This document shows, piece by piece, positions 1-64,000 of a stretch of DNA of 64,000 nt. The notes below the pieces were generated by a model. That model was not told the DNA's origin and searched no databases. It saw nothing but the letters and a program-made list of their open reading frames with translations. Both the position numbers and the translations under genes were made by a program. Each line of letters begins with the position of its first letter. The first letter of the stretch is position 1. Where the stretch lies: NCBI GenBank assembly GCA_030674475.1, contig JAUSCZ010000023.1:87819-151818 (forward strand). Direction: 5' to 3'. Source of the DNA: Candidatus Omnitrophota bacterium (GTDB lineage Bacteria > Omnitrophota > Gorgyraeia > Gygaellales > UBA12090).

Positions 1-33
1 TGCCTTTCGGATCATAATGAGATAATTTCGCGG

Positions 34-711
34 GTGCGGGCTAAAAGGCCGCAACTTCTCATAGTGGACAAAGACCTGGCTCCGGCAGGAGGAATTCAGG
101 TTACCCGCGAGGCAAGAGAGCTTGACCGCGACCTGAAGATTGCGCTGTTAGCGAAAGATAATCTCGGCGCTGAAGATAAGTCTAAGGCCCTTCTCTTAAA
201 CGTGCGCGGCATTAAAAAGGATTTAGACAGCCATTTTACTCTTAAGGCGCTTTTGGAGATAAGCCTAGAAATTAATGATAAGGTTGAAGAGAGCCGCTAC
301 TTTCACTTAGGGAAGGTGCTTTTGGTGGATGATGCCGTTAAAATCCGGACGCCCTTGAAGATCTTTCTGAAGACGCGGGGTCTGGATGTCCGCGAGGCCG
401 CGGACGGCAGGCAGGCATTAAGCCGGGTATACGCCGAAAGGCCAAGGCTCGCGGTTATTGACGAAAGAATGCCGGGGATGAGCGGAACAGAACTTTTAAA
501 GAAGATAAAAGAATTTGACCCTTCAATACAGGTTATCTTGATCAGTGGCACCTATGATTCGGACAGCTTCCGGAAGGCGGCGGGATTAGGGGCTTGTGAT
601 TGTATTGCCAAACCCTTCAGCCTCCAGACCCTGGAGGCCTTGGTTTTGTCTGTTTTGATCGTGTCAAGAAAGGTAACAGATGGAAAAACCGACACTGCTT
701 GTGGTCAATGA
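34..711 (+). CDS. response-regulator receiver (REC) domain protein; reading frame is open to the window edge so the true 5' end may lie upstream
   Basis: GTG at 34. The C-terminal half has CheY-like receiver motifs (LLVDD acidic pair, VIDERMPGMSG phospho-acceptor Asp region, conserved Lys in IAKPF). No stop codon in frame between position 1 and 34. Confidence 0.55.
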   Translation: MRAKRPQLLIVDKDLAPAGGIQVTREARELDRDLKIALLAKDNLGAEDKSKALLLNVRGIKKDLDSHFTLKALLEISLEINDKVEESRYFHLGKVLLVDDAVKIRTPLKIFLKTRGLDVREAADGRQALSRVYAERPRLAVIDERMPGMSGTELLKKIKEFDPSIQVILISGTYDSDSFRKAAGLGACDCIAKPFSLQTLEALVLSVLIVSRKVTDGKTDTACGQ

Positions 712-1321
712 CCAAAAGGACCAGTGTGACTGTATCTGCGGATATTTTTCAGAGAGAAATTTCTCTGTGGTGAAGGCTATGACCGGGATTGATGCCCTTG
801 TCCTGGTCAGGAACCGCCGGCCGGATATAGTGCTCCTGGATTTCTCCCTTGGCGGGATTATGGATGGCAGGAATGTCTTAAGCGAGATACGCGTCTACGA
901 CCAAAGCTTGAAGGTGATTATCATTACCGGAGGCATCCTGGACGAAGAAGAGATACAGGAAATCGTCAGTTTAGGGGTAGTCAGCCTGATTCCCAAACCA
1001 ATTGATTTGCCGGGTTTGGAGACGGCGGTCCGGGATTCTTTGGGAACCAGCCGCAAAGGTCCGCTTGAGCTTGAGGAGGCAAAGGCCGCCTTGCGCAATG
1101 TTCAGTCCGGCGGCATATCCTTGATACGGCTAAGGCATAAACTGGCAAATATTTGTAACGATATCAGCGCCCAATGCGAGTTGTATCTTCTCAATGCCAA
1201 GGAAGGTTTTTACAAGGATAAAAACTGCCAGGAGCGCCTGGATATGGCAGTAGCGGTGATTAATTCTGTTTTAGACTCCACATTAAAACTTGCCGAATTA
1301 AGCCGTAAGATTACGGTTTAA
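680..1321 (+). CDS. stand-alone receiver-domain protein with C-terminal helical extension (partly degenerate REC: N in place of second acidic residue)
   Basis: ORF of 213 aa. Receiver-like block LLVVNDQ...DIVLLDFSLGG...KVIIITG...PKPIDL. Overlaps the upstream REC gene by 32 nt, suggesting co-transcription. Confidence 0.5.
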   Translation: MEKPTLLVVNDQKDQCDCICGYFSERNFSVVKAMTGIDALVLVRNRRPDIVLLDFSLGGIMDGRNVLSEIRVYDQSLKVIIITGGILDEEEIQEIVSLGVVSLIPKPIDLPGLETAVRDSLGTSRKGPLELEEAKAALRNVQSGGISLIRLRHKLANICNDISAQCELYLLNAKEGFYKDKNCQERLDMAVAVINSVLDSTLKLAELSRKITV

Positions 1322-1476
1322 GCGATAACCAACCCCCCGTTGAAAGCCTTTTCCATTTCCCCTGCGAAGTTATACTTTTGCCATTGCCCGGCTTAACTGG
1401 GCAATCTAGTGAAAGCGTTTTCTCAAAACCCCGGTTTTGCCCTTATTTTTGCCTTTTTATGTGATATACTTTAGGT

Positions 1477-4400
1477 ATGCTCCTCAAGCTTAAAAAGCTA
1501 ATATCCCTTTTTATCTCTTTTTGCCTCATTCTTGAGCAGACTACTTTTGCTCAAAGTATAAACCTGTCGCATTACTTTGCCAATCCCGGAAAACCTATTA
1601 TTCAAAGCGATAAGTTTAGGCCCTTACACCTAAGGTATCTGGGCTATGATAACCTGAGCCAGGACTTTAAGCTACTCTTAGACAGGGGAGATACCAAGAA
1701 GAAAGACCTGGAGAACAAGGCCTACATAGAGGAAAACACCCAAACCCTGCTCAAATACTTCTTCATCGGATTAGCCTTACCCAATGAGAAGTTCTGGGTC
1801 AACCTAAGGCCGGATGCCCCGGATAACATCATAGATGATGACTTGGCCCAGACAGATGTAGGCAAGATACTTCTTGAAGCAGACCTCCAACTTAAGAAAG
1901 ACACCGCCGGCTGGACCTCGCCCCAGACCCCGGAAGGCAAAGAATATTGGGATAAACTCTACCAGAAGGCTGGAGAGCTATTCGGAACCGAGAACATCAC
2001 TATTCCCACCCTCACCCGTCCCTGGATAGTCCCGGATGAAATAATAATCAGGGAAGCCCCGGATAATGCCTATATCTATAAGGCCACCTTGAAAGTGATG
2101 TTAGAGCAGGATTATCTCCAGGGGAATCCGCGCCTCGGGAGCGCGCAAGCAGTTTATAACTTTTCAGACCCCCGCTTGAAAGAGCTCAACGAATATTCCA
2201 CCCAGCTAATCAAAGAAAAAATAATTCCTAAGTTGACCTGTGAGGTGAATACTTCCAAGAGATACGCTCCCCTTAGACAAGTCTATTACTCTTTAATCTT
2301 AGCCCAGAATTTTAAAAAGAAGTTTAGCCAATCAACCGGAGAAAACCCCTATGTCAAGCTGATTGACTCTCGTAACCTCTCTAACCTCACCTCAAAAGGA
2401 CCCTGGGATAAGCGGACCTACTTTAGGGAATACCAGAAATCATTCCAGCAAGGCGAATACAACCTCAAAGCCACCGCATCCACAGTCTACGGTCAGACTA
2501 TCAGAAGCTATATGAGCGGGGGTGTAATAGTGGATATTACCTCTTCCAGTGTTAATATAACTAAGGTAGAGGCGAATAGAGAGTTGAAGCTAATAAGTAG
2601 TAGCGCGCTACTGGGGCCGATTAAGGTTCCTGCGCCCCCTGGATTTGAGCATAATGAAGCAGGCATTCTGGTCCCAGTCCCTAAGAAAAATAATAACGAT
2701 AACATATCCAATCAAGAACCTAAAGGGCATGAGCCTACAGAAGATAAAACAAAGCCGGAAATCATACTTCCTAACAGGGTAGATATTGATGCTGTCAGTG
2801 GTAAAGACCCGACACAAGAGCAATTCCATGATAAGTTTCTCCTGGAAAGTATGTCTGTTAAGGATATTCCTTTATTCTTCAAGGACTATTTAAAATCCTT
2901 GCGCCGCTACCATCTAAGACAAAAAGACAGGGATTCAGCTTATTCTTTGGAGTTGTCCGGGAAAGGAATCAGCCTGCCTGTTGGGTATGAACTCCTTTAT
3001 AAAATATTCGTTTCTGGCCAAGAAGAGGACATCCGGGAAGAAATGAAGCATCTTAGCCTTGAGGAAAGAAAGCAATTTGATCAGGCAGTGAAAGATTTAG
3101 AGAATCTGTTTATCTTGAAAGGAGTATTCGAGAAGTTTAATACAAATAATAAAGAAAAGATACAGCTTCAGCTTCTAAAAATGGCATATGCCTTTTTTAA
3201 GAAGTTAAAACAGGCAGGATTTAATTATTCTGAAGAGTTTGCTGAAAGTATATTGGAGGGATTAGAAGGAAATATTAAATTATGGGGGGCAATATACGAT
3301 GAACTGCAGATTCATTTACGCGTTGAGACTGAAAAGGCCGGACTCTCCCACCCGGAGGAATTATCGCGTTATTATTATCGGGAAAAATTCAAGCCTTATC
3401 TTGATGTTTCTAACCAGCTCCTCTCTTTGAACGTTTATTGGGATGCCTCCCGTAAAGCAAGGCTGTTAGATAACCTTGAGGAGTTGGTGGTTGTGGAGGC
3501 AATAGAGGAATTTTCCTGGGTTAAGGATATATTCAGTCAGGAGCAAAACCCCGAATTAAAGCTAAGATTTAAATTGATTGAGCCTTTCTTTGGTAAGGTA
3601 TCTTATGAGCCTCTTGAGCATTTAGGCCCGCAAGAAGCTTTTGGTCTGGAACTGGAAAAGGATGTCACGGATGAAGTCCGCTCAGGTAAACTTTTCAACA
3701 CTTCTAAGGGTTGGGAGGCTTTAAGAAAATACTTAAAAGAATACCAGCTGGACTACAATAATACTATGCATATCCATATAGATAGAGGCCGGGGGGATAT
3801 TAATCAGAGAAACCAAGAGGTCTTATATCTTGTAACTAGTTTTCTGGAAGGATACCTATTGTCGCTTAGTACTTCTCGCGCTATAGATTACCTGATGTTA
3901 GAAGCAGATGCCCAATATGCTTTAAGGTATGATTACCTCTCATATTTATATCAAACTATGAAACACGACAGAATGATCCAGTTTAATAATATGGGCAACA
4001 CCACCATAGAATTTCGTTTTGCCATGCCGCCGTTGAGGCATTTAGCCTTAAGTGAAAAAGCCAGGATAATTTATATCAAGGACCTGATTACTCTCTTTGC
4101 CGCGTTAAAAGAGATAATAATGCATCCTGAAGATAGGCTATCCTTAAAATATCTTGGTCTTCCGGTGCAAGCGGCTCAATATAAACAAAAGATTAATTTT
4201 AACCATTTAAATAGGATATTAGAAGTAGTATTCAGGGGGCATCCCCAAGCTAAGGAATCGTTCCGGAGATTGATGCTATTCAGCCAGCGCAAGAGTATTT
4301 GTTCTTATCGCAATAGCAGCAATAAGCAAATAGAGGAAAATGAGGCAAAGGCTTCTTTGCGGAAAGAGATAAGTAATTTTTACTATCTGCAAGGGTTAGG

Positions 4401-5478
4401 TCTGCTCTATGTTATTCATAGTGAATCAAAAGAAGGCATATCCTTGAATGTAGATGAAGACATAAAGGAAAAGATAGGGCAAGCAAAAACTCGTAAAAGA
4501 GAATATCCTCTTTACCATGAGGTCGCCATGTATTTACTTCGGACAGTAGCCGATGATTATGAAAATGAAGAAACAGTAAGAGTTATCTTGGGGGAAAAAA
4601 TGCAAGCTGATGAATATATAGTGGCCTTAGACAATGCTAGTACTTTTGTTGTTCCCGCTTTAGATAAAATTGGGAATAAGAGAGACTATTTTCTAACATA
4701 TGGTCTTCCGGCTTTAGTTCAAAGAGTCCATTATAACTATGAGATGTTTGGGCTCGCCTTAAAAGCCGCTACCGCCTTTAAAGATAGGGAAGAACGAAGC
4801 TATTTTCTGAACTACAGCATCCTGTTCCTGTGGCGGATGAGCGAAGGAGATGTAGCTAAGTTTAAGAAATTACTTGAGCTTGTTCAGCAGGGAGCCGTTG
4901 CCTTTGAGCCTGGGGTAGAACGAAACAATTTCCTGGAACAGGGAGTCAATAGGCTGGCCTACGGAATCAATTATAACTATGAGATATTTGCGGAGAGGTT
5001 GCTGAACATAAAGAATAAAGAATCTTCTTCAGCGCTCACTACAGAATTAAACAGAGGCGGCATTGATCTTACCGCACTGCCTATCACTACCCAACCACCC
5101 CTAAATCAGCCTTTGACGGCTAATATCTCTATAGCCAGCTTGGCTTTAAATCTCAATATTAACTTGGATAATGAGTTCAGGCAGATTCAGGATATGCTCA
5201 AGGCCGGGATTATGCCTTCAAGCGAAAGGATAAGGGAGTATGCTTTAACATCTTCATCTTTGCAAAAAGAGGAAGGCTATGCTCAGGAGATAGGTAGAAT
5301 ACTTGGCTGTATTGCGGAGATATTGAGGTTAGAAGAGGACAGGGGAGTGTCTACTGCTTTAGCCTTAAAGGAGATGCTCATTTTGTTTGAGTCGGATAAG
5401 CCCGCGCGGGATGTGCAGTTTGCCTTAAGCAAAATTACCGTTATGCCCAGGGAGCCGGCGAAGTATAGTTCGCAATAG
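1477..5478 (+). CDS. giant protein (1333 aa), paralog 1 of a three-member novel family. Hydrophobic N-terminal leader ending FAQS, conserved ~330-aa N module, long helical variable middle, conserved ~180-aa C module (GGIDLTALPITTQ ... LKAGIMPS ... LGCIAEILRLEE)
   Basis: Long uninterrupted ORF. N and C modules align residue-by-residue with the ORFs at 5517 and 52639 (and 8280 for the C module). ATG sits directly 3' of TATACT, so possibly leaderless or nearly so. Confidence 0.7.
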   Translation: MLLKLKKLISLFISFCLILEQTTFAQSINLSHYFANPGKPIIQSDKFRPLHLRYLGYDNLSQDFKLLLDRGDTKKKDLENKAYIEENTQTLLKYFFIGLALPNEKFWVNLRPDAPDNIIDDDLAQTDVGKILLEADLQLKKDTAGWTSPQTPEGKEYWDKLYQKAGELFGTENITIPTLTRPWIVPDEIIIREAPDNAYIYKATLKVMLEQDYLQGNPRLGSAQAVYNFSDPRLKELNEYSTQLIKEKIIPKLTCEVNTSKRYAPLRQVYYSLILAQNFKKKFSQSTGENPYVKLIDSRNLSNLTSKGPWDKRTYFREYQKSFQQGEYNLKATASTVYGQTIRSYMSGGVIVDITSSSVNITKVEANRELKLISSSALLGPIKVPAPPGFEHNEAGILVPVPKKNNNDNISNQEPKGHEPTEDKTKPEIILPNRVDIDAVSGKDPTQEQFHDKFLLESMSVKDIPLFFKDYLKSLRRYHLRQKDRDSAYSLELSGKGISLPVGYELLYKIFVSGQEEDIREEMKHLSLEERKQFDQAVKDLENLFILKGVFEKFNTNNKEKIQLQLLKMAYAFFKKLKQAGFNYSEEFAESILEGLEGNIKLWGAIYDELQIHLRVETEKAGLSHPEELSRYYYREKFKPYLDVSNQLLSLNVYWDASRKARLLDNLEELVVVEAIEEFSWVKDIFSQEQNPELKLRFKLIEPFFGKVSYEPLEHLGPQEAFGLELEKDVTDEVRSGKLFNTSKGWEALRKYLKEYQLDYNNTMHIHIDRGRGDINQRNQEVLYLVTSFLEGYLLSLSTSRAIDYLMLEADAQYALRYDYLSYLYQTMKHDRMIQFNNMGNTTIEFRFAMPPLRHLALSEKARIIYIKDLITLFAALKEIIMHPEDRLSLKYLGLPVQAAQYKQKINFNHLNRILEVVFRGHPQAKESFRRLMLFSQRKSICSYRNSSNKQIEENEAKASLRKEISNFYYLQGLGLLYVIHSESKEGISLNVDEDIKEKIGQAKTRKREYPLYHEVAMYLLRTVADDYENEETVRVILGEKMQADEYIVALDNASTFVVPALDKIGNKRDYFLTYGLPALVQRVHYNYEMFGLALKAATAFKDREERSYFLNYSILFLWRMSEGDVAKFKKLLELVQQGAVAFEPGVERNNFLEQGVNRLAYGINYNYEIFAERLLNIKNKESSSALTTELNRGGIDLTALPITTQPPLNQPLTANISIASLALNLNINLDNEFRQIQDMLKAGIMPSSERIREYALTSSSLQKEEGYAQEIGRILGCIAEILRLEEDRGVSTALALKEMLILFESDKPARDVQFALSKITVMPREPAKYSSQ

Positions 5479-5516
5479 AATTTAAAATCACGAATAGATA
5501 TTGTCCTTAACTAACT

Positions 5517-6419
5517 ATGCCCCCTAAGTCTAAAAAGCTAATCTCTCTTATCCTCTGCTTCTTACTTATCTTCCAGCAGACAGGCTTTGCCCAGACCGTC
5601 AGCCTTAACCTGGCTCACTATCTTAGTCAGGCCTCTTCGCCGGTAATCTCTGATACCTTCCGTCCAATCCACCTGCGCTATATCTCTTACGACAATCTAA
5701 GTAATAATTTTAAACTCCTCTTAGATAAGGGGGACTACTTAAAAGCATCGTCAGGCCGCCAGGATACAAAGTCGTCCGAGCAGGAAGATGATCTTAGTCG
5801 TCAGACGCAAGTTTTGCTGCGATATTTCTTTATCGGCTTAGCCCTGCCCAACAGTGCATTTTGGGTAAACCTTAGACCGGATGCTCCGGATAATATCATT
5901 GATGATGACTTGGCCAAGACCGACATCGGTAAGATACTCTTAGAAGCTGACCTCAACCTTAAGAAAGGCATCTCCAGCTTTACCTCACCCCAAACTCCGG
6001 AAGGCAAGGCCTATTGGGATAAACTTTACCAGAAGGCCGAAGAATTATACGGCACCAGCCAGATAACTATCCCCACCCTAACCCGTCCCTGGATAGTCCC
6101 GGATGAAATAATCTTAAGGGAATCTCCAGACACCAGCGCCTACGTCTACAAAGCCACCCTGAAGGTTATGCTGGAAGAAGACTATCTAGGAAAATCCGAA
6201 ACCCTAAACCCTGAATCCGAAACAAATTCCAATTTAAAAATCCAAAACCAAAAACCCTATGAATTCAAAGACCTAAGATTAAGAGAGCTCAATGAATACT
6301 CTACACAGCTGATCAAAGAGTTGATTATCCCCAAACTTACCCAGGAGATCAACTCTTCCAAGAGATACGCCCCCCCTGAGACAAGTCTATTACTCCTTAA
6401 TCTTAGCCCAGCATTTTAA
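5517..6419 (+). CDS. paralog 2 of the giant-protein family, N-terminal piece truncated by a +1 frameshift in a C7 tract
   Basis: Aligns with residues 1-270 of paralog 1 and paralog 3 up to RYAP. Paralog 1 has gctccccttag where this copy has gcccccccctgag (6370-6376). Confidence 0.55.
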   Translation: MPPKSKKLISLILCFLLIFQQTGFAQTVSLNLAHYLSQASSPVISDTFRPIHLRYISYDNLSNNFKLLLDKGDYLKASSGRQDTKSSEQEDDLSRQTQVLLRYFFIGLALPNSAFWVNLRPDAPDNIIDDDLAKTDIGKILLEADLNLKKGISSFTSPQTPEGKAYWDKLYQKAEELYGTSQITIPTLTRPWIVPDEIILRESPDTSAYVYKATLKVMLEEDYLGKSETLNPESETNSNLKIQNQKPYEFKDLRLRELNEYSTQLIKELIIPKLTQEINSSKRYAPPETSLLLLNLSPAF

Positions 6420-6621
6420 AAATAAGTTTAGAAACGAATCCGGCCCCTATTCAAATCTTATAGATTCAAGAGATCTTACTAATCTCACCTCTCAAGAGCC
6501 CTGGGATAAGCTTACTTATTTCAGGGAATATCAAAAATCTTTTCAAGAGGGCGAATATAATCTTAAAGCCAACCAGCCTACAGCCTATGGCCAGACTATC
6601 CGCAGGTATATAAGCGGGGGA

Positions 6622-8064
6622 GTGGAATTGGGAAATAGCGGTTCTTCAGCTCTGATTATTCCAACGAAAAATAACAGAATTATAGATCATCCTGAGATAT
6701 TAAAGGTTAGTAGTGTTATACTGCCAGGCGACCTTAAGGCGTTCGGTAGGTCAACCAGTAGTTCGGCAGTAAAATATGTGCCAGAGCCTGAAGATTTGCG
6801 GATTAGTGATAATCCTGAAATTAGCGGTATCTGGAGTAAAATGGTTGAGGAGAATCTGAAGTTAGGTGAATTTGCCCGGAAATTAGCCGAGTTTTCCCGT
6901 CGTTACGGCGTTATCAATAAATTCCCTCCGGATATATTAAATGAATTGCGCAAGTTTAGCGAGCTTTATAACATTCCGGATAGTAAAAACAAAGCCGATA
7001 AGGACACCATAGCTTATAATTTAGGTTTTATTACTCTTAATAGCGGTATAAAAGAAGAAGATGATTCGCTGTTAGTCGCGCAATTTAAATTCAACCTCTT
7101 GTTTTTAGTGAGCATGGTTAATGCCGGAATAAAACCAGTTGAACTTTTTAATCAATTTAAAGAGATTGATAAGGATAATTTAAATAAAATAGCTACTGGA
7201 GGAAAACTCAAAGATGGTAACGCGTTTTATGATTATACCTGGAAACCGTTTAAGGATATAAGAAGTATCGCTTGGAGTAGTCTTGGCAAAAAGAAAGTTA
7301 ACGATTTCTTTAAAAAATTTGAGTTTTTATTGAACCTTTTTCAGAAAGAACGTATATCATATCATGAGATTGCGCGCCGCCGCCATGCCGGGGAGAAACC
7401 GTATATGGTGATTTTAAAGCAATACCGCGGACAATTTCCCTCGGACATTATTAATTTTCCGCGGGAATATATTGAGCAGCAAGAACCTATTACCAAATAT
7501 GCCCCTGAAGGAGGGAAAATAGGAGATACAGTAAAAAACCCCGGCGGCTTGCTTTTACCGGGTGAATCTGCGGGAAAGGTAAGAAAATTCACGCTTAACG
7601 GCCTGGAGTTTTACGCGAAACGGGTTAATTCTTTATGGACGCGATATCCTGAGGAAGAAATCATGATTTCACTGAAAGCCGCCCAAAGTTTAAAGAAAGT
7701 CAGCCCTTATTTTGGCGTGCAAGAGTTTATCGGTATCGTTTATGACCAGGGAGCCTTTTACTTATTGTCTCGGGCTATTGTCAGTGAGCAGCCTAGACCA
7801 CCGGAAACAATAAGAGATTTGAATCGATTTAAATTAGACGTAGTAGATAGTATGGTTCGCTTAGGGATGCCGAAGCATGATATCCAAAAGGAGGTTGTTA
7901 ATAAATTTGGAGAGATAACTTGGGTATTTTTAGATTTTGAAACGTTTCCTTATCGTCTTGTCAAAGACGCAGCCAAAGCCCTGGAAGCCCTTAAGAGCAG
8001 AAATAACAAAGAAAAGGCAAATGAGAATACCGTATTACTAATGATAGTGATTCAGACGAGTTAA
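6622..8064 (+). CDS. paralog 2 middle piece; reading frame actually continues from the frameshift site near 6377 (YSLILAQHFKNKF...) through to 8064
   Basis: Translating 6377-6621 in this frame restores the conserved N-module sequence (LIDSRDLTNLTSQEPWDKLTYFREYQKSFQEGEYNLK...GQTIRRYISGG) seen in paralogs 1 and 3. Confidence 0.5.
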   Translation: MELGNSGSSALIIPTKNNRIIDHPEILKVSSVILPGDLKAFGRSTSSSAVKYVPEPEDLRISDNPEISGIWSKMVEENLKLGEFARKLAEFSRRYGVINKFPPDILNELRKFSELYNIPDSKNKADKDTIAYNLGFITLNSGIKEEDDSLLVAQFKFNLLFLVSMVNAGIKPVELFNQFKEIDKDNLNKIATGGKLKDGNAFYDYTWKPFKDIRSIAWSSLGKKKVNDFFKKFEFLLNLFQKERISYHEIARRRHAGEKPYMVILKQYRGQFPSDIINFPREYIEQQEPITKYAPEGGKIGDTVKNPGGLLLPGESAGKVRKFTLNGLEFYAKRVNSLWTRYPEEEIMISLKAAQSLKKVSPYFGVQEFIGIVYDQGAFYLLSRAIVSEQPRPPETIRDLNRFKLDVVDSMVRLGMPKHDIQKEVVNKFGEITWVFLDFETFPYRLVKDAAKALEALKSRNNKEKANENTVLLMIVIQTS

Positions 8065-8279
8065 TCTTTAAAGTTAAACCTAAAGCGGAAATATTAAAAA
8101 AGGCAATTGGGTCGCTTCAGCAAAAAGCAAAAAAAATAGAAGAAGAAGGAAAAGCAATAGAAATAGAAAATGAAAAAGTAAATATTTTTGAAAAATATAC
8201 AGCATTCAAGGATGTAATAGATAAAAATATTTTAAACGATCCTGAATTAATAAAGAAAGAGATAAAAAAATTTGGAGAA

Positions 8280-9068
8280 TTGTTAGATAAGTTTGGCGCG
8301 AAGGTGAAAAACATAGTGAAAAATAACAATGAAGAAAAAGTGTCTTTTTCAGGAATAAGTATTTCTATATTTTACGATTTAGTAGATAAATTGAATAAGG
8401 CCAGGCACTACCCGTATTATATTGATTATGGAGCTAAAGTGAATAGTTTTATAAGGGTGATGGATGCGTATATAAAATTATTGTCAGATATTCAAAACCC
8501 GGGAAAAATTGAGGAAGGATGCGCAGAAAGGATGGATGAGTCAAGGAGTGAGCCGGAATTAACCTATTGGTTATTGAAAGAATATAATAAATTGCCTCAA
8601 GAAAAAGAATCTATGAATTCTTCCCCCGTCTTAGCAAGTGAAATCGGTAGAAATATTTTTGCGCCAATTAAGAAAAAAGGCGGTATTGACCTTACCGCCT
8701 TACCCATAACCACCCAATCCCACTTAAATCAGCCTTTGACGGATAATATACCTATAGCAGGCTCGGCCTTAAATCTCAATCGCGCCCTGAGCGATAGTCA
8801 AAGGGTTAATTTAGATAAGGAGCTTCGGGATATTCAGAATATGCTTAAGGCTGGGATTATGCCTTCAGGTGAAAGAATAAAGGAATATGCCTTAGCCTCT
8901 TCGTCTTTGGGGCCGGAAGACCACAACTGGGAAATTGACCGTCTGCTGGGCTGTATTGCTGATGTTTTTAGATTAGAAGAAGAAAAGGCCAAACCCACCC
9001 CGCAAATCTTAAAAGATGTGCTTATTCTGCTGGAATCGGATAACCCCGCCCCGTTACAAATTCTCTGA
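8280..9068 (+). CDS. paralog 2 C-terminal piece carrying the conserved family C module; separated from the middle piece by a second frame change around 8036-8064
   Basis: GGIDLTALPITTQSHLNQPLTDNIPIAG...LKAGIMPSGERIKEYALASSSL...LGCIADVFRLEEE is about 85% DNA-identical to the 3' end of paralog 1. The frame is open back to 8039. Confidence 0.55.
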   Translation: MLDKFGAKVKNIVKNNNEEKVSFSGISISIFYDLVDKLNKARHYPYYIDYGAKVNSFIRVMDAYIKLLSDIQNPGKIEEGCAERMDESRSEPELTYWLLKEYNKLPQEKESMNSSPVLASEIGRNIFAPIKKKGGIDLTALPITTQSHLNQPLTDNIPIAGSALNLNRALSDSQRVNLDKELRDIQNMLKAGIMPSGERIKEYALASSSLGPEDHNWEIDRLLGCIADVFRLEEEKAKPTPQILKDVLILLESDNPAPLQIL

Positions 9069-9226
9069 AACCGTATTTTATGCTATAAGTCTATTGTAAT
9101 TTATTACCGTATGTGAGGTCTCTGCGGCAAGAAACGGGAATTTGTAACGGGGCCCGCCCAGGAATTACAACTTGCCTTAGCCGGGAAACGGTAAATAATA
9201 TTTCTAATTAACCAACTAATTGCGGG

Positions 9227-9242
9227 TGTGAATTATTTCACA
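9227..9242 (+). promoter_or_regulatory. perfect CRP/FNR-family palindrome TGTGA-N6-TCACA upstream of the nuo promoter
   Basis: tgtgaattatttcaca read directly. Its centre lies 15.5 bp upstream of the -35 hexamer. Confidence 0.45.
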
Positions 9243-9249
9243 GAATCGT

Positions 9250-9278
9250 TTGACAGTAATAGGCTTTTGTGTTAAATT
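9250..9278 (+). promoter_or_regulatory. sigma70-like promoter for the nuo operon (TTGACA-N17-TAAATT)
   Basis: ttgaca at 9250-9255, 17-nt spacer, taaatt at 9273-9278, about 57 nt upstream of the nuoA ATG. Confidence 0.5.
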
Positions 9279-9334
9279 AAACTTTCTTCGCTGGCGGGTG
9301 GTTTTGAAAGGATTAAAACTCAATACAGAGTAAT

Positions 9335-9694
9335 ATGTTAGTTAATACTTATAGTTGTGTACTTTTGTTTTTAGCGGCTTCAACTGTGTTTGTCCTGGCC
9401 TCTTTTGTTACCTCCTGGGTTTTAAGGCCGCATAAGCCCAGCCCCCAGAAGCTCTCTACCTATGAATGCGGTGAACCGACTAAAGGGACCAGCTTTATCC
9501 AGTATAATGTTCGCTATTACTTGTTTGCCTTAGCCTTTGTTATTTTTGACGTGGAGGCGGTGTTTTTACTGCCTTGGGCCGTGGTCTGCAAAGACTTCGG
9601 CCTTTTCGGCTTTATTGAGGCAGTGGTTTTCATCTTTATCCTTTTGGCCGGCTTAGTTTATGCCTGGAAAAAGAAGGTGCTGGAATGGCTCTAA
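9335..9694 (+). CDS. nuoA: NADH-quinone oxidoreductase subunit A
   Basis: 119 aa, three TM helices. Typical NuoA/ND3 length and the YECGEP motif. First gene of a contiguous nuo cluster. Confidence 0.85.
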
Positions 9695-10191
9695 TCAATA
9701 AGCTTCCCATAATTACCGAGAAATTGCCCGGCGGCCAGATTATCCTGGCTTCGGTAGATTTTATCCTGAATTGGTCTAAGGAATCCAGCCTCTGGCCGAT
9801 GAGCTTTGGCCTGGCCTGTTGCGCCATTGAGATGATGGCTGCCGGCGCCGCCCGATATGATATGGACCGTTTTGGGGCCGGGGTTTTTCGGGCTTCTCCC
9901 CGGCAGTGCGACCTGATGATTGTTGCCGGCACCGTTAATGAGAAGATGTCCAAGCGGCTCAGGTTGTTATACGACCAGATGCCTGAACCCAAATATGTGA
10001 TGGCTATGGGCAGCTGCGCTATTTCCGGCGGGCCGTATTATTATGATAGTTATAATGTGGTTAAGGGCGTGGATTTAATTGTTCCGGTGGATGTGCATAT
10101 TCCGGGTTGCCCTCCCCGGCCAGAGGCTTTGCTTTTCGGCCTGATGCAGTTACAGAAAAAAATCAAGAAGGAAAGTATTAAAAATGGCTGA
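9685..10191 (+). CDS. nuoB: NADH-quinone oxidoreductase subunit B (N2 Fe-S cluster subunit)
   Basis: [15 protein letters not shown] and PGCPP cysteine motifs of NuoB/PSST. Confidence 0.9.
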
Positions 10192-10633
10192 TCCGGATTG
10201 GGTTTTGGCCCTGAAAAATAAATTTTCTGATACAGTTGAGGAAGTCTCTATCGGCTGTTTGGTCCTGCCCAAGGAAGATATTTTTAGGGCTATTAATTTC
10301 TTAAAGAGAGAATATGGCTTTGATTATCTGATGAATCTGGCGGCTTTGGATTATAAGGATAGATTGGCCGTGGTTTATAATCTGTATTCGTTTAGGCTTA
10401 AGGGTAAGCTTTGCCTGAAGGTATTCTTGCCTCGGGATAATCCCGCCCTAGAAAGCATAACCGGGATTTACGCGGCGGCTAATTGGCAGGAAAGGGAGGC
10501 CTTTGATTTGATGGGAATAAATTTTACCGGCCATCCGGATTTAAGAAGAATCCTCCTGCCGGATGATTATGCCGGATACCCTTTAAGAAAAGATTACACT
10601 AAAGAAGGCTTTCTTCCCATGCCCGCGGTTTAA
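10184..10633 (+). CDS. nuoC: NADH-quinone oxidoreductase subunit C
   Basis: 149 aa, NuoC/30-kDa subunit-like. Position between nuoB and nuoD; not fused to nuoD. Confidence 0.8.
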
Positions 10634-10634
10634 T

Positions 10635-11741
10635 ATGCCTACCTTAGAGACTCAGCAATTTAGCGTAAGTTTTGGCCCTCAGCACCCTTCCACCCACGGA
10701 GTTTTGCATCTGCAGATGGATTTGGACGGCGAGGTGATTGTCAATTGCACGCCCCATATTGGCTATCTCCACCGCGATTTTGAGAAAATCTGCGAAAATA
10801 GAACTTATACCCAGATTATCCCTTTTACCGACCGCCTGGATTATCTGGGGGCGATGAATAATAACTTTGGATACTGTTTGACGGTAGAGAAACTACTGGG
10901 AGTGGTTATTCCGGAGCGCGCCGAATATATCCGGGTGATTATTGCCGAGTTAAACCGGATTGCCAGCCACTTATTGGCCGTGGGCACCTTTGTCCAGGAC
11001 CTGGGGGCCTTTGGCACGCCTCTTTTATATTGCTTCCGGGAAAGGGAGATGATCCTGGATATCTTTGAGCTGACCTGCGGAGCCCGGCTTACCTATAATT
11101 ACTATCGTCTGGGTGGAGTTTCCGCGGATATCCCGGAGGGGTTTGTCCAAAAGGTCAAGGATTTTATCCGCTATTTCCGGCCAAAGTTAACTGACTATCA
11201 CCGTCTAATTACCAATAATGCCATTTTTCTTATCCGCACCAAAGACATTGGGGTTTTGAGTAAGGAAAAGGCGCTTAACTATGCTATTAGCGGCCCCAGC
11301 CTAAGGGCCAGCGGGATAAAGTTTGATTTAAGAAAGGAAGAGCCTTATTCTATTTATCCGCGTTTTGAATTTGACATTCCCACCAGAAATAGCGGCGACT
11401 GCTGGGATAGATATATTGTCAGGATGGAAGAGATGGAGCAGTCCCTGCGCATAGTGGAACAGGCCATAGATAAGATTCCCGAAGGGGATTTTAGCGCCAA
11501 ACTGCCCAAGATTATCAAGGTGCCTGCCGGTGAGTTGTATTTCCGGACTGAATCTCCCCGCGGGGAGCTGGGTTTCTATCTAATCAGCGATGGCTCGGCT
11601 AAGCCTTATCGCTTGAAATGTCGGGCGCCTTCATTTTCCAATTTAAGTGTTATCGCGGAATTAGTCAAAGGGGTAAAGATAGCCGATGTAATCGCTATCC
11701 TGGGAAGCCTGGATATTGTGTTGGGTGAGATAGACCGATGA
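10635..11741 (+). CDS. nuoD: NADH-quinone oxidoreductase subunit D (49-kDa subunit)
   Basis: 368 aa; NiFe-hydrogenase large-subunit-like fold motifs (HPSTHGVL..., RGELGFYL). Confidence 0.9.
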   Translation: MPTLETQQFSVSFGPQHPSTHGVLHLQMDLDGEVIVNCTPHIGYLHRDFEKICENRTYTQIIPFTDRLDYLGAMNNNFGYCLTVEKLLGVVIPERAEYIRVIIAELNRIASHLLAVGTFVQDLGAFGTPLLYCFREREMILDIFELTCGARLTYNYYRLGGVSADIPEGFVQKVKDFIRYFRPKLTDYHRLITNNAIFLIRTKDIGVLSKEKALNYAISGPSLRASGIKFDLRKEEPYSIYPRFEFDIPTRNSGDCWDRYIVRMEEMEQSLRIVEQAIDKIPEGDFSAKLPKIIKVPAGELYFRTESPRGELGFYLISDGSAKPYRLKCRAPSFSNLSVIAELVKGVKIADVIAILGSLDIVLGEIDR

Positions 11742-12727
11742 TGTTTAAAATATCCCCGGAAAATTGGGCTTTTTTAATTGAGTTTGCTTGGCTTTGCGCC
11801 AAGGCCGCCGGGCTTTTGGGCTTTGTCAGCCTTTCGGTTATGTTTTTAATCTGGTGGGAGAGAAAAGTCAGCGCCCATATCCAGTCGCGCCTGGGGCCGA
11901 TGCGGGTGGGTTGGCATGGCTGTCTGCAGACCATTGCCGACACCATCAAGCTTTTGCTTAAAGAAAATATCGTGGCCAAGGATACGGATAAGGTTTCTTT
12001 TTGGCTGGCTCCGCTGGTGTCTTTTGTGGCGGCTTTTCTGCCTTTCGCGGCTATACCTTTTGCTAAGAATTTGGTGGTTCAGGATTTTGGGTTAGGCTTG
12101 CTCTATATCTTCGCGGTGAGCAGTCTGGGAGTAATCGGGGTGTTTATGGCCGGTTGGGGCTCCGGGAATAAATATTCTTTGCTGGGGGCAATGCGGGCCT
12201 CGGCCCAGATTATCAGCTATGAGATTCCTCTGGTGCTTTCGGTCTTAAGTATTGTGATGCTCACCGGAAGCCTGAATATGACTAAGATTGTGGAGGCTCA
12301 AGGGCAGGTGTGGTTTGCCTTTAGCCAGCCGATAGCCTTTTTGATTTATTTCATTTCCGCCTTAGCTGAGACCAACCGGGCCCCTTTTGACATCTCTGAG
12401 GCTGAGTCTGAACTGGTGGCCGGATTTCACACCGAATACAGCGGGATGAAATTTTCCATGTTTTTCCTGGCTGAATATACCAATATGTTTGTTGTTTCCG
12501 CCATAGCCGCCACGCTTTTTTTGGGCGGCTGGCAGGGGCCGTTTTTACCGGGAATATTCTGGTTTCTGGCTAAGGTCTATTTTCTTATATTTTTAATGAT
12601 GTGGATACGTTGGACCTTTCCCCGTTTTAGGGTTGATCAGCTGATGAACTTTGCCTGGAAATTTTTAGTGCCGTTGGCTTTCCTGAATATCTTAGCCACC
12701 GCGTTATTCTTAGTACTAAAAAAATAA
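11738..12727 (+). CDS. nuoH: NADH-quinone oxidoreductase subunit H
   Basis: 329-aa polytopic membrane protein; NuoH/ND1 signatures (ERKVSAHIQSRLGP, EAESELVAGFHTEYSG). Confidence 0.9.
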   Translation: MMFKISPENWAFLIEFAWLCAKAAGLLGFVSLSVMFLIWWERKVSAHIQSRLGPMRVGWHGCLQTIADTIKLLLKENIVAKDTDKVSFWLAPLVSFVAAFLPFAAIPFAKNLVVQDFGLGLLYIFAVSSLGVIGVFMAGWGSGNKYSLLGAMRASAQIISYEIPLVLSVLSIVMLTGSLNMTKIVEAQGQVWFAFSQPIAFLIYFISALAETNRAPFDISEAESELVAGFHTEYSGMKFSMFFLAEYTNMFVVSAIAATLFLGGWQGPFLPGIFWFLAKVYFLIFLMMWIRWTFPRFRVDQLMNFAWKFLVPLAFLNILATALFLVLKK

Positions 12728-12729
12728 AA

Positions 12730-13149
12730 ATGATCAAGAGAATAAAAAGAATATTTTCTGATAGTTTCAGCCTGCTCCAGGGTTTAGCGGTTACCGCCAA
12801 GTATTTATTTAGCCCGGCAGTTACCCTGCAATATCCCACACAACGCTGGACGCCTCCGGAGCGTTACCGGGGGAGGGTGGCTTTGCGGCCGAAGAAATGT
12901 ATCTCTTGCCAGATGTGCGTCCGGGCCTGTCCGAATTATTCCTTAGAGGTGAAGTTTAGCCTGGGGGAAGATAAGAAGAGAAAATTGAGTGGCTTTATAT
13001 ATCATTTAGATACCTGCTTGTTCTGCGGCTTATGCGTTGAACCCTGCCCTACCGCGGCGATATTTATGAACCAGGAGTATGAGCTCGCGGTGTATGAGCG
13101 CAAGGAACTAGTGATGGACTTGACTGAGGCGGATAAAAATGTGGAGTAA
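12730..13149 (+). CDS. nuoI: NADH-quinone oxidoreductase subunit I (2x[4Fe-4S] ferredoxin-like)
   Basis: Two CxxCxxCxxxCP motifs (CISCQMCVRACP, CLFCGLCVEPCP). Confidence 0.9.
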   Translation: MIKRIKRIFSDSFSLLQGLAVTAKYLFSPAVTLQYPTQRWTPPERYRGRVALRPKKCISCQMCVRACPNYSLEVKFSLGEDKKRKLSGFIYHLDTCLFCGLCVEPCPTAAIFMNQEYELAVYERKELVMDLTEADKNVE

Positions 13150-13639
13150 TTTTCTTAGCGCGTCAATTTTTTATCTGATAGCTATAGTCGGCATTATTTT
13201 CGCCATACTCTCGGTTACCTTGAAGAATATGTTTCATAGCGCCCTGGCCTTAATCGTGATGCTTCTGGGTGTAGCGGTGGTCTATATCTATTTAGACGCG
13301 GAGTTTCTGGCCCTGGTCCAGATTTTGATTTATGTGGGGGCGATTATGACCCTGGTTATCTTTGCCATAATGCTTACCGCGGAAATCTATAATAAAAACA
13401 TTAAGCGCCACAACCAGCAGAAGCTGATTTCCCTTATCATTGCCTCCAGTATGGCCGGTTTCCTAATCTTTGTCTTGAGCCGCTTTAAGGCCCAGGCAGG
13501 AGTAAGTTTTTTTGAACCGCTGACTTTAGCCATGATTGGAAAAGAACTATTAACTAAGTATGTGTTGCCTTTTGAGCTGATTTCAATAATCCTGCTGGCG
13601 GCCCTGGTGGGCTCGGCGGCTATAAGCAAGAAAGAATGA
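13139..13639 (+). CDS. nuoJ: NADH-quinone oxidoreductase subunit J
   Basis: 166-aa membrane protein, ND6-like; position in the operon. Confidence 0.8.
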   Translation: MWSNFLSASIFYLIAIVGIIFAILSVTLKNMFHSALALIVMLLGVAVVYIYLDAEFLALVQILIYVGAIMTLVIFAIMLTAEIYNKNIKRHNQQKLISLIIASSMAGFLIFVLSRFKAQAGVSFFEPLTLAMIGKELLTKYVLPFELISIILLAALVGSAAISKKE

Positions 13640-13944
13640 TACCTTTAAGCCATTATCTGATTTTATCGGCCATATTATTTTCTATCGGCCTTTACGGGGT
13701 CTTTACCCGTCGTAGCGCGATAGGGATTTTATTGTCTTTGGAGATTATGCTCAATGCCGTAAATATCAATTTTGTGGCCTTTGCTAAATTTATGGCTCCG
13801 CAAGCCCTCGCCGGGCAGATTTTTGTCATCTTTACTATTGGCGTAGCCGCGGCTTCCACCGTGGTGGGCCTGGCTATAATCGTGGCTATCTACCATAATT
13901 ATAAGACTATTTTTGTGGATGAGATAGATGTGATGAAATGGTAA
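13636..13944 (+). CDS. nuoK: NADH-quinone oxidoreductase subunit K
   Basis: 102 aa, three TM helices, ND4L-like; position in the operon. Confidence 0.85.
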   Translation: MIPLSHYLILSAILFSIGLYGVFTRRSAIGILLSLEIMLNAVNINFVAFAKFMAPQALAGQIFVIFTIGVAAASTVVGLAIIVAIYHNYKTIFVDEIDVMKW

Positions 13945-15857
13945 ACTACGCGTATCTAATTCCTCTGTTTCCTTTGCTGGCTTTCGCGGTTAATATCTTC
14001 TGGGGCCGCAGGCTAAAGGCTAAAAGCGCGCCGGTGGCTATTCTGGCTATGCTGGGCTCTTTGGTTATTTCCTGCCTAATCCTTAAAGAAGTTATTACCG
14101 GGAAAACCCTGGAGCAGAGCGTAGAGTGGTTTAAAGTTGGCCGGTATTCTTTTGAGGCCGGCTTTTTGGTTGACCCCTTGAGCGCGATGATGTTGTGTGT
14201 GGTTACCCTGGTGGGGCTTTTGGTTGAGGTATATTCCATCGGCTATATGCGCGGGGATAAGCGCTATCATCTTTTCTTTGCCTATGTATCCTTATTTATC
14301 TTTTCAATGTTGGGCCTGGTTTTATCCAACAATCTTATCCAGACGTATGTATTTTGGGAGTTGGTGGGGGTGTGTTCGTATCTGTTGATTAGCTTCTGGT
14401 TTGAGAAGAAATCCGCCGCCGACGCCGGGAAAAAGGCCTTTATCACTAACCGGATAGGAGATGCCGGATTTTTCTTAGGCTTGTCTACCCTGTTTTATTA
14501 TTTAGGCACGGCTAACTTTACTCAAATCAGCCAAAGATTAATGCATCATCCTGAGGGCTTAAGCCAGGGTATTTTGGCCCTGGCGGCAGTGCTGATTTTC
14601 TGCGGGGCAGTGGGTAAATCGGCCCAGTTTCCCCTGCATGTCTGGCTGCCGGACGCGATGGAGGGCCCTACCCCGGTAAGCGCTTTGATTCACGCCGCCA
14701 CCATGGTTGCCGCCGGAGTGTATCTGGTTGCCCGAAGCTACGCGGTCTTTGCCGCGGGGCATCTTTCCTTAGAAGTAGTTTCTTATATCGGAATCATCAC
14801 TTCGTTTATGGCCGGCTCAATCGCCCTGGTGCAGACCGATATCAAGCGCATCCTGGCTTATTCCACGGTCAGCCAATTAGGCTATATGATGATAGCTTTG
14901 GGGGTGGGTGGTTATAGCGCCGGGGTGTTTCATTTGATGACCCACGCCTTTTTTAAGGCCCTGCTTTTCCTGTGCGCCGGAAGCGTAATTCATGCTTGCG
15001 GGGTTCAGGATATCCGCCAGATGGGCGGTTTATTCGGGAAGATGAAGGTAACCGCGACTACCTGCCTGATTGGCTGTCTGGCTATTTCCGGGGTTCCGCC
15101 CTTAAGCGGCTTCTGGAGCAAGGATGAGATTTTATTATCGGTGTATAACAGCGGAAACCGGGTGCTTTACGGCCTGACTTTAATTGTGGCTTTTATGACC
15201 GCCTTTTATATGTTCCGGCTTTTGTTTTTGACATTTTTCGGAAAACCCAGGGAGAAACTGCATATCCATAAACCGGCCCCAACCATGGATTGGCCGTTGA
15301 TTATTTTAGCGGTATTCAGTATATTTTCCGGATTTGTCGGCTCACCTTTGATGGGCCATGCCTTTTCCCGTTTTATCTATTTTCATCCTGAGCATACTGA
15401 ACCGAATTATATGGTGATGATTTCTTCTGTTATCGTAGGTTTGGCCGGCATATCTTTGGCTTGGGTATTTTATATTTTATCTCCGGCACTACCCGCGGCC
15501 CTGGCTAAAAATTTCCAGCCGGTTTATAATCTTTTGCTGAATAAATACTGGATTGATGAGATTTACGACAGGTTTATCATTCAGCCGTTTTTACGCCTGA
15601 CCAAGTTTGCTTTCTCCTTTGACCGCTATCTGATTGACGGGGCAGTGAATCTTACCGGAACATCCTGCGTGGCGGTCAGCCGGGTTAAGGGCTGGATTGA
15701 TAAATATATCGTTGACGGTCTGGTTAACCTGATTGCCCTGGTGGTGGGGGCATTGGGTGAGGTTTTCCGCCGCTTACAGACCGGACTTATTCAAAACTAT
15801 ATCCTGTTGATTTTTACCGGGGTGGTGGTAATTGTTTTCTTGTTGAGATTTATTTAA
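13938..15857 (+). CDS. nuoL: NADH-quinone oxidoreductase subunit L (antiporter-like)
   Basis: 639 aa; Mrp/ND5 antiporter-like motifs (WLPDAMEGPTPVSALIHAATMV). Confidence 0.9.
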   Translation: MVNYAYLIPLFPLLAFAVNIFWGRRLKAKSAPVAILAMLGSLVISCLILKEVITGKTLEQSVEWFKVGRYSFEAGFLVDPLSAMMLCVVTLVGLLVEVYSIGYMRGDKRYHLFFAYVSLFIFSMLGLVLSNNLIQTYVFWELVGVCSYLLISFWFEKKSAADAGKKAFITNRIGDAGFFLGLSTLFYYLGTANFTQISQRLMHHPEGLSQGILALAAVLIFCGAVGKSAQFPLHVWLPDAMEGPTPVSALIHAATMVAAGVYLVARSYAVFAAGHLSLEVVSYIGIITSFMAGSIALVQTDIKRILAYSTVSQLGYMMIALGVGGYSAGVFHLMTHAFFKALLFLCAGSVIHACGVQDIRQMGGLFGKMKVTATTCLIGCLAISGVPPLSGFWSKDEILLSVYNSGNRVLYGLTLIVAFMTAFYMFRLLFLTFFGKPREKLHIHKPAPTMDWPLIILAVFSIFSGFVGSPLMGHAFSRFIYFHPEHTEPNYMVMISSVIVGLAGISLAWVFYILSPALPAALAKNFQPVYNLLLNKYWIDEIYDRFIIQPFLRLTKFAFSFDRYLIDGAVNLTGTSCVAVSRVKGWIDKYIVDGLVNLIALVVGALGEVFRRLQTGLIQNYILLIFTGVVVIVFLLRFI

Positions 15858-15929
15858 ATGAAAGTTTTCCCTTGCGTAAACGCTCGTAAATTTCTGCGAA
15901 ATTTACTTCGCACGCTACGGGATTAATTC

Positions 15930-15982
15930 GCGCATAAACTTATGCCTTCCTGCCTACCGGCAGGCAGGCATAAGTTTAGCGC
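15930..15982 (+). repeat. long imperfect palindrome / stem-loop in the nuoL-nuoM intergenic gap; its core TATGCC-TYCCTGCC-TACCGGCAGG resembles the palindrome inside the heptamer-array element at 59918-60024
   Basis: gcgcataaacttatgcc...ggcataagtttagcgc arms of about 15 bp with a central CCTACCGGCAGG, read directly. Confidence 0.5.
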
Positions 15983-16001
15983 TCATTAAGGAGGCTTAGC
16001 A

Positions 16002-17483
16002 ATGTTAGGTTTTCCACTTTTAAGTTCAGCTGTATTCTTGCCGATTTTGGGGATTTTGATTTTGTTTTTTATCCCTAAAAATAAAACCGCTCTAATCCGG
16101 GTAACCAGCGGCATAATTACTTTTCTTACCCTGATTGTTTCGCTGGTAATCTTTACTCACTTTAATAGCAATGACCCCGGCCTGCAATTGCAGGAACGCT
16201 TGAGCTGGATACCCCAGGTGAATATCAATTATCATTTGGGAGTTGACGGATTAAGCTATTCTATGGTTTTCCTGACCGCGCTTTTGTGTTTTCTGGCCTG
16301 CATTGCCTCTAATTCCATCAAGGAGAGAATTAAGGAGTATTATATCTTCTTTCTGCTCTTAGAAACCGGGATGATGGGGACATTCCTGGCTTTGGATCTG
16401 TTTTTGTTTTATGTCTTCTGGGAGATAACCCTGGTTCCGATGTATTTCTTAATCGGTATCTGGGGCGGGCCGAGAAAGGAATACGCGGCCATAAAGTTTT
16501 TCCTGTATACCTTAGCCGGCAGTGTCTTTATGCTCCTGGGTATTTTAGCTTTGTATTTTACCAGCACTCCCCATACCTTTAATATTTTAGAGTTGACCCA
16601 GCAGTCTAAGTTTTTCGCCCAGGCTTTTCAGAACATTGTCTTTTTGGCCTTGTTTTTCGGCTTCGCGGTTAAGGTGCCGGTGTTTCCTTTTCATACCTGG
16701 CTGCCGGATGCCCATGTGGAGGCCCCGACTCCGATAAGCGTGCTTTTGGCCGGGGTTTTGCTGAAGATGGGCGCGTATGGTTTTTTCAGGATAAGCTATC
16801 CTATATTACCCCAGGCCGCCAATTATTTCGGTTTCGCCATCGCGGTGCTGGCGGTAATCAATATCGTGTATGGGGCTTTTGTAGCCATGGCCCAGACGGA
16901 TTTCAAGAAGATGGTGGCCTATTCCAGCGTCAGCCATATGGGCTTTGTAATGCTGGGCCTGGCGGCCTTAAGCCCGGTGGGCTTTAGCGGCGCGGCAATG
17001 CAGATGTTTAACCACGGGATCATCACCGGGGCTATGTTTTTATTGGTGGGAGTTCTTTATGACCGCTCGCATACCCGGGAGATGGGCGCTTTTGGAGGCC
17101 TACGGGTAAACTTGCCGGTTTTCTCGGCAGTGTTGATTTTCTTTTCCATGGCTTCTTTGGGGCTTCCCGGTTTAAGCGGTTTTATCGGTGAGTTTTTATC
17201 TTTGCTGGGCGGCTTTAAGGCTTTTAAGCTGCTCACCGCCATCTCGGTCCTGGGCATTGTGATTACTGCCGGGTATATCCTGGTGATGATTCAAAAGGTT
17301 CTCTTGGGGCCGATGAATGACAAATGGAAGGGCCTGAGCGAAATTAGCTTTCGGGAATTGGTAACCGTGGTGCCTTTGTTAGTTATTGTCTTGGTTTTAG
17401 GGGTTTATCCCAAGCTGGCCCTGGATATTATCAATCCCGCTTTAAATCTTATTCTGAATAATATGGGAGTGGTTTTACCTTGA
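16002..17483 (+). CDS. nuoM: NADH-quinone oxidoreductase subunit M (antiporter-like)
   Basis: 493 aa, ND4-like (WLPDAHVEAPTPISVLLAGVLLKMG). Confidence 0.9.
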   Translation: MLGFPLLSSAVFLPILGILILFFIPKNKTALIRVTSGIITFLTLIVSLVIFTHFNSNDPGLQLQERLSWIPQVNINYHLGVDGLSYSMVFLTALLCFLACIASNSIKERIKEYYIFFLLLETGMMGTFLALDLFLFYVFWEITLVPMYFLIGIWGGPRKEYAAIKFFLYTLAGSVFMLLGILALYFTSTPHTFNILELTQQSKFFAQAFQNIVFLALFFGFAVKVPVFPFHTWLPDAHVEAPTPISVLLAGVLLKMGAYGFFRISYPILPQAANYFGFAIAVLAVINIVYGAFVAMAQTDFKKMVAYSSVSHMGFVMLGLAALSPVGFSGAAMQMFNHGIITGAMFLLVGVLYDRSHTREMGAFGGLRVNLPVFSAVLIFFSMASLGLPGLSGFIGEFLSLLGGFKAFKLLTAISVLGIVITAGYILVMIQKVLLGPMNDKWKGLSEISFRELVTVVPLLVIVLVLGVYPKLALDIINPALNLILNNMGVVLP

Positions 17484-18919
17484 TGAATTTATTGCTTGAT
17501 TTAAAATTTATCCAGCCGGAGATTATCTTAATTATTGCCTCTATCCTGGTATTGATGCTGGATTTTATATTCAAATCCAAGCGCCTGTTGGCCTATTTTT
17601 CCCTGTTTTCTTTATTTTCGGCTTTGCTGGTTTTGGGCCGGGGAACTCTATCGGCTCACAGCCTGTTTTCCGGGATGTTGGTCAGCGACCCCCTGGCTTT
17701 GTTTTTACGGATACTCTCGGTTTTTATTACGGCAATGGTAATTTTGCTCTCCATTGATTATCAGGAGATAGGCCCGGGAATGAGGTCAGAGCTTTATTCC
17801 CTCTTATTGATGGCGGCTTCGGCAATGATGTTTCTTTCCGCTGCCAACAATCTCTTGATGATTTATTTGGGGATTGAATTCATCAGCCTGATTTCTTATG
17901 TCCTGGCCGCCTACTGGAAAGGGAATCTTAAATCCAGCGAGGCCGGACTTAAATATTTTCTTTTTGGTACCGCCTGCTCCATCACTATGCTTTATGGTAT
18001 GTCAATTATCTACGGCATAACCGGCACCCTGGACTTACCGCAGATGAACCAGGCCTTGTTCAATAATCAATTTAGCCCTATAGTCATTTACATTGCTATC
18101 TTGATGGTCTCGGTGGGCCTGGCCTTTAAAGTGGCGATGGTGCCCTTTCATTTCTGGTGCCCGGATGTCTACGAGGGGGCTCCTACGCCGGTAACCGCCT
18201 TTTTCTCCGTGGGCCCTAAGCTGTTGGGATTCGCGGTGTTATTAAGATTTTTGCTCGGAGGCAGTGCTTTATTCTATCAGCATTGGATGCATCTTTTGGG
18301 GATTCTGGCCATCGCCACTATGGTGGTAGGAAATCTGACCGCCCTGGCCCAGACTAATATTAAGAGATTGCTGGCCTATTCTTCAATTGCCCACGCCGGC
18401 TATGCCTTAATTGGCTTAGTGGTCAATACCACTGCCGGATACATTAGCCTGTTTATTTATTTATCAACCTACATCGTGATGAATTTGGGGGCCTTTGCCG
18501 TGGTAATCGCGGTCTCGAACCAGACCAAAAGCGATGAGATCAAGGATTACGCCGGTTTATCGGTCCATTCCCCTTATTTAGCCGCCCTGTTTAGTCTGTT
18601 TCTGATTTCTTTAGCCGGCATCCCGCCCCTGGCCGGCTTTATCGGCAAGTTTTATATCTTTAGCTCGGCCATTAAAGAAGGTTTTCTCTACTTAGCGATT
18701 GCCGCGGTCCTCAACAGCGTCATTGCCGCCTACTACTATTTTAATATCATCCGCGTAATGTATTTAGTTCCCCCTTGCGCCTCAGCCGTAAAAATCAAGC
18801 CCTCCCCAGCCTTAAATCTGGCCCTAGTCTTAAGCTTACTCCTGGTTTTAGCTATGGGCTTGTATCCCAAACCGGTTATAGACTGGGTCAGTGCCGCCCT
18901 AGTCTTTCCCTCGCCCTAA
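17480..18919 (+). CDS. nuoN: NADH-quinone oxidoreductase subunit N (antiporter-like)
   Basis: 479 aa, ND2-like (FHFWCPDVYEGAPTPVTAFF). Confidence 0.9.
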   Translation: MMNLLLDLKFIQPEIILIIASILVLMLDFIFKSKRLLAYFSLFSLFSALLVLGRGTLSAHSLFSGMLVSDPLALFLRILSVFITAMVILLSIDYQEIGPGMRSELYSLLLMAASAMMFLSAANNLLMIYLGIEFISLISYVLAAYWKGNLKSSEAGLKYFLFGTACSITMLYGMSIIYGITGTLDLPQMNQALFNNQFSPIVIYIAILMVSVGLAFKVAMVPFHFWCPDVYEGAPTPVTAFFSVGPKLLGFAVLLRFLLGGSALFYQHWMHLLGILAIATMVVGNLTALAQTNIKRLLAYSSIAHAGYALIGLVVNTTAGYISLFIYLSTYIVMNLGAFAVVIAVSNQTKSDEIKDYAGLSVHSPYLAALFSLFLISLAGIPPLAGFIGKFYIFSSAIKEGFLYLAIAAVLNSVIAAYYYFNIIRVMYLVPPCASAVKIKPSPALNLALVLSLLLVLAMGLYPKPVIDWVSAALVFPSP

Positions 18920-18965
18920 AATTCATCTCAATCCGTTTATCACGTTTAACTATTTTCTCTCTATT

Positions 18966-19050
18966 TCCTCTCCCCTTGCGGGAGAGGTAAGAAATCCTCC
19001 CCTTACCAAGGGGAGGCGAGGAGGGGTTAGGTGAGGGGAAAAATTGCGAG
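18966..19050 (+). terminator. tandem GC-rich hairpins downstream of nuoN (cctctcccc/gggagagg, cctcccctt-acc-aaggggagg, ggggaaa-...-tttcccc)
   Basis: Three perfect 7-9 bp stems read directly after the operon's last stop codon. Confidence 0.5.
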
Positions 19051-19435
19051 TTTCCCCTGATAATTGACTGGCTACCCTAATTGTGATATTTTTATCGACA
19101 ATGGCAATGGCTGTGATAAACTGGGTGTATAAATTGGCCAAAGTAGCTTTGTTACGAGAGTGGAACTATTAGCGGGGTATTGGGATAGATTGGTAAGGCA
19201 ATGGAAGCGAATGATAAAGTTTTGGATTCGTCAGTCATTTGATAGCATCGAACAAGTTGAAAATAGATACGCGAATTTAACCGTGCCTGTTGAAGTGGCT
19301 TTGCAGTAGTTTCCACGAATCAACTTGTTGATAAGGGTACCAATGAAACTATGGAGAGAAACGAGGGATTAAAATCACTCACATTCAGGCGGTGTCATCA
19401 ATAGGGCATTGTGGCCACTGGGGAGCAAGGATATA

Positions 19436-19465
19436 ACACCTTGGCCTATCGGAAGGCCAAGGTGT
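19436..19465 (+). promoter_or_regulatory. perfect 11-bp-arm inverted repeat (acaccttggcc-tatcggaa-ggccaaggtgt) immediately upstream of the hsdM ribosome-binding site
   Basis: Read directly; followed by AAGGAG at 19476-19481 and GTG at 19489. Confidence 0.4.
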
Positions 19466-19488
19466 TCGCTTGTGCAAGGAGATCTCGA

Positions 19489-21495
19489 GTGACAATCAAT
19501 TTTAAAGAAAGCGCAAATTTTATCTGGGGTATTGCCGATCTTTTGCGCGGTGACTATAAACAGTCCGAATATGGTCGTATAATACTGCCTCTCACGGTTT
19601 TACGGCGTTTGGACTGTGTGCTTGAGCCGACCAAGGAAGCGGTTTTGTCATATCTTCCGCAGACCAAAGGCTTATCTCCGGAAGCCGCTGAGACGGTGCT
19701 TAAGAAAAAAGCGAAGTTGTCATTTTGTAATAAGAGCAAATTTGATTTCCAAAAACTGGTTGCCGACCCGAACGATATCGCCGTTAATCTTCGCAATTAC
19801 ATCAATGGTTTCTCCAAAAATGCCCGCAATATTCTGGAGCATTTCAACTTTGATGACCACATCGAGCGGCTCGATAAATCAAACCTCTTATATATGATCG
19901 TCAAGCGTTTTGCCGAAGTTGATTTGCATCCGAACAAGATCCAAAACATCGAGATGGGCTATATATTTGAAGAGCTTATCCGCAAATTCGCTGACTTATC
20001 AAACGAGACTGCCGGAGAACACTTTACGCCTCGTGAAGTTATTCGGCTTATGGTTAATATTCTCTTTCTAAACGACAAGGATGTCCTTACAAAGAAAGGA
20101 ATCGTTAAAACCTTATATGACCCGGCCTGTGGAACCGGCGGCATGCTTTCTGTGGCAGAAGAATATCTTCGCGAGCTTAACCCCGATGCGGATTTACGCG
20201 TATTCGGTCAAGAGTTAAATCCCGAGTCTTACGCTATTTGCAATTCCGATATGCTCATCAAGGGGCAGAATACCGATCACATCAAGTTTGGCAACTCTTT
20301 TACGCAAGACGGCCTTAAGGATGAAAAGTTTGATTATATGCTTAGCAATCCGCCTTTTGGCGTGGAGTGGAAAAAGATAGAAGAAGAGATTACTAAAGAA
20401 TACGAGCAGTTAGGTTTCTCCGGCCGTTTTGGCGCGGGGTTTCCGCGGATTAGCGACGGGTCTTTTCTGTTTCTACAGCATATGATTTCAAAGATGAAGC
20501 CGGAGAATGGCGGCGCGCGGCTGGGGATAGTCTTTAATGGTTCGCCTCTTTTTTCAGGCGGAGCCGGAAGCGGTGAAAGCGAAATCCGCAAATGGATCAT
20601 TGAAAATGATATGCTTGAGGCCATTATCGCGATGCCGGATCAGCTTTTCTATAACACCGGTATTTCAACTTATATCTGGATTGTTACCAACCGTAAGCTC
20701 AAGGATCGTAAAGGAAGAATTCAACTTATCAACGCGGTCGGATTCTTCAAGAAGATGTCCCGGAGCCTCGGCAACAAACGTAATGAGATCAGCGATGAAC
20801 ATATCGCGGAGGTCACAAAGATTTATGGCGCGTTTAAAAATGGGGAATTCAGCAAGATCTTTCCTAATGAGTATTTTGGGTATACCCGTGTAACGGTCGA
20901 GCGGCCATTGCGGTTGAATTTTCAAACTTCCAATGAGAGGATCTCCCGGCTGGATCAGCAAACAGGATTCGTTAATCTTGCCAAGTCTAAGAAAAAAGGC
21001 AGGGAAGGTATCAAAGAGGTTGAGGAAGGCGAAAAATCACAGAAAGCAATCAAAGCTATGCTTGCGGGAATAGACGGAACTCATTTCTATAAGAACCGGG
21101 AGAAGTTTGTAAGGGTTATGGAAGCGGCTATAGATAAGGCTGAATTAAAGATTAAAGCGCCGGTAATAAAAGCTATTCTTGGGGCCCTTTCGGAGAGGGA
21201 TGAGACAGCGGATGTGTGCAAGGACAGGGATGGTAAGCCGGAACCCGACAGCGAATTACGCGACTGTGAGAATGTGCCGCTCGCAGACAACATTGAAACC
21301 TATTTTAAGCGTGAAGTTCTACCTCACGTGCCGGACGCGTGGATGGACAGAGGCAGGGACAAGGTTGGATATGAGATCAACTTTACGAAGGAATTCTACA
21401 AATACAAACCATTGAGAAGCATCAAGGAGATACAAAAAGACATTTTAGAATTAGAGCAACAAACAGAAGGTTTATTAAAGGAGATTTTGCAATGA
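19489..21495 (+). CDS. hsdM: type I restriction-modification N6-adenine DNA methyltransferase subunit M (ORF is open from 19411; the GTG at 19489 has a perfect AAGGAG box 7 nt upstream)
   Basis: HsdM N-terminal domain (NFKESANFIWGIADLLRGDYKQSEYGRIILPLTVLRRLDCVL), motif I DPACGTGGML, motif IV NPPFG. Confidence 0.9.
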   Translation: MTINFKESANFIWGIADLLRGDYKQSEYGRIILPLTVLRRLDCVLEPTKEAVLSYLPQTKGLSPEAAETVLKKKAKLSFCNKSKFDFQKLVADPNDIAVNLRNYINGFSKNARNILEHFNFDDHIERLDKSNLLYMIVKRFAEVDLHPNKIQNIEMGYIFEELIRKFADLSNETAGEHFTPREVIRLMVNILFLNDKDVLTKKGIVKTLYDPACGTGGMLSVAEEYLRELNPDADLRVFGQELNPESYAICNSDMLIKGQNTDHIKFGNSFTQDGLKDEKFDYMLSNPPFGVEWKKIEEEITKEYEQLGFSGRFGAGFPRISDGSFLFLQHMISKMKPENGGARLGIVFNGSPLFSGGAGSGESEIRKWIIENDMLEAIIAMPDQLFYNTGISTYIWIVTNRKLKDRKGRIQLINAVGFFKKMSRSLGNKRNEISDEHIAEVTKIYGAFKNGEFSKIFPNEYFGYTRVTVERPLRLNFQTSNERISRLDQQTGFVNLAKSKKKGREGIKEVEEGEKSQKAIKAMLAGIDGTHFYKNREKFVRVMEAAIDKAELKIKAPVIKAILGALSERDETADVCKDRDGKPEPDSELRDCENVPLADNIETYFKREVLPHVPDAWMDRGRDKVGYEINFTKEFYKYKPLRSIKEIQKDILELEQQTEGLLKEILQ

Positions 21496-22583
21496 AAAAA
21501 CCATATGCTCCGCAATCATTGCCGCTTGATTCATTAGATTGGGTTAGATTTGTTTCGCTTATAGGACCGGCCAATGCCGAATTGGCGCGCTATGACGGAA
21601 TTCTGCAAGGGATTCTTAACCCTAGAGTACTGCTTTCCCCGCTAACAACCAATGAGGCAGTTCTTTCTTCAAAAATTGAAGGAACGCAGGCTTCGTTACA
21701 GGAAGTTTTGGAGTTTGAGGCATCCCCTGATTTAAGAACAGAGAAGCGAGAAGATATTCTGGAGATTCTCAATTATCGTAAGGCGATGCAGTTGTCCGTA
21801 GATTGGCTTAAGTCCAAGCCCATTACGCTTAATATGATCAAGGATGTTCATAACACGCTTTTAGACAGCGTGAGAGGTAAGGATAAAGCCCGCGGGCAAT
21901 TTCGCAGGTTACAAAATTGGATTGGGAAACCCGGGACGCCCATGGAAGAAGCTATGTATATTCCTCCAGACCCTATGTTTCTCATGGATCATTTATCCAA
22001 TTTTGAGAAATATATCCATTTTGATGAAAAAGACCGGCTTGTTCAGTTAGCCATCGTTCACGCGCAGTTTGAAATTATTCATCCTTTTTTAGATGGGAAT
22101 GGACGTTTGGGGCGTATTCTGATACCACTCTTTCTTTATGAGAAGAAAGCATTAGGGTCGCCGATGTTTTATATCAGTGAATATCTGGAATCCCATCGCG
22201 ATGAATATTACGCCAGGTTGAACGCGATAACCTCCGATGGGCAATGGAACGACTGGATTGAGTTTTTCTTAAAAGCCGTGCTTGAACAGGCAAAGAATAA
22301 TAGCGCAAAGGCAAAGGCTATCTTAGATCTTTACAATGCCAAAAAAGATAAGATTATGGCCGTAACTCATTCGCAATATACAGTTAAAATTTTGGATACT
22401 TTATTCAAGACGCCGATTTTTAATATGACTGATTTTATAAAAATTTCAGGTATTCCCAAAGCAAGCGCAACCCGAATTCTGAATATTCTTAAAAAAGAAG
22501 AAATGCTGGCGGTTTTACATCAAGGGAGAGGGAGATCTCCCGGGGTTATGGCTTTTACCAAATTATTAAAGATTTGTGGCTAA
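21492..22583 (+). CDS. Fic/Doc family protein (AMPylase-type, with C-terminal winged-helix) inserted between hsdM and hsdS
   Basis: Canonical Fic motif HPFLDGNGRLGR; overlaps the hsdM stop by 4 nt. Confidence 0.85.
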   Translation: MKKPYAPQSLPLDSLDWVRFVSLIGPANAELARYDGILQGILNPRVLLSPLTTNEAVLSSKIEGTQASLQEVLEFEASPDLRTEKREDILEILNYRKAMQLSVDWLKSKPITLNMIKDVHNTLLDSVRGKDKARGQFRRLQNWIGKPGTPMEEAMYIPPDPMFLMDHLSNFEKYIHFDEKDRLVQLAIVHAQFEIIHPFLDGNGRLGRILIPLFLYEKKALGSPMFYISEYLESHRDEYYARLNAITSDGQWNDWIEFFLKAVLEQAKNNSAKAKAILDLYNAKKDKIMAVTHSQYTVKILDTLFKTPIFNMTDFIKISGIPKASATRILNILKKEEMLAVLHQGRGRSPGVMAFTKLLKICG

Positions 22584-22735
22584 TAAAATTGCCTTTATCG
22601 TACATAACAATTCTTGTGTATATTCTATTGCGCGCAAATTACTTTGTGTCTCGTAATATCATATAAATGAGACACAAATTGGTTTATGAATAATGCGTGA
22701 AACACGAGCCATTTATAGCATAACTCATTATTTAA

Positions 22736-22861
22736 CAGACGGTTATGAAATACATAAAAATAGAATATCAGTCTTTACGTAGCCTTGAGGAAATTAGCAA
22801 AGATATCCTGGCCCTGGAAAAAGGAACTGAGGGGTTGATGGATGAGATTTTGGGAGGATAG
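22736..22861 (+). pseudogene. remnant of a second hsdM 3' end (about 40 codons)
   Basis: Translation TVMKYIKIEYQSLRSLEEISKDILALEKGTEGLMDEILGG parallels the C-terminus of the intact HsdM (TKEFYKYKPLRSIKEIQKDILELEQQTEGLLKEILQ). Confidence 0.6.
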
Positions 22862-22866
22862 ATAGT

Positions 22867-24213
22867 ATGAGTAACAATGATAATTATAGGATTGGAGAAC
22901 ATATCCGTGAAGACGGAAAGAAATATGCGGAGTTTGATACATTGGGTTTTGACTCTACGCGGGAAATTTTCATAAAAGTCATTAAGCCTGCGGGGCCTCC
23001 TCTGACGATTGGACTATATGGCTCGTGGGGAAGCGGAAAAACTGAGATGATAAAGGCGCTGGAAGAGGATTTAAAAACCAGCGACTGTTTAACGTTGATT
23101 TTTGATGCGTGGAAATATAGATATGAATGCAACTTGATTTTGCCTCTTATCTGTGCCCTTCAGCGGGAGCATCTATCTAAAATTGAGGATGCCAAAGATA
23201 GCGCTAAGAAGATAGTAACAAGCGCCGCGCTGGTTATGGCTAATCAGTTTCTTAAAAATAAGATAGGAGTTAATATCGGAGAAGTAAAGATGGCTCTCCA
23301 GACTTATGAGGAGGAATACAAACACTACAAGAAATACGATGATAATGTTGCGTTGATAGAGAAAGAATATAAGGATTTTATTGGGGTCCTTTTGAATAAA
23401 ACAGAGAAGAAAAAATTAACAGTATTCATCGATAATCTTGATCGTTGCCTTCCGGATATTACTGTAAACCTTTTAGAGGATATTTCTAGTTTTCTTTCGA
23501 TTCAAGGGGTGCCATGTATTTACGTGTTAGCAATGGATAAAGAGAATGTTATTAAGGCAATAAATCATCGTTACCCGGATTTTGACGGAATGCATTATTT
23601 AGAGAAAATCGTACATATCGGATTGAAGATGCCTTTGCCACGTAAAAGAGAAAATCACAACTCCAGTTATGGGACATATCATTTTCTCAAAAGATATGAG
23701 TGGGGTAAAAAATATGAAGCAGTTTCAAAATCTGGGGATTCAAGGGATAAATTGTTTGAAAGATTAGTTGCTATCGATAATGTGTTTGGAGGTGACCTTT
23801 TAGGAAATCCTCGGCGTGCAGAGCGTATCGTGAATAAGCTGATGATGTTAGAGATAATGGGGTTATTCCAGGCAGAAAGAAGCCATGACGACGTCTCTAT
23901 GTTGATTTTTTTATTGCTTCTTTGCGAGTATTTCCCGAAAATTTACGAGTCTTTAAAAGATAATGCGGATTTTAAATATCTGTTGGAAAATTTACAGATG
24001 TGCAAACAAAAAGAAACCACGCCATTTAATCAAAGAAAAGAAAGAGAAAGGCTTGAACCAAACTCGCGCATTCCAAACGAGATTATCTTTAATGCATATT
24101 GCGACGATGAAAAATTTTTCCATTTTATTAGAGACTTTGCAGATTTGGCAAATATTAATGATCTGCCAAAAAGGTTGATGGAAATAAAAAGTAATTTGGG
24201 TTATATCGGATGA
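22867..24213 (+). CDS. KAP-family P-loop NTPase
   Basis: Walker A GLYGSWGSGKT near the N-terminus, Walker B-like VFIDNLDRC, 448 aa; typical KAP NTPase architecture. Confidence 0.7.
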   Translation: MSNNDNYRIGEHIREDGKKYAEFDTLGFDSTREIFIKVIKPAGPPLTIGLYGSWGSGKTEMIKALEEDLKTSDCLTLIFDAWKYRYECNLILPLICALQREHLSKIEDAKDSAKKIVTSAALVMANQFLKNKIGVNIGEVKMALQTYEEEYKHYKKYDDNVALIEKEYKDFIGVLLNKTEKKKLTVFIDNLDRCLPDITVNLLEDISSFLSIQGVPCIYVLAMDKENVIKAINHRYPDFDGMHYLEKIVHIGLKMPLPRKRENHNSSYGTYHFLKRYEWGKKYEAVSKSGDSRDKLFERLVAIDNVFGGDLLGNPRRAERIVNKLMMLEIMGLFQAERSHDDVSMLIFLLLLCEYFPKIYESLKDNADFKYLLENLQMCKQKETTPFNQRKERERLEPNSRIPNEIIFNAYCDDEKFFHFIRDFADLANINDLPKRLMEIKSNLGYIG

Positions 24214-24229
24214 TGGCGAAGAAGAACTT

Positions 24230-25474
24230 ATGAAAAGGTATCCTGTATATAAAAATTCGGGGATTGAGTGGATTGGGAAAGTGCCGCAAGATTGGCAAGT
24301 TAATCGCCTGAAAACAGTCTGTACTTTTACCTATGGAGATTCTTTGGCGGATGAAGATCGGATTGAGGGCGGCATCCCTGTTTATGGCTCAAACGGAATT
24401 GTCGGTTATCATAACAAAGCAATTACCCATAAGCCGTGCATTATTATCGGGCGCAAAGGTTCATACGGCAAAGTGAATTTTTCGCAAACAGAATGCTTCC
24501 CAATTGATACTACCTATTTTGTTGATGATCGTTCAGCAAAATGTGATTTGAAATGGCTTAGCTATGTTTTGCCGCTTTTAGAACTGGATAAATTTTCCAA
24601 GGACACCGGCGTTCCAGGGCTTAATCGCGAAGATGCGCATGATAAAAGAGTGCCAATTCCTGAAAGTGAGGTTAAAAAAGTCATTACTGATTATCTTAAC
24701 CGCAAGACGGCGCAGATTGATGACCTGATTGCTAAAAAAGAGCGCATGATTGAGCTTCTCAAGGAGGAGCGGACGGTGATTATCAATCAGGCTGTGACAA
24801 AGGGGCTTAATCCCAAAGCTGAAATGAAAGAATCTGGCATTGAATGGTTAGGTAGGGTACCGAAACATTGGAGACTAAAACGGCTGAAATATGTCGTCAA
24901 TATCAATCCAGTAAGACCAAATACAATTTCAGAAGAATCAAAGGTTATTTTTATAGCCATGGAATCTATGAGTACTGACGGAACTTATGACAATTCTGTT
25001 ATGCGTTCATATTTAGAAGTAAAGACCGGATTTACTTATTTTGCTGAAGACGATGTAATTTTTGCTAAAATAACACCATGTTTTGAAAATGGCAAGGGGG
25101 CATTACTCCGTAATTTAGGATCTGCCATTGGCTTTGGCTCAACAGAATTTCATGTTTTGCGTTCAGTGAGAAATGAAACAATTCCAGAATATTTGTATTT
25201 TCTTACAATCTCTGGGTTATTCCGGAGATTAGGCGAAGCATTTATGCAGGGCGTGGCTGGACAGAAAAGAGTAACAAACGATTTTGTGCAAAATTTTCTT
25301 ATTGGAGTGCCTCCGATTGATGAGCAAGAGGCCATTTCCTCTTTTCTTGCAGATAAAATAAGAAAAATCGATGCGCAAGTGGCGCGAGAACAAAAATCAA
25401 TCGAGCTGCTCAAAGAATACCGCACTTCTTTGATCTCTGAAGTAGTAACGGGGAAAATCTGTTTATGCGAGTAA
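24230..25474 (+). CDS. hsdS: type I restriction-modification specificity subunit S (two target-recognition domains)
   Basis: Two variable TRDs separated by the conserved central repeat (TAQIDDLIAKKERMIELLKEERTVIINQAVTKGL) and C-terminal repeat (IRKIDAQVAREQKSIELLKEYRTSLISEVVTGKI). Confidence 0.85.
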   Translation: MKRYPVYKNSGIEWIGKVPQDWQVNRLKTVCTFTYGDSLADEDRIEGGIPVYGSNGIVGYHNKAITHKPCIIIGRKGSYGKVNFSQTECFPIDTTYFVDDRSAKCDLKWLSYVLPLLELDKFSKDTGVPGLNREDAHDKRVPIPESEVKKVITDYLNRKTAQIDDLIAKKERMIELLKEERTVIINQAVTKGLNPKAEMKESGIEWLGRVPKHWRLKRLKYVVNINPVRPNTISEESKVIFIAMESMSTDGTYDNSVMRSYLEVKTGFTYFAEDDVIFAKITPCFENGKGALLRNLGSAIGFGSTEFHVLRSVRNETIPEYLYFLTISGLFRRLGEAFMQGVAGQKRVTNDFVQNFLIGVPPIDEQEAISSFLADKIRKIDAQVAREQKSIELLKEYRTSLISEVVTGKICLCE

Positions 25475-25483
25475 TGTTACGAG

Positions 25484-26692
25484 GTGTTGATTATGCCACA
25501 TAGTATTCCGGCACTTGTTACGCCATCGGTTATGAGGTGGGCGCGAGAACAGGCAGGGTTTGACATCCCGACTGCTGCGCATCGTATTGGACGTTCAGAA
25601 GCAGATATTCGAGCATGGGAAAATGAAGCGACAACGACAAGGCCAACTTTGGCGCAAGCTCGTAAAGCAGCTGAAGTATATCGTAGGGCACTGGCAGTTT
25701 TTTATCTATCGGAACCACCCAAAGGATACCAAGTTATTAGGGACTTTAGACATTTAACAGATGCCAGTCTGCAAGCATTTAGTCCTGAATTGATGCAGGT
25801 AATTAATTTATTAGAATATAGACAAGAGTGGTTAAGAGAGTGGCGGATTGAAGAAGGGGAAAAAAAGATTGATTTTATTGGGTCTATAGCGATTACTATG
25901 GCGCCAGATAAAGTCGCTGGTGAAATAAAAGATAAGCTAGGCGTTGATTTCAAAGAGCATTTTAAGCGTCGGACTCGCGAGGATACATTATTGTTATGGG
26001 TTCGTTATGCAGAAGCTTTAGGCATTAATATCTGTCGTCAAGGCGAAATTGCATGTGAAGAAGCTAGGGGCTTCGTACTAACGGATGAATACGCCCCCTT
26101 TGTGTATATTAATAGTTCTGATGCAAAGGTGGCCCAACTTTTTACCTTAGTTCATGAGTTGGTACATTTGTGGCTTAACTTGTCAGGTATTTCTAATCTT
26201 GAAGGTATTGGGCGCACTGGGAAGACAGAAAACGACCGGATTGAAATATTTTGCAATAAAGTCGCATCGTTAGTATTGCTGGATGATAAACTATTCTTAG
26301 AGAAATGGGCAAAAACAGATACAAACGACCCTCTTGAAAAAAAGATAGCAGATGTCGCTAACATTGCAAAGGTTAGCGATGAAGTAGTTGCTAGGCGTCT
26401 TTTAGACAAGAGTATAATTACCATTGATAAATACGTTGATTTACGCAGGCAGTTTCAAGAGCGCTGGATACAGCATAAAAAAGACGCAAAGATTAGAAGA
26501 CAGGATTCCAAGGGTTATCCTTCTCCGCACTTAATGGCTGTCTTGGGAAATGGAAGGCTTTTTACCACAGCTGTCTTAGATTCATATTCTGGGGGATTTT
26601 TGTCGAGTACAATCGCGGCTAGTTTGTTAAATGCGAAAGTTAACAATTTCCAGAAGCTATCCGTATATGCCGGTATGGGTGAGGGGAAATAA
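25484..26692 (+). CDS. ImmA/IrrE-family zinc metallopeptidase fused to an N-terminal Xre-type HTH (COG2856-like)
   Basis: HEXXH motif HELVHLWL, N-terminal HTH region, 402 aa. Confidence 0.7.
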   Translation: MLIMPHSIPALVTPSVMRWAREQAGFDIPTAAHRIGRSEADIRAWENEATTTRPTLAQARKAAEVYRRALAVFYLSEPPKGYQVIRDFRHLTDASLQAFSPELMQVINLLEYRQEWLREWRIEEGEKKIDFIGSIAITMAPDKVAGEIKDKLGVDFKEHFKRRTREDTLLLWVRYAEALGINICRQGEIACEEARGFVLTDEYAPFVYINSSDAKVAQLFTLVHELVHLWLNLSGISNLEGIGRTGKTENDRIEIFCNKVASLVLLDDKLFLEKWAKTDTNDPLEKKIADVANIAKVSDEVVARRLLDKSIITIDKYVDLRRQFQERWIQHKKDAKIRRQDSKGYPSPHLMAVLGNGRLFTTAVLDSYSGGFLSSTIAASLLNAKVNNFQKLSVYAGMGEGK

Positions 26693-27186
26693 TGGACTTG
26701 AATAAGAAATACTGTCTTGATGCCAATGCATTTATTGAGCCATGGAATAAATATTTCACTATTAACCGGTGTCCTGGATATTGGGATATTTTAGAGGATT
26801 TGGGCAAGAAGCTAATTATTTTTTGCCCTGATCAAGTTAAGCGAGAAATTGATAGGGTCGACGATGGTCTAAAATCGTGGCTCGATGCGAGGCATTTCTT
26901 CTTTAGGCAAGAAACAGAGGTTGTACAGCAACATGTGCGTACGATTTTAAAAGCATTTCCTCAGTTAATCAATGTTGGGGCAAATCGGTCTATGGCCGAT
27001 CCATGGGTTATTGCTCACGCAATGGCTGAACAGGCGGTTGTAGTAAGTAAAGAATATCTGGTGCGTCCGGGACAGAAGAGTGCACAAATAAAGGTCCCAG
27101 ATGTGTGTAAGCATTTCAAGATCGCCTGTATTAATGATTTTAGTTTTATTGATGAGCTTGGCATAAAATTTAAGGCTAGTATTTAA
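26692..27186 (+). CDS. DUF4411-family protein (recalled as a predicted PIN-like nuclease partner of ImmA/IrrE; not verified)
   Basis: 164 aa; start overlaps the ImmA/IrrE stop (ATGA). Family assignment is from memory of the sequence pattern and the usual ImmA/IrrE pairing. Confidence 0.45.
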   Translation: MDLNKKYCLDANAFIEPWNKYFTINRCPGYWDILEDLGKKLIIFCPDQVKREIDRVDDGLKSWLDARHFFFRQETEVVQQHVRTILKAFPQLINVGANRSMADPWVIAHAMAEQAVVVSKEYLVRPGQKSAQIKVPDVCKHFKIACINDFSFIDELGIKFKASI

Positions 27187-27619
27187 ATTTGCGGATGAGG
27201 CAGTTTAAGTGCTATTTATAGTTTTTTTGAAGGGTTAATGAGGAGCTGGGGGGATTGATAAAATGAAAAGGGGCTGTTAGGTTCGGGCCAACAACCCCTC
27301 AGAAATGCCGACGGCTTTACTTGGTAAAGCCTTTATATAGTATATCATAGCATAGCATATATGCAAAAAAATAAAATTTTAGTGGATGGTGCAAAGTTGT
27401 TATTGAAATACGTGCATCAACAATGCAAGAAATATTACTCCAACCGCTGGTTGGAGTAATCGGCTGAGATGTTAGCTATATTTTGTTTTGGGCCTGATTT
27501 TTTATGTAACGCGATGTAACTGAAAGTGTTTAAAAATATAAACATTATTACAATACATTGATAATAAATGAGTTATGAGCATAAAGCATGTATCTTATAT
27601 GTAATTTTTGAAATAATTT

Positions 27620-30600
27620 ATGAGGCTTAGAATGGTTTCAATTATTAACGAAAAAGCTTTTGAAGAATCCATCGAACAAAGCCTGATTGATCATGGCGGC
27701 TATGTGAAGGGCGATCCGAATAATTTCAGTCGGGATCTGGCGATTGATCAAGCGGTCCTGTTTCAGTTCATCAAGGATACCCAGAAGAATGTTTGGGATA
27801 GCTTGACGGCTATCCATGGCGCGGATGTTGAAAAGAAGTTTTTATATCGTCTCAATCAAGAACTGGACGCGCGTGGAATGCTTGATTGTTTGCGCCGCGG
27901 CGTCACTGATTATGGCAAGAAAATCATGCTCGCCTATTTTAAGCCGGTCAGCAAATTAAACCCGGAAACCCAGAAACTGTTCGATAAAAACATCCTCACC
28001 GTTACCCGGCAGGTTCATTACAGCACCAAAGATGAAAGCTCGATAGACATGCTTTTGTCTATCAACGGCCTTCCTGTGGCTACCATTGAGTTAAAGAACC
28101 CGTTTACCGGTCAGGATGTGGATGATGCCAAGCGGCAGTATAAATATGACCGCGACGAGCGTGAGCTTTTGTTTCAGTTTAAGAAGCGCGCCCTTGTCCA
28201 CTTTGCCGTGGATACGGATGTTATTTACATGACTACGCGCCTTCAGGGGAGCAAGACAAGGTATTTGCCTTTTAATAAAGGCTATAACAAAGGTTCCGGG
28301 AATCCCCCGAATCCAAGCGGCCATAAGACAGCGTATTTATGGGAAGTCGTCTTGGTAAAAGATAGCTGGATGGATATCTTGGGAAGATTTTTGCATTTAG
28401 AAGTTGAAGAAAAGGCTTTTGATGGTAGAAAGTTCAAGATTGAGACACTGATATTCCCGCGCTATCACCAGCTTGATAGCGTCCGGAAGCTTTCCTCCGA
28501 TGCTCTTGCAAATGGAGCAGGAAAGAATTATTTGATTCAACACAGCGCCGGGAGCGGAAAAAGCAATTCTATCGCATGGCTTGCCTATCATTTGGCGGGC
28601 CTGTATGACAAAGGCGATAAGCGGATATTTGACGCAGTGATTGTGATCACCGATCGCATTGTTCTGGATAAGCAGTTACAGGATACGATTTATCAATTTG
28701 AGCACAAGTTAGGGGTGGTTGAGAAGATTGACAAAGATTCTACCCAATTGGCTCAAGCTCTCACCAGCGGAACGAATATTATTATCACCACGCTTCAAAA
28801 ATTTCCCTTTGTTTTGGATAAGGTTGGGGCATTGCCTAGGCGAAATTACGCGGTTATTGTTGATGAGGCGCATAGCTCGCAGGGTGGCGAATCCGCTAAA
28901 AAAATGAAAGACGTTCTTTCGGCCCTTGATAAAACCGAGATCGTATCGGAGAAGGCCGATGAGGACGATGATATTGAAGATGAAATCCGTGAATCCATGC
29001 TTAAACGGGGCCCTCGGCCAAATTTGAGCTTCTTTGGATTTACCGCAACACCCAAAGCAAAAACGCTGGAGTTTTTTGGACAAAAGGGCATAGACGGCAA
29101 ACCACAACCATTTCATCTTTATTCTATGCGGCAGGCGATCGAAGAAAGATTTATTTTTGATGTCCTTGAAAACTACACTAGCTATCAAACATTTTTCCAG
29201 TTGTCCAAGAAGATCGAAGACGACCCGAATATGAATAAGAAAAAGGCCGCCTGCGCGATTGCGCGCTTCTTGACGCTCCATCCGTATAACTTGGCGCAGA
29301 AGACCGAGGTCATGATTGAGCATTTCCGGCAGGTCACTATGAAAAAGATCGGTGGTAAAGCTAAAGCGATGGTAGTTACGGCTTCGCGCGAGCATGTGGT
29401 GCGGTATAAACATGAGTTTGACCGTTATCTAAAAGAAAAAGGGTATAAAGATATAAAGGCTCTCGTTGCTTTTTCCGGAAAAGTTTTATTGGATGGAATT
29501 CCTCCGGAATATACCGAAGAGGGTATTAATACCTATATTGATAAACAAGGGCAAACCAGATATGTTAGGGAAAAGGAGTTACCTGGGAAGTTTGCTACTT
29601 CTGAATATCAGATTTTACTTGTAGCAGAAAAATATCAGACCGGCTACGATGAGCCGCTTTTGCATACCATGTATGTGGATAAGCGGCTTGACGGCGTTAA
29701 AGCGGTGCAGACGATGAGCCGTTTAAACAGGACGTGTCCGGGTAAAGAAGATACATTTATCTTGGACTTCGTTAATAAGCGCGAAGACATATTAGCGGCT
29801 TTCCAGCCATATTATGAGCAGACCCAGTTAAGCGATGTTACGGATCCGAACAAGCTTTACGACCTCAAAACCAAGCTGGATTCGTTTAGGGTGGTATATC
29901 AATCAGACATTGATGCATTCTGTGTCGTATTCTTCAGGAATAAAGAATTACAGACGAAGCGCGAGCATGCTCAATTGAATTCAATAGTAGATGTGGCGGT
30001 TGAGCGGTTTAAGGTAATTGAAAAAGATGAGCACAAAGAAGATTTTGTCAATACCTTGGGCGTATTTGTTCGGCTGTATGCGTTCTTGGCGCAGATTATG
30101 CCCTTTCAGGATATTGAGCTCGAGAAATTCTACGCCTATTCCCGACTATTGTTGAAAAAACTTCCGGGGCCTGACCGCGGCGAAAGGTATCATCTTGGCG
30201 ATGAGGTCGCTCTTGAGTATTACCGCCTGCAAAAAATAGCTGATGGCAAAATTCAATTGCAAAAGGATTCGGGTGCGGCTATCGAGCCGATTTCAGAGGC
30301 CGGAACAAAGAAAGACAAAGACGAATACGCCTTGTTGTCCGAAATAATCAATCTTCTTAATGACAGATTCGGGACTGATTTTACCGAAGCCGACAAGCTT
30401 TTCTTCGATCAGATTGAAGAAGAAATGGTTATGGATGAGAAATTAGGCGTTCAAGCCAAGACCAACACAATGGATAATTTCAAATACGGGTTTGAAGATG
30501 TGTTTATCGCGAAGCTTGTTGACCGGATGGATCAGAATCAGGATATCTTCAACAAAATTATGGATGACAAAGCTTTCGCGGCTGTCGTAAAAGACTATTT

Positions 30601-31150
30601 ATTGAAAAAGGTTTACGATCGCTTAAATAAGGACAGTGGCGATCAGCCAGAACGTCCGTTGTTTTTTAAAGATGTGAGTCCGGATGAAGAGGTTGCGGAG
30701 GACCAGAAGTATGTTGATTTTCTGCCGGTATATTCGCTCCAGGCTGTAGCGACAAGCTTTGGTAAGGAAGAGCACGTGGAAATGCTTGGATGGAAGAAAA
30801 TAAAAAATAAACGGCTGAATAAAGACATGTTTATTGCTCAGGTTGTTGGTAAGTCAATGGAGCCGACAATTTTGGATGGTAGTTTTTGTCTTTTCCGCTT
30901 TGAGCGGGGCGGCTCGCGCAATGGTTTGGTGGTGCTTGTCGAATCTCGGTTGGTTACCGATCCTGAAACCAGCCAGAAATTTACAATCAAGCGCTATAAA
31001 AGTGAAAAAGAAACTTTGCCCGATGGCGGGTGGAGGCACAAGCGCATAATACTCTCACCTGATAACAAAGACTTTAAAGATATCACTCTGGAGAATGTGA
31101 GCGGTGATGATTTTAGAATCGTAGCAGAATTTGTAGAGGCATTATCTTAA
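27620..31150 (+). CDS. hsdR: type I restriction enzyme R subunit with a C-terminal LexA/UmuD-like S24 serine peptidase domain fusion
   Basis: SF2 helicase motifs (GSGKS Walker A, VIVDEAHSSQ DEAH box, GFTATP, QTMSRLNR). The C-terminal ~110 aa carry S24 motifs: VVGKSMEPTILDGSFCLF (Ser nucleophile), FTIKRYK (catalytic Lys), RIILSPDNKDF...GDDFRIVAEFVEAL. Confidence 0.85.
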   Translation: MRLRMVSIINEKAFEESIEQSLIDHGGYVKGDPNNFSRDLAIDQAVLFQFIKDTQKNVWDSLTAIHGADVEKKFLYRLNQELDARGMLDCLRRGVTDYGKKIMLAYFKPVSKLNPETQKLFDKNILTVTRQVHYSTKDESSIDMLLSINGLPVATIELKNPFTGQDVDDAKRQYKYDRDERELLFQFKKRALVHFAVDTDVIYMTTRLQGSKTRYLPFNKGYNKGSGNPPNPSGHKTAYLWEVVLVKDSWMDILGRFLHLEVEEKAFDGRKFKIETLIFPRYHQLDSVRKLSSDALANGAGKNYLIQHSAGSGKSNSIAWLAYHLAGLYDKGDKRIFDAVIVITDRIVLDKQLQDTIYQFEHKLGVVEKIDKDSTQLAQALTSGTNIIITTLQKFPFVLDKVGALPRRNYAVIVDEAHSSQGGESAKKMKDVLSALDKTEIVSEKADEDDDIEDEIRESMLKRGPRPNLSFFGFTATPKAKTLEFFGQKGIDGKPQPFHLYSMRQAIEERFIFDVLENYTSYQTFFQLSKKIEDDPNMNKKKAACAIARFLTLHPYNLAQKTEVMIEHFRQVTMKKIGGKAKAMVVTASREHVVRYKHEFDRYLKEKGYKDIKALVAFSGKVLLDGIPPEYTEEGINTYIDKQGQTRYVREKELPGKFATSEYQILLVAEKYQTGYDEPLLHTMYVDKRLDGVKAVQTMSRLNRTCPGKEDTFILDFVNKREDILAAFQPYYEQTQLSDVTDPNKLYDLKTKLDSFRVVYQSDIDAFCVVFFRNKELQTKREHAQLNSIVDVAVERFKVIEKDEHKEDFVNTLGVFVRLYAFLAQIMPFQDIELEKFYAYSRLLLKKLPGPDRGERYHLGDEVALEYYRLQKIADGKIQLQKDSGAAIEPISEAGTKKDKDEYALLSEIINLLNDRFGTDFTEADKLFFDQIEEEMVMDEKLGVQAKTNTMDNFKYGFEDVFIAKLVDRMDQNQDIFNKIMDDKAFAAVVKDYLLKKVYDRLNKDSGDQPERPLFFKDVSPDEEVAEDQKYVDFLPVYSLQAVATSFGKEEHVEMLGWKKIKNKRLNKDMFIAQVVGKSMEPTILDGSFCLFRFERGGSRNGLVVLVESRLVTDPETSQKFTIKRYKSEKETLPDGGWRHKRIILSPDNKDFKDITLENVSGDDFRIVAEFVEALS

Positions 31151-31181
31151 GGTAAAAATAAATAAATAAGGGATAGCTCAA

Positions 31182-31209
31182 TTGATTTAAAAGGTTTATT
31201 TGTTATAAT
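31182..31209 (+). promoter_or_regulatory. sigma70-like promoter TTGATT-N16-TATAAT upstream of the ABC-F gene
   Basis: ttgatt at 31182-31187, tataat at 31204-31209. Confidence 0.45.
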
Positions 31210-31306
31210 GGCGCTAAACTTCCTAACACTGGTTTGTTTATGCCGAATTCGTGGCGCGATGTCTACCGCGGCAATCGTTTTTTATGAAAGGTTAAAGGGA
31301 TAAAAT

Positions 31307-32941
31307 ATGATTTCAGTTAATAATGTGTCATTACAATTCGGTCAGCGTAAGCTGTTCTCAGAGGTCAGCATTGTTTTTTCGCCGGGCAACTGCTATGGCT
31401 TGATTGGCGCCAATGGTTCGGGTAAATCCACATTTTTAAAGATTCTTTCCGGAGAGGTTGATTCGTCCGCGGGAGAAGTTGCTATTGCTCCGGGTAAGCG
31501 GCTCTCTACCTTAAGACAGGATCAATTTGCCTTTGATGAATATACGGTATTAACCACGGTGATTATGGGGCATAAAAAGCTTTATGAAATTATGCTGGCC
31601 AAAGACGCGATATATTCTAAAACGCCTTTTACCGACGCTGACGGAATGCACGCCGCGGAGCTGGAGGGAGAGTTCGCTGAACTAGAGGGATGGAACGCTG
31701 AATCCGACGCGGCTAAGTTGTTAAGCGAACTGGGTATTGAGGAATTCCTGCATACGGCGCAAATGAAAACGCTTGAGGCCGGGCAGAAGGTGCGAATATT
31801 GTTGGCCCAGGCCTTATTTGCTAATCCCGATATCCTGCTCTTGGATGAGCCTACCAATTATCTGGATGTTGAGTCGAGTATGTGGCTGGAGGAATTTCTC
31901 TACGCTTTTGAGAATACCGCTATCATTGTCTCGCACGACCGGCATTTCTTAGATAAAGTCTGCACCCATATCGCGGATATTGATTTCGGTAAGATCCATC
32001 TCTATCCCGGCAATTATACTTTTTGGTCGGAGGCCAGCCAGCTGGCGGCGCGCCAGCGCAGTGAATCTAACAAAAAGATAGAAGAGCGGCGCAAGGAATT
32101 GAAAGATTTTATTATGCGTTTTTCCGGCAACGCCTCTAAGGCCCGCCAGGCCACCAGCCGCAAAAAAACCCTGGAAAAGCTTACTATAGAGGACATTGAA
32201 CCTTCTTCGCGCAAATACCCCTATATCAATTTTGAACCGGAGCGCGAGGCCGGCAATGACCTCCTGAATATAGATCATCTGTTTAAAACAGTTGACGAGC
32301 AGAGTATGTTTGAGCGGTTGAATATTACCATTCGCAGGGGTGATAAGGTTGCTTTTGTCGGCCCAAATGACCTGGCCAAGACCATACTTTTTCAGATTTT
32401 GATGAATGAGGCTCAATCGGATAGCGGCACTTTTAAGTGGGGCTCTTCTACCAAGCGGGCGTATTATCCCAGAGATAATTCCGCGTTTTTTAGCCGGGAC
32501 CTGACCATTATTGATTGGCTCAGGCAGTATTCCGCCAACACGGAACAGGAGTTTATCCGCGCCTTCTTAGGCCGGATGCTTTTTTCCGGGGAAGAATCGC
32601 TTAAGCCGGTAACTGTTTTATCCGGAGGAGAGAAGGCGAGGTGTATGTTAGCCCGGATGATGGTTTCTCAGCCTAATGTGCTTATTCTGGATGAACCGAC
32701 CAATCATCTGGACTTGGAAGCGATCACCTCCTTAAACCGAGGCCTGGAGAAATTCCGCGGGACCATCTTGTTTTCTTCCCACGATCATCAGTTAGTCCAG
32801 ACGGTAGCCAACCGCATTATCGAGATTACCCCTAAGGGATATATTGACCGGGTGGACACCACCTATGATGAATACCTGGCCAATGAGCAGATAAAACAAC
32901 AGCGCCATGAACTATACGCGGGGCGCCCGCTAAGTAAATAA
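31307..32941 (+). CDS. ABC-F family ATPase (two nucleotide-binding domains, no TM domain)
   Basis: NBD1 Walker A GANGSGKST, Walker B ILLLDEPTNYLD. NBD2 signature LSGGEKAR, Walker B ILILDEPTNHLD. NBD2 Walker A (GPNDLAKT) and NBD1 signature (LEAGQ) are degenerate. Confidence 0.8.
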   Translation: MISVNNVSLQFGQRKLFSEVSIVFSPGNCYGLIGANGSGKSTFLKILSGEVDSSAGEVAIAPGKRLSTLRQDQFAFDEYTVLTTVIMGHKKLYEIMLAKDAIYSKTPFTDADGMHAAELEGEFAELEGWNAESDAAKLLSELGIEEFLHTAQMKTLEAGQKVRILLAQALFANPDILLLDEPTNYLDVESSMWLEEFLYAFENTAIIVSHDRHFLDKVCTHIADIDFGKIHLYPGNYTFWSEASQLAARQRSESNKKIEERRKELKDFIMRFSGNASKARQATSRKKTLEKLTIEDIEPSSRKYPYINFEPEREAGNDLLNIDHLFKTVDEQSMFERLNITIRRGDKVAFVGPNDLAKTILFQILMNEAQSDSGTFKWGSSTKRAYYPRDNSAFFSRDLTIIDWLRQYSANTEQEFIRAFLGRMLFSGEESLKPVTVLSGGEKARCMLARMMVSQPNVLILDEPTNHLDLEAITSLNRGLEKFRGTILFSSHDHQLVQTVANRIIEITPKGYIDRVDTTYDEYLANEQIKQQRHELYAGRPLSK

Positions 32942-32963
32942 AGGACCCCACGATTCTGAAAAT

Positions 32964-34487
32964 ATGAAAAAAATTATAATAGTGGGTTTTGTTATGTCAG
33001 TAAGCGTTAGCATCGGTATTTTTTTTATTCTTCAAAAGCGTTCAGTGCCGCCACCGGTTAGTAAATGCGGCGATAACATCTGCGATGAATTTGAAAAAAG
33101 AAGCCCTTATTTATGTCCCAAAGATTGCGTATCTCTGCCCAGCGTTTTTAATAGGTCATCGCTTGATTCTCCCTTTGGAATGTTGCCATTTTTTTCGTTT
33201 GATAAGTCTCTTCGCGAAGGCCCGCCGCCGAAGCCCGAGCACTTTGATTTTAAGCCAACCGAAGATTTGGGTCTTAAATGGGGCAGGGCTCATTATTTAA
33301 TATGGTCAATGGTTCAGCCCACAAAGAACGATGTTGATAAAGAAAGGTATGATTGGTCGGATAGTGATTCGGTTTTAGGCTCTTATCCGGAGGGTTTCAA
33401 TGCCGTTGAAAACATAATAGCGTTTTCCGCCAAGGTGGATGATGAAGGAGAACATCTGGATAATTTTTCCTTTCCCAATAAAGAAGCAGAGGAGGAATAT
33501 ATTCGTTTTGTCAAAAAAGGAGTAGAAAGATATGACGGAGACGGCAAAGATGATATGCCTGGTTTGAAAAACCCGATAAAATATTGGCAAGTTGAAAACG
33601 AGCCGGACTTAAAAGCGAAAAAAGATTGGAGCGGTTACGCGAATTTGCTGAAAATAACTTATGAGGGGATAAAATCGGTGTGCGCCGATTGCCAGGTTAT
33701 AATCGGAGGAATGGGCGGGGAAATGAGAGGGTTAAATGAATTTTTTAAACCTGCTTTAGAAAAGCTTGGCGGGAAATATTTTGATATTTTTGACTACCAT
33801 TGTTATGGGAGTAAGGAAGATTGGTATAAATGCGGGCGCTTGGCGGAAGAAATAAAGATGGCTTTCCCGGATAATAATTTTGAAATCTGGCTTACTGAAA
33901 CGGGCACATGGAGTGGAAATCATAACGACCCGTCCGGCCAACCTTCCAAAATACAAACAGAAGAGGATCAGGCAAAAGCCCTTGTCAAATTCTATGTGTA
34001 TCCTCTTTCTAGGGGGGTTAAGAAAGTTTTCTGGGCATGGGGAATTTTGGAGGGTTTTGGAGGTCCGGAAAATAACATTTTTGATAAAACAGGTTTGATG
34101 TATGACGGTTATTATTCTGATGATCTTGGTTTCGGAGTCAAAAAACTCTCCTATTACACCTACAAAAAAATGGTGGAAATGCTTGAAGGCAGTGAGTGGG
34201 ATACTATTGAAACAATTACCGAGAAAAATGATATGTACGCGTATAAGTTTTTAAGAGGCGGCAAAACTGTCTGGATCGCGTGGAACGATAGCGATAGCGA
34301 GAAAGAGGTGGTAATAGAAGATATTGGTTCGCAAGAAGTTAAAATAACCGAAGCAGTCGCGAATTGCGACTCAGGAAAAGAGGTTAAGGATCGCTCAACC
34401 GCCTTCTCAACAAAAACTGAAGGCATTAAAAACGGGAAGATAATGCTAAAGATAAAAGATATACCGGTTTTTGTGGAGGAAATTTAG
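32964..34487 (+). CDS. membrane-anchored or secreted glycoside hydrolase, clan GH-A (cellulase-like TIM barrel)
   Basis: N-terminal hydrophobic helix. ENEP (acid/base) in WQVENEPDL and TETG (nucleophile) in IWLTETGTW, spaced as in GH5/GH39-type enzymes. Confidence 0.55.
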   Translation: MKKIIIVGFVMSVSVSIGIFFILQKRSVPPPVSKCGDNICDEFEKRSPYLCPKDCVSLPSVFNRSSLDSPFGMLPFFSFDKSLREGPPPKPEHFDFKPTEDLGLKWGRAHYLIWSMVQPTKNDVDKERYDWSDSDSVLGSYPEGFNAVENIIAFSAKVDDEGEHLDNFSFPNKEAEEEYIRFVKKGVERYDGDGKDDMPGLKNPIKYWQVENEPDLKAKKDWSGYANLLKITYEGIKSVCADCQVIIGGMGGEMRGLNEFFKPALEKLGGKYFDIFDYHCYGSKEDWYKCGRLAEEIKMAFPDNNFEIWLTETGTWSGNHNDPSGQPSKIQTEEDQAKALVKFYVYPLSRGVKKVFWAWGILEGFGGPENNIFDKTGLMYDGYYSDDLGFGVKKLSYYTYKKMVEMLEGSEWDTIETITEKNDMYAYKFLRGGKTVWIAWNDSDSEKEVVIEDIGSQEVKITEAVANCDSGKEVKDRSTAFSTKTEGIKNGKIMLKIKDIPVFVEEI

Positions 34488-34565
34488 TAAACTTGGTTTC
34501 TGTGATAAAGTAGTAGCACGAAAATAGCTATTGTTAGGTAATGCTCCCCATTACGCAAGGACAGA

Positions 34566-34802
34566 ATGAATAATAGTATTGAAAGGGATTTGGGCGAACA
34601 GCCTATAGCGCGGATAATGATAGCGGATGGATTAAGCCCGCATGATATTGTAGCCGCCTCAACCAAACAGATGACGCACAAGATGATATCGCGCGCGGCC
34701 AAGGGCAGAAGATTGACGCCCCCGGTGCAATTAAAGATTCTTAACGCCTTAAACAAAGCCACAGGAAAAAACTATTCATTAAGGGATCTCTTTAATTATT
34801 AA
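34566..34802 (+). CDS. small hypothetical protein (78 aa), possibly DNA-binding
   Basis: ORF preceded by AAGGA 5 nt upstream of ATG; preferred over the overlapping minus-strand ORF. Confidence 0.35.
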   Translation: MNNSIERDLGEQPIARIMIADGLSPHDIVAASTKQMTHKMISRAAKGRRLTPPVQLKILNALNKATGKNYSLRDLFNY

Positions 34803-34833
34803 ATCAAAGACCTTTAGAGGAAGGGAGTGAGCT

Positions 34834-36144
34834 ATGAATAAGATGGGTATAAAGTGGCTTTATCAGGAGTTGCCTGAGTTAATAATCAGGGGTGTTTTGA
34901 CCCAAGAAGCGGCTGATAAGATACGGCAGTATTATGGCGAAGTAAAAAGTATAAGTAAAACGACTGTAATGCTGATTATTTTAGGAACCATAGGAGCTCT
35001 TTTAATCGGCCTGGGGATAATCCTTTTGCTTGCCCACAACTGGGAGCAGCTTTCACGATTTACCAGAGCTGTCCTTTCTTTGGTCCCCTTAGTCATAGGA
35101 CAAGCCTTGGCCTTATGGGTTTTGTGGAAAAGGCCGCAATCCGGCGCGTTCAAAGAAGGCTCGGCAACTTTTTTGAGCCTCATGGCGGGAGCCTCAATAG
35201 CCTTAATCAGTCAGACCTATAATATCCCAGGAGATACAGGGACTTTTATTTTAACCTGGATGCTTCTTATTATCCCTTTGGTGTATCTTATGCAAGCGTC
35301 AATACCCGCGGTAATTTATTTAATAGGCATTACCGCCTGGTCCGGAACCCATGGGGATAACCCGGTTACGTCGGTTCTGTTCTGGCCTTTAGCGGCCATA
35401 GCTATGCCGCATTTTATCTGGGCTTTACGTCAAGAGATGTATGCCTTGCGCGCTGCCTTATTTTCTTTAACTATGATTATCTGCGTTTCTTATGCCGCCA
35501 GTTTCAGCTTGGGAAAAACCTGGCCCGGCTCCTGGGTTATTATTTTCCCCAGCATATATTCTGTGTTTTATTTTCTTGGGCGATTAGAAGTTAACAAGAT
35601 TACTACTAATTGGCAAAGGCCGTTACGTCTGATAGGGGCCATAGGGTTATTTATACTCGCGTTTCTATTTACCTTTCGTTATATCTGGCAGTATTTAGAT
35701 GATTATTCTTACGGAATGAGCGGAAATATCGCCGGCATCAGCGCTCTGCCGGATTATATTATAACCTTAGCGATCATAGCCGCGGCAATATTGTTATTCT
35801 ACGACCAGGTTAAACGTAAGAACATTACGATTTCATTGCCGGGGGCAGTTCCTTTATTAGCAATAATAGCTTATTTTTTTCGCGGACAGTCAATAGTCTT
35901 ACCTTTAATGATTTTTAATCTTTACCTGTTTATTTTGAGTCTGAGCCGGATGACAGCCGGTATTCGCGGCAATAATCTGGCGGTTATTAATACCGGGATG
36001 TTGATGCTGGCGATACTCATTATCGCCAGGTTTTTTGACAGCGATATTAGTTTTATCATAAAAGGGCTGGTATTCATAATCGTAGGTATCGGATTTTTAG
36101 TTACCAACGCGATACTCGTCCGCCGAATGAGAGGTGTAAAATGA
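34834..36144 (+). CDS. polytopic membrane protein, DUF2157-like
   Basis: 436 aa, about 12 predicted TM helices. Translationally coupled (ATGA overlap) to the downstream GDYXXLXY-like gene, a pairing I recall for DUF2157. Confidence 0.45.
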   Translation: MNKMGIKWLYQELPELIIRGVLTQEAADKIRQYYGEVKSISKTTVMLIILGTIGALLIGLGIILLLAHNWEQLSRFTRAVLSLVPLVIGQALALWVLWKRPQSGAFKEGSATFLSLMAGASIALISQTYNIPGDTGTFILTWMLLIIPLVYLMQASIPAVIYLIGITAWSGTHGDNPVTSVLFWPLAAIAMPHFIWALRQEMYALRAALFSLTMIICVSYAASFSLGKTWPGSWVIIFPSIYSVFYFLGRLEVNKITTNWQRPLRLIGAIGLFILAFLFTFRYIWQYLDDYSYGMSGNIAGISALPDYIITLAIIAAAILLFYDQVKRKNITISLPGAVPLLAIIAYFFRGQSIVLPLMIFNLYLFILSLSRMTAGIRGNNLAVINTGMLMLAILIIARFFDSDISFIIKGLVFIIVGIGFLVTNAILVRRMRGVK

Positions 36145-36701
36145 ATCGCAGGCTGATTATCGGATTATTTATATGCCTATCCTTTATTCAAATCACTGCT
36201 CCTCTGTCCATGATTATAAGGCGGGAATCTGTTCTTAAGAATGGCGAGCAGTTTAAATTCAAGACCGCGCCGGTTGATCCTTACGATGCCTTTAGGGGAA
36301 GATATGTTGCCTTGCGCCTTGAAGAGAATTATGTTCCTGCCGTGAAAGAAATAAAATTAAGCCGGGGCCGGACGGTATACGCGCTTATCACTACAGATAG
36401 CCAGGATTTCGCGAGATTTACTGCCGTAGTTACCGCCAGGCCGTCCGATAAACCGTATATTCAGACAAAGGTGCTATATGTCACCAGTGATAAAGTATAT
36501 TTAGATTTACCAATTGACCGGTATTATATGGAAGAAACTGCCGCTCCTGCGGCAGAAAGAATTTATCAGGAACACGCTCAGCGCGGCGCGCAAGACGCCT
36601 ATATTATGGTGAGGATAAAAGACGGCTTCGCTGTTATAGAAAGTCTTTATGTCGGCGCTCAGACCATTGAAGACGCGCTTAGGCAGGAAAGAAAAAGATA
36701 A
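36141..36701 (+). CDS. GDYXXLXY-domain-like protein with N-terminal signal/anchor
   Basis: 186 aa, N-terminal hydrophobic helix. C-terminal QDAYIMVRIKDGFAVIESLYVG resembles the GDYxxLxY motif region. Confidence 0.4.
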   Translation: MNRRLIIGLFICLSFIQITAPLSMIIRRESVLKNGEQFKFKTAPVDPYDAFRGRYVALRLEENYVPAVKEIKLSRGRTVYALITTDSQDFARFTAVVTARPSDKPYIQTKVLYVTSDKVYLDLPIDRYYMEETAAPAAERIYQEHAQRGAQDAYIMVRIKDGFAVIESLYVGAQTIEDALRQERKR

Positions 36702-36719
36702 TAGGTTTGAGCCGGCTAG

Positions 36720-36753
36720 GTCTTGAAACTTGACGGTTACTTTCTAAACATGG
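36720..36753 (+). repeat. direct repeat copy 1 (GTCTTGAAAnTTGACnGTTACTTTC...ATG) flanking the 36982-38016 cassette
   Basis: gtcttgaaacttgacggttactttctaaacatg; matches 38065-38097 at about 28 of 33 positions. Confidence 0.55.
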
Positions 36754-36981
36754 TAAAACATATCAGGGATATCTTTGAGGAAAATAAATCCGGGAGCGAA
36801 TATTAAAATTAATAATTAAGTATCGTATCCCGCTAATCTTTATGCGAGATACCGTTTGACTAAGAAGGGTGCTAAGGAAAAGATGAGATAATGTTTAATG
36901 TCCGGGTCTGACCCCTAAAGTTTCTGGTAACGCTAAAGCTATTTATTTTTTGGGTAATTAAGATGGTGAAGGAGAAATAAA

Positions 36982-37395
36982 ATGAAAAAACTAACGGTTT
37001 TGTTATTGTGCTTATTTTGTTTTGGTTGCGAGCAGAAATCAATCAAACCACCTTCAAAATTAGAAGACAGAGAAGCAGAACTTTTAATGAAAAATTCACT
37101 TAATGAAAATATAGAATTATTGGCTGTCAAATATGGCGTTGATACAAAGACTCTGGAAGGGGTTATTGGCGATTATGAAGAATTAACTCAAGGGATTAGT
37201 ATAACAAGAGCAATGCATAATATTGCAGATAAAACCAATGAAGAAAAAGCTACGACTTTAAAGCCGCAAATCGTGAGTATTCAGGTTGCTATAGAAGCGG
37301 TAAGCAACAAGTATCAAATTCCTAAGGAGAAAGTCGGCAATATATTGATTGATAACAAAATGATGATGCAGTATTCAGGGGAGCGAGATGAATAA
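36982..37395 (+). CDS. small lipoprotein (lipobox LFCFGC)
   Basis: Signal peptide plus lipobox cysteine MKKLTVLLLCLFCFGCEQ; GGAGA 6 nt upstream of ATG. Confidence 0.5.
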   Translation: MKKLTVLLLCLFCFGCEQKSIKPPSKLEDREAELLMKNSLNENIELLAVKYGVDTKTLEGVIGDYEELTQGISITRAMHNIADKTNEEKATTLKPQIVSIQVAIEAVSNKYQIPKEKVGNILIDNKMMMQYSGERDE

Positions 37396-37615
37396 AAAAC
37401 AATTAATAGTTGCTTGGGTGTCAATTTTATCTTATTGCTTAATGCTTTTATATTTTATGCTAAAGCGTTGGGCTTTATTCTATGAAACTGGGGGGTATGG
37501 TAAAAGCTTATCTGAACTTTTAACCGGAGTATACCAAGTTATAACACTATACTTTATTCCAATCTTTATTATTGGCGGTCTCATAATCTATACTCTAAGG
37601 GACAAGAAGAAATGA
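37388..37615 (+). CDS. small membrane protein (75 aa, 2 TM)
   Basis: Overlapping start/stop with neighbours, indicating a three-gene operon. Confidence 0.4.
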   Translation: MNKKQLIVAWVSILSYCLMLLYFMLKRWALFYETGGYGKSLSELLTGVYQVITLYFIPIFIIGGLIIYTLRDKKK

Positions 37616-38016
37616 AAAATAAAGCGTTGGTTCAAAAACAATTTGATAAAATTTTTGAATATTTTAAAGAAGATGTTTTTACTGGACAGACTGATAGAAA
37701 AAAAATGGAGAAAATAGCCAAATTGGTTGCTGATAATATTAATAATAACTATAAACAATTAATCTTCTTTTTATTATTAAAACTTGCAAAAATAGATAAA
37801 AAAATTGATGAGTATTTTGAGTTCATTGGGGTTAGTTCTGCAGCTAATGCGTATTGCATTGTAAAGAAGTTAGGTTTAAATAATAAGGAAACCAAAGAAA
37901 TTTTTGCTGATATGCAGACAGAAACTAAGTGGGGTATAGAAAAAATAAGAAAAGAAAAGAAAGAAATAAGAGAATTGGTAAAGATGTTTTCATTAAGATT
38001 GAGAAGAAAAAAATGA
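37612..38016 (+). CDS. hypothetical lysine-rich protein (134 aa)
   Basis: ORF coupled to the upstream gene; no recognisable motif. Confidence 0.35.
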   Translation: MKNKALVQKQFDKIFEYFKEDVFTGQTDRKKMEKIAKLVADNINNNYKQLIFFLLLKLAKIDKKIDEYFEFIGVSSAANAYCIVKKLGLNNKETKEIFADMQTETKWGIEKIRKEKKEIRELVKMFSLRLRRKK

Positions 38017-38064
38017 CTTTCAGGCTAATACAGACGTCTTAAATAGAGCATTAAAGGGGTCAAG

Positions 38065-38097
38065 TCTTGAAAATTGACAGTTACTTTCCAGATATGA
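38065..38097 (+). repeat. direct repeat copy 2 (partner of 36720-36753)
   Basis: gtcttgaaaattgacagttactttccagatatg. Confidence 0.55.
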
Positions 38098-38339
38098 GAG
38101 AATGGCGGGGTTAACCCTTGTCCCGACGAAAAGTCGGGATCCCGACCTTGTCGGGAAAATGTGAAAAGATTTGATAAATAAAGAAAAGGATTGCCCATAA
38201 TTTTAGAGTTAGGTTGATTGAGGCATATAGTTGTTATAAAAACTTGTAATTTACGGCAAAGAGTGATGTAATTGTATCAGATATTGAAGCGATTAATAAG
38301 CTTAATCGCCTCTCGGATTATTAATTTTATCTTTTCTAC

Positions 38340-38669
38340 ATGGCAACAAGTAATTGCAGAGATTTTGGCATTGAAAACATCAATGCTTTCCGCGTTAATG
38401 AAAATATTCACGATTTTTCAAATTTGATTAAAGATTATAAGCATAGATTAAAAACAACAGCAGAAAAATGTTCACGTTCATATCCTTCAGGAATAGTAGA
38501 ATATGATGAATATTATCCTGCAAAATCAAGGGATATCATCGACCAGATTGACTGTCTTCTTGCCCAGCACTACGGTTTCACCCACGAGGAGTTGGATTTC
38601 ATCATTAACTACGACAACAAATACCGCATGGGCAAGGAACTGGACAATGGGGAGGAGAATGAAAAATGA
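38340..38669 (+). pseudogene. 3'-terminal fragment of a DNA methyltransferase / type IIG-like restriction-modification gene
   Basis: C-terminal block LAQHYGFTHEELDFIINYDNKYRMG is the characteristic tail of N6-adenine MTase/Eco57I-like proteins; no catalytic domain is present upstream. Confidence 0.5.
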
Positions 38670-39700
38670 GCAAAACGATGCGTAAAACTTTTATCTCTGA
38701 AATCAAAGAAATCATAAACCAATCACGCAGAGCGGCCATTCGTAATGTGGACTTTCAACGTGTGTTAATGTATTGGCATATTGGGAAAGGTATATTTGAA
38801 GAAGAACAGCATGGCAAAGAGCGAGCTTACTATGGTGATTATCTTATTAAGAACCTGGCTAAAGAATTGGAACCAGAATATGGAAGTGGTTTCTCAGTAA
38901 GAATTTTGGAAATCAGCCGCCAATTTTATCGTACTTATCCAATTGCGAACGCGCTGCGTTCGCAATTGAACTGGAGTCAGTACCGGCTTTTGTTACGCAT
39001 TGGGAATCAGGATAAAAGAGAATACTATCTGCTCGAAGCAATTAATAATAGCTGGACTGGCAGGGAATTGGAGAGACAGATAAACTCAGGTCTGTATGAA
39101 CGATTGTTATTAAGCAACAATAAAGAAGCGGTTTTATCTGTAGCCCGCAAAGAGAAGATGCCTGAAGAACCGCAGGAAATCATCAAAGACCCAATGGTGT
39201 TAGAATTCCTTGGTTTGGAGCGTAAAGCAAAATACTATGAAAGAGATCTCGAAACCGCGATAATCAATCATCTTCAAATCTTCTTGCTGGAATTGGGAAA
39301 TGGTTTTTCTTTTGTAGCAAGACAAAAGCGGATACTCTTAGAAGATGATGAGTTTTTTGTGGACTTGGTGTTTTACAACCGCTTGCTGCGGTGTTTTGTC
39401 ATTATTGAGATCAAAGCGCAAAAACTCACGCATCAGGATTTAGGACAGCTGCAAATGTATGTGAATTACTACGACCGCACTGAAAAGTTACCAAAAGAAA
39501 ATCCGACTATCGGAATTTTACTTTGCGCTGATAAAAATAATACAGCGGTTAAATTTGCCCTCCCGGAAGATAATAAGACGATTTTGACGAGTCAATATCA
39601 GTTGTATCTGCCCACAGAAAAGCAGTTAATCAGTGAAGTAAAAAAAGACTTGGAAAGATACCGCATGGGCAGCCAACAGGATAACGGGGACGAGAAATGA
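38666..39700 (+). CDS. DUF1016 (YhcG-like) PD-(D/E)xK nuclease-family protein
   Basis: N-terminal YhcG_N-like block (NVDFQRVLMYWHIGKGIFEEEQHGKERAYYGDYLIKNLAKELEPEYGSGFSVRILEISRQFYRTYP). C-terminal PD-(D/E)xK core (VDLVFYNRLLRCFVIIEIKAQK). Confidence 0.7.
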   Translation: MSKTMRKTFISEIKEIINQSRRAAIRNVDFQRVLMYWHIGKGIFEEEQHGKERAYYGDYLIKNLAKELEPEYGSGFSVRILEISRQFYRTYPIANALRSQLNWSQYRLLLRIGNQDKREYYLLEAINNSWTGRELERQINSGLYERLLLSNNKEAVLSVARKEKMPEEPQEIIKDPMVLEFLGLERKAKYYERDLETAIINHLQIFLLELGNGFSFVARQKRILLEDDEFFVDLVFYNRLLRCFVIIEIKAQKLTHQDLGQLQMYVNYYDRTEKLPKENPTIGILLCADKNNTAVKFALPEDNKTILTSQYQLYLPTEKQLISEVKKDLERYRMGSQQDNGDEK

Positions 39701-39909
39701 TTGCGGCAGTTGATGCCGGAAGATTGTTGATTGTTACACCGTTTGTAAATAGCGTGAAGCGCGTATCAGCAGAAACCGCGGAAAAAAGAAATCGATTCAT
39801 GTTTGAACTGGCGGATGAGATTGCCATTGGCTATGCCGGCAAGGGCGGTATGTTAGAGAGGCTGGTTGCAGAAGTTAAAGGTAAGAAAGTAATCAGGATT
39901 CAAGAATGA
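39697..39909 (+). CDS. short ORF (70 aa), probable gene remnant of unknown family
   Basis: Coupled to the DUF1016 stop. Contains IVTPF...GYAGKGGMLERL resembling the C-terminal part of a Rossmann-like enzyme; no full domain. Confidence 0.25.
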   Translation: MIAAVDAGRLLIVTPFVNSVKRVSAETAEKRNRFMFELADEIAIGYAGKGGMLERLVAEVKGKKVIRIQE

Positions 39910-39942
39910 ATGTCCCGCTAATCTTTCTCCAGGAGGTGAAAA

Positions 39943-41904
39943 ATGGACTCAAGGGCGAAAAAAATGGAAACAGTTTCATCGGAAAATAGGCAATTCCCTC
40001 CGTCAGAGGCTTTCCGCCGGCAGGCCTATATTTCTTCAATGGCAGAGTACACCAAACTCTATAAAAAAAGTATTCGCGATCCCGAAGGTTATTGGGAATC
40101 CGTGGCCAAGGAACTTACCTGGTTTCAGAAATGGGATAAAGTCCTGGATGAGAGCGGCGCCCCTTTTTACAAATGGTTTGTCAACGGAAAAACAAATATT
40201 ACCTATAACTGCCTTGACCGCCATTTAGGAAGCGCGACGGGTAATAAGGCGGCGCTGATCTGGGAAGGGGAGACCGGGGAACAGCGCACGCTTACCTATA
40301 TCCAGCTCCACCGGCAGGTATGCCGGTTTGCCAATGCTTTAAAAAATATGGGTATTGGCCGCGGTGACCGGGTGGCTATTTACCTGCCTATGATTCCGGA
40401 GCTGGTTATCAGTATGCTGGCCTGCGCCAGGATAGGGGCGGTGCATTCGGTGATTTTCGCGGGATTTTCCGCGGACTCTATCCGTGACCGCGCGCTTGAT
40501 TGCGAGGCTAAGCTTATTATCACCGCTGATGGCGGATGGCGCCGGGGTAACATTTTACAGCTAAAAAATATTGTGGATGAAGCGATGCATGAGTGCGCCT
40601 GCGTTAAAAACATTATTGTAGTCAGGCGCTCTCCGGATAATTCTTTTCCCTGCCATATGAAAGAAGGGCGCGACCATTGGTATCATAGCATTATTGACGG
40701 TGTTTCTTCGGAGTGCGCGCCTCTGCCAATGGATAGCGAAGATATGCTTTTCCTTCTTTATACCAGCGGAACCACCGGCAAGCCCAAGGGAATTATCCAT
40801 ACCACCGGTGGATATATGGTGTATACCTACATTACTACCAAATATGTATTTGATTTAAAACCTCACGATGTTTATTGGTGCACTGCTGATATTGGGTGGG
40901 TTACCGGCCATAGCTATACGGTGTATGGGCCGCTGGCTAACGCCGCAACAGTGCTTATTTACGAAGGCGCGCCGAACTGGCCGGATAAAGGGCGCCTATG
41001 GAAAATGGTTGAGGAACATTCGGTAACCATATTCTATACCGCGCCGACCGCTATTCGCTCATTTATGAAATGGGGAGATGAATGGCCCAATAAATACAAT
41101 CTTTCCTCACTGCGCTTACTGGGGACAGTGGGAGAGTCAATTAACCCTGAGGCCTGGATGTGGTATCAACGCGCTATCGGTAAAGACCGATGTCCTATTG
41201 TGGATACCTGGTGGCAGACTGAAACCGGCGGGATTATGATTACTCCTTTACCCGGCTGCACATCTACCAAGCCGGGCAGCGCCACTCTGCCTTTTTTTGG
41301 GATAGAGGCGGCAGTTTTATCGGAAGAAGGTAAAGATGTTGAAGCCGGGATACTTGCTATCTGTAAGCCGTGGCCGGGAATGTTGCGGGGGATTTACGGT
41401 GATAATGAACGTTATAAGCAGGCCTATTGGTCAAAATGGCCGGGAAAATATTTTCCCGGGGACGGTGCCAAGAAAGACAAAGACGGTTATTATTGGATTT
41501 TGGGCCGGATAGACGATGTGGTTAATGTTGCCGGGCACAGGATAGGCACCGCGGAGCTGGAGAGCGTGTTTGTTGAGCATGAGACTGTCGCGGAAGCGGC
41601 AGTTATTAGTATTGACCATGAAATTAAGGGTCAGTGTTTGGTGGGTTTTATCAGTTTAAAAGAAAGCCGTCAAGCTGATGATAAACTGGCTGAGGAATTA
41701 AAAGAGTGGATTGGCAAAAAGATTGGACGATTCGCCATGCCGGAGAAAATTATTTTTGCCTCCGACCTTCCTAAAACCCGATCGGGAAAGATTATGCGAC
41801 GCCTCCTGCGTGATATCGCTAGCGGACGCGCGTTGGGTAATGTTGCTACTTTGGCCGACGCCAGTGTGGTTGAGCAATTAAAAAAGAAATACGAAGAGGA
41901 TTAG
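39943..41904 (+). CDS. acs: acetyl-CoA synthetase (AMP-forming)
   Basis: [14 protein letters not shown]-binding motif, [27 protein letters not shown]-terminal [11 protein letters not shown]; 653 aa. Confidence 0.85.
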
Positions 41905-41923
41905 AAAAAACATGGGAGCGGAT

Positions 41924-42052
41924 ATGATTAAGAAAACATTCAAGTTTATTATTGTGGGGATATTGTTGCTGTCTACTTCAGGCTGTGCCTTATTGGGTAT
42001 CGCGGCGAGCGCGGCGGCCAGCTATGGAATTTACCAGGCTACCAGGAAATAA
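41924..42052 (+). CDS. small lipoprotein peptide (42 aa, entericidin-like size)
   Basis: ATG at 41924 preceded by GGGAG. MIKKTFKFIIVGILLLSTSGC lipobox; below the ORF-track length cutoff. Confidence 0.4.
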   Translation: MIKKTFKFIIVGILLLSTSGCALLGIAASAAASYGIYQATRK

Positions 42053-42246
42053 ACTCAGGCCCTGGACTTAAAACTTGGCAGACACCTTGGCGTTTTGGCT
42101 ATATTGAAAGCCAATGCCAAAGATATTAAATAAAAGGATTGGATTCCGCGAAGGGTTTATGCTAATATAGCGGAAGTTTAATTATAGGCTCTTGCCGGAG
42201 TTTTTAGAGAAGTTGGCAGGAGAGAGTATTACAAAAAGGAGGTAAG

Positions 42247-42417
42247 ATGGGATATCAAGATGGTGGTGGTGGTGGATTTAATAGGGGGCCGCGGGAAATG
42301 CACAAAGCGGTTTGCGATGATTGCAAAAAAGAGTGCGAAGTTCCTTTCAAGCCCAGCGGAGGCCGTCCGATTTACTGTAAGGATTGTTTCTCTAAGCGCA
42401 AAGACAGCGGTCGTTAA
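42247..42417 (+). CDS. small zinc-ribbon protein (56 aa, Gly-rich N-terminus, CxxC...CxxC)
   Basis: MGYQDGGGGGFNRGPREMHKAVCDDCKKECEVPFKPSGGRPIYCKDCFSKRKDSGR. AAAGGAGGT 4 nt upstream of ATG, intrinsic terminator immediately downstream; missed by the 60-aa ORF cutoff. Confidence 0.55.
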   Translation: MGYQDGGGGGFNRGPREMHKAVCDDCKKECEVPFKPSGGRPIYCKDCFSKRKDSGR

Positions 42418-42430
42418 GAAGGCCATAAAG

Positions 42431-42476
42431 GAAACAAAAGGGACGGTTCTATTTTTTAAAGAATAGAATCGTCCCT
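42431..42476 (+). terminator. intrinsic terminator after the zinc-ribbon gene
   Basis: aaagggacggttcta-ttttttaaagaa-tagaatcgtccctttt: about 14-bp stem followed by a T run. Confidence 0.6.
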
Positions 42477-42527
42477 TTTGTTCAAATATCGTTGCCTGGC
42501 ATTATTTCTTGTGATAAGATAAGGCTT

Positions 42528-44252
42528 ATGAACGTGGATATTACCATAAAAATAGCCGGGGAGGCCGGCCAGGGCTTGCAGACTATTGGCCGGCTTCTGG
42601 CTAAGGCGTTTTCCCGGGGAGGCTGGCATGTATTTGCCAATCAGGTTTTGCAATCAAGAATCCGGGGCGGGCACAATTGGTTTCAAGTCCGAGTCTCGGA
42701 TATTAAAATTTTGGCCCCCGCGGAGGTTACTGATATTCTGATTGCCCTGGATAATGAAAGTGTTTATCATACCCGAGAGCTTAGTGAAAATTCGATTACC
42801 ATCTTTGATTCTTCCCTGATTAAATATAATTCCGAAAAGGGATTAATTTTGGATATTCCCTTTGAAAAGACCGCCAAAGAAAGCGGGGGAAATAAGCTGA
42901 TAAGTAATACCGTGGCCCTGGGAGCGGTGTTAGGCCTTCTGGAATACGATATAAATATTTTATTTGGCCTGCTTAAGGAAAGCTTTCAAGAAAAGGATCA
43001 AGGGATTGTTCAGGCTAATATTCAGGCGGCCCAGGCCGGATACAATCTCGCCTACCAAAAGATTAAAGCAAATAAGCTTCCCCGTTTAAACAGGACAAAC
43101 GGCCATCCGAGGATGCTGATTAATGGAAGCGAGACCATAGCTTTAGGGGCCTTGGCCGCCGGATGTAAATTTATCTCAGCTTATCCGATGAGCCCTTCCA
43201 CCGGCATAATGACCTATCTTGCTTCCCAGGCGGAGGAGTTTAAGGTATTAGTGGAGCAGTCCGAGGATGAGATTGCTTCCATAAATCTGGCCTTAGGGGC
43301 TTCTTATGCCGGGGTCCGGGCCATGACCGCTACCAGCGGCGGAGGTTTCGCCCTGATGGTTGAGGGCCTCAGCTTAGCCGGGATGACTGAAACCCCAATA
43401 GTTATTGTGGATGCCCAAAGGCCGGGCCCGGCCACCGGTCTGCCTACCCGGACCGCCCAGGAGGATTTGGAGTATGTAATTTATGCCGGTCACGGTGAAT
43501 CTCCCCGGGCGGTATTGGCTCCTCTAAGCATAGAAGATGCCTTTTATCTGACGGTAAAGGCCTTTAACCTGGCGGATAAATACCAGATACCGGTAATAAT
43601 TTTGAGCGACCAATTATTAGCTGATTCCTATTTAACCGTGGATAGTTTTGATGTTGAAAGCCTAAAGATTGAAAGGCATATCTTAAGCGATGAGGAGTTA
43701 AAGAATATAAAAAACTACAAAAGATACCAAATTACCGATTCGGGAATTTCTCCCCGGGCCTTGCCGGGAAATCCTTACGGCCTGGTGGTGGCGGATAGTG
43801 ATGAACACGATGAAGAGGGCCATATTACCGAGGATGTGGATTATATACGCCCGGAGATGGTCAAGAAAAGAAATCGTAAGACAGCCGGTTTATTGAAAGA
43901 GATGTCCGCGCCGATACAATACGGCCCCCCGGAGGCCAAAAACATAATCATCGGTTGGGGTTCAAGTTACGGCGCGCTTAAAGAAGCGGTGGATATCCTG
44001 AATTCGGAAAAAGAAAAGGTGAGCTTAGCGCATTTTAACCAGGTCTGGCCTTTAAATAAAGAATATTTTGACTTTCTGAATACGGCGGAATTCGTCTGCG
44101 TTGCGGAAAATAATTTCCGCGGGCAATTCGCCCATTTGATTGCCGGGGAAACCGGAAAGGTAATCAAAAACAGGATAAATAAATTTAACGGCTTGCCTTT
44201 TTCGGCGGCAGAGATAGTCCGGGAATATAAGAGGCTAAAAAATAGTTTATAG
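42528..44252 (+). CDS. korA: 2-oxoacid:ferredoxin oxidoreductase, fused gamma-alpha subunit (ORF opens with TTG at 42492; ATG at 42528 preferred)
   Basis: N-terminal gamma-like domain (IKIAGEAGQGLQT), alpha domain (SETIALGALAAGCKFISAYPMSPST), C-terminal domain III; 574 aa from 42528. Confidence 0.8.
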   Translation: MNVDITIKIAGEAGQGLQTIGRLLAKAFSRGGWHVFANQVLQSRIRGGHNWFQVRVSDIKILAPAEVTDILIALDNESVYHTRELSENSITIFDSSLIKYNSEKGLILDIPFEKTAKESGGNKLISNTVALGAVLGLLEYDINILFGLLKESFQEKDQGIVQANIQAAQAGYNLAYQKIKANKLPRLNRTNGHPRMLINGSETIALGALAAGCKFISAYPMSPSTGIMTYLASQAEEFKVLVEQSEDEIASINLALGASYAGVRAMTATSGGGFALMVEGLSLAGMTETPIVIVDAQRPGPATGLPTRTAQEDLEYVIYAGHGESPRAVLAPLSIEDAFYLTVKAFNLADKYQIPVIILSDQLLADSYLTVDSFDVESLKIERHILSDEELKNIKNYKRYQITDSGISPRALPGNPYGLVVADSDEHDEEGHITEDVDYIRPEMVKKRNRKTAGLLKEMSAPIQYGPPEAKNIIIGWGSSYGALKEAVDILNSEKEKVSLAHFNQVWPLNKEYFDFLNTAEFVCVAENNFRGQFAHLIAGETGKVIKNRINKFNGLPFSAAEIVREYKRLKNSL

Positions 44253-44329
44253 TTTATAGTTGATAGTTTATAGTTAATAGCAAATATAGCTAAAACCCTA
44301 AACCCTAAACCCTAAACCCTAAACTAAAT
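44244..44329 (+). mobile_element. heptamer-array element copy A: (AGTTKAT)x5 - AGCAAATATAGCT - (AAACCCT)x4, filling the korA-korB gap
   Basis: Tandem 7-mers read directly. The korA stop codon lies inside the first array and the korB ATG abuts the last repeat; related copies at 52528-52638 and 59918-60024. Confidence 0.6.
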
Positions 44330-45184
44330 ATGATGGTTGATTTGAACAGTTTTGGAAAATTTGAAACGGCCTGGTGTCCGGGATGCGGAGACTTCGGGAT
44401 TCTGGGGGCGCTCAAAGACGCCTTGGTTAAGCTTGACCTTGAGCCGCATAAAATGGTCCTGGTTTCCGGCATAGGCCAGGCGGCGAAATTGCCCCATTAT
44501 CTTTATAGTAATGTTTTTAACGGCCTGCACGGCCGGGCCATTCCGGCGGCCACCGGCATCAAGATGGCCAACAATAAATTGACGGTGTTAGTTACCTCCG
44601 GTGACGGGGATATCTATGGCGAAGGCGGTAATCATCTTATCCACGCTATCCGCCGGAATATAGATATAACCGTGATAGTGCATAATAATCAGGTGTATGC
44701 CCTCACCCTGGGCCAGGCTTCTCCCACCAGTGACTTAGGCTATGTAACCAGGGTCCAGCCGCGCGGGGTGATTGATGAGCCGATTCATCCTCTGGCTATG
44801 GCCATAGCTTTGGGCGCAGGTTTCGCGGCCAGGAGTTTTGCCGGGGACAAGGAGCATCTTTCTTTGATGATTCAGGAGGGGGTAAAATACCGGGGTTTGG
44901 CCATTATTGATGTCTTGCAGTGGTGCGTTACCTTTAATAAAAAAAATAATTTTGCCTGGTATAAAAAACGGGTTTATAAATTAGGGCCGGAGTATGATTC
45001 TTCTGATAAAACTAAGGCCTTAGAAAAATCCCTGGAATGGGGAGATAAAATTCCCCTGGGAATAATCTATAAGAACGGCCGACCCAGTTTTGAAGAGGCC
45101 TACGGCCTGCCGAAAGACAAGGCCCTGGTAGATGAGGAAATTGAGCCGGCCAAAGTAAATTCAATCTTAAAGGAATTTATTTAG
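44330..45184 (+). CDS. korB: 2-oxoacid:ferredoxin oxidoreductase beta subunit (TPP-binding)
   Basis: CPGCGDFGIL N-terminal motif and TPP-binding GDGD (TSGDGDIYGEGGNH). Confidence 0.85.
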   Translation: MMVDLNSFGKFETAWCPGCGDFGILGALKDALVKLDLEPHKMVLVSGIGQAAKLPHYLYSNVFNGLHGRAIPAATGIKMANNKLTVLVTSGDGDIYGEGGNHLIHAIRRNIDITVIVHNNQVYALTLGQASPTSDLGYVTRVQPRGVIDEPIHPLAMAIALGAGFAARSFAGDKEHLSLMIQEGVKYRGLAIIDVLQWCVTFNKKNNFAWYKKRVYKLGPEYDSSDKTKALEKSLEWGDKIPLGIIYKNGRPSFEEAYGLPKDKALVDEEIEPAKVNSILKEFI

Positions 45185-45192
45185 AGATAAAG

Positions 45193-47061
45193 ATGATTGA
45201 TTATCGGAATTTTTTATCCAGCCTTTCTAAAAAGCAGTGGGAAAGGATTGGTTTACAGCGGCGCTCCGGGGTAGTCGCGCCTTTGTTTTCCCTTTATTCG
45301 CAATACAGCTCCGGAATAGGGGAATTGACGGATTTAATCTTTTTGATTGATTGGTGTAAGGCTTGCGGGATGAGTATTATCCAATTACTTCCGATGAATG
45401 ATGTGGGTTTTGACTTCCGGCCTTACGATGCCCAGAGCACTTTTGCCCTGGAGCCGATGTATCTGTCTTTGCGGGGGCTAAAGGCAGTCAAGATGTCTGC
45501 TTTTAAGGCTAAGCTGGATAAGCTCAGTGAGAAGTTTCCGGCCGGGGGAGAGCGGGTGGATTATGGAATAAAACAGGCTAAGCTAGAGCTTCTCTGGGGA
45601 GTCTTCGAGAATCACCGGGATTTGACTGACTCCGGCGGCGTTAAAGATTTCAACCGTTATTTAGAGGAGAATAAATTTTGGCTCGCGGATTATGCCTTAT
45701 TCAAGGTAATTAAGGAAAAGAATAATCAGTCCGGATGGGAAGCCTGGGAAGATAAGCTGAAATATCGGGATCAAAAGGCCCTTGAATTATTTGAGCAAGA
45801 TAATTTAGAAAGGATAAGTTTTCACAAATGGCTGCAGTGGCAGTTATATGAGCAGTTTAGGGTGATCAAGAAATATGCCCAAGGCCGGCAGGTTTTCATA
45901 ATGGGAGATTTGCCGTTTTTGGTTTCCCGGGACAGCGCTGATGTCTGGGCCAAGCAGGATTATTTTAAGTTGCATCTTTGCTCCGGAGCGCCCCCGGATA
46001 TGTATTTTGCTCACGGCCAGCGCTGGGGGATGCCGGTGTATAATTGGCCGGCGATTGAGAAGAATGATTACGATTACCTGAAAGAAAAATTAAAATATGC
46101 CCAGAATTTCTACGATTTTTTTCGGATAGACCATGTGGTGGGAATATTCCGGGTCTGGACTATACCTTTAGATGAGCCTCAGGAAACCGGCGGCCTAAAT
46201 GGCACCTTTGACCCGGCTGATGAAAGCGTATGGGAGGAACACGGCCGCAAGATCCTTACGGTGATGGTGGAAAATACCACTATGCTGCCTTGCGCCGAGG
46301 ACTTAGGGGTAATACCACCTTGTTCTAATAAAGTTTTGTATGAACTGGGCATCCCCGGCATAGAGGTCCAGCGCTGGTCTAAGGATTGGGGCCGGACCTA
46401 TAATTTTAAGGCCCCGGGTGATTACCGGATAAATTCGGTGGCTACGGTTTCAACTCACGACAGCAGTTCGCTGTGCGCCTGGTGGCAGTTTGAGGCCGGG
46501 ACTATTGATGAACAGCTTTTTAAGAGAAAGTGCAAAAAATGGGGAGTGAACTTTGAGGAGTTAAGGAATGAACTTTTTGATTTAAAGCAATCAACGCATA
46601 ACCGTCTGCGCTGGAAAGAGAGCGTCCAAAACCCGGATGTCCTGCTTGAGAAATTGAAATTACCCCGGGATAGGGCCGGAGAATTTATCAATTTGTACTT
46701 AGAATCCCACGGAGAAAAAGGCAAGTTCTTAAATTATTTGGAGCCACAGGCGAAGCAGAAGGCAGGTCCTTCCGAGCCCGCTCGCATAGCTATGGAGAAG
46801 GCCTGTCTTTCTGACCTTATCCGTATGGCTATGGAGAAGGCCAGTAACACCGCTTCTATTTTCAGTATTCAGCTTCTCCATGATTGGATTTCCATAGACT
46901 GCCTGAATGAATGCGACCTTTGGGAATTCCGGATTAATTTTCCCGGAACCGTCAGCCCTAAGAATTGGTCATTAGTTATGCCTTTGTCTTTAGAGGATAT
47001 GCTGGCTTTACCGATGAATACTATTATCAAAAATATTAATTCCAAAGCCGAAAGGATATAA
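45193..47061 (+). CDS. malQ: 4-alpha-glucanotransferase (amylomaltase, GH77)
   Basis: GH77 catalytic motifs (RIDHVVGIFRVW, MGDLPFLVSRDSADVWA, LPCAEDLGVIP, STHDS); 622 aa. Confidence 0.8.
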   Translation: MIDYRNFLSSLSKKQWERIGLQRRSGVVAPLFSLYSQYSSGIGELTDLIFLIDWCKACGMSIIQLLPMNDVGFDFRPYDAQSTFALEPMYLSLRGLKAVKMSAFKAKLDKLSEKFPAGGERVDYGIKQAKLELLWGVFENHRDLTDSGGVKDFNRYLEENKFWLADYALFKVIKEKNNQSGWEAWEDKLKYRDQKALELFEQDNLERISFHKWLQWQLYEQFRVIKKYAQGRQVFIMGDLPFLVSRDSADVWAKQDYFKLHLCSGAPPDMYFAHGQRWGMPVYNWPAIEKNDYDYLKEKLKYAQNFYDFFRIDHVVGIFRVWTIPLDEPQETGGLNGTFDPADESVWEEHGRKILTVMVENTTMLPCAEDLGVIPPCSNKVLYELGIPGIEVQRWSKDWGRTYNFKAPGDYRINSVATVSTHDSSSLCAWWQFEAGTIDEQLFKRKCKKWGVNFEELRNELFDLKQSTHNRLRWKESVQNPDVLLEKLKLPRDRAGEFINLYLESHGEKGKFLNYLEPQAKQKAGPSEPARIAMEKACLSDLIRMAMEKASNTASIFSIQLLHDWISIDCLNECDLWEFRINFPGTVSPKNWSLVMPLSLEDMLALPMNTIIKNINSKAERI

Positions 47062-47063
47062 GT

Positions 47064-47366
47064 ATGTTTATTTTTTCTAACTTTTTAATGGCTATTGCCC
47101 ATATCTTAGAAATTGCTTTGACTATTTTCTATTGGCTAATACTCATCCGGGCTCTGATCAGCTGGGTGAGCCCTGACCCTTATAATCCGGTAGTACAGTT
47201 TCTGGAGAAAGCTACCGAATGGGTGCTCTCGCCGATAAGGAGGATGCTCCCCCATAACCTTAGAATGGGAATTGACCTCTCGCCCCTGATTGCTTTCTTC
47301 GCGATCATGTTCTTAAAGTCGTTTTTGGTCAAGACCTTAGCGGATATAGCGTTAAGAATGAGATAG
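47064..47366 (+). CDS. yggT: YggT/Ycf19-family small membrane protein
   Basis: 100 aa, two TM helices, LIRALISWVSPDPYNPVVQFL...SPIRRMLP characteristic of YggT. Confidence 0.7.
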   Translation: MFIFSNFLMAIAHILEIALTIFYWLILIRALISWVSPDPYNPVVQFLEKATEWVLSPIRRMLPHNLRMGIDLSPLIAFFAIMFLKSFLVKTLADIALRMR

Positions 47367-47368
47367 GG

Positions 47369-48112
47369 ATGTTTAATAAAATATTCAAAGCGGACACCCG
47401 TTGGTATGCCGCGGCCTTTATTGTTATCCTTCTGGTATCGGCAAAGTTTTATCAGCCTAAGGATATAGGCTATGTATTTTCAATCTGTGTTTCAAGCTGT
47501 ATTTTAGATTTTATCATACTGTGTTTAATCAACCGCAGGCCTTCTTTTCCCTTGAGCGCCCTGGTAAGCGGCTTAATAATCTCCGGGGTATTGGCCCCCG
47601 GCAGTTTTTCTTATGTGGCGGCGCTGGCGGCTATTTTTTCTAAACATATAATCAGGATTTCCGGAAGGCATATCTTTAATCCGGCTGGGTTCGGACTTTT
47701 TATTGCCAACGTTTTTTTAGGCCTGCCGCTTATCTGGACAGTATACGTGAATCCCTGGTTAGCGGTTCTATTCGGCCTGTTCCTGGCTTATAGGGTTAGA
47801 AAGCTAAGTTTAGTTCTTAGTTTCACCTTAAGCCTTTTTTTGTTATCCTTAGCGTATAGCCTGATTACGCGTCAGGGAGCATGGGCTAATGCCGGGCTTC
47901 TGAATTATTTCTTTATTTTCTTTATGCTCATTGAACCTAAGACCTCCCCGGTTTATTTAAGAAGCAAGATTATCTATGGTATAATAGTTAGCGTTTTGGT
48001 TATTCTGTGTTTTGCCTTTTTGCCCAAATATGACTTTTTGGTCTTGGGTTTGTTGTCGGGAAATATGCTACATGCCCTGTTGCGGCGAAAGACAGCTTTA
48101 AACTGGAGGTGA
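47369..48112 (+). CDS. short RnfD/NqrB-like polytopic membrane protein (247 aa), lacking the usual C-terminal flavin-attachment region
   Basis: HIFNPAGFGLF resembles the GxNxFNPA motif and FFMLIEPKTSP resembles the FFMxTDPVTSP motif of RnfD/NqrB. The protein is about 100 aa shorter than canonical RnfD. Confidence 0.4.
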   Translation: MFNKIFKADTRWYAAAFIVILLVSAKFYQPKDIGYVFSICVSSCILDFIILCLINRRPSFPLSALVSGLIISGVLAPGSFSYVAALAAIFSKHIIRISGRHIFNPAGFGLFIANVFLGLPLIWTVYVNPWLAVLFGLFLAYRVRKLSLVLSFTLSLFLLSLAYSLITRQGAWANAGLLNYFFIFFMLIEPKTSPVYLRSKIIYGIIVSVLVILCFAFLPKYDFLVLGLLSGNMLHALLRRKTALNWR

Positions 48113-48115
48113 AAT

Positions 48116-48226
48116 ATGGTTACAGTTATAGTGGTATTAGTCGTGGTTTTGATTATCGCGGCCTTCTTGCTCAAGAATAAAGGCGGTGGATGCGGCTGTG
48201 GAAGCACTCCTGAGAAAAAAGCTTGA
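48116..48226 (+). CDS. FeoB-associated Cys-rich membrane peptide-like small ORF (36 aa)
   Basis: MVTVIVVLVVVLIIAAFLLKNKGGGCGCGSTPEKKA: single TM helix, then basic residues, then a GCGCG cluster. GGAGGT 5 nt upstream of ATG. Overlaps the start of the next gene in another frame. Confidence 0.4.
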   Translation: MVTVIVVLVVVLIIAAFLLKNKGGGCGCGSTPEKKA

Positions 48227-49034
48227 GAAATTAAAAGAGGCCCTCTTATCCTATAAGAAGGTGGTTATTGCTTATTCCGGCGGGGTTGATTCCAGCTTCT
48301 TGCTTAAATGCTGTGTTGATTTTTTAGGTCCAGACCAGACTATCGCGGTAACCGCGGTTTCGCCTACCTATACCCGAAAAGAACTGCAAACCGCCCAGGA
48401 AATTGCCCAAGGGTTAGGGGTTATTCACAAAATTATTCACACCTCGGAAGTAGATGACCCAAATTTCAAGGCCAATCCCCAGAACCGCTGTTACTATTGT
48501 AAGAGCGAACTATTTTCCCTGTTGCAGTCATTAGCCAAAAAAGAGAAGGTGAGCTTTGTCCTGGACGGCACCAATGCCGATGACCTGAAAGACTATCGTC
48601 CGGGAAGCCTGGCTAAGAATGAGTTGGGAGTAAAATCGCCATTGGCTGAGGCGAATTTTACCAAAGAAGAAATCCGTGCTGCCTCTAAGGAATTGGGATT
48701 AGCAACCTGGGACGCGCCCCAGATGTCCTGTCTGGCCTCGCGTTTTGCCTACGGCCAGGAAATAAGATTAGAGGATTTAAGCCGGATTGAAAAAGCGGAA
48801 AATTACATCCGCGCCTTAGGCTTTAAGATGGTGCGCCTGCGGCATTATAAGCTCGCGGATGAAACCCTTTTGGCCCGCCTGGAGGTGGAGGGGGAAGATG
48901 TAGAGAAGGTTGCAAGTTACAAGTTGCAAGTTACAAATAAATTGAAAGAATTGGGATATAATTATATCACGCTGGATTTGGAAGGATATCGAACAGGAAG
49001 CATGAATGAGGGAATAACCGGAGGTAAGATATAA
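48186..49034 (+). CDS. PP-loop ATP pyrophosphatase, LarE-like ATP-dependent sulfur transferase family (COG1606)
   Basis: SGGVDSS PP-loop motif (VVIAYSGGVDSSF), 282 aa; family-typical Cys (QMSCLASRF). Confidence 0.6.
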   Translation: MDAAVEALLRKKLEKLKEALLSYKKVVIAYSGGVDSSFLLKCCVDFLGPDQTIAVTAVSPTYTRKELQTAQEIAQGLGVIHKIIHTSEVDDPNFKANPQNRCYYCKSELFSLLQSLAKKEKVSFVLDGTNADDLKDYRPGSLAKNELGVKSPLAEANFTKEEIRAASKELGLATWDAPQMSCLASRFAYGQEIRLEDLSRIEKAENYIRALGFKMVRLRHYKLADETLLARLEVEGEDVEKVASYKLQVTNKLKELGYNYITLDLEGYRTGSMNEGITGGKI

Positions 49035-49035
49035 A

Positions 49036-50199
49036 ATGGAACGGATATATTTAGATTACGCGGCTACTACGCCTTGCGACGCGCGGGTAGTGGAGGCAAT
49101 GCAGCCGTATTTTAGCGAGAAGTTCGGCAATCCCTCAAGCATACATTCTTTTGGTCAGGAGGCCAAGAAGGGTTTGGAGGATAGCCGTCAGGTTTTAGCG
49201 GATTTTTTGGGGGCAAAGCCTGAAGAGATTGTTTTTACCTCTGGTGGCACTGAGTCTAATAATTTTGCAATTTTTGGCATTGCCGCGGCGCAAGAGAAAA
49301 AAGGTAATCATATTATTACCAGCGTGATTGAACATCACGCGGTGAGCGAGCCGTGCAAAGTTTTAGAGAAGAAAGGCTATGCTACAACTTATGTGAAAGT
49401 GGATAAAGAGGGCATAATTGATCCGGCCGAGGTTAAAAAAGCGATTACCGATAAAACGGTCTTGATCTCCATAATGCAGGCTAATAATGAAATTGGGACC
49501 ATTCAGCCCATAGCGGAAATCGGTAAAATTGCCAAAGAAAAAGGGATTACCTTTCATACCGACGCGGTGCAAAGCGTAGGCCATATCCCGGTCAATGTCA
49601 ATGAGTTGAGTGTGGATTTATTAAGCCTTTCGGCGCATAAGTTTTACGGGCCCAAAGGGGTCGGGGCGTTGTATATCCGTAAGGGCATCCGGATAAACCG
49701 TCTTTTGCATGGTGGAGACCAGGAAAAAGGCCGCCGGGCCTCAACCTCTAATGTCAGCGGTATTGTGGGCATGGCCAAGGCCATTGAATTATGTAAAGAA
49801 AAGTTAAATGAGGAAGTCAAATTTCAGTCTGATTTACGCGATACCCTGATTAAAGGTTTAACGGCTAAGATTGAGAGAATTTATCTTAATGGCCATTCTA
49901 AATTGAGACTGCCTAACAATGTAAATATATCTTTTGAGTATATTGAAGGCGAGTCAATGCTTTTGAATCTGGATATGTTAGGGATTGCCGCTTCCACCGG
50001 CTCAGCCTGCACCTCCAGTTTTTTAGAGCCTTCCCATGTCCTGCTGGCTATTGGCCGTCCGCATGATCTAGCCCATGGCTCATTAAGGTTTTCTTTAGGC
50101 CGCTGGACTAAAAAAAGCGATATTGATTACCTTATTGAGGTTCTTCCGGGAATAGTGGATAAATTGCGCCAGATGTCGCCTCTATATGAAAAAAAATAA
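49036..50199 (+). CDS. nifS: cysteine desulfurase (NifS/IscS class)
   Basis: PLP-Lys motif SAHKFYGPKG, active-site loop SGSACTS, 387 aa. Confidence 0.85.
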   Translation: MERIYLDYAATTPCDARVVEAMQPYFSEKFGNPSSIHSFGQEAKKGLEDSRQVLADFLGAKPEEIVFTSGGTESNNFAIFGIAAAQEKKGNHIITSVIEHHAVSEPCKVLEKKGYATTYVKVDKEGIIDPAEVKKAITDKTVLISIMQANNEIGTIQPIAEIGKIAKEKGITFHTDAVQSVGHIPVNVNELSVDLLSLSAHKFYGPKGVGALYIRKGIRINRLLHGGDQEKGRRASTSNVSGIVGMAKAIELCKEKLNEEVKFQSDLRDTLIKGLTAKIERIYLNGHSKLRLPNNVNISFEYIEGESMLLNLDMLGIAASTGSACTSSFLEPSHVLLAIGRPHDLAHGSLRFSLGRWTKKSDIDYLIEVLPGIVDKLRQMSPLYEKK

Positions 50200-51217
50200 G
50201 AAAGCGTTAAGAACTAAAAAATACAGGCTGATGCCAGGAGATGGTAGTTTTATAGCGCGTATCACGGATAGCGTGCTTAAAGGGAGAGAGGTGAATCTCA
50301 GGCAGGCTAAGAGGCTGAACGCGATAAAAGGCGACGATATTTACAGTCTTTTTAATTCGGCCTACAAAATCCGCAAGAAATTTCGGGGGAAAAAGGTGGA
50401 GCTTTGCGCCATCACCAATGCCCGAAGCGGGGCCTGCGCGGAGAACTGCGCTTTTTGCGCCCAGTCCAGTTGGAATAAAACCGCGGTTAAGGTTTATCCC
50501 TTACTTAGCGAGAATGAGCTCTTTAAAAGGGCTAAGCAGGCCCAAAAAACCGGGGCGGGTTATTTTTGTATTGTTACCAGCGGCCGGCGCATCCAGAAGA
50601 AAAGCGATTTTTTGAAAATCTGTAAGGCTATTTCCAAAATCCGCTCTAAGCTAAAACTTAATGTTGATGCCTCATTAGGAGAACTAAGCCTTGATGAAGC
50701 CCGGGCGCTTAAAGACGCTGGCTTATTTCGCTATAACCATAACTTGGAGACTGCCGCAAGCCTGTATCCGGAAGTCTGCACTACCCACACCTATTCTGAC
50801 CGGATAAGGACAATTGAAAATGTCAAACAGGCGGGTTTAGAACTTTGCTGCGGCGGGATATTCGGGATGGGGGAGAGCTGGGCCCAGAGACTGGATCTGG
50901 CTTTTGCCTTGAAAAAGTTTAACCCGGAGTGCATCCCGGTAAACTTCCTGAATCCTGTTGCCGGAACTAGACTTGGCCGGAAAAAACCCTTATCTCCCCT
51001 GGAATTCCTCAAGATTACCGCTATCCTGCGTTTTATCTTTCCCCGCCAGGAAATAAAAATCTGCGGTGGCAGAGAGACCAACCTAAGGAGCCTTCAGCCG
51101 TTAATGTTTTTGGCCGGAGCAGACTCAATGATTATCGGCGACTACCTCACCACCAAAGGCAATCCTCCCCAGGACGACCTTAAAATGATTCAGGATTTAG
51201 GTTTATCCACGAATTGA
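50186..51217 (+). CDS. bioB: biotin synthase-like radical SAM enzyme
   Basis: CxxxCxxC (CAENCAFC) radical-SAM triad, YNHNLETA motif as in BioB; genomic context with bioF/bioC/bioH/bioDA. Confidence 0.65.
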   Translation: MKKNKKALRTKKYRLMPGDGSFIARITDSVLKGREVNLRQAKRLNAIKGDDIYSLFNSAYKIRKKFRGKKVELCAITNARSGACAENCAFCAQSSWNKTAVKVYPLLSENELFKRAKQAQKTGAGYFCIVTSGRRIQKKSDFLKICKAISKIRSKLKLNVDASLGELSLDEARALKDAGLFRYNHNLETAASLYPEVCTTHTYSDRIRTIENVKQAGLELCCGGIFGMGESWAQRLDLAFALKKFNPECIPVNFLNPVAGTRLGRKKPLSPLEFLKITAILRFIFPRQEIKICGGRETNLRSLQPLMFLAGADSMIIGDYLTTKGNPPQDDLKMIQDLGLSTN

Positions 51218-51232
51218 CCCGGACGTGCTACA

Positions 51233-51275
51233 GTAGCGGCGCGATTTATCGCGCTTGGAAGGAGATTTTCGGGTG
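51233..51275 (+). promoter_or_regulatory. conserved leader element (palindrome GGCGCGAT-TT-ATCGCGCT + AAGGAG + N8 + GTG) upstream of bioF; second copy at 62324-62366
   Basis: 43-nt sequence about 88% identical to 62324-62366; the differences inside the palindrome are compensatory. Confidence 0.55.
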
Positions 51276-52436
51276 ATAAATTTTAAAGAAGAATTGGCCG
51301 CGCTGGAAGCCAGAGGCTTAAGGCGCAAAATGCGCTTTGTTTCTTCGTCTTGCGATAGATACATCACGATTGAGGGTAAAAAGGTTTTAAACTTTTGCTC
51401 CAATAATTATCTGGGCCTGGCTAATGATAAACGGCTGAAAGCGGCGGCAATCTCGGCAATCAATAAATTTGGAGTGGGAACTGGGGCCTCAAGATTAGTT
51501 TCCGGCAGTAATATCCTGCATAAGCAATTAGAAGAAAAATTGGCTGATTTTAAAAGGCAGGAAGCCTGTTTAGTTTATCCCAGCGGCTATAGCGCCAATT
51601 TAGGGATAATTTCCGCCTTGGCAGATAGAAACAGTATTGTTTTTTGCGACCGCTTGAATCACGCTTCAATTATTGACGGGATTATCTTAAGCCGGGCCGA
51701 GCTGGTGAGGTATCCGCATCGGGATGTAGAAGCGTTAGAAAAATTGTTAGGTTACCATGTCACAAAGTCACAAAGTCACCAGAAACGATTGATAGTAACC
51801 GATAGCGTATTTAGTATGGATGGGGATATTGCTCCTTTGCCGGAGCTTTTGCGCTTAGCCAAAAAATACGATTGCCTGCTGATGATTGATGAAGCCCACG
51901 CCACCGGCGTTTTGGGTAAGAGCGGCAGAGGGACCTTGGAACATTTTGGCCTCAAGGCCAATAAGCGGATAATCCAGATGGGGACTTTGAGCAAGGCTTT
52001 GGGTGGCCTGGGCGGATTTCTCTGCGCAAGCCGGGAGCTGATTGACTATTTGGTTAACCGTTCGCGTTCCTTTATCTTTAGCACTGCCTTGCCCGCGGCT
52101 CTATGCGCCAGCGCTTTAGAGGCAATCAGGATAATTGAGAGAGGCGGCAATCAGCACGCAAGGCTTTTAAGTAATGCCAATTTTTTAAGAGACGGCCTAA
52201 ACTCCTTAGGTTTTAATACCTTAGAGTCTCAAACCCCGATTATTCCCATCCTCACCAAAGAACCGCGCCTAACCATGGAGTTCAGCCAAAAGCTATTTGA
52301 AAAAGGCATCTTGGTTCAAGGCATCCGCCCCCCGGCTGTCCCCGATAACCTCTGCCGTCTCCGGGTCACGGTGACGGCCAGCCACACCAAAGGCGATTTA
52401 GAGTTTGCCTTAAGTATGTTTAAAAAGATAAGATAA
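51273..52436 (+). CDS. bioF: 8-amino-7-oxononanoate synthase (ORF track starts at TTG 51255; GTG 51273 has AAGGAG 8 nt upstream)
   Basis: Class II aminotransferase fold of alpha-oxoamine synthases; PLP-Lys in TLSKALGGLGG; context with other bio genes. Confidence 0.65.
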   Translation: MINFKEELAALEARGLRRKMRFVSSSCDRYITIEGKKVLNFCSNNYLGLANDKRLKAAAISAINKFGVGTGASRLVSGSNILHKQLEEKLADFKRQEACLVYPSGYSANLGIISALADRNSIVFCDRLNHASIIDGIILSRAELVRYPHRDVEALEKLLGYHVTKSQSHQKRLIVTDSVFSMDGDIAPLPELLRLAKKYDCLLMIDEAHATGVLGKSGRGTLEHFGLKANKRIIQMGTLSKALGGLGGFLCASRELIDYLVNRSRSFIFSTALPAALCASALEAIRIIERGGNQHARLLSNANFLRDGLNSLGFNTLESQTPIIPILTKEPRLTMEFSQKLFEKGILVQGIRPPAVPDNLCRLRVTVTASHTKGDLEFALSMFKKIR

Positions 52437-52527
52437 TAGTAGCTCCTGCCCAAGAAAGCGCTTGCCCAAAACCCCTGTTTTGCCCTTGTTTTTACCCCTT
52501 TTATGTGGTTTACTTTAGGTAGCCGAA

Positions 52528-52638
52528 TTAGTTTATAGCTGATAGTTGATAGTTTAGAGCAAAAGATTAGCGAACTAAATAGAATTTATGTTTGTTTTTT
52601 TGCTATCAACTATCCGCTATCAACTATCAACCAAATAT
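52528..52638 (+). mobile_element. heptamer-array element copy B with terminal inverted heptamer arrays, inserted exactly between the ancestral leader (…CTTTAGGT) and the start codon of giant paralog 3
   Basis: Left array agtttat-agctgat-agttgat-agtttag, right array (reverse complement) gctatca-actatcc-gctatca-actatca. The flanking 52464-52524 aligns with 1424-1476 upstream of paralog 1, where the ATG follows immediately. Confidence 0.65.
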
Positions 52639-55600
52639 ATGCCTTTACGCCTAACCAAATTCCTATCTCTGTTTCTCTCTTTCTGCCTTATCCTTGAGCA
52701 GAGCGTCTTTGCTCAAAGCATAGACCTTTCCCATTACTTTGCCAACTCTGGCAAACCTATTATCCAGAGCGATAAATTTCGGCCCTTACACCTAAGGTAT
52801 CTAGGCTATGATAACTTGAGTCAGGACTTTAAGCTACTTTTAGATAAGGGAGATACTAAGAAGGAGGACTTAGAGAACAAAGCCTACATAGAAGAAAACA
52901 CCCAAACCCTGCTCAAATACTTCTTCATCGGATTAAGCCTGCCTAATGATAAGTTTTGGGTTAACCTAAGGCCGGATGCCTCGGAGAATATCATAGATGA
53001 CGACTTAGCCAAGACAGATATCGGCAGGATTATGCTGGAAGCTGATGTCCAGCTAAAGAAGGATACTGCAAGCTATACCTCACCCCAGGCCAAAGAAGGC
53101 CGGGAATACTGGGATAAGCTGTATAAGAAAGCAGAAGAGCTATTCGGAACCGAAAACATCACCATCCCCACCCTAACTAGGCCATGGATTGTCCCGGACG
53201 AGATTATTTTAAGAGAATCTCCGGATAACAGCGCCTACATTTACAAAGCTACCCTCAAGGTGATGTTGGAAGAGGACTACCTAAAAACCAGCAACCAGCC
53301 CGTCCTGGCAAAGCGAAGCGGGCCAGGGAAACCAGTAACCAGTAACCAGGTATATTCTTTTAGTGACCCCAGGCTAAAAGAGCTTAATCAATATTCTACC
53401 CAGCTAATCAAGGAAACCATAATCCCCAAGCTCACCCAGGAGATCAACTCATCCAGGAGATACGCTCCCCTAAGACAAGTCTATTACTCTCTCATCTTAG
53501 CCCAGCACTTTAAACGGAAGTTTGCCAAGCAGCCCTCGGGGCAGGCAGGAGAAAATCCCTATGTTAAGCTGATTGACTCCTGTAACCTTACCAACCTAAC
53601 CTCCAAAGAACCCTGGGATAAACTTACCTGCTTCCAAGGCTATCAGAAATCCTTTCAGCAGGGAGAATACAATATTCAAGAGCCGGTGTATACGCCTACG
53701 GGGCAGGCAATAAGAAGCTATTTTAGTGGGGGGCAGCTTCTAACAAATATTCTCAGAGTAACAACGGTAACCCCGGGGTTTGGACCACCTTCTATTTCAG
53801 GCAGCATCCATTTGAAAAAAATTGACTATTCTGTTTCGCCGGTTGCCAAAGGGGACGTAAGCCTTTTGACTGGGTTAAGGTCAAGCTCAGCGATTGAGGA
53901 AAGAAATAATGCGTCTTTATTATCTATGGGAAACTCGACCTTGAAAGGAAGGCCAACGAGAATAATGCTTTCTTTCTTTTCTAACGTTCGTGATAAATCT
54001 AAGCTTGACAATCCATTGGGAGTCGCAGTCTTAGGTGGTACTTTGAAACAGCAACTTAAGGATACTGTCCATATTGTTATGGCACATCATCTGATTGATG
54101 GCGGAGTAGAAGGAATCATCGAAAAAATAAAGATTGAGCATCCGGAAATATTAGGATTATCTCTCGGCTTTGGTTCTTTGCAACAACTGATTACTGTTAT
54201 GCAATATATTCGTTCATTGCCAGCCGCGGAAAGACCCATTGTTGCTTTAGGTAATGTTGTAGCGACTTATAACACAGAATTTTTTCTGAAGCAATACCCG
54301 GAGGTTTTTATTTGTGCAGGGCAAGGTGAAATGGCAATAGTCGATCTCGTCAAATATCGCAGAGGCGAAATAAAGAAAAATGAAATACATGATGTTGTGT
54401 ATATGAATGATGGTCAGATTATTGCAAATCCAAGGAGTCAGTCATTTCTCGTAGATATGGGAACGCCTATGACAGACTTTTTGCCCGATGTAGTAAAATC
54501 CGGGGGTGTTGTTTATATGGAGACCTCGCGCGGCTGTCCTTTTAATTGTACGATATGCGCGCGCAGACCTTTTTTGGGCATAGGTTGGAAAGGCAGGAAT
54601 TTAGATAATATTATTGGCGATATGGAGAAGGCGGCTAACTTGGGCGTCAAATTTATTAACTTTGTTGATGAAGATCTATTTGCTGGCGGTATGAAAAGGG
54701 TGATTCGTTTTGCTCAAATGATTCATGAGGCAAGAAAAGCAGGACGGATTCCTGATGATCTTATTTTTGGTACATCGGTAAGCGTAAGGAATATTTACAG
54801 AATAAATGATTCATTAGAAAATAATCTAAAAAGAAAGCAAGCCTTGGAATTATTGAAAGAGGCCGGCCTTACAGTTCTTTTCATAGGGATTGAATCTGGT
54901 TCGCCAAAGCAACTCGAGCGCTATGGTAAGGCTGCAACCATCAAAGAGAACGAGGAAGCCATTAGGATTATTGAGGATTGTGGAATATGGACTATCCCGG
55001 GTTTTATTATGCTGGATCCGCTTGTGACAATAGAGGAGATCAGGGAGAATATTGATTTTTTAAGACGAACAGGGATGGATGCCCGGATTACGTATCCTTT
55101 AAAGACATATATCCCAATGATAGGAAGCTCTTACACTCAAAAATTAATTGAAGAAGGTTTAGTTTATTCAGTCTCCTATATTCCTGATCGGTTAGCATAC
55201 GAATATTCATTTAGAGAAAAAAGAGTCGCAGATATCTTAAAAAGAATAAAAGATTGGGAAGAAAGCCAAGCAATGTTTTTCTGGGATCTAAAAATTATTT
55301 TTCGTTCCTCGCGTTTTGGTGAATTAAGCCGGGATAAACAAGAATTGGTTAGGACATTAGTTGATAAACAAACCAAGATTTTATTAGATTATTTGGATGA
55401 AATGGTTAATCTAAGCTTGAGCGAAATAGAACAAAAAGAAGTTTTTCAGAGAATATCTTTTAAGTTTGGCGTCCGCTTGATTAACGATATGTTGGAGGCC
55501 TTGCAGTACGTGGAAAATGGTTATTTGCCGCTTGGAGACAAAGAATTCAGAAGTATTATACAGAAAAGTATTATTCGGGAGATTTTGCGGTTATACTTTA

Positions 55601-56247
55601 CACAAAAACAATTTTCGATGGAGGAAGTAAGGCGTATTATCTCTGAGGAATTCCACTATAAATTTAAAGAAGATATTTTAAAGGAAATTTTTGCTTTGTT
55701 TATTAAGGAAGAACGCATCAAACAAATAGACGATAAGACGTTCTGCTTACACGAAAAGTTTTTTGTCTACAGGAATATTCCGTGGCCAGATTTGCCTAGG
55801 CCAGCTAAAGTTATAGTTGGCATTGATGATTTGGCAAGCTCGCCGTTGATTCCTCAGAAAGTTAAATTCCCGGGTGGCATCGACTTACGTTTTCTCCCTA
55901 TAGTTACCCAGGCCATAAGCAACCTAAGTTTGAACGCTTCCCGTATTCCTTTAAGCAAGTTGGATAGCATTAACCTTAATCAGGAATGGCGCCAGATACA
56001 AAAGATGGTTGAAGCCGGCATTACGCCATCAGCGGAGAGGATTAAGGAGTATATCCAGCTATCTTATCTTAATAAAGGTGAACCTAATGATATGCAGAAA
56101 GTCATTTCTTGCATTGCGGATATATTAAGATCTGAAGAAGAGCGCTGCGTTTCTACTGAGCCAACGCTAAAAGATATTCTGGTTGTGCTTGAGTCAGGAC
56201 GGTCGGCTCAGGAACTAAAAGCTGTTTTTACCGGTAGTCAGTCCTAA
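52639..56247 (+). CDS. giant paralog 3 (1203 aa from ATG 52639; ORF track begins at 52588 inside the inserted element). Family N module + B12-binding-like domain + radical-SAM core + family C module
   Basis: N-terminal 330 aa align with paralogs 1 and 2. Middle has a Rossmann-like B12-binding region, then radical SAM CxxxCxxC (CPFNCTIC) and FINFVDEDLF. C-terminus has the family C module (GGIDLRFLPIVTQ ... VEAGITPSAERIKEY ... ISCIADILRSEEER). Confidence 0.7.
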   Translation: MPLRLTKFLSLFLSFCLILEQSVFAQSIDLSHYFANSGKPIIQSDKFRPLHLRYLGYDNLSQDFKLLLDKGDTKKEDLENKAYIEENTQTLLKYFFIGLSLPNDKFWVNLRPDASENIIDDDLAKTDIGRIMLEADVQLKKDTASYTSPQAKEGREYWDKLYKKAEELFGTENITIPTLTRPWIVPDEIILRESPDNSAYIYKATLKVMLEEDYLKTSNQPVLAKRSGPGKPVTSNQVYSFSDPRLKELNQYSTQLIKETIIPKLTQEINSSRRYAPLRQVYYSLILAQHFKRKFAKQPSGQAGENPYVKLIDSCNLTNLTSKEPWDKLTCFQGYQKSFQQGEYNIQEPVYTPTGQAIRSYFSGGQLLTNILRVTTVTPGFGPPSISGSIHLKKIDYSVSPVAKGDVSLLTGLRSSSAIEERNNASLLSMGNSTLKGRPTRIMLSFFSNVRDKSKLDNPLGVAVLGGTLKQQLKDTVHIVMAHHLIDGGVEGIIEKIKIEHPEILGLSLGFGSLQQLITVMQYIRSLPAAERPIVALGNVVATYNTEFFLKQYPEVFICAGQGEMAIVDLVKYRRGEIKKNEIHDVVYMNDGQIIANPRSQSFLVDMGTPMTDFLPDVVKSGGVVYMETSRGCPFNCTICARRPFLGIGWKGRNLDNIIGDMEKAANLGVKFINFVDEDLFAGGMKRVIRFAQMIHEARKAGRIPDDLIFGTSVSVRNIYRINDSLENNLKRKQALELLKEAGLTVLFIGIESGSPKQLERYGKAATIKENEEAIRIIEDCGIWTIPGFIMLDPLVTIEEIRENIDFLRRTGMDARITYPLKTYIPMIGSSYTQKLIEEGLVYSVSYIPDRLAYEYSFREKRVADILKRIKDWEESQAMFFWDLKIIFRSSRFGELSRDKQELVRTLVDKQTKILLDYLDEMVNLSLSEIEQKEVFQRISFKFGVRLINDMLEALQYVENGYLPLGDKEFRSIIQKSIIREILRLYFTQKQFSMEEVRRIISEEFHYKFKEDILKEIFALFIKEERIKQIDDKTFCLHEKFFVYRNIPWPDLPRPAKVIVGIDDLASSPLIPQKVKFPGGIDLRFLPIVTQAISNLSLNASRIPLSKLDSINLNQEWRQIQKMVEAGITPSAERIKEYIQLSYLNKGEPNDMQKVISCIADILRSEEERCVSTEPTLKDILVVLESGRSAQELKAVFTGSQS

Positions 56248-56329
56248 CCAAAAAGTGGCATTTCCCGCCTAGTTTATTTTTTTTCCGCCTTCTCTTCCAT
56301 TATTCAATTTATCATTAGTAACTGTTAAG

Positions 56330-56400
56330 CCAAACCTACCCCGCTAACCTTAAAAGATGTGCTTATCCGGCTGGAAAATGACCCATCCTTATTTGACTAA
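56330..56400 (+). pseudogene. orphan 3'-end remnant of another giant-family paralog
   Basis: cctaccccgctaaccttaaaagatgtgcttatccggctggaaaatgac parallels 8994-9045 of paralog 2 (…TPQILKDVLILLESDNP); an in-frame stop interrupts it. Confidence 0.5.
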
Positions 56401-56537
56401 AGAGGGCTGGAAGAAGCTGGGGGGAGATAAAAGAGGGGGAGGAGATTGCCTGCCTATCCTGCCATCGGCTTCCCGTCTCGCCTTTGGCTCGCCGAGGCGG
56501 ACGCCGCGAGGCGAGCAGTCAAGCGGTATTAGGAGAT

Positions 56538-56801
56538 TTATCTTCTACGGTAGGCGTCTTCGCGGGTGTCAACGCCGTCAATAATTATATTAAGGCCTTC
56601 AATATAGAAACAAATACGATACTTTCCGACTCTGAATCTATGTGTAGCTGGCGGAAGATTAACCAGGGGTTTGGCAAAATGCAGGGGATTGCGGGAGGAA
56701 ATATATAGGCCGATTTTCTCGATAATTCTGTTTTGCAGTTGGTGGGAGAGCCTCTTGAAGTCTCGTTCTCCGGCAGGGGTAAATTCAAGACTTTCAATCA
56801 T
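56538..56801 (-). CDS. RelE/ParE-family type II toxin
   Basis: 87 aa; LEFTPAGERDFKRL ... HRFRVGKYRICFYI ... VDTREDAY matches the RelE/ParE fold signature. Confidence 0.75.
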   Translation of the reverse strand: MIESLEFTPAGERDFKRLSHQLQNRIIEKIGLYISSRNPLHFAKPLVNLPPATHRFRVGKYRICFYIEGLNIIIDGVDTREDAYRRR

Positions 56802-56809
56802 CTTGCTGG

Positions 56810-57262
56810 TCAGGATAATCCTAGCTCATGCTTGATCTTCTCAAAAGGAACCAGCCCTAACTTTTGGGCTTCAACAATGCCCTTTTTTAGTTTTAGCGCT
56901 AATTTAGGGTTGACCGGCAGGTGGGTTTCGATGGCGTCAATAAGCCAGCCGACAGGATTGTGGTGGACATATTCTTTGGCTGGAACGTTTTCTTCAAATT
57001 TCGTATCAAAGGCACAAAGCATATCCCAAAGCGAATATGTGTCAAATATAAAATACTTAGGAGAGCCGCCCTTATCTGTTATTACTCCGGCTTTGAAATT
57101 TTTAGGAGAAGATAATCCGGCATTTTTAAGCTCTTTGGCAGAAACAGCTGAAAATTTTGTCAGCTTCTCTAGCTTCACTAATTTTTTCCCCAAAGATATA
57201 CTGGACAATGATTTTGCTTTCATTTCTTTGCTCCTCAATAAAGAGGATAACATATCCAGCAA
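56810..57262 (-). CDS. Phd/YefM-like antitoxin (start codon uncertain; internal Met codons possible)
   Basis: Directly upstream of and co-oriented with the RelE gene (8-nt gap); the central region resembles the Phd/YefM fold. Confidence 0.5.
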   Translation of the reverse strand: MLDMLSSLLRSKEMKAKSLSSISLGKKLVKLEKLTKFSAVSAKELKNAGLSSPKNFKAGVITDKGGSPKYFIFDTYSLWDMLCAFDTKFEENVPAKEYVHHNPVGWLIDAIETHLPVNPKLALKLKKGIVEAQKLGLVPFEKIKHELGLS

Positions 57263-57329
57263 TTCAAGTCAAGGCAATTTCCAGGATTTGTCTTGATACT
57301 GAGTGATTACTTTAAGATTATATAGTATC

Positions 57330-57360
57330 TTGACAAGTCATATATAATATGTTATATAAT
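57330..57360 (+). promoter_or_regulatory. sigma70-like promoter (TTGACA-N17-TATATA/TATAAT) positioned so that transcription would start at or within about 3 nt of the ATG of the HTH-Fic gene (leaderless mRNA candidate)
   Basis: ttgaca at 57330-57335; tatataat at 57353-57360; ATG at 57365; no SD. Confidence 0.4.
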
Positions 57361-57364
57361 AATT

Positions 57365-58291
57365 ATGCTGAATAGCAATAATTATATTGGCAAAATCAGG
57401 GAAATGCTGGAAAAAACCGGCTGGGGGCAAGCTCAATTTGCCCAGGAGCTGGGCGTAACTTTTGCCACAGTTAACCGCTGGCTCAACGGCCACCACAGGC
57501 CGCATTTGAGCCAGATACGCCAGATTGAGAGGTTACATAAAAACATTATCGGAATCATCCCGGTAACCAAGCAAGAAATGGAGCAGATTATTTTACAGTT
57601 GAAGGCCAAGATAAAGCAGTATCCGGATATTAAGAAAATCTTGCGGGATGATACAACATCCGAGGAGTTTCTGTTGGAGTTGACCTATAATTCCGACGCC
57701 ATTGAGGGGAATACATTAACTAAGAAAGAGACGGAAACAGTTATCTTCAATAACGCCTCTATCAAGGATAAAAGCTTAATTGAACATCTGGAGGCGGTAA
57801 ATCATGCGGTGATCCTGAAGGATATTTTTTCGGGGAAGATTGGCTGCCCGGTTGATGAAGAGCTGATAAAAAAGACGCATAAGATATTGATGCAGGGCAT
57901 CCGGGATGACGCCGGCGAATACGCCAGCCATCAGAGGGCAATCCGGGGGGTGGATTTGATCCTGCCGTCCCCCGATGATATTGCCGGGGAAATGAAGTTA
58001 TTTTTAAGCAAAGTTAATGACTTCCCGCCTCGACCGATTGAGCATATTGCCAGGATGCACGCGGATTTTGAGGCGATTCATCCTTTCGGCGACGGCAATG
58101 GCCGCGTAGGACGGCTGATTATGATTGTTCAGTTAATTCATTGTGGTTTTGCTCCCTGTATCATTAGCGTTAATGAAAAAGCCCGGTATTATGAATCCCT
58201 AGAATATGTCCAAAAAAAGTCTGAAACGCATCTTGTGTGTTTCCTGGCTGAAGCGGTATTGAAGGGCTATGAGTTAATTAGTTCTCACTGA
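57365..58291 (+). CDS. Fic-family protein with N-terminal Xre-type HTH
   Basis: HTH (GQAQFAQELGVTFATVNRWLNG) and Fic motif HPFGDGNGRVGR. Confidence 0.8.
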   Translation: MLNSNNYIGKIREMLEKTGWGQAQFAQELGVTFATVNRWLNGHHRPHLSQIRQIERLHKNIIGIIPVTKQEMEQIILQLKAKIKQYPDIKKILRDDTTSEEFLLELTYNSDAIEGNTLTKKETETVIFNNASIKDKSLIEHLEAVNHAVILKDIFSGKIGCPVDEELIKKTHKILMQGIRDDAGEYASHQRAIRGVDLILPSPDDIAGEMKLFLSKVNDFPPRPIEHIARMHADFEAIHPFGDGNGRVGRLIMIVQLIHCGFAPCIISVNEKARYYESLEYVQKKSETHLVCFLAEAVLKGYELISSH

Positions 58292-58450
58292 AAAACTCTC
58301 GTTTTTCAGTGAGAACTAATTCCAAAGGGGCTCACGCCCCTATGGCGTTCGTTCCGACTCCGTCGGAACTCACTGTTACCCCTTAAGGGGGTTGCCTGCA
58401 ACCCCCTTAAAATCCCCCAGTAGTTACCACTTTTTCAGTGGTAACTAATT
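58279..58450 (+). other. cluster of five consecutive perfect stem-loops bounded by direct repeats TTTTTCAGTGRKAACTAATT (58302-58321 and 58431-58450); candidate structured RNA or REP/MITE-like insertion
   Basis: Five stems read directly: a 17-bp stem covering the Fic stop; aggggc-tcac-gcccct; gttccgac-tcc-gtcggaac; ttaagggggttg-cctg-caacccccttaa; agttaccact-ttttc-agtggtaact. Confidence 0.5.
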
Positions 58451-58469
58451 GGCAAGAGATATAAATGAT

Positions 58470-59171
58470 ATGGTTAAGACCCTGGTCTTTATCCACGGCT
58501 GGGCCAGCGCGCCGGAGATCTGGCAGAGGCAGAGGGAATATTTTGCCAAAGATTATGAGGTTGTCCTGCCGGATATAAGTCCGGCCCGGGATATTCAAGA
58601 AGCGGCAGGCCTGCTCAAGGATGCAATTAAAGACAGGAAGGATTTTGTCCTGATTGGCTGGTCTCTGGGCTGGATGGTGATTTTAGAAGCGCTCAAGAGT
58701 TTATCCTTAAAGCCTAAGGCCGTGGTGGCGGTAAATTCTACGCCTAATTTTTGCTCTGACGAATATCTGGAGACAGGTTTTACCCAAACCCATCTGAATA
58801 AGATGATAAGGGATTGTAAGCGCGATCCCCAAAAGACCAGGGAGAATTTTTATAAAGGACTCCTTACAGAGAGCGGAAAGAGCATGGCCAGCAGTTTTCA
58901 GTTTAAAAACATAGATTATAGCAAGCTGATTTATGGCTTGTCCATGCTTAAGGATGCTAATTACCGGGATTTTATCCGGGCTATAGATATCCCGGCGCTG
59001 ATTATTACCGGGGCCAGGGATACTATTTGTGTTCCTCAGGTATCCGAATATATGCGTCAGAGGATTAAGCAGTCGGAATTAAAGGTTTTTGACTGTGGGC
59101 ACTTGCCGTTTCTGGATAAGGCTGAGGAATTTAATTTCGCGATAGCTGATTTTATTAGAAAGTTAAAATGA
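58470..59171 (+). CDS. bioH: alpha/beta hydrolase, BioH-like pimeloyl-ACP methyl ester esterase (ORF track starts at TTG 58449)
   Basis: VFIHGW N-terminal motif, nucleophile elbow GWSLG, C-terminal His in CGHLPF; adjacent and coupled to bioC. Confidence 0.55.
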   Translation: MVKTLVFIHGWASAPEIWQRQREYFAKDYEVVLPDISPARDIQEAAGLLKDAIKDRKDFVLIGWSLGWMVILEALKSLSLKPKAVVAVNSTPNFCSDEYLETGFTQTHLNKMIRDCKRDPQKTRENFYKGLLTESGKSMASSFQFKNIDYSKLIYGLSMLKDANYRDFIRAIDIPALIITGARDTICVPQVSEYMRQRIKQSELKVFDCGHLPFLDKAEEFNFAIADFIRKLK

Positions 59172-59929
59172 TTTCCACTCAAAAAATAAGAGATAATTTT
59201 TCCCGCAGCGCGATACATTATGAGAAATACGCGGATATTCAGGCCAAGCTGGCCCAAGAACTACTGGAAGAGGTAATCGGAGCAGGATATACAGCGAATG
59301 AGGTCTTGGACATTGGATGCGGAACCGGATGGCTATTGGGTGAGCTAAAGAGATTTCTGCCCCAAAGCCGGCTCTGGGGTTTGGATATCAGCCTGGCAAT
59401 GGCGCGTAAGACAAAAGCAAAGATTGAAGAGGTGTTGACCGCGGATGCCGCCTTTTTGCCGTTTAAGGATAAGGCCTTGGACCTGGTTTTATCCAATGCC
59501 GTTTATCAATGGGTGCCGGATTTGGAGGCGGCCTTTAAAGAGGCGCGTAGGATTCTTAAATCCGGCGGCTGTTTTATGTTTAATTGCTTTGGGGCCAAGA
59601 CCTTGCGGGAACTGCGCCAGTGTTTTGGGATAGAGGAAACCTTTCTTCCTCGGGCGGATTTTATAAGAGAGGCGTTGGAGAGGGCAGGGTTTTCCTGCCC
59701 GGAGTTTAAGGTCAGGGAGTGCAACCGGCATTTTGATAATTTAGCCGATATCTTAAGCTGGCTGAAATATATCGGGGTAAACCGGATTAATCAGCATCAG
59801 GGGTTTTTAACCCCGTCCCGGCTGGCTAAGGCCGACCATTTCTATCGCAGTAACTTTCGCGGTAACGGCCAGGTCTATGCCACCTTTGAGGTCATCAGCG
59901 TAAAAGCAATAAAAGCAGTTGATAGTTGA
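59168..59929 (+). CDS. bioC: malonyl-ACP O-methyltransferase
   Basis: SAM-binding motif LDIGCGTGW, about 250 aa, N-terminal YEKYADIQ typical of BioC; the stop codon lies inside element copy C. Confidence 0.6.
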   Translation: MISTQKIRDNFSRSAIHYEKYADIQAKLAQELLEEVIGAGYTANEVLDIGCGTGWLLGELKRFLPQSRLWGLDISLAMARKTKAKIEEVLTADAAFLPFKDKALDLVLSNAVYQWVPDLEAAFKEARRILKSGGCFMFNCFGAKTLRELRQCFGIEETFLPRADFIREALERAGFSCPEFKVRECNRHFDNLADILSWLKYIGVNRINQHQGFLTPSRLAKADHFYRSNFRGNGQVYATFEVISVKAIKAVDS

Positions 59930-60024
59930 TAGTGTATGCCTGCCTGCCGGCAGGGTTTATAGCAAATAAATTAAAACTGTTTATCAATGAGCTATAAACT
60001 ATCAACCATAAACCATAAACTAAA
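59918..60024 (+). mobile_element. heptamer-array element copy C (GTTGATAGTTGATAGT - palindrome CCTGCCGGCAGG - …AAACTAT CAACCAT AAACCAT AAACTAA) between bioC and bioDA
   Basis: Read directly; provides the bioC stop codon and abuts the bioDA ATG with no SD. Confidence 0.6.
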
Positions 60025-62049
60025 ATGTCTAATTCTATATTTATCACCGCAACCGATACCGGAGCCGGGAAAACCATTATTTCCTGCGCCATTGGCCTGG
60101 CCTTGCAAAAAAAAGGTATTGATGTTGGATATATGAAACCATTTCAATGCTCCGGCGATGACACGGATTTTGTGATTAAGACCTTAGGTATTCAAGACGA
60201 TAAAAATTTGGTTAATCCTTATTACGCGAAAGAGCCGCTTGCTCCCTATGTCGCCTTTAAAAGGGAAAAAATAAGGATCAATTTAGATAAAGTCTTTTCC
60301 GCGTATCATAAGTTAAAAAAAAGACACGAATTCCTTATCATTGAAGGCGCCGGCGGGCTGTTAGTTCCCTTGCGAGAAAATTATCTGGTTGCGGATTTGA
60401 TCCGGGACCTGGATGTCCCGGCGCTCATTGTGGCCAGGGCAGGCTTAGGGACATTGAATCATACTTTGCTTACCCAAAGATACGCCCTGGATTACGGGGT
60501 TAAGGTTAAAGGCGTAATCATTAATAATTATCAAGGAAAGACTGCCGCGGAAAAGACCAATCCCAATGTCTTAAAGGAATTCCTGGATGTGCCTATTTTA
60601 GGAATAGTTCCTTGGTTGAAAAATGTTAAGTCTAAAGATGGCTTGAGGAGGCTGGGGAAAATAGCCGGGGAAAATATAGATTTAAAGACTTTACTAAAAA
60701 CAGAAAAGCCCCTCACCCGGCAGTTGATTAAGCGGGATAAGGATTTCCTCTGGCATCCTTTTACCCAGATGCGGGATTGGCTTAAGGATGAGCCTTTAAT
60801 TATTGATGAGGCCAAGGGGAATTATTTGAAAGATACTAACGGCAAATGGTATTTAGACGGAGTCTCCAGCCTTTGGGTGAATGTTCACGGCCACCGCAGA
60901 AGAGAGATAGACATAGCCATAAATAGACAACTGAATAAGGTGGCCCATAGCACATTGTTGGGATTAAGCAATGTGCCTTCTATTGAATTGGCCCAGCGGC
61001 TGGTAGAGATTGCCCCCAAAGGCCTGATCAAGGTTTTTTATTCCGACAGCGGCTCAACCGCGGTGGAGATTGCCTTGAAGATGGCTTATCAATATTGGCA
61101 GTATCTGGATAAGGCTAAAACAAGATTTATTCATTTGGAGAACGCCTATCATGGAGATACCATAGGCTCGGTGAGTGTGGGCGGGATGGATTTGTTTCAT
61201 AAGACCTACAAGGGTCTGCTTTTTGAGAGCTATAAGGCGGATTCGCCTTATTGCTACCGCTGTCCCAAGGGTAAAAATTATCCTGGGTGTAATTTTGAGT
61301 GTCTGGATAGGCTAAGAGATATTTTAAGACAACATCATTCTTCAACTGCCGCGCTTATAGTTGAGCCTTTAGTCCAGGCCGCCGGCGGTATCATTGTTTG
61401 GCCTGAAGGCGTATATAGGAAGATGCGCGAGCTTTGCCATAAGCATAATGTGCTTTTGATTGCCGATGAGGTGGCCGTAGGTTTTGGGAGGACTGGCTAT
61501 ATATTTGCCTCTGAGACTGAAGGTGTAACGCCGGATATCTTGTGCTTAGCCAAGGGGATTACCGGGGGGTATCTGCCTTTAGCCGCCACCCTGACTACCC
61601 AAAAGATATTTGATGCCTTTTCGGGAGAGTATAAGGAACAAAAGACTTTTTTTCACGGACACACCTATACCGGAAATCCCCTGGCCTGCGCCGCTGCCTT
61701 GGCCAATTTAGGGCTTTTTAAAAAAGAAAAAACCCTCCAAAAACTTCAGCCCAAGATTAAATTTTTAGGAAAAGAATTAGAGAAGTTTAAGAAATTGGAG
61801 CATATCGGAGACATCCGCCAGAAGGGTTTTATGGTGGGAATTGAACTGGTAAAAAATAAAGGAACCAAAGAGCCGTATTCCTGGGAAGAAAGGATTGGGA
61901 TAAAGATTTGCCAAAAGGCCAGGGAATATGGGGTCATCCTGCGCCCCTTAGGCAATGTCATTGTCCTTATGCCGCCTTTGGCGATAAGCAAAGAGGAATT
62001 GAAACAGCTTGTTGATGCCGCCTATAAGGCGATAAGTTTTGTGCAATGA
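60025..62049 (+). CDS. bioDA: bifunctional dethiobiotin synthetase / adenosylmethionine-8-amino-7-oxononanoate aminotransferase fusion (BioD-BioA)
   Basis: N-terminal BioD P-loop FITATDTGAGKT and EGAGGLLVP. C-terminal class-III aminotransferase motifs (DEVAVGFGRTG, HGHTYTGNPLACAAALA). 674 aa, a single ORF. Confidence 0.8.
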   Translation: MSNSIFITATDTGAGKTIISCAIGLALQKKGIDVGYMKPFQCSGDDTDFVIKTLGIQDDKNLVNPYYAKEPLAPYVAFKREKIRINLDKVFSAYHKLKKRHEFLIIEGAGGLLVPLRENYLVADLIRDLDVPALIVARAGLGTLNHTLLTQRYALDYGVKVKGVIINNYQGKTAAEKTNPNVLKEFLDVPILGIVPWLKNVKSKDGLRRLGKIAGENIDLKTLLKTEKPLTRQLIKRDKDFLWHPFTQMRDWLKDEPLIIDEAKGNYLKDTNGKWYLDGVSSLWVNVHGHRRREIDIAINRQLNKVAHSTLLGLSNVPSIELAQRLVEIAPKGLIKVFYSDSGSTAVEIALKMAYQYWQYLDKAKTRFIHLENAYHGDTIGSVSVGGMDLFHKTYKGLLFESYKADSPYCYRCPKGKNYPGCNFECLDRLRDILRQHHSSTAALIVEPLVQAAGGIIVWPEGVYRKMRELCHKHNVLLIADEVAVGFGRTGYIFASETEGVTPDILCLAKGITGGYLPLAATLTTQKIFDAFSGEYKEQKTFFHGHTYTGNPLACAAALANLGLFKKEKTLQKLQPKIKFLGKELEKFKKLEHIGDIRQKGFMVGIELVKNKGTKEPYSWEERIGIKICQKAREYGVILRPLGNVIVLMPPLAISKEELKQLVDAAYKAISFVQ

Positions 62050-62323
62050 GGATGAAGAGAATGTGGCTGACGGTTTTCTCGCTCAAGTCGATTTTGCCCC
62101 GCCTTTGGCGGGGCCGCCAAAGGTCTTTCGTATTTTCGGCGGCGGCGGGCCTCGCCCCGGCGGCCTCGTCGGGGCTCCGACAGCCGCGCCGTCCCGATAT
62201 TGTCCCGACTATCGTCGGGACATCGGGATTCCCGAAAATCCGAAAGCTGCTTTGGCTAAAATCGACATTCGCTGCGAAAACCGTCAGCCCCATTATTTAC
62301 ATTCTATCTTTTAGAAGTTTTAT

Positions 62324-62366
62324 GTAGCGGTGCGATTTATCGCACCTGTAAGGAGATTTTCAGGTG
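62324..62366 (+). promoter_or_regulatory. second copy of the conserved leader element (palindrome GGTGCGAT-TT-ATCGCACC + AAGGAG + N8 + GTG) upstream of the YjeF-N gene
   Basis: See 51233-51275; the palindrome arms carry compensatory substitutions. Confidence 0.55.
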
Positions 62367-63017
62367 AAAAATATAATTTCTGTCAGCCAGGCCAGAGAAA
62401 TTGATAACAGGATGCGGGAGAATTTTGGCGTGCCTTGTCTTGTGCTTATGGAAAATGCCGGAAGGTCGGTTGCTGAGGAGGCATTAAAGGCGTTAAGGGA
62501 TAAGAAAAGAACAGGTGTTGTTATCGTATGCGGAAAAGGTAATAACGGCGCTGACGGATTGGCCGCCTGCCGCCATCTGATGTGCCGGGGAATCAAGCCC
62601 AAGATATTCTTAGCCGCAAAGATTAGCCAGGTGCGGGGTGAAGCCAGGGTAAATTTGGATATTCTCTTAAAAATGAAACAGAAGGTGGTTGAGGTAAATA
62701 ATAAGAACTTAGCATTGGTAAGAAGATCTATTCTTGAATCCGGTTTGATTATTGATGCCCTTTTGGGAATAGGGATAAAAAGAGAGGTAAGAGGGATATT
62801 CCGGGATTTGATAAATATTATTAATGTCAGTAAGGCTTATATAATCGCGGTGGATGTCCCTTCAGGCCTGGATGCGGATAGCGGTAAGGCGCTGGGTTGT
62901 TGCGTAAAGGCGGATAAGACCGTAACCTTTGTGGCTAAGAAACAAGGAATGATTTCAGGGGCCGGCCCTGAATACTGCGGCAGGGTGATTGTGAGAGATT
63001 TAGGCGTAAAAATATAA
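62364..63017 (+). CDS. nnrE: NAD(P)H-hydrate epimerase (YjeF N-terminal domain, stand-alone)
   Basis: VIVCGKGNNGADG motif of the YjeF-N domain; 217 aa, with no C-terminal dehydratase domain. Confidence 0.65.
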   Translation: MKNIISVSQAREIDNRMRENFGVPCLVLMENAGRSVAEEALKALRDKKRTGVVIVCGKGNNGADGLAACRHLMCRGIKPKIFLAAKISQVRGEARVNLDILLKMKQKVVEVNNKNLALVRRSILESGLIIDALLGIGIKREVRGIFRDLINIINVSKAYIIAVDVPSGLDADSGKALGCCVKADKTVTFVAKKQGMISGAGPEYCGRVIVRDLGVKI

Positions 63018-63024
63018 CTTACTT

Positions 63025-63858
63025 ATGTCTGGGATTTTTAAGACGGAGAATACTCCGACTATTCTTTATCGGCAATGGATGATTCCAGAGTCCGGGGTGG
63101 TGTTGTTGCTGGTCCACGGTCTTGGCGCGCATACCGAGCGTTGGGAAGCCTTGGCGGATTTTTTTCAAAAGAATAATATCTCATCTTACGCCCTGGAACT
63201 TAAGGGTTTTGGCCGAACACAAGGAGAAAGAGGGGATGTGGATAGTCTGGATACCTACTTTCAGGATATTCGCTCACTCTATGATATAATCAGACAGGAG
63301 AATCCGAATAAAAAAATCTTTCTCCTGGGCGAGAGTATGGGGGCATTGATTTGTTTTTTATTTGCCGTTTCAGCCCCGCGGCTTTTTCCCGGCTTAATCT
63401 GTATCAGCCCGGCCTTTGCCGGTAAACTGCATTTTAACCTTTGGACATATCTAAATATAGGGCTGGCCTTGGTTTTTAATCTTAAAAGGCATTTTCCAGT
63501 GCCGATTACTCCTCAAATGTGCACCCAGGATACTGAATATCAAAAGATAATTGATGCTGACCCTCTGGATAAGCATACTGCCACAGCCCGGCTTTACTGG
63601 AATATCTTTAAGGCTCAAAAGAAGGTTAAATCTTGGGGAGATAAAATCAATATTCCCTTGTTGGTTTTAACCGCGGGAGAAGATACGGTAGTGGATTCTT
63701 TAGCCACGCGCAAAATTTTCAACAGCTTAAGAATTAAAGACAAAGAGATTATCAATTATGCCGGCATGCGCCATGCCCTTTCCGTTGATTTAGGAAAGGA
63801 AAAGGTTTTTGGAGATATTTTACGCTGGTTAGAGAAAATAATGAGAGGATCGCTATGA
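63025..63858 (+). CDS. alpha/beta hydrolase (lysophospholipase/monoacylglycerol lipase-like)
   Basis: LLVHGLGAH, nucleophile elbow GESMG, C-terminal His in MRHAL; 277 aa. Confidence 0.6.
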
Positions 63859-64000
63859 AAAAATGTCCTTATTGCGCTGAAGAGATACAGGATGAGGCCC
63901 TTAAATGCAAGCACTGCGGGGAGTTCCTGGAGAAGAAAGAAAAGGAGAAATGGTATCTTAAGACTAATATACTGATAATTTCTTTTCTCTGCACGGGGCC
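63856..64000 (+). CDS. partial ORF (runs off the window end): zinc-ribbon (CPYC...CKHC) followed by a TM segment
   Basis: ATG at 63856 overlaps the upstream stop; [45 protein letters not shown]…. Confidence 0.35.

Follow-up and report, generated by a model that had tools for sequence, protein, structure and literature searches.

A five-hairpin block between fic and bioH in an Omnitrophota genome reads as a miniature transposable element with IS5-type ends

Why do five stem-loops stand back to back between a fic gene and a bioH-like gene of an Omnitrophota bacterium, and what kind of DNA are they? The earlier note on this locus saw five perfect hairpins bracketed by 20-bp direct repeats and left three readings side by side, i.e., a REP/BIME-like array, a MITE-like insertion with target duplication, and a small structured RNA or compound terminator/insulator. 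We examined the locus within the window, i.e., the whole 64-kb stretch of DNA that was analysed. The five stem-loops are real and near-perfect, and they occupy positions 58276-58450 of the window. The first stem does lie over the fic stop, but it is a perfect 21-bp stem and not one of 17 bp. The features on which the following relies are:

57365..58291, + strand: HTH_3 + Fic gene (Pfam Fic 1.9e-20, HTH_3 1.3e-07)
58276..58279, no strand: left target-site duplication AATT (a single AATT in the empty sites GAGTTAATTGGCAAGAG of loci L124 and L125)
58280..58446, + strand: inserted 167-bp element, read as non-autonomous (MITE), missing at the fic-bioH junction of relatives
58280..58295, + strand: left terminal inverted repeat (TIR) AGTTCTCACTGAAAAA, which matches in 16/16 positions the left end of an insertion sequence (IS) of 1,489 bp; L085 and L031 have this end as well
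58276-58296 / 58301-58321: arms of hairpin 1 (repeat finder: 21 nt, 100% complementary)
58302..58317, + strand: internal inverted TIR copy TTTTTCAGTGAGAACT, forming hairpin 1 together with the left TIR
58318..58321, no strand: internal AATT behind the internal TIR copy (AATT in three of four copies, GTTT in L133)
58322..58345, + strand: hairpin 2 (CCA-AGGGGC / GCCCCT-TGG), 9 pairs, invariant in four copies
58351..58369, + strand: hairpin 3 (GTTCCGAC-tcc-GTCGGAAC), arms 58351-58358 / 58362-58369 (repeat finder)
58383..58410, + strand: hairpin 4 (TTAAGGGGGTTGC / GCAACCCCCTTAA), arms 58383-58395 / 58398-58410 (repeat finder)
58422..58446, + strand: hairpin 5, a short fold-back (AGTTACCACT-ttttc-AGTGGTAACT; repeat finder and RNA fold)
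58431..58446, + strand: right TIR TTTTTCAGTGGTAACT, the right insertion boundary against the empty site
58447..58450, no strand: right target-site duplication AATT (from comparison with the empty site)
58470..59171, + strand: bioH-like alpha/beta hydrolase, whose conserved upstream sequence GGCAAGAGATATAAATGATATG now begins right after the element

The gene assignments on both sides agree with what had been proposed, i.e., a Pfam HTH_3+Fic gene upstream and an alpha/beta hydrolase in bio-gene context downstream. The hydrolase fits BioH because a BioC-like methyltransferase and a BioD-BioA fusion follow it downstream; one of its homologues carries the JGI name 'pimeloyl-[acyl-carrier protein] methyl ester esterase'. 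The BioH homologues also put the window in Omnitrophota.

They further provide a comparison for the locus. In two Omnitrophota contigs from Hainich groundwater (L125 and L124; BioH 81% and Fic 93% identical), fic lies directly upstream of bioH. Their junction reads GGCTATGAGTTAATTGGCAAGAGATATAAATGATATGG, within ...GGGCTATGAGTTAATTGGCAAGAGATATAAATGATATGG...; it has a single AATT, fic ends there in TGA, and the ATG of bioH follows 1 nt on. Where these relatives have GAGTT AATT GGCAAGAG, the window has GAGTT-AATT-[58280...58446]-AATT-GGCAAGAG, i.e., a clean gain of 171 bp that is made up of the 167-bp element and a 4-bp duplication. The search for an empty site in relatives, which the earlier note had suggested as a check, was thus positive, since both contigs have the single AATT and lack the element. 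We conclude that the element was inserted into the last fic codons in this Omnitrophota lineage, and both its boundaries and the duplication can be read directly from the alignment.

The insertion had consequences for both neighbours. The fic stop codon (58289-58291) now lies within the left arm of hairpin 1, and the final three fic codons plus stop (SSH*) are supplied by the element. When comparing proteins, the Fic of the window and its L125 orthologue are 93% identical through residue 305 and then end in SSH* and GKRYK*, respectively. That is, the insertion exchanged the Fic C-terminus GKRYK for SSH. In the relatives, the ribosome-binding region of bioH and the final fic codons share sequence. 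This tight junction is lost in the window, where 171 bp of hairpin-forming DNA now intervene. The closest BioH relatives (L130 and L131, 90% identical) have a different gene before bioH and still keep the same overlapping junction; therefore the motif TGGCAAGAGATATAAATGATATGG belongs to the bioH translation-initiation region. Since the Fic C-terminus is changed and the tight fic-bioH coupling of the relatives is broken, expression of the biotin genes may differ in this lineage. The five hairpins themselves may influence fic read-through or bioH expression.

What bounds the inserted DNA follows from its repeats. Hairpins 1 and 5 indeed end in a common 20-mer, i.e., TTTTTCAGTGAGAACTAATT (58302-58321) and TTTTTCAGTGGTAACTAATT (58431-58450) are direct copies with 90% identity. 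The 20-mer is even present three times, given that an inverted copy is found at 58276-58295; against these three matches in the window stand 0.01 expected by chance. The element ends thus occur in three copies, one left-handed and two right-handed, and no further TIR copy was found in the window outside the element locus at up to 3 mismatches. Over 20 nt, the outer arms (58276-58295 / 58431-58450) show 90% complementarity, as expected of a TIR pair. For hairpin 5, the repeat finder reports 58416-58431 with 58437-58452 (88% complementary), which reaches beyond 58422-58446.

The direct repeats had been read as a possible target duplication, which they are not: they consist of a 16-bp TIR and a 4-bp AATT duplication. 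Most units of the family show AATT on both sides, and because AATT is palindromic, such flanks alone cannot tell a duplication from a longer TIR. We therefore turn to units with non-palindromic flanks. All four of them are direct (ATTT/ATTT in L009, ACTT/ACTT in L029, AAAT/AAAT in L034, and AAGT/AAGT in L083), while among the flank pairs compared, none was both non-palindromic and exactly inverted. Since the non-palindromic flanks are direct repeats, the target duplication is 4 bp long and not 20 bp.

The same ends are carried by full-length elements in three phyla. The L077 element (Syntrophaceae) is an IS of 1,640 bp with AATT flanks and a 468-aa transposase (Pfam DUF772 + DDE_Tnp_1) that passes the cut-off of NCBIfam NF033578 'IS5 family' (275 bits) with 317.9 bits. 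The L085 element (Binatia) encodes a 438-aa transposase with the same Pfam domains, which reaches 360.8 bits on NCBIfam NF033593 'ISNCY' (cut-off 325), and a frameshifted full-length element with the same ends is present in L031 (Ignavibacteriota). The transposases of L077 and L085 are only 27% identical, yet they have the 16-bp end in common.

With the L085 transposase we searched for homologues and obtained 829 proteins at E < 1e-40, almost none with an organism name attached. Most of them are on contigs of 1.4-2.5 kb and bear the JGI label 'IS5 family transposase'. One homologue (P0079) was located in ten places (L139-L148), each time within a 1,489-bp IS with the ends AGTTCTCACTGAAAAAG / CTTTTTCAGTGAGAACT, which show 16/16 identity to the left end in the window and to the internal TIR copy. 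This IS holds an intact 440-aa DUF772+DDE_Tnp_1 transposase. Most of its copies have AATT flanks, while several contigs show unequal 4-mers (AGTT/AATT and others), which may reflect chimeric metagenome assembly. A more distant relative is an IS on a Leptospira interrogans plasmid (L138), annotated 'IS5 family transposase', with a transposase 33% identical and perfect 17-bp ends TAGTCGTCCCTGAAAAA; its ends can be read as AGTCG...CGACT (AGTCGTCCCTGAAAAA) with an ACAT duplication on both sides. Within the element of the window, we found no similarity to transposases, and the 64-kb window as a whole contains no transposase homologue. Nor did one turn up in an Omnitrophota genome among the homologues, so few of which carry organism names; the trans-acting partner in this lineage is therefore putative. 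Transposase remnants in or beside repeats were seen at other loci (L019, L015, L075, L110), showing intermediates of internal deletion.

Taken together, we read the five hairpins as a 167-bp non-coding MITE with the ends of an IS5-type IS, inserted in the last fic codons, and assign this reading a probability of about 0.92. With regard to size, MITEs span about 50-1000 bp and have no capacity to encode a transposase; the element has 167 bp, and its sole ORF content is the three terminal fic codons. It has TIRs, a target duplication with an empty site, copies at unrelated loci (see below), and TIRs in common with an autonomous element. The parent group shows transposases above the family cut-off and a fixed 4-bp target duplication. 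The TIRs AGTTNNCACTGAAAAA are those of a widespread IS group with DUF772+DDE_Tnp_1 transposases (NCBIfam IS5-family NF033578 / ISNCY NF033593). With regard to the three readings offered before, the MITE-like insertion with target duplication holds, given the other copies and the empty site, while REP/BIME and small RNA/terminator are not supported. In terms of mechanism, a DUF772+DDE transposase acting in trans would bind the two outer repeats and would excise or copy the unit, which would then enter an A/T-rich target of 4 bp (AATT as a rule) and duplicate it in the process.

To find siblings of the element, we scanned metagenomes with an interior 22-mer. The scan returned five contigs, which reduce to three loci besides that of the window (L134, L137, and L133 = L135 = L136). 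The proposed check for other copies is hence positive as well, i.e., three more five-hairpin copies exist at unrelated loci in other metagenomes; none was recognised by its interior hairpins among the loci fetched from the 20-mer scan described below, which covers one genome per species. When the four copies are aligned, they agree closely throughout the interior, and similarity stops at the flanking 4-mer or shortly outside it; the mean column identity is 88% over the full aligned stretch, flanks included. The flanking 4-mers are AATT/AATT in L134 and AATT/AAAT in L137, while the left end of L133 is degenerate. All copies lie between genes, the neighbouring genes are unrelated, and in three of the four the hairpin-5 end points toward the start of the downstream gene.

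The order of parts is the same in all copies: fold-back hairpin 1, an internal 4-mer, hairpins 2-4, and fold-back hairpin 5. The internal TIR copy is likewise found in all four, with co-varying stems. Because the order is shared, the extra internal TIR copy is inherited and not the result of a local nested insertion. The five hairpins are therefore a heritable trait of a MITE subfamily, of which only four independent copies were recovered. Within it, hairpins 1 and 5 are fold-backs made from transposon ends, and hairpins 2-4 are G+C-rich cargo. The AATT behind the internal TIR copy may have been left over from the target duplication of an earlier event.

We also compared the stems between the four copies. 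Paired cells amount to 93.4%. In ten pairs both bases have changed; hairpin 1 accounts for seven of them, hairpin 4 for two, and hairpin 3 for one. None of 500 shuffles reached such a number of two-sided changes, and slid controls had none. In L137, hairpin 4 shows two compensatory pairs (ACAAGGGGG.../...CCCCCTTGT), and hairpin 3 is swapped for a different G+C-rich hairpin of like size (GTCCGCC-tga-GGCGGAC). Coming from four sequences, this covariation is only suggestive. The compensatory changes could be due to selection for the hairpins in DNA or in co-transcribed RNA, or to a template-switch 'correction' of quasi-palindromes. Template switching at quasi-palindromes is a known mutational route, which yields apparent compensation without selection. 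The changes hint at a constraint besides recognition by the transposase.

The ends are much more widespread than the five-hairpin unit. A scan with the 20-mer TTTTTCAGTGNNAACTAATT, using one genome per species, gave at least 119 loci. Among the matches listed, the phyla comprise Nitrospinota, Desulfobacterota, Omnitrophota, Ignavibacteriota, Bacteroidota, Binatia, Nitrospirota, and others, and a single metagenome-assembled genome (MAG) has the 20-mer on up to 12 contigs. Contig ends are a frequent position of the matches. Some lone matches that fall within genes in Bacillus-type genomes look fortuitous. For many of the loci among the matches listed, the inverted copy AATTAGTTNNCACTGAAAAA is found 90-230 bp to the left. 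An inverted partner in proper end-to-end geometry accompanies 35 of the 122 exact matches listed, compared to 3 in a control geometry, and the unit sizes among these listed matches cluster at about 108-250 bp. Other MAGs contain solo fold-backs of the TIR tips of 25-29 bp, of which L028, L066, and L067 have AATT on both sides. In one marine Omnitrophota MAG, the 25-bp palindrome of hairpin 5 stands alone between AATT flanks, identical in L067 and with one base off in L066.

A simple one-step origin as a MITE accounts for neither the AATT inside the element nor the additional TIR copy within it. A variant that we regard as unlikely is a miniature composite transposon. Here, two tiny fold-backs would surround some 95 bp of intergenic DNA captured from a host, with three G+C-rich hairpins, the whole moving by its outer ends, and the hairpins would be kept by selection. 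The fold-backs (38 bp and 25 bp) would each be barely more than two facing TIRs, and such fold-backs also occur solo in other Omnitrophota. The internal AATT and CAGT would each be the surviving half of a duplication made when the fold-backs first inserted. Selection on the hairpins would be suggested by the compensatory stem changes and by the swap of a whole hairpin between copies; the hairpins might stabilise co-transcribed mRNAs, mark sites for their processing, or end their transcription. In that case, an IS5-type transposase would spread structured RNA/DNA modules between operons in uncultured phyla.

We consider each of the remaining explanations far less probable than the MITE. A compound terminator, insulator, or regulatory structure that evolved in place between the accessory fic block and the bio operon would suit five very stable hairpins between two co-directional genes. 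The compensatory changes that preserve stems between copies, and the orientation of the hairpin-5 end toward a downstream gene start in three of four copies, also point that way. As an origin it is nevertheless very improbable, given that the element is missing from relatives in which the gene order is the same and the fic-bioH gap is 1 nt, and that the five-hairpin unit also resides at unrelated loci. Furthermore, a consensus scan of 57000-59000 revealed no T-tract terminator inside 58276-58450, the sequences after the stems not being T-runs, and both strands fold equally well. The suggested role as compound terminator or insulator is thus not supported. A secondary, exapted effect on transcription or read-through may occur, which would not concern the origin of the element.

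The folding itself is strong on both strands: the RNA fold of a 191-nt stretch yields -93.9 kcal/mol for the + strand (z = -12.3 vs shuffled sequence) and -104.5 kcal/mol for the - strand (z = -12.8). Equal folding of both strands is the outcome expected of perfect DNA palindromes, i.e., the stems are all perfect Watson-Crick palindromes and therefore strand-symmetric. This bears in particular on the idea of a gene for a small structured non-coding RNA, or of a leader that regulates the bio operon in cis, to which we give next to no credence. It could draw on the fold-energy z of about -12 and on the ten two-sided pair changes among four copies (0/500 shuffles). Against it stand the strand symmetry, the unrelated genes adjoining the copies, the relatives that lack the element, and ends that consist of transposon TIRs next to a target duplication; a consensus scan showed no promoter-like site in the element either. 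The Rfam search that had been proposed as a check (Rfam 15, whole window) gave 0 matches at gathering thresholds. A permissive search at the locus returned only weak miRNA hairpin models, on both strands, with the best at 24 bits vs a 70-bit threshold. A tRNA/tmRNA scan found nothing.

Equally implausible is a REP/BIME-type palindromic element moved by a RAYT (Y1, IS200/IS605-like) transposase: the clustered short G+C-rich palindromes in intergenic DNA and the similar CCGAC hairpins at other sites of the window would fit, but the 16-bp TIRs are identical to those of DDE-transposase ISs, the 4-bp target duplication has a clean empty site, and no RAYT link was seen. REPs are tied to RAYT genes and make no target duplication. 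With regard to these hairpins, the assignment of the middle one to a family shared with about 38120 and 62202 was descriptively correct; the window holds four CCGAC-N(2-8)-GTCGG hairpins (38123, 38142, 58354, 62205) vs 0.06 expected.

We also considered some more specific candidates. A BirA/bioO-type operator was one of them, as hairpin 5 is located 24 nt upstream of bioH; it was rejected because the palindrome is a transposon end, is found at unrelated loci, and is absent in relatives that retain the bio operon. An integron attC, IS200/IS605 ends (PATE), the 5' end of a group II intron, a TnpB/IscB guide RNA scaffold, and a Tc1/IS630 TA duplication are ruled out by the linkage to DDE ISs and by the non-palindromic 4-bp direct flanks.

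MITEs that share TIRs with IS5-family elements have been described, e.g., BrickBuilt, MITE293, and MITE700 of P. gingivalis, which go with ISPg elements, and the Neisseria ATR, which goes with ISNme1 (PMC4596501). The element of the window resembles them in being short, non-coding, and intergenic, with IS5-type TIRs, a short target duplication, and dispersed copies. It differs from them (PMC4596501) in its TIR AGTTNNCACTGAAAAA and its host phylum Omnitrophota, in ends that are folded back on an internal TIR copy, in its cargo of three G+C-rich hairpins, and in related units that extend across many uncultured phyla. With the IS5-family/ISNCY ISs (the 1,489-bp IS and the Leptospira IS), it shares identical or near-identical ends, the 4-bp duplication, and A/T-rich targets, while it has no transposase gene or remnant and measures 167 bp vs 1.5-1.65 kb.

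The Correia elements of Neisseria and the enterobacterial ERIC/IRU are co-transcribed with their neighbours and can change neighbour expression. They, too, are roughly 100-170 bp long, TIR-bounded, hairpin-forming, and intergenic. Their sequences are unrelated to that of our element, which forms five local hairpins in contrast to their single long TIR hairpin. In the literature searched, neither the TIR sequence nor ISDol1 led to anything usable, no description of the TIR or of the subfamily was found, and a DNA search of a plasmid collection gave no match.

The element is thus a MITE of a well-known kind. Less ordinary are ends that fold back, solo units of tiny size, a 16-bp end that is very deeply conserved, and the co-varying hairpin cargo. 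For annotation, this implies that such stretches in MAGs of Omnitrophota, Nitrospinota, Desulfobacterota, Ignavibacteriota, and others should be labelled mobile-element DNA and not regulatory RNA or terminators. Contig breaks in assemblies at sites of this kind may likewise be due to such elements. Two observations are useful for IS5/ISNCY biology and for the detection of MITEs in metagenomes, namely a 16-bp end that is kept across transposases of 27% identity and across many phyla, and units as small as 25-38 bp that have AATT on both sides, as expected of a target duplication.

Finally, the public Logan assembly of the sample in which this precise locus occurs is interrupted within the element, at 58349 and at 58418. 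These breaks could be caused by the repeat or by a drop of coverage over the strong hairpins.

We compared transposases of the NCBIfam types NF033578 ('IS5') and NF033593 ('ISNCY') as well as that of a Leptospira interrogans plasmid IS (L138). The latter and the full-length ISs that share the 16-bp ends of the five-hairpin MITE between fic and bioH (L077, Syntrophaceae; L085, Binatia) show transposase identities of only 27-33%. Nevertheless, all three carry the motif AGT....C.CTGAAAAA at their ends and duplicate 4 bp, which suggests that NF033578 and NF033593 form a single group defined by its TIRs.

The short-read assembly of the exact window locus (Logan SRR13727527; contigs L001, L002) breaks at 58349 and 58418, i.e., both times within the element, and lacks hairpins 3-4. 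Elements of this kind are likely under-represented in short-read MAGs.

The bio operon has a hotspot of accessory genes on its 5' side. The gene preceding bioH differs between close relatives (L130, L131 vs. L124, L125 vs. L122, L126, L128), where we find fic in some and an unrelated ORF in others, with a 102-aa ORF or an antitoxin-family gene (PF09720, Unstab_antitox) followed by a 96-aa ORF as further variants, while the bioH start region remains overlapped or closely abutted. In the long-read relative L124, fic is present as three separate ORFs, which reflects either sequencing frameshifts or decay. This contig also encodes another transposase (DUF4372 + DDE_Tnp_1; L124 2720-3886) 5' of the fic block.

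Intergenic DNA rich in hairpins is a general trait of the source genome. The hairpin-bearing spacers and, as a separate class, the heptamer arrays of the window are

15858-16001 and 18920-19410: spacers with unusually stable G+C-rich hairpins, e.g., GCGCATAAACTTATGCCTTCCTGCC...GGCAGGCAGGCATAAGTTTAGCGC, CTCTCCCC-ttgc-GGGAGAGG and CCTCCCC-ttaccaa-GGGGAGG
38117-38156: a pair of CCGAC/GTCGG hairpins in tandem within an A/T-rich spacer, first GTCCCGAC-gaaaa-GTCGGGA, second TCCCGAC-ctt-GTCGGGA
62055-62293: G+C-rich nested palindrome of ~240 nt between bioDA and the next gene, GGCTGACGGTTTTC...GAAAACCGTCAGCC, containing the hairpin GTCCCGAC-tatc-GTCGGGAC
44242-44324, 52529-52631 and 59994-60020: tandem heptamer arrays directly 5' of start codons

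Together with those at 58354 and 62205, the tandem pair yields four CCGAC/GTCGG hairpins in the window vs. 0.06 expected. A similar hairpin (CCCGAC-ttc-GTCGGG) is found in the MITE interior of an Ignavibacteriales MAG (L095).

The 314-nt spacer downstream of bioDA folds with -163 kcal/mol, and its palindrome may be a further mobile or REP-like unit. Since L124 and L125 carry another, non-homologous hairpin cluster at this position, the spacer shows fast turnover.

The heptamer arrays (units ATAGTTT x5.6, AAACCCT x4.6, TAGTTGA/CTATCAA x4 and ATAAACC x3.9) are a recurring, unexplained class of upstream motif, with AAACCCT being a plant-telomere-like unit.
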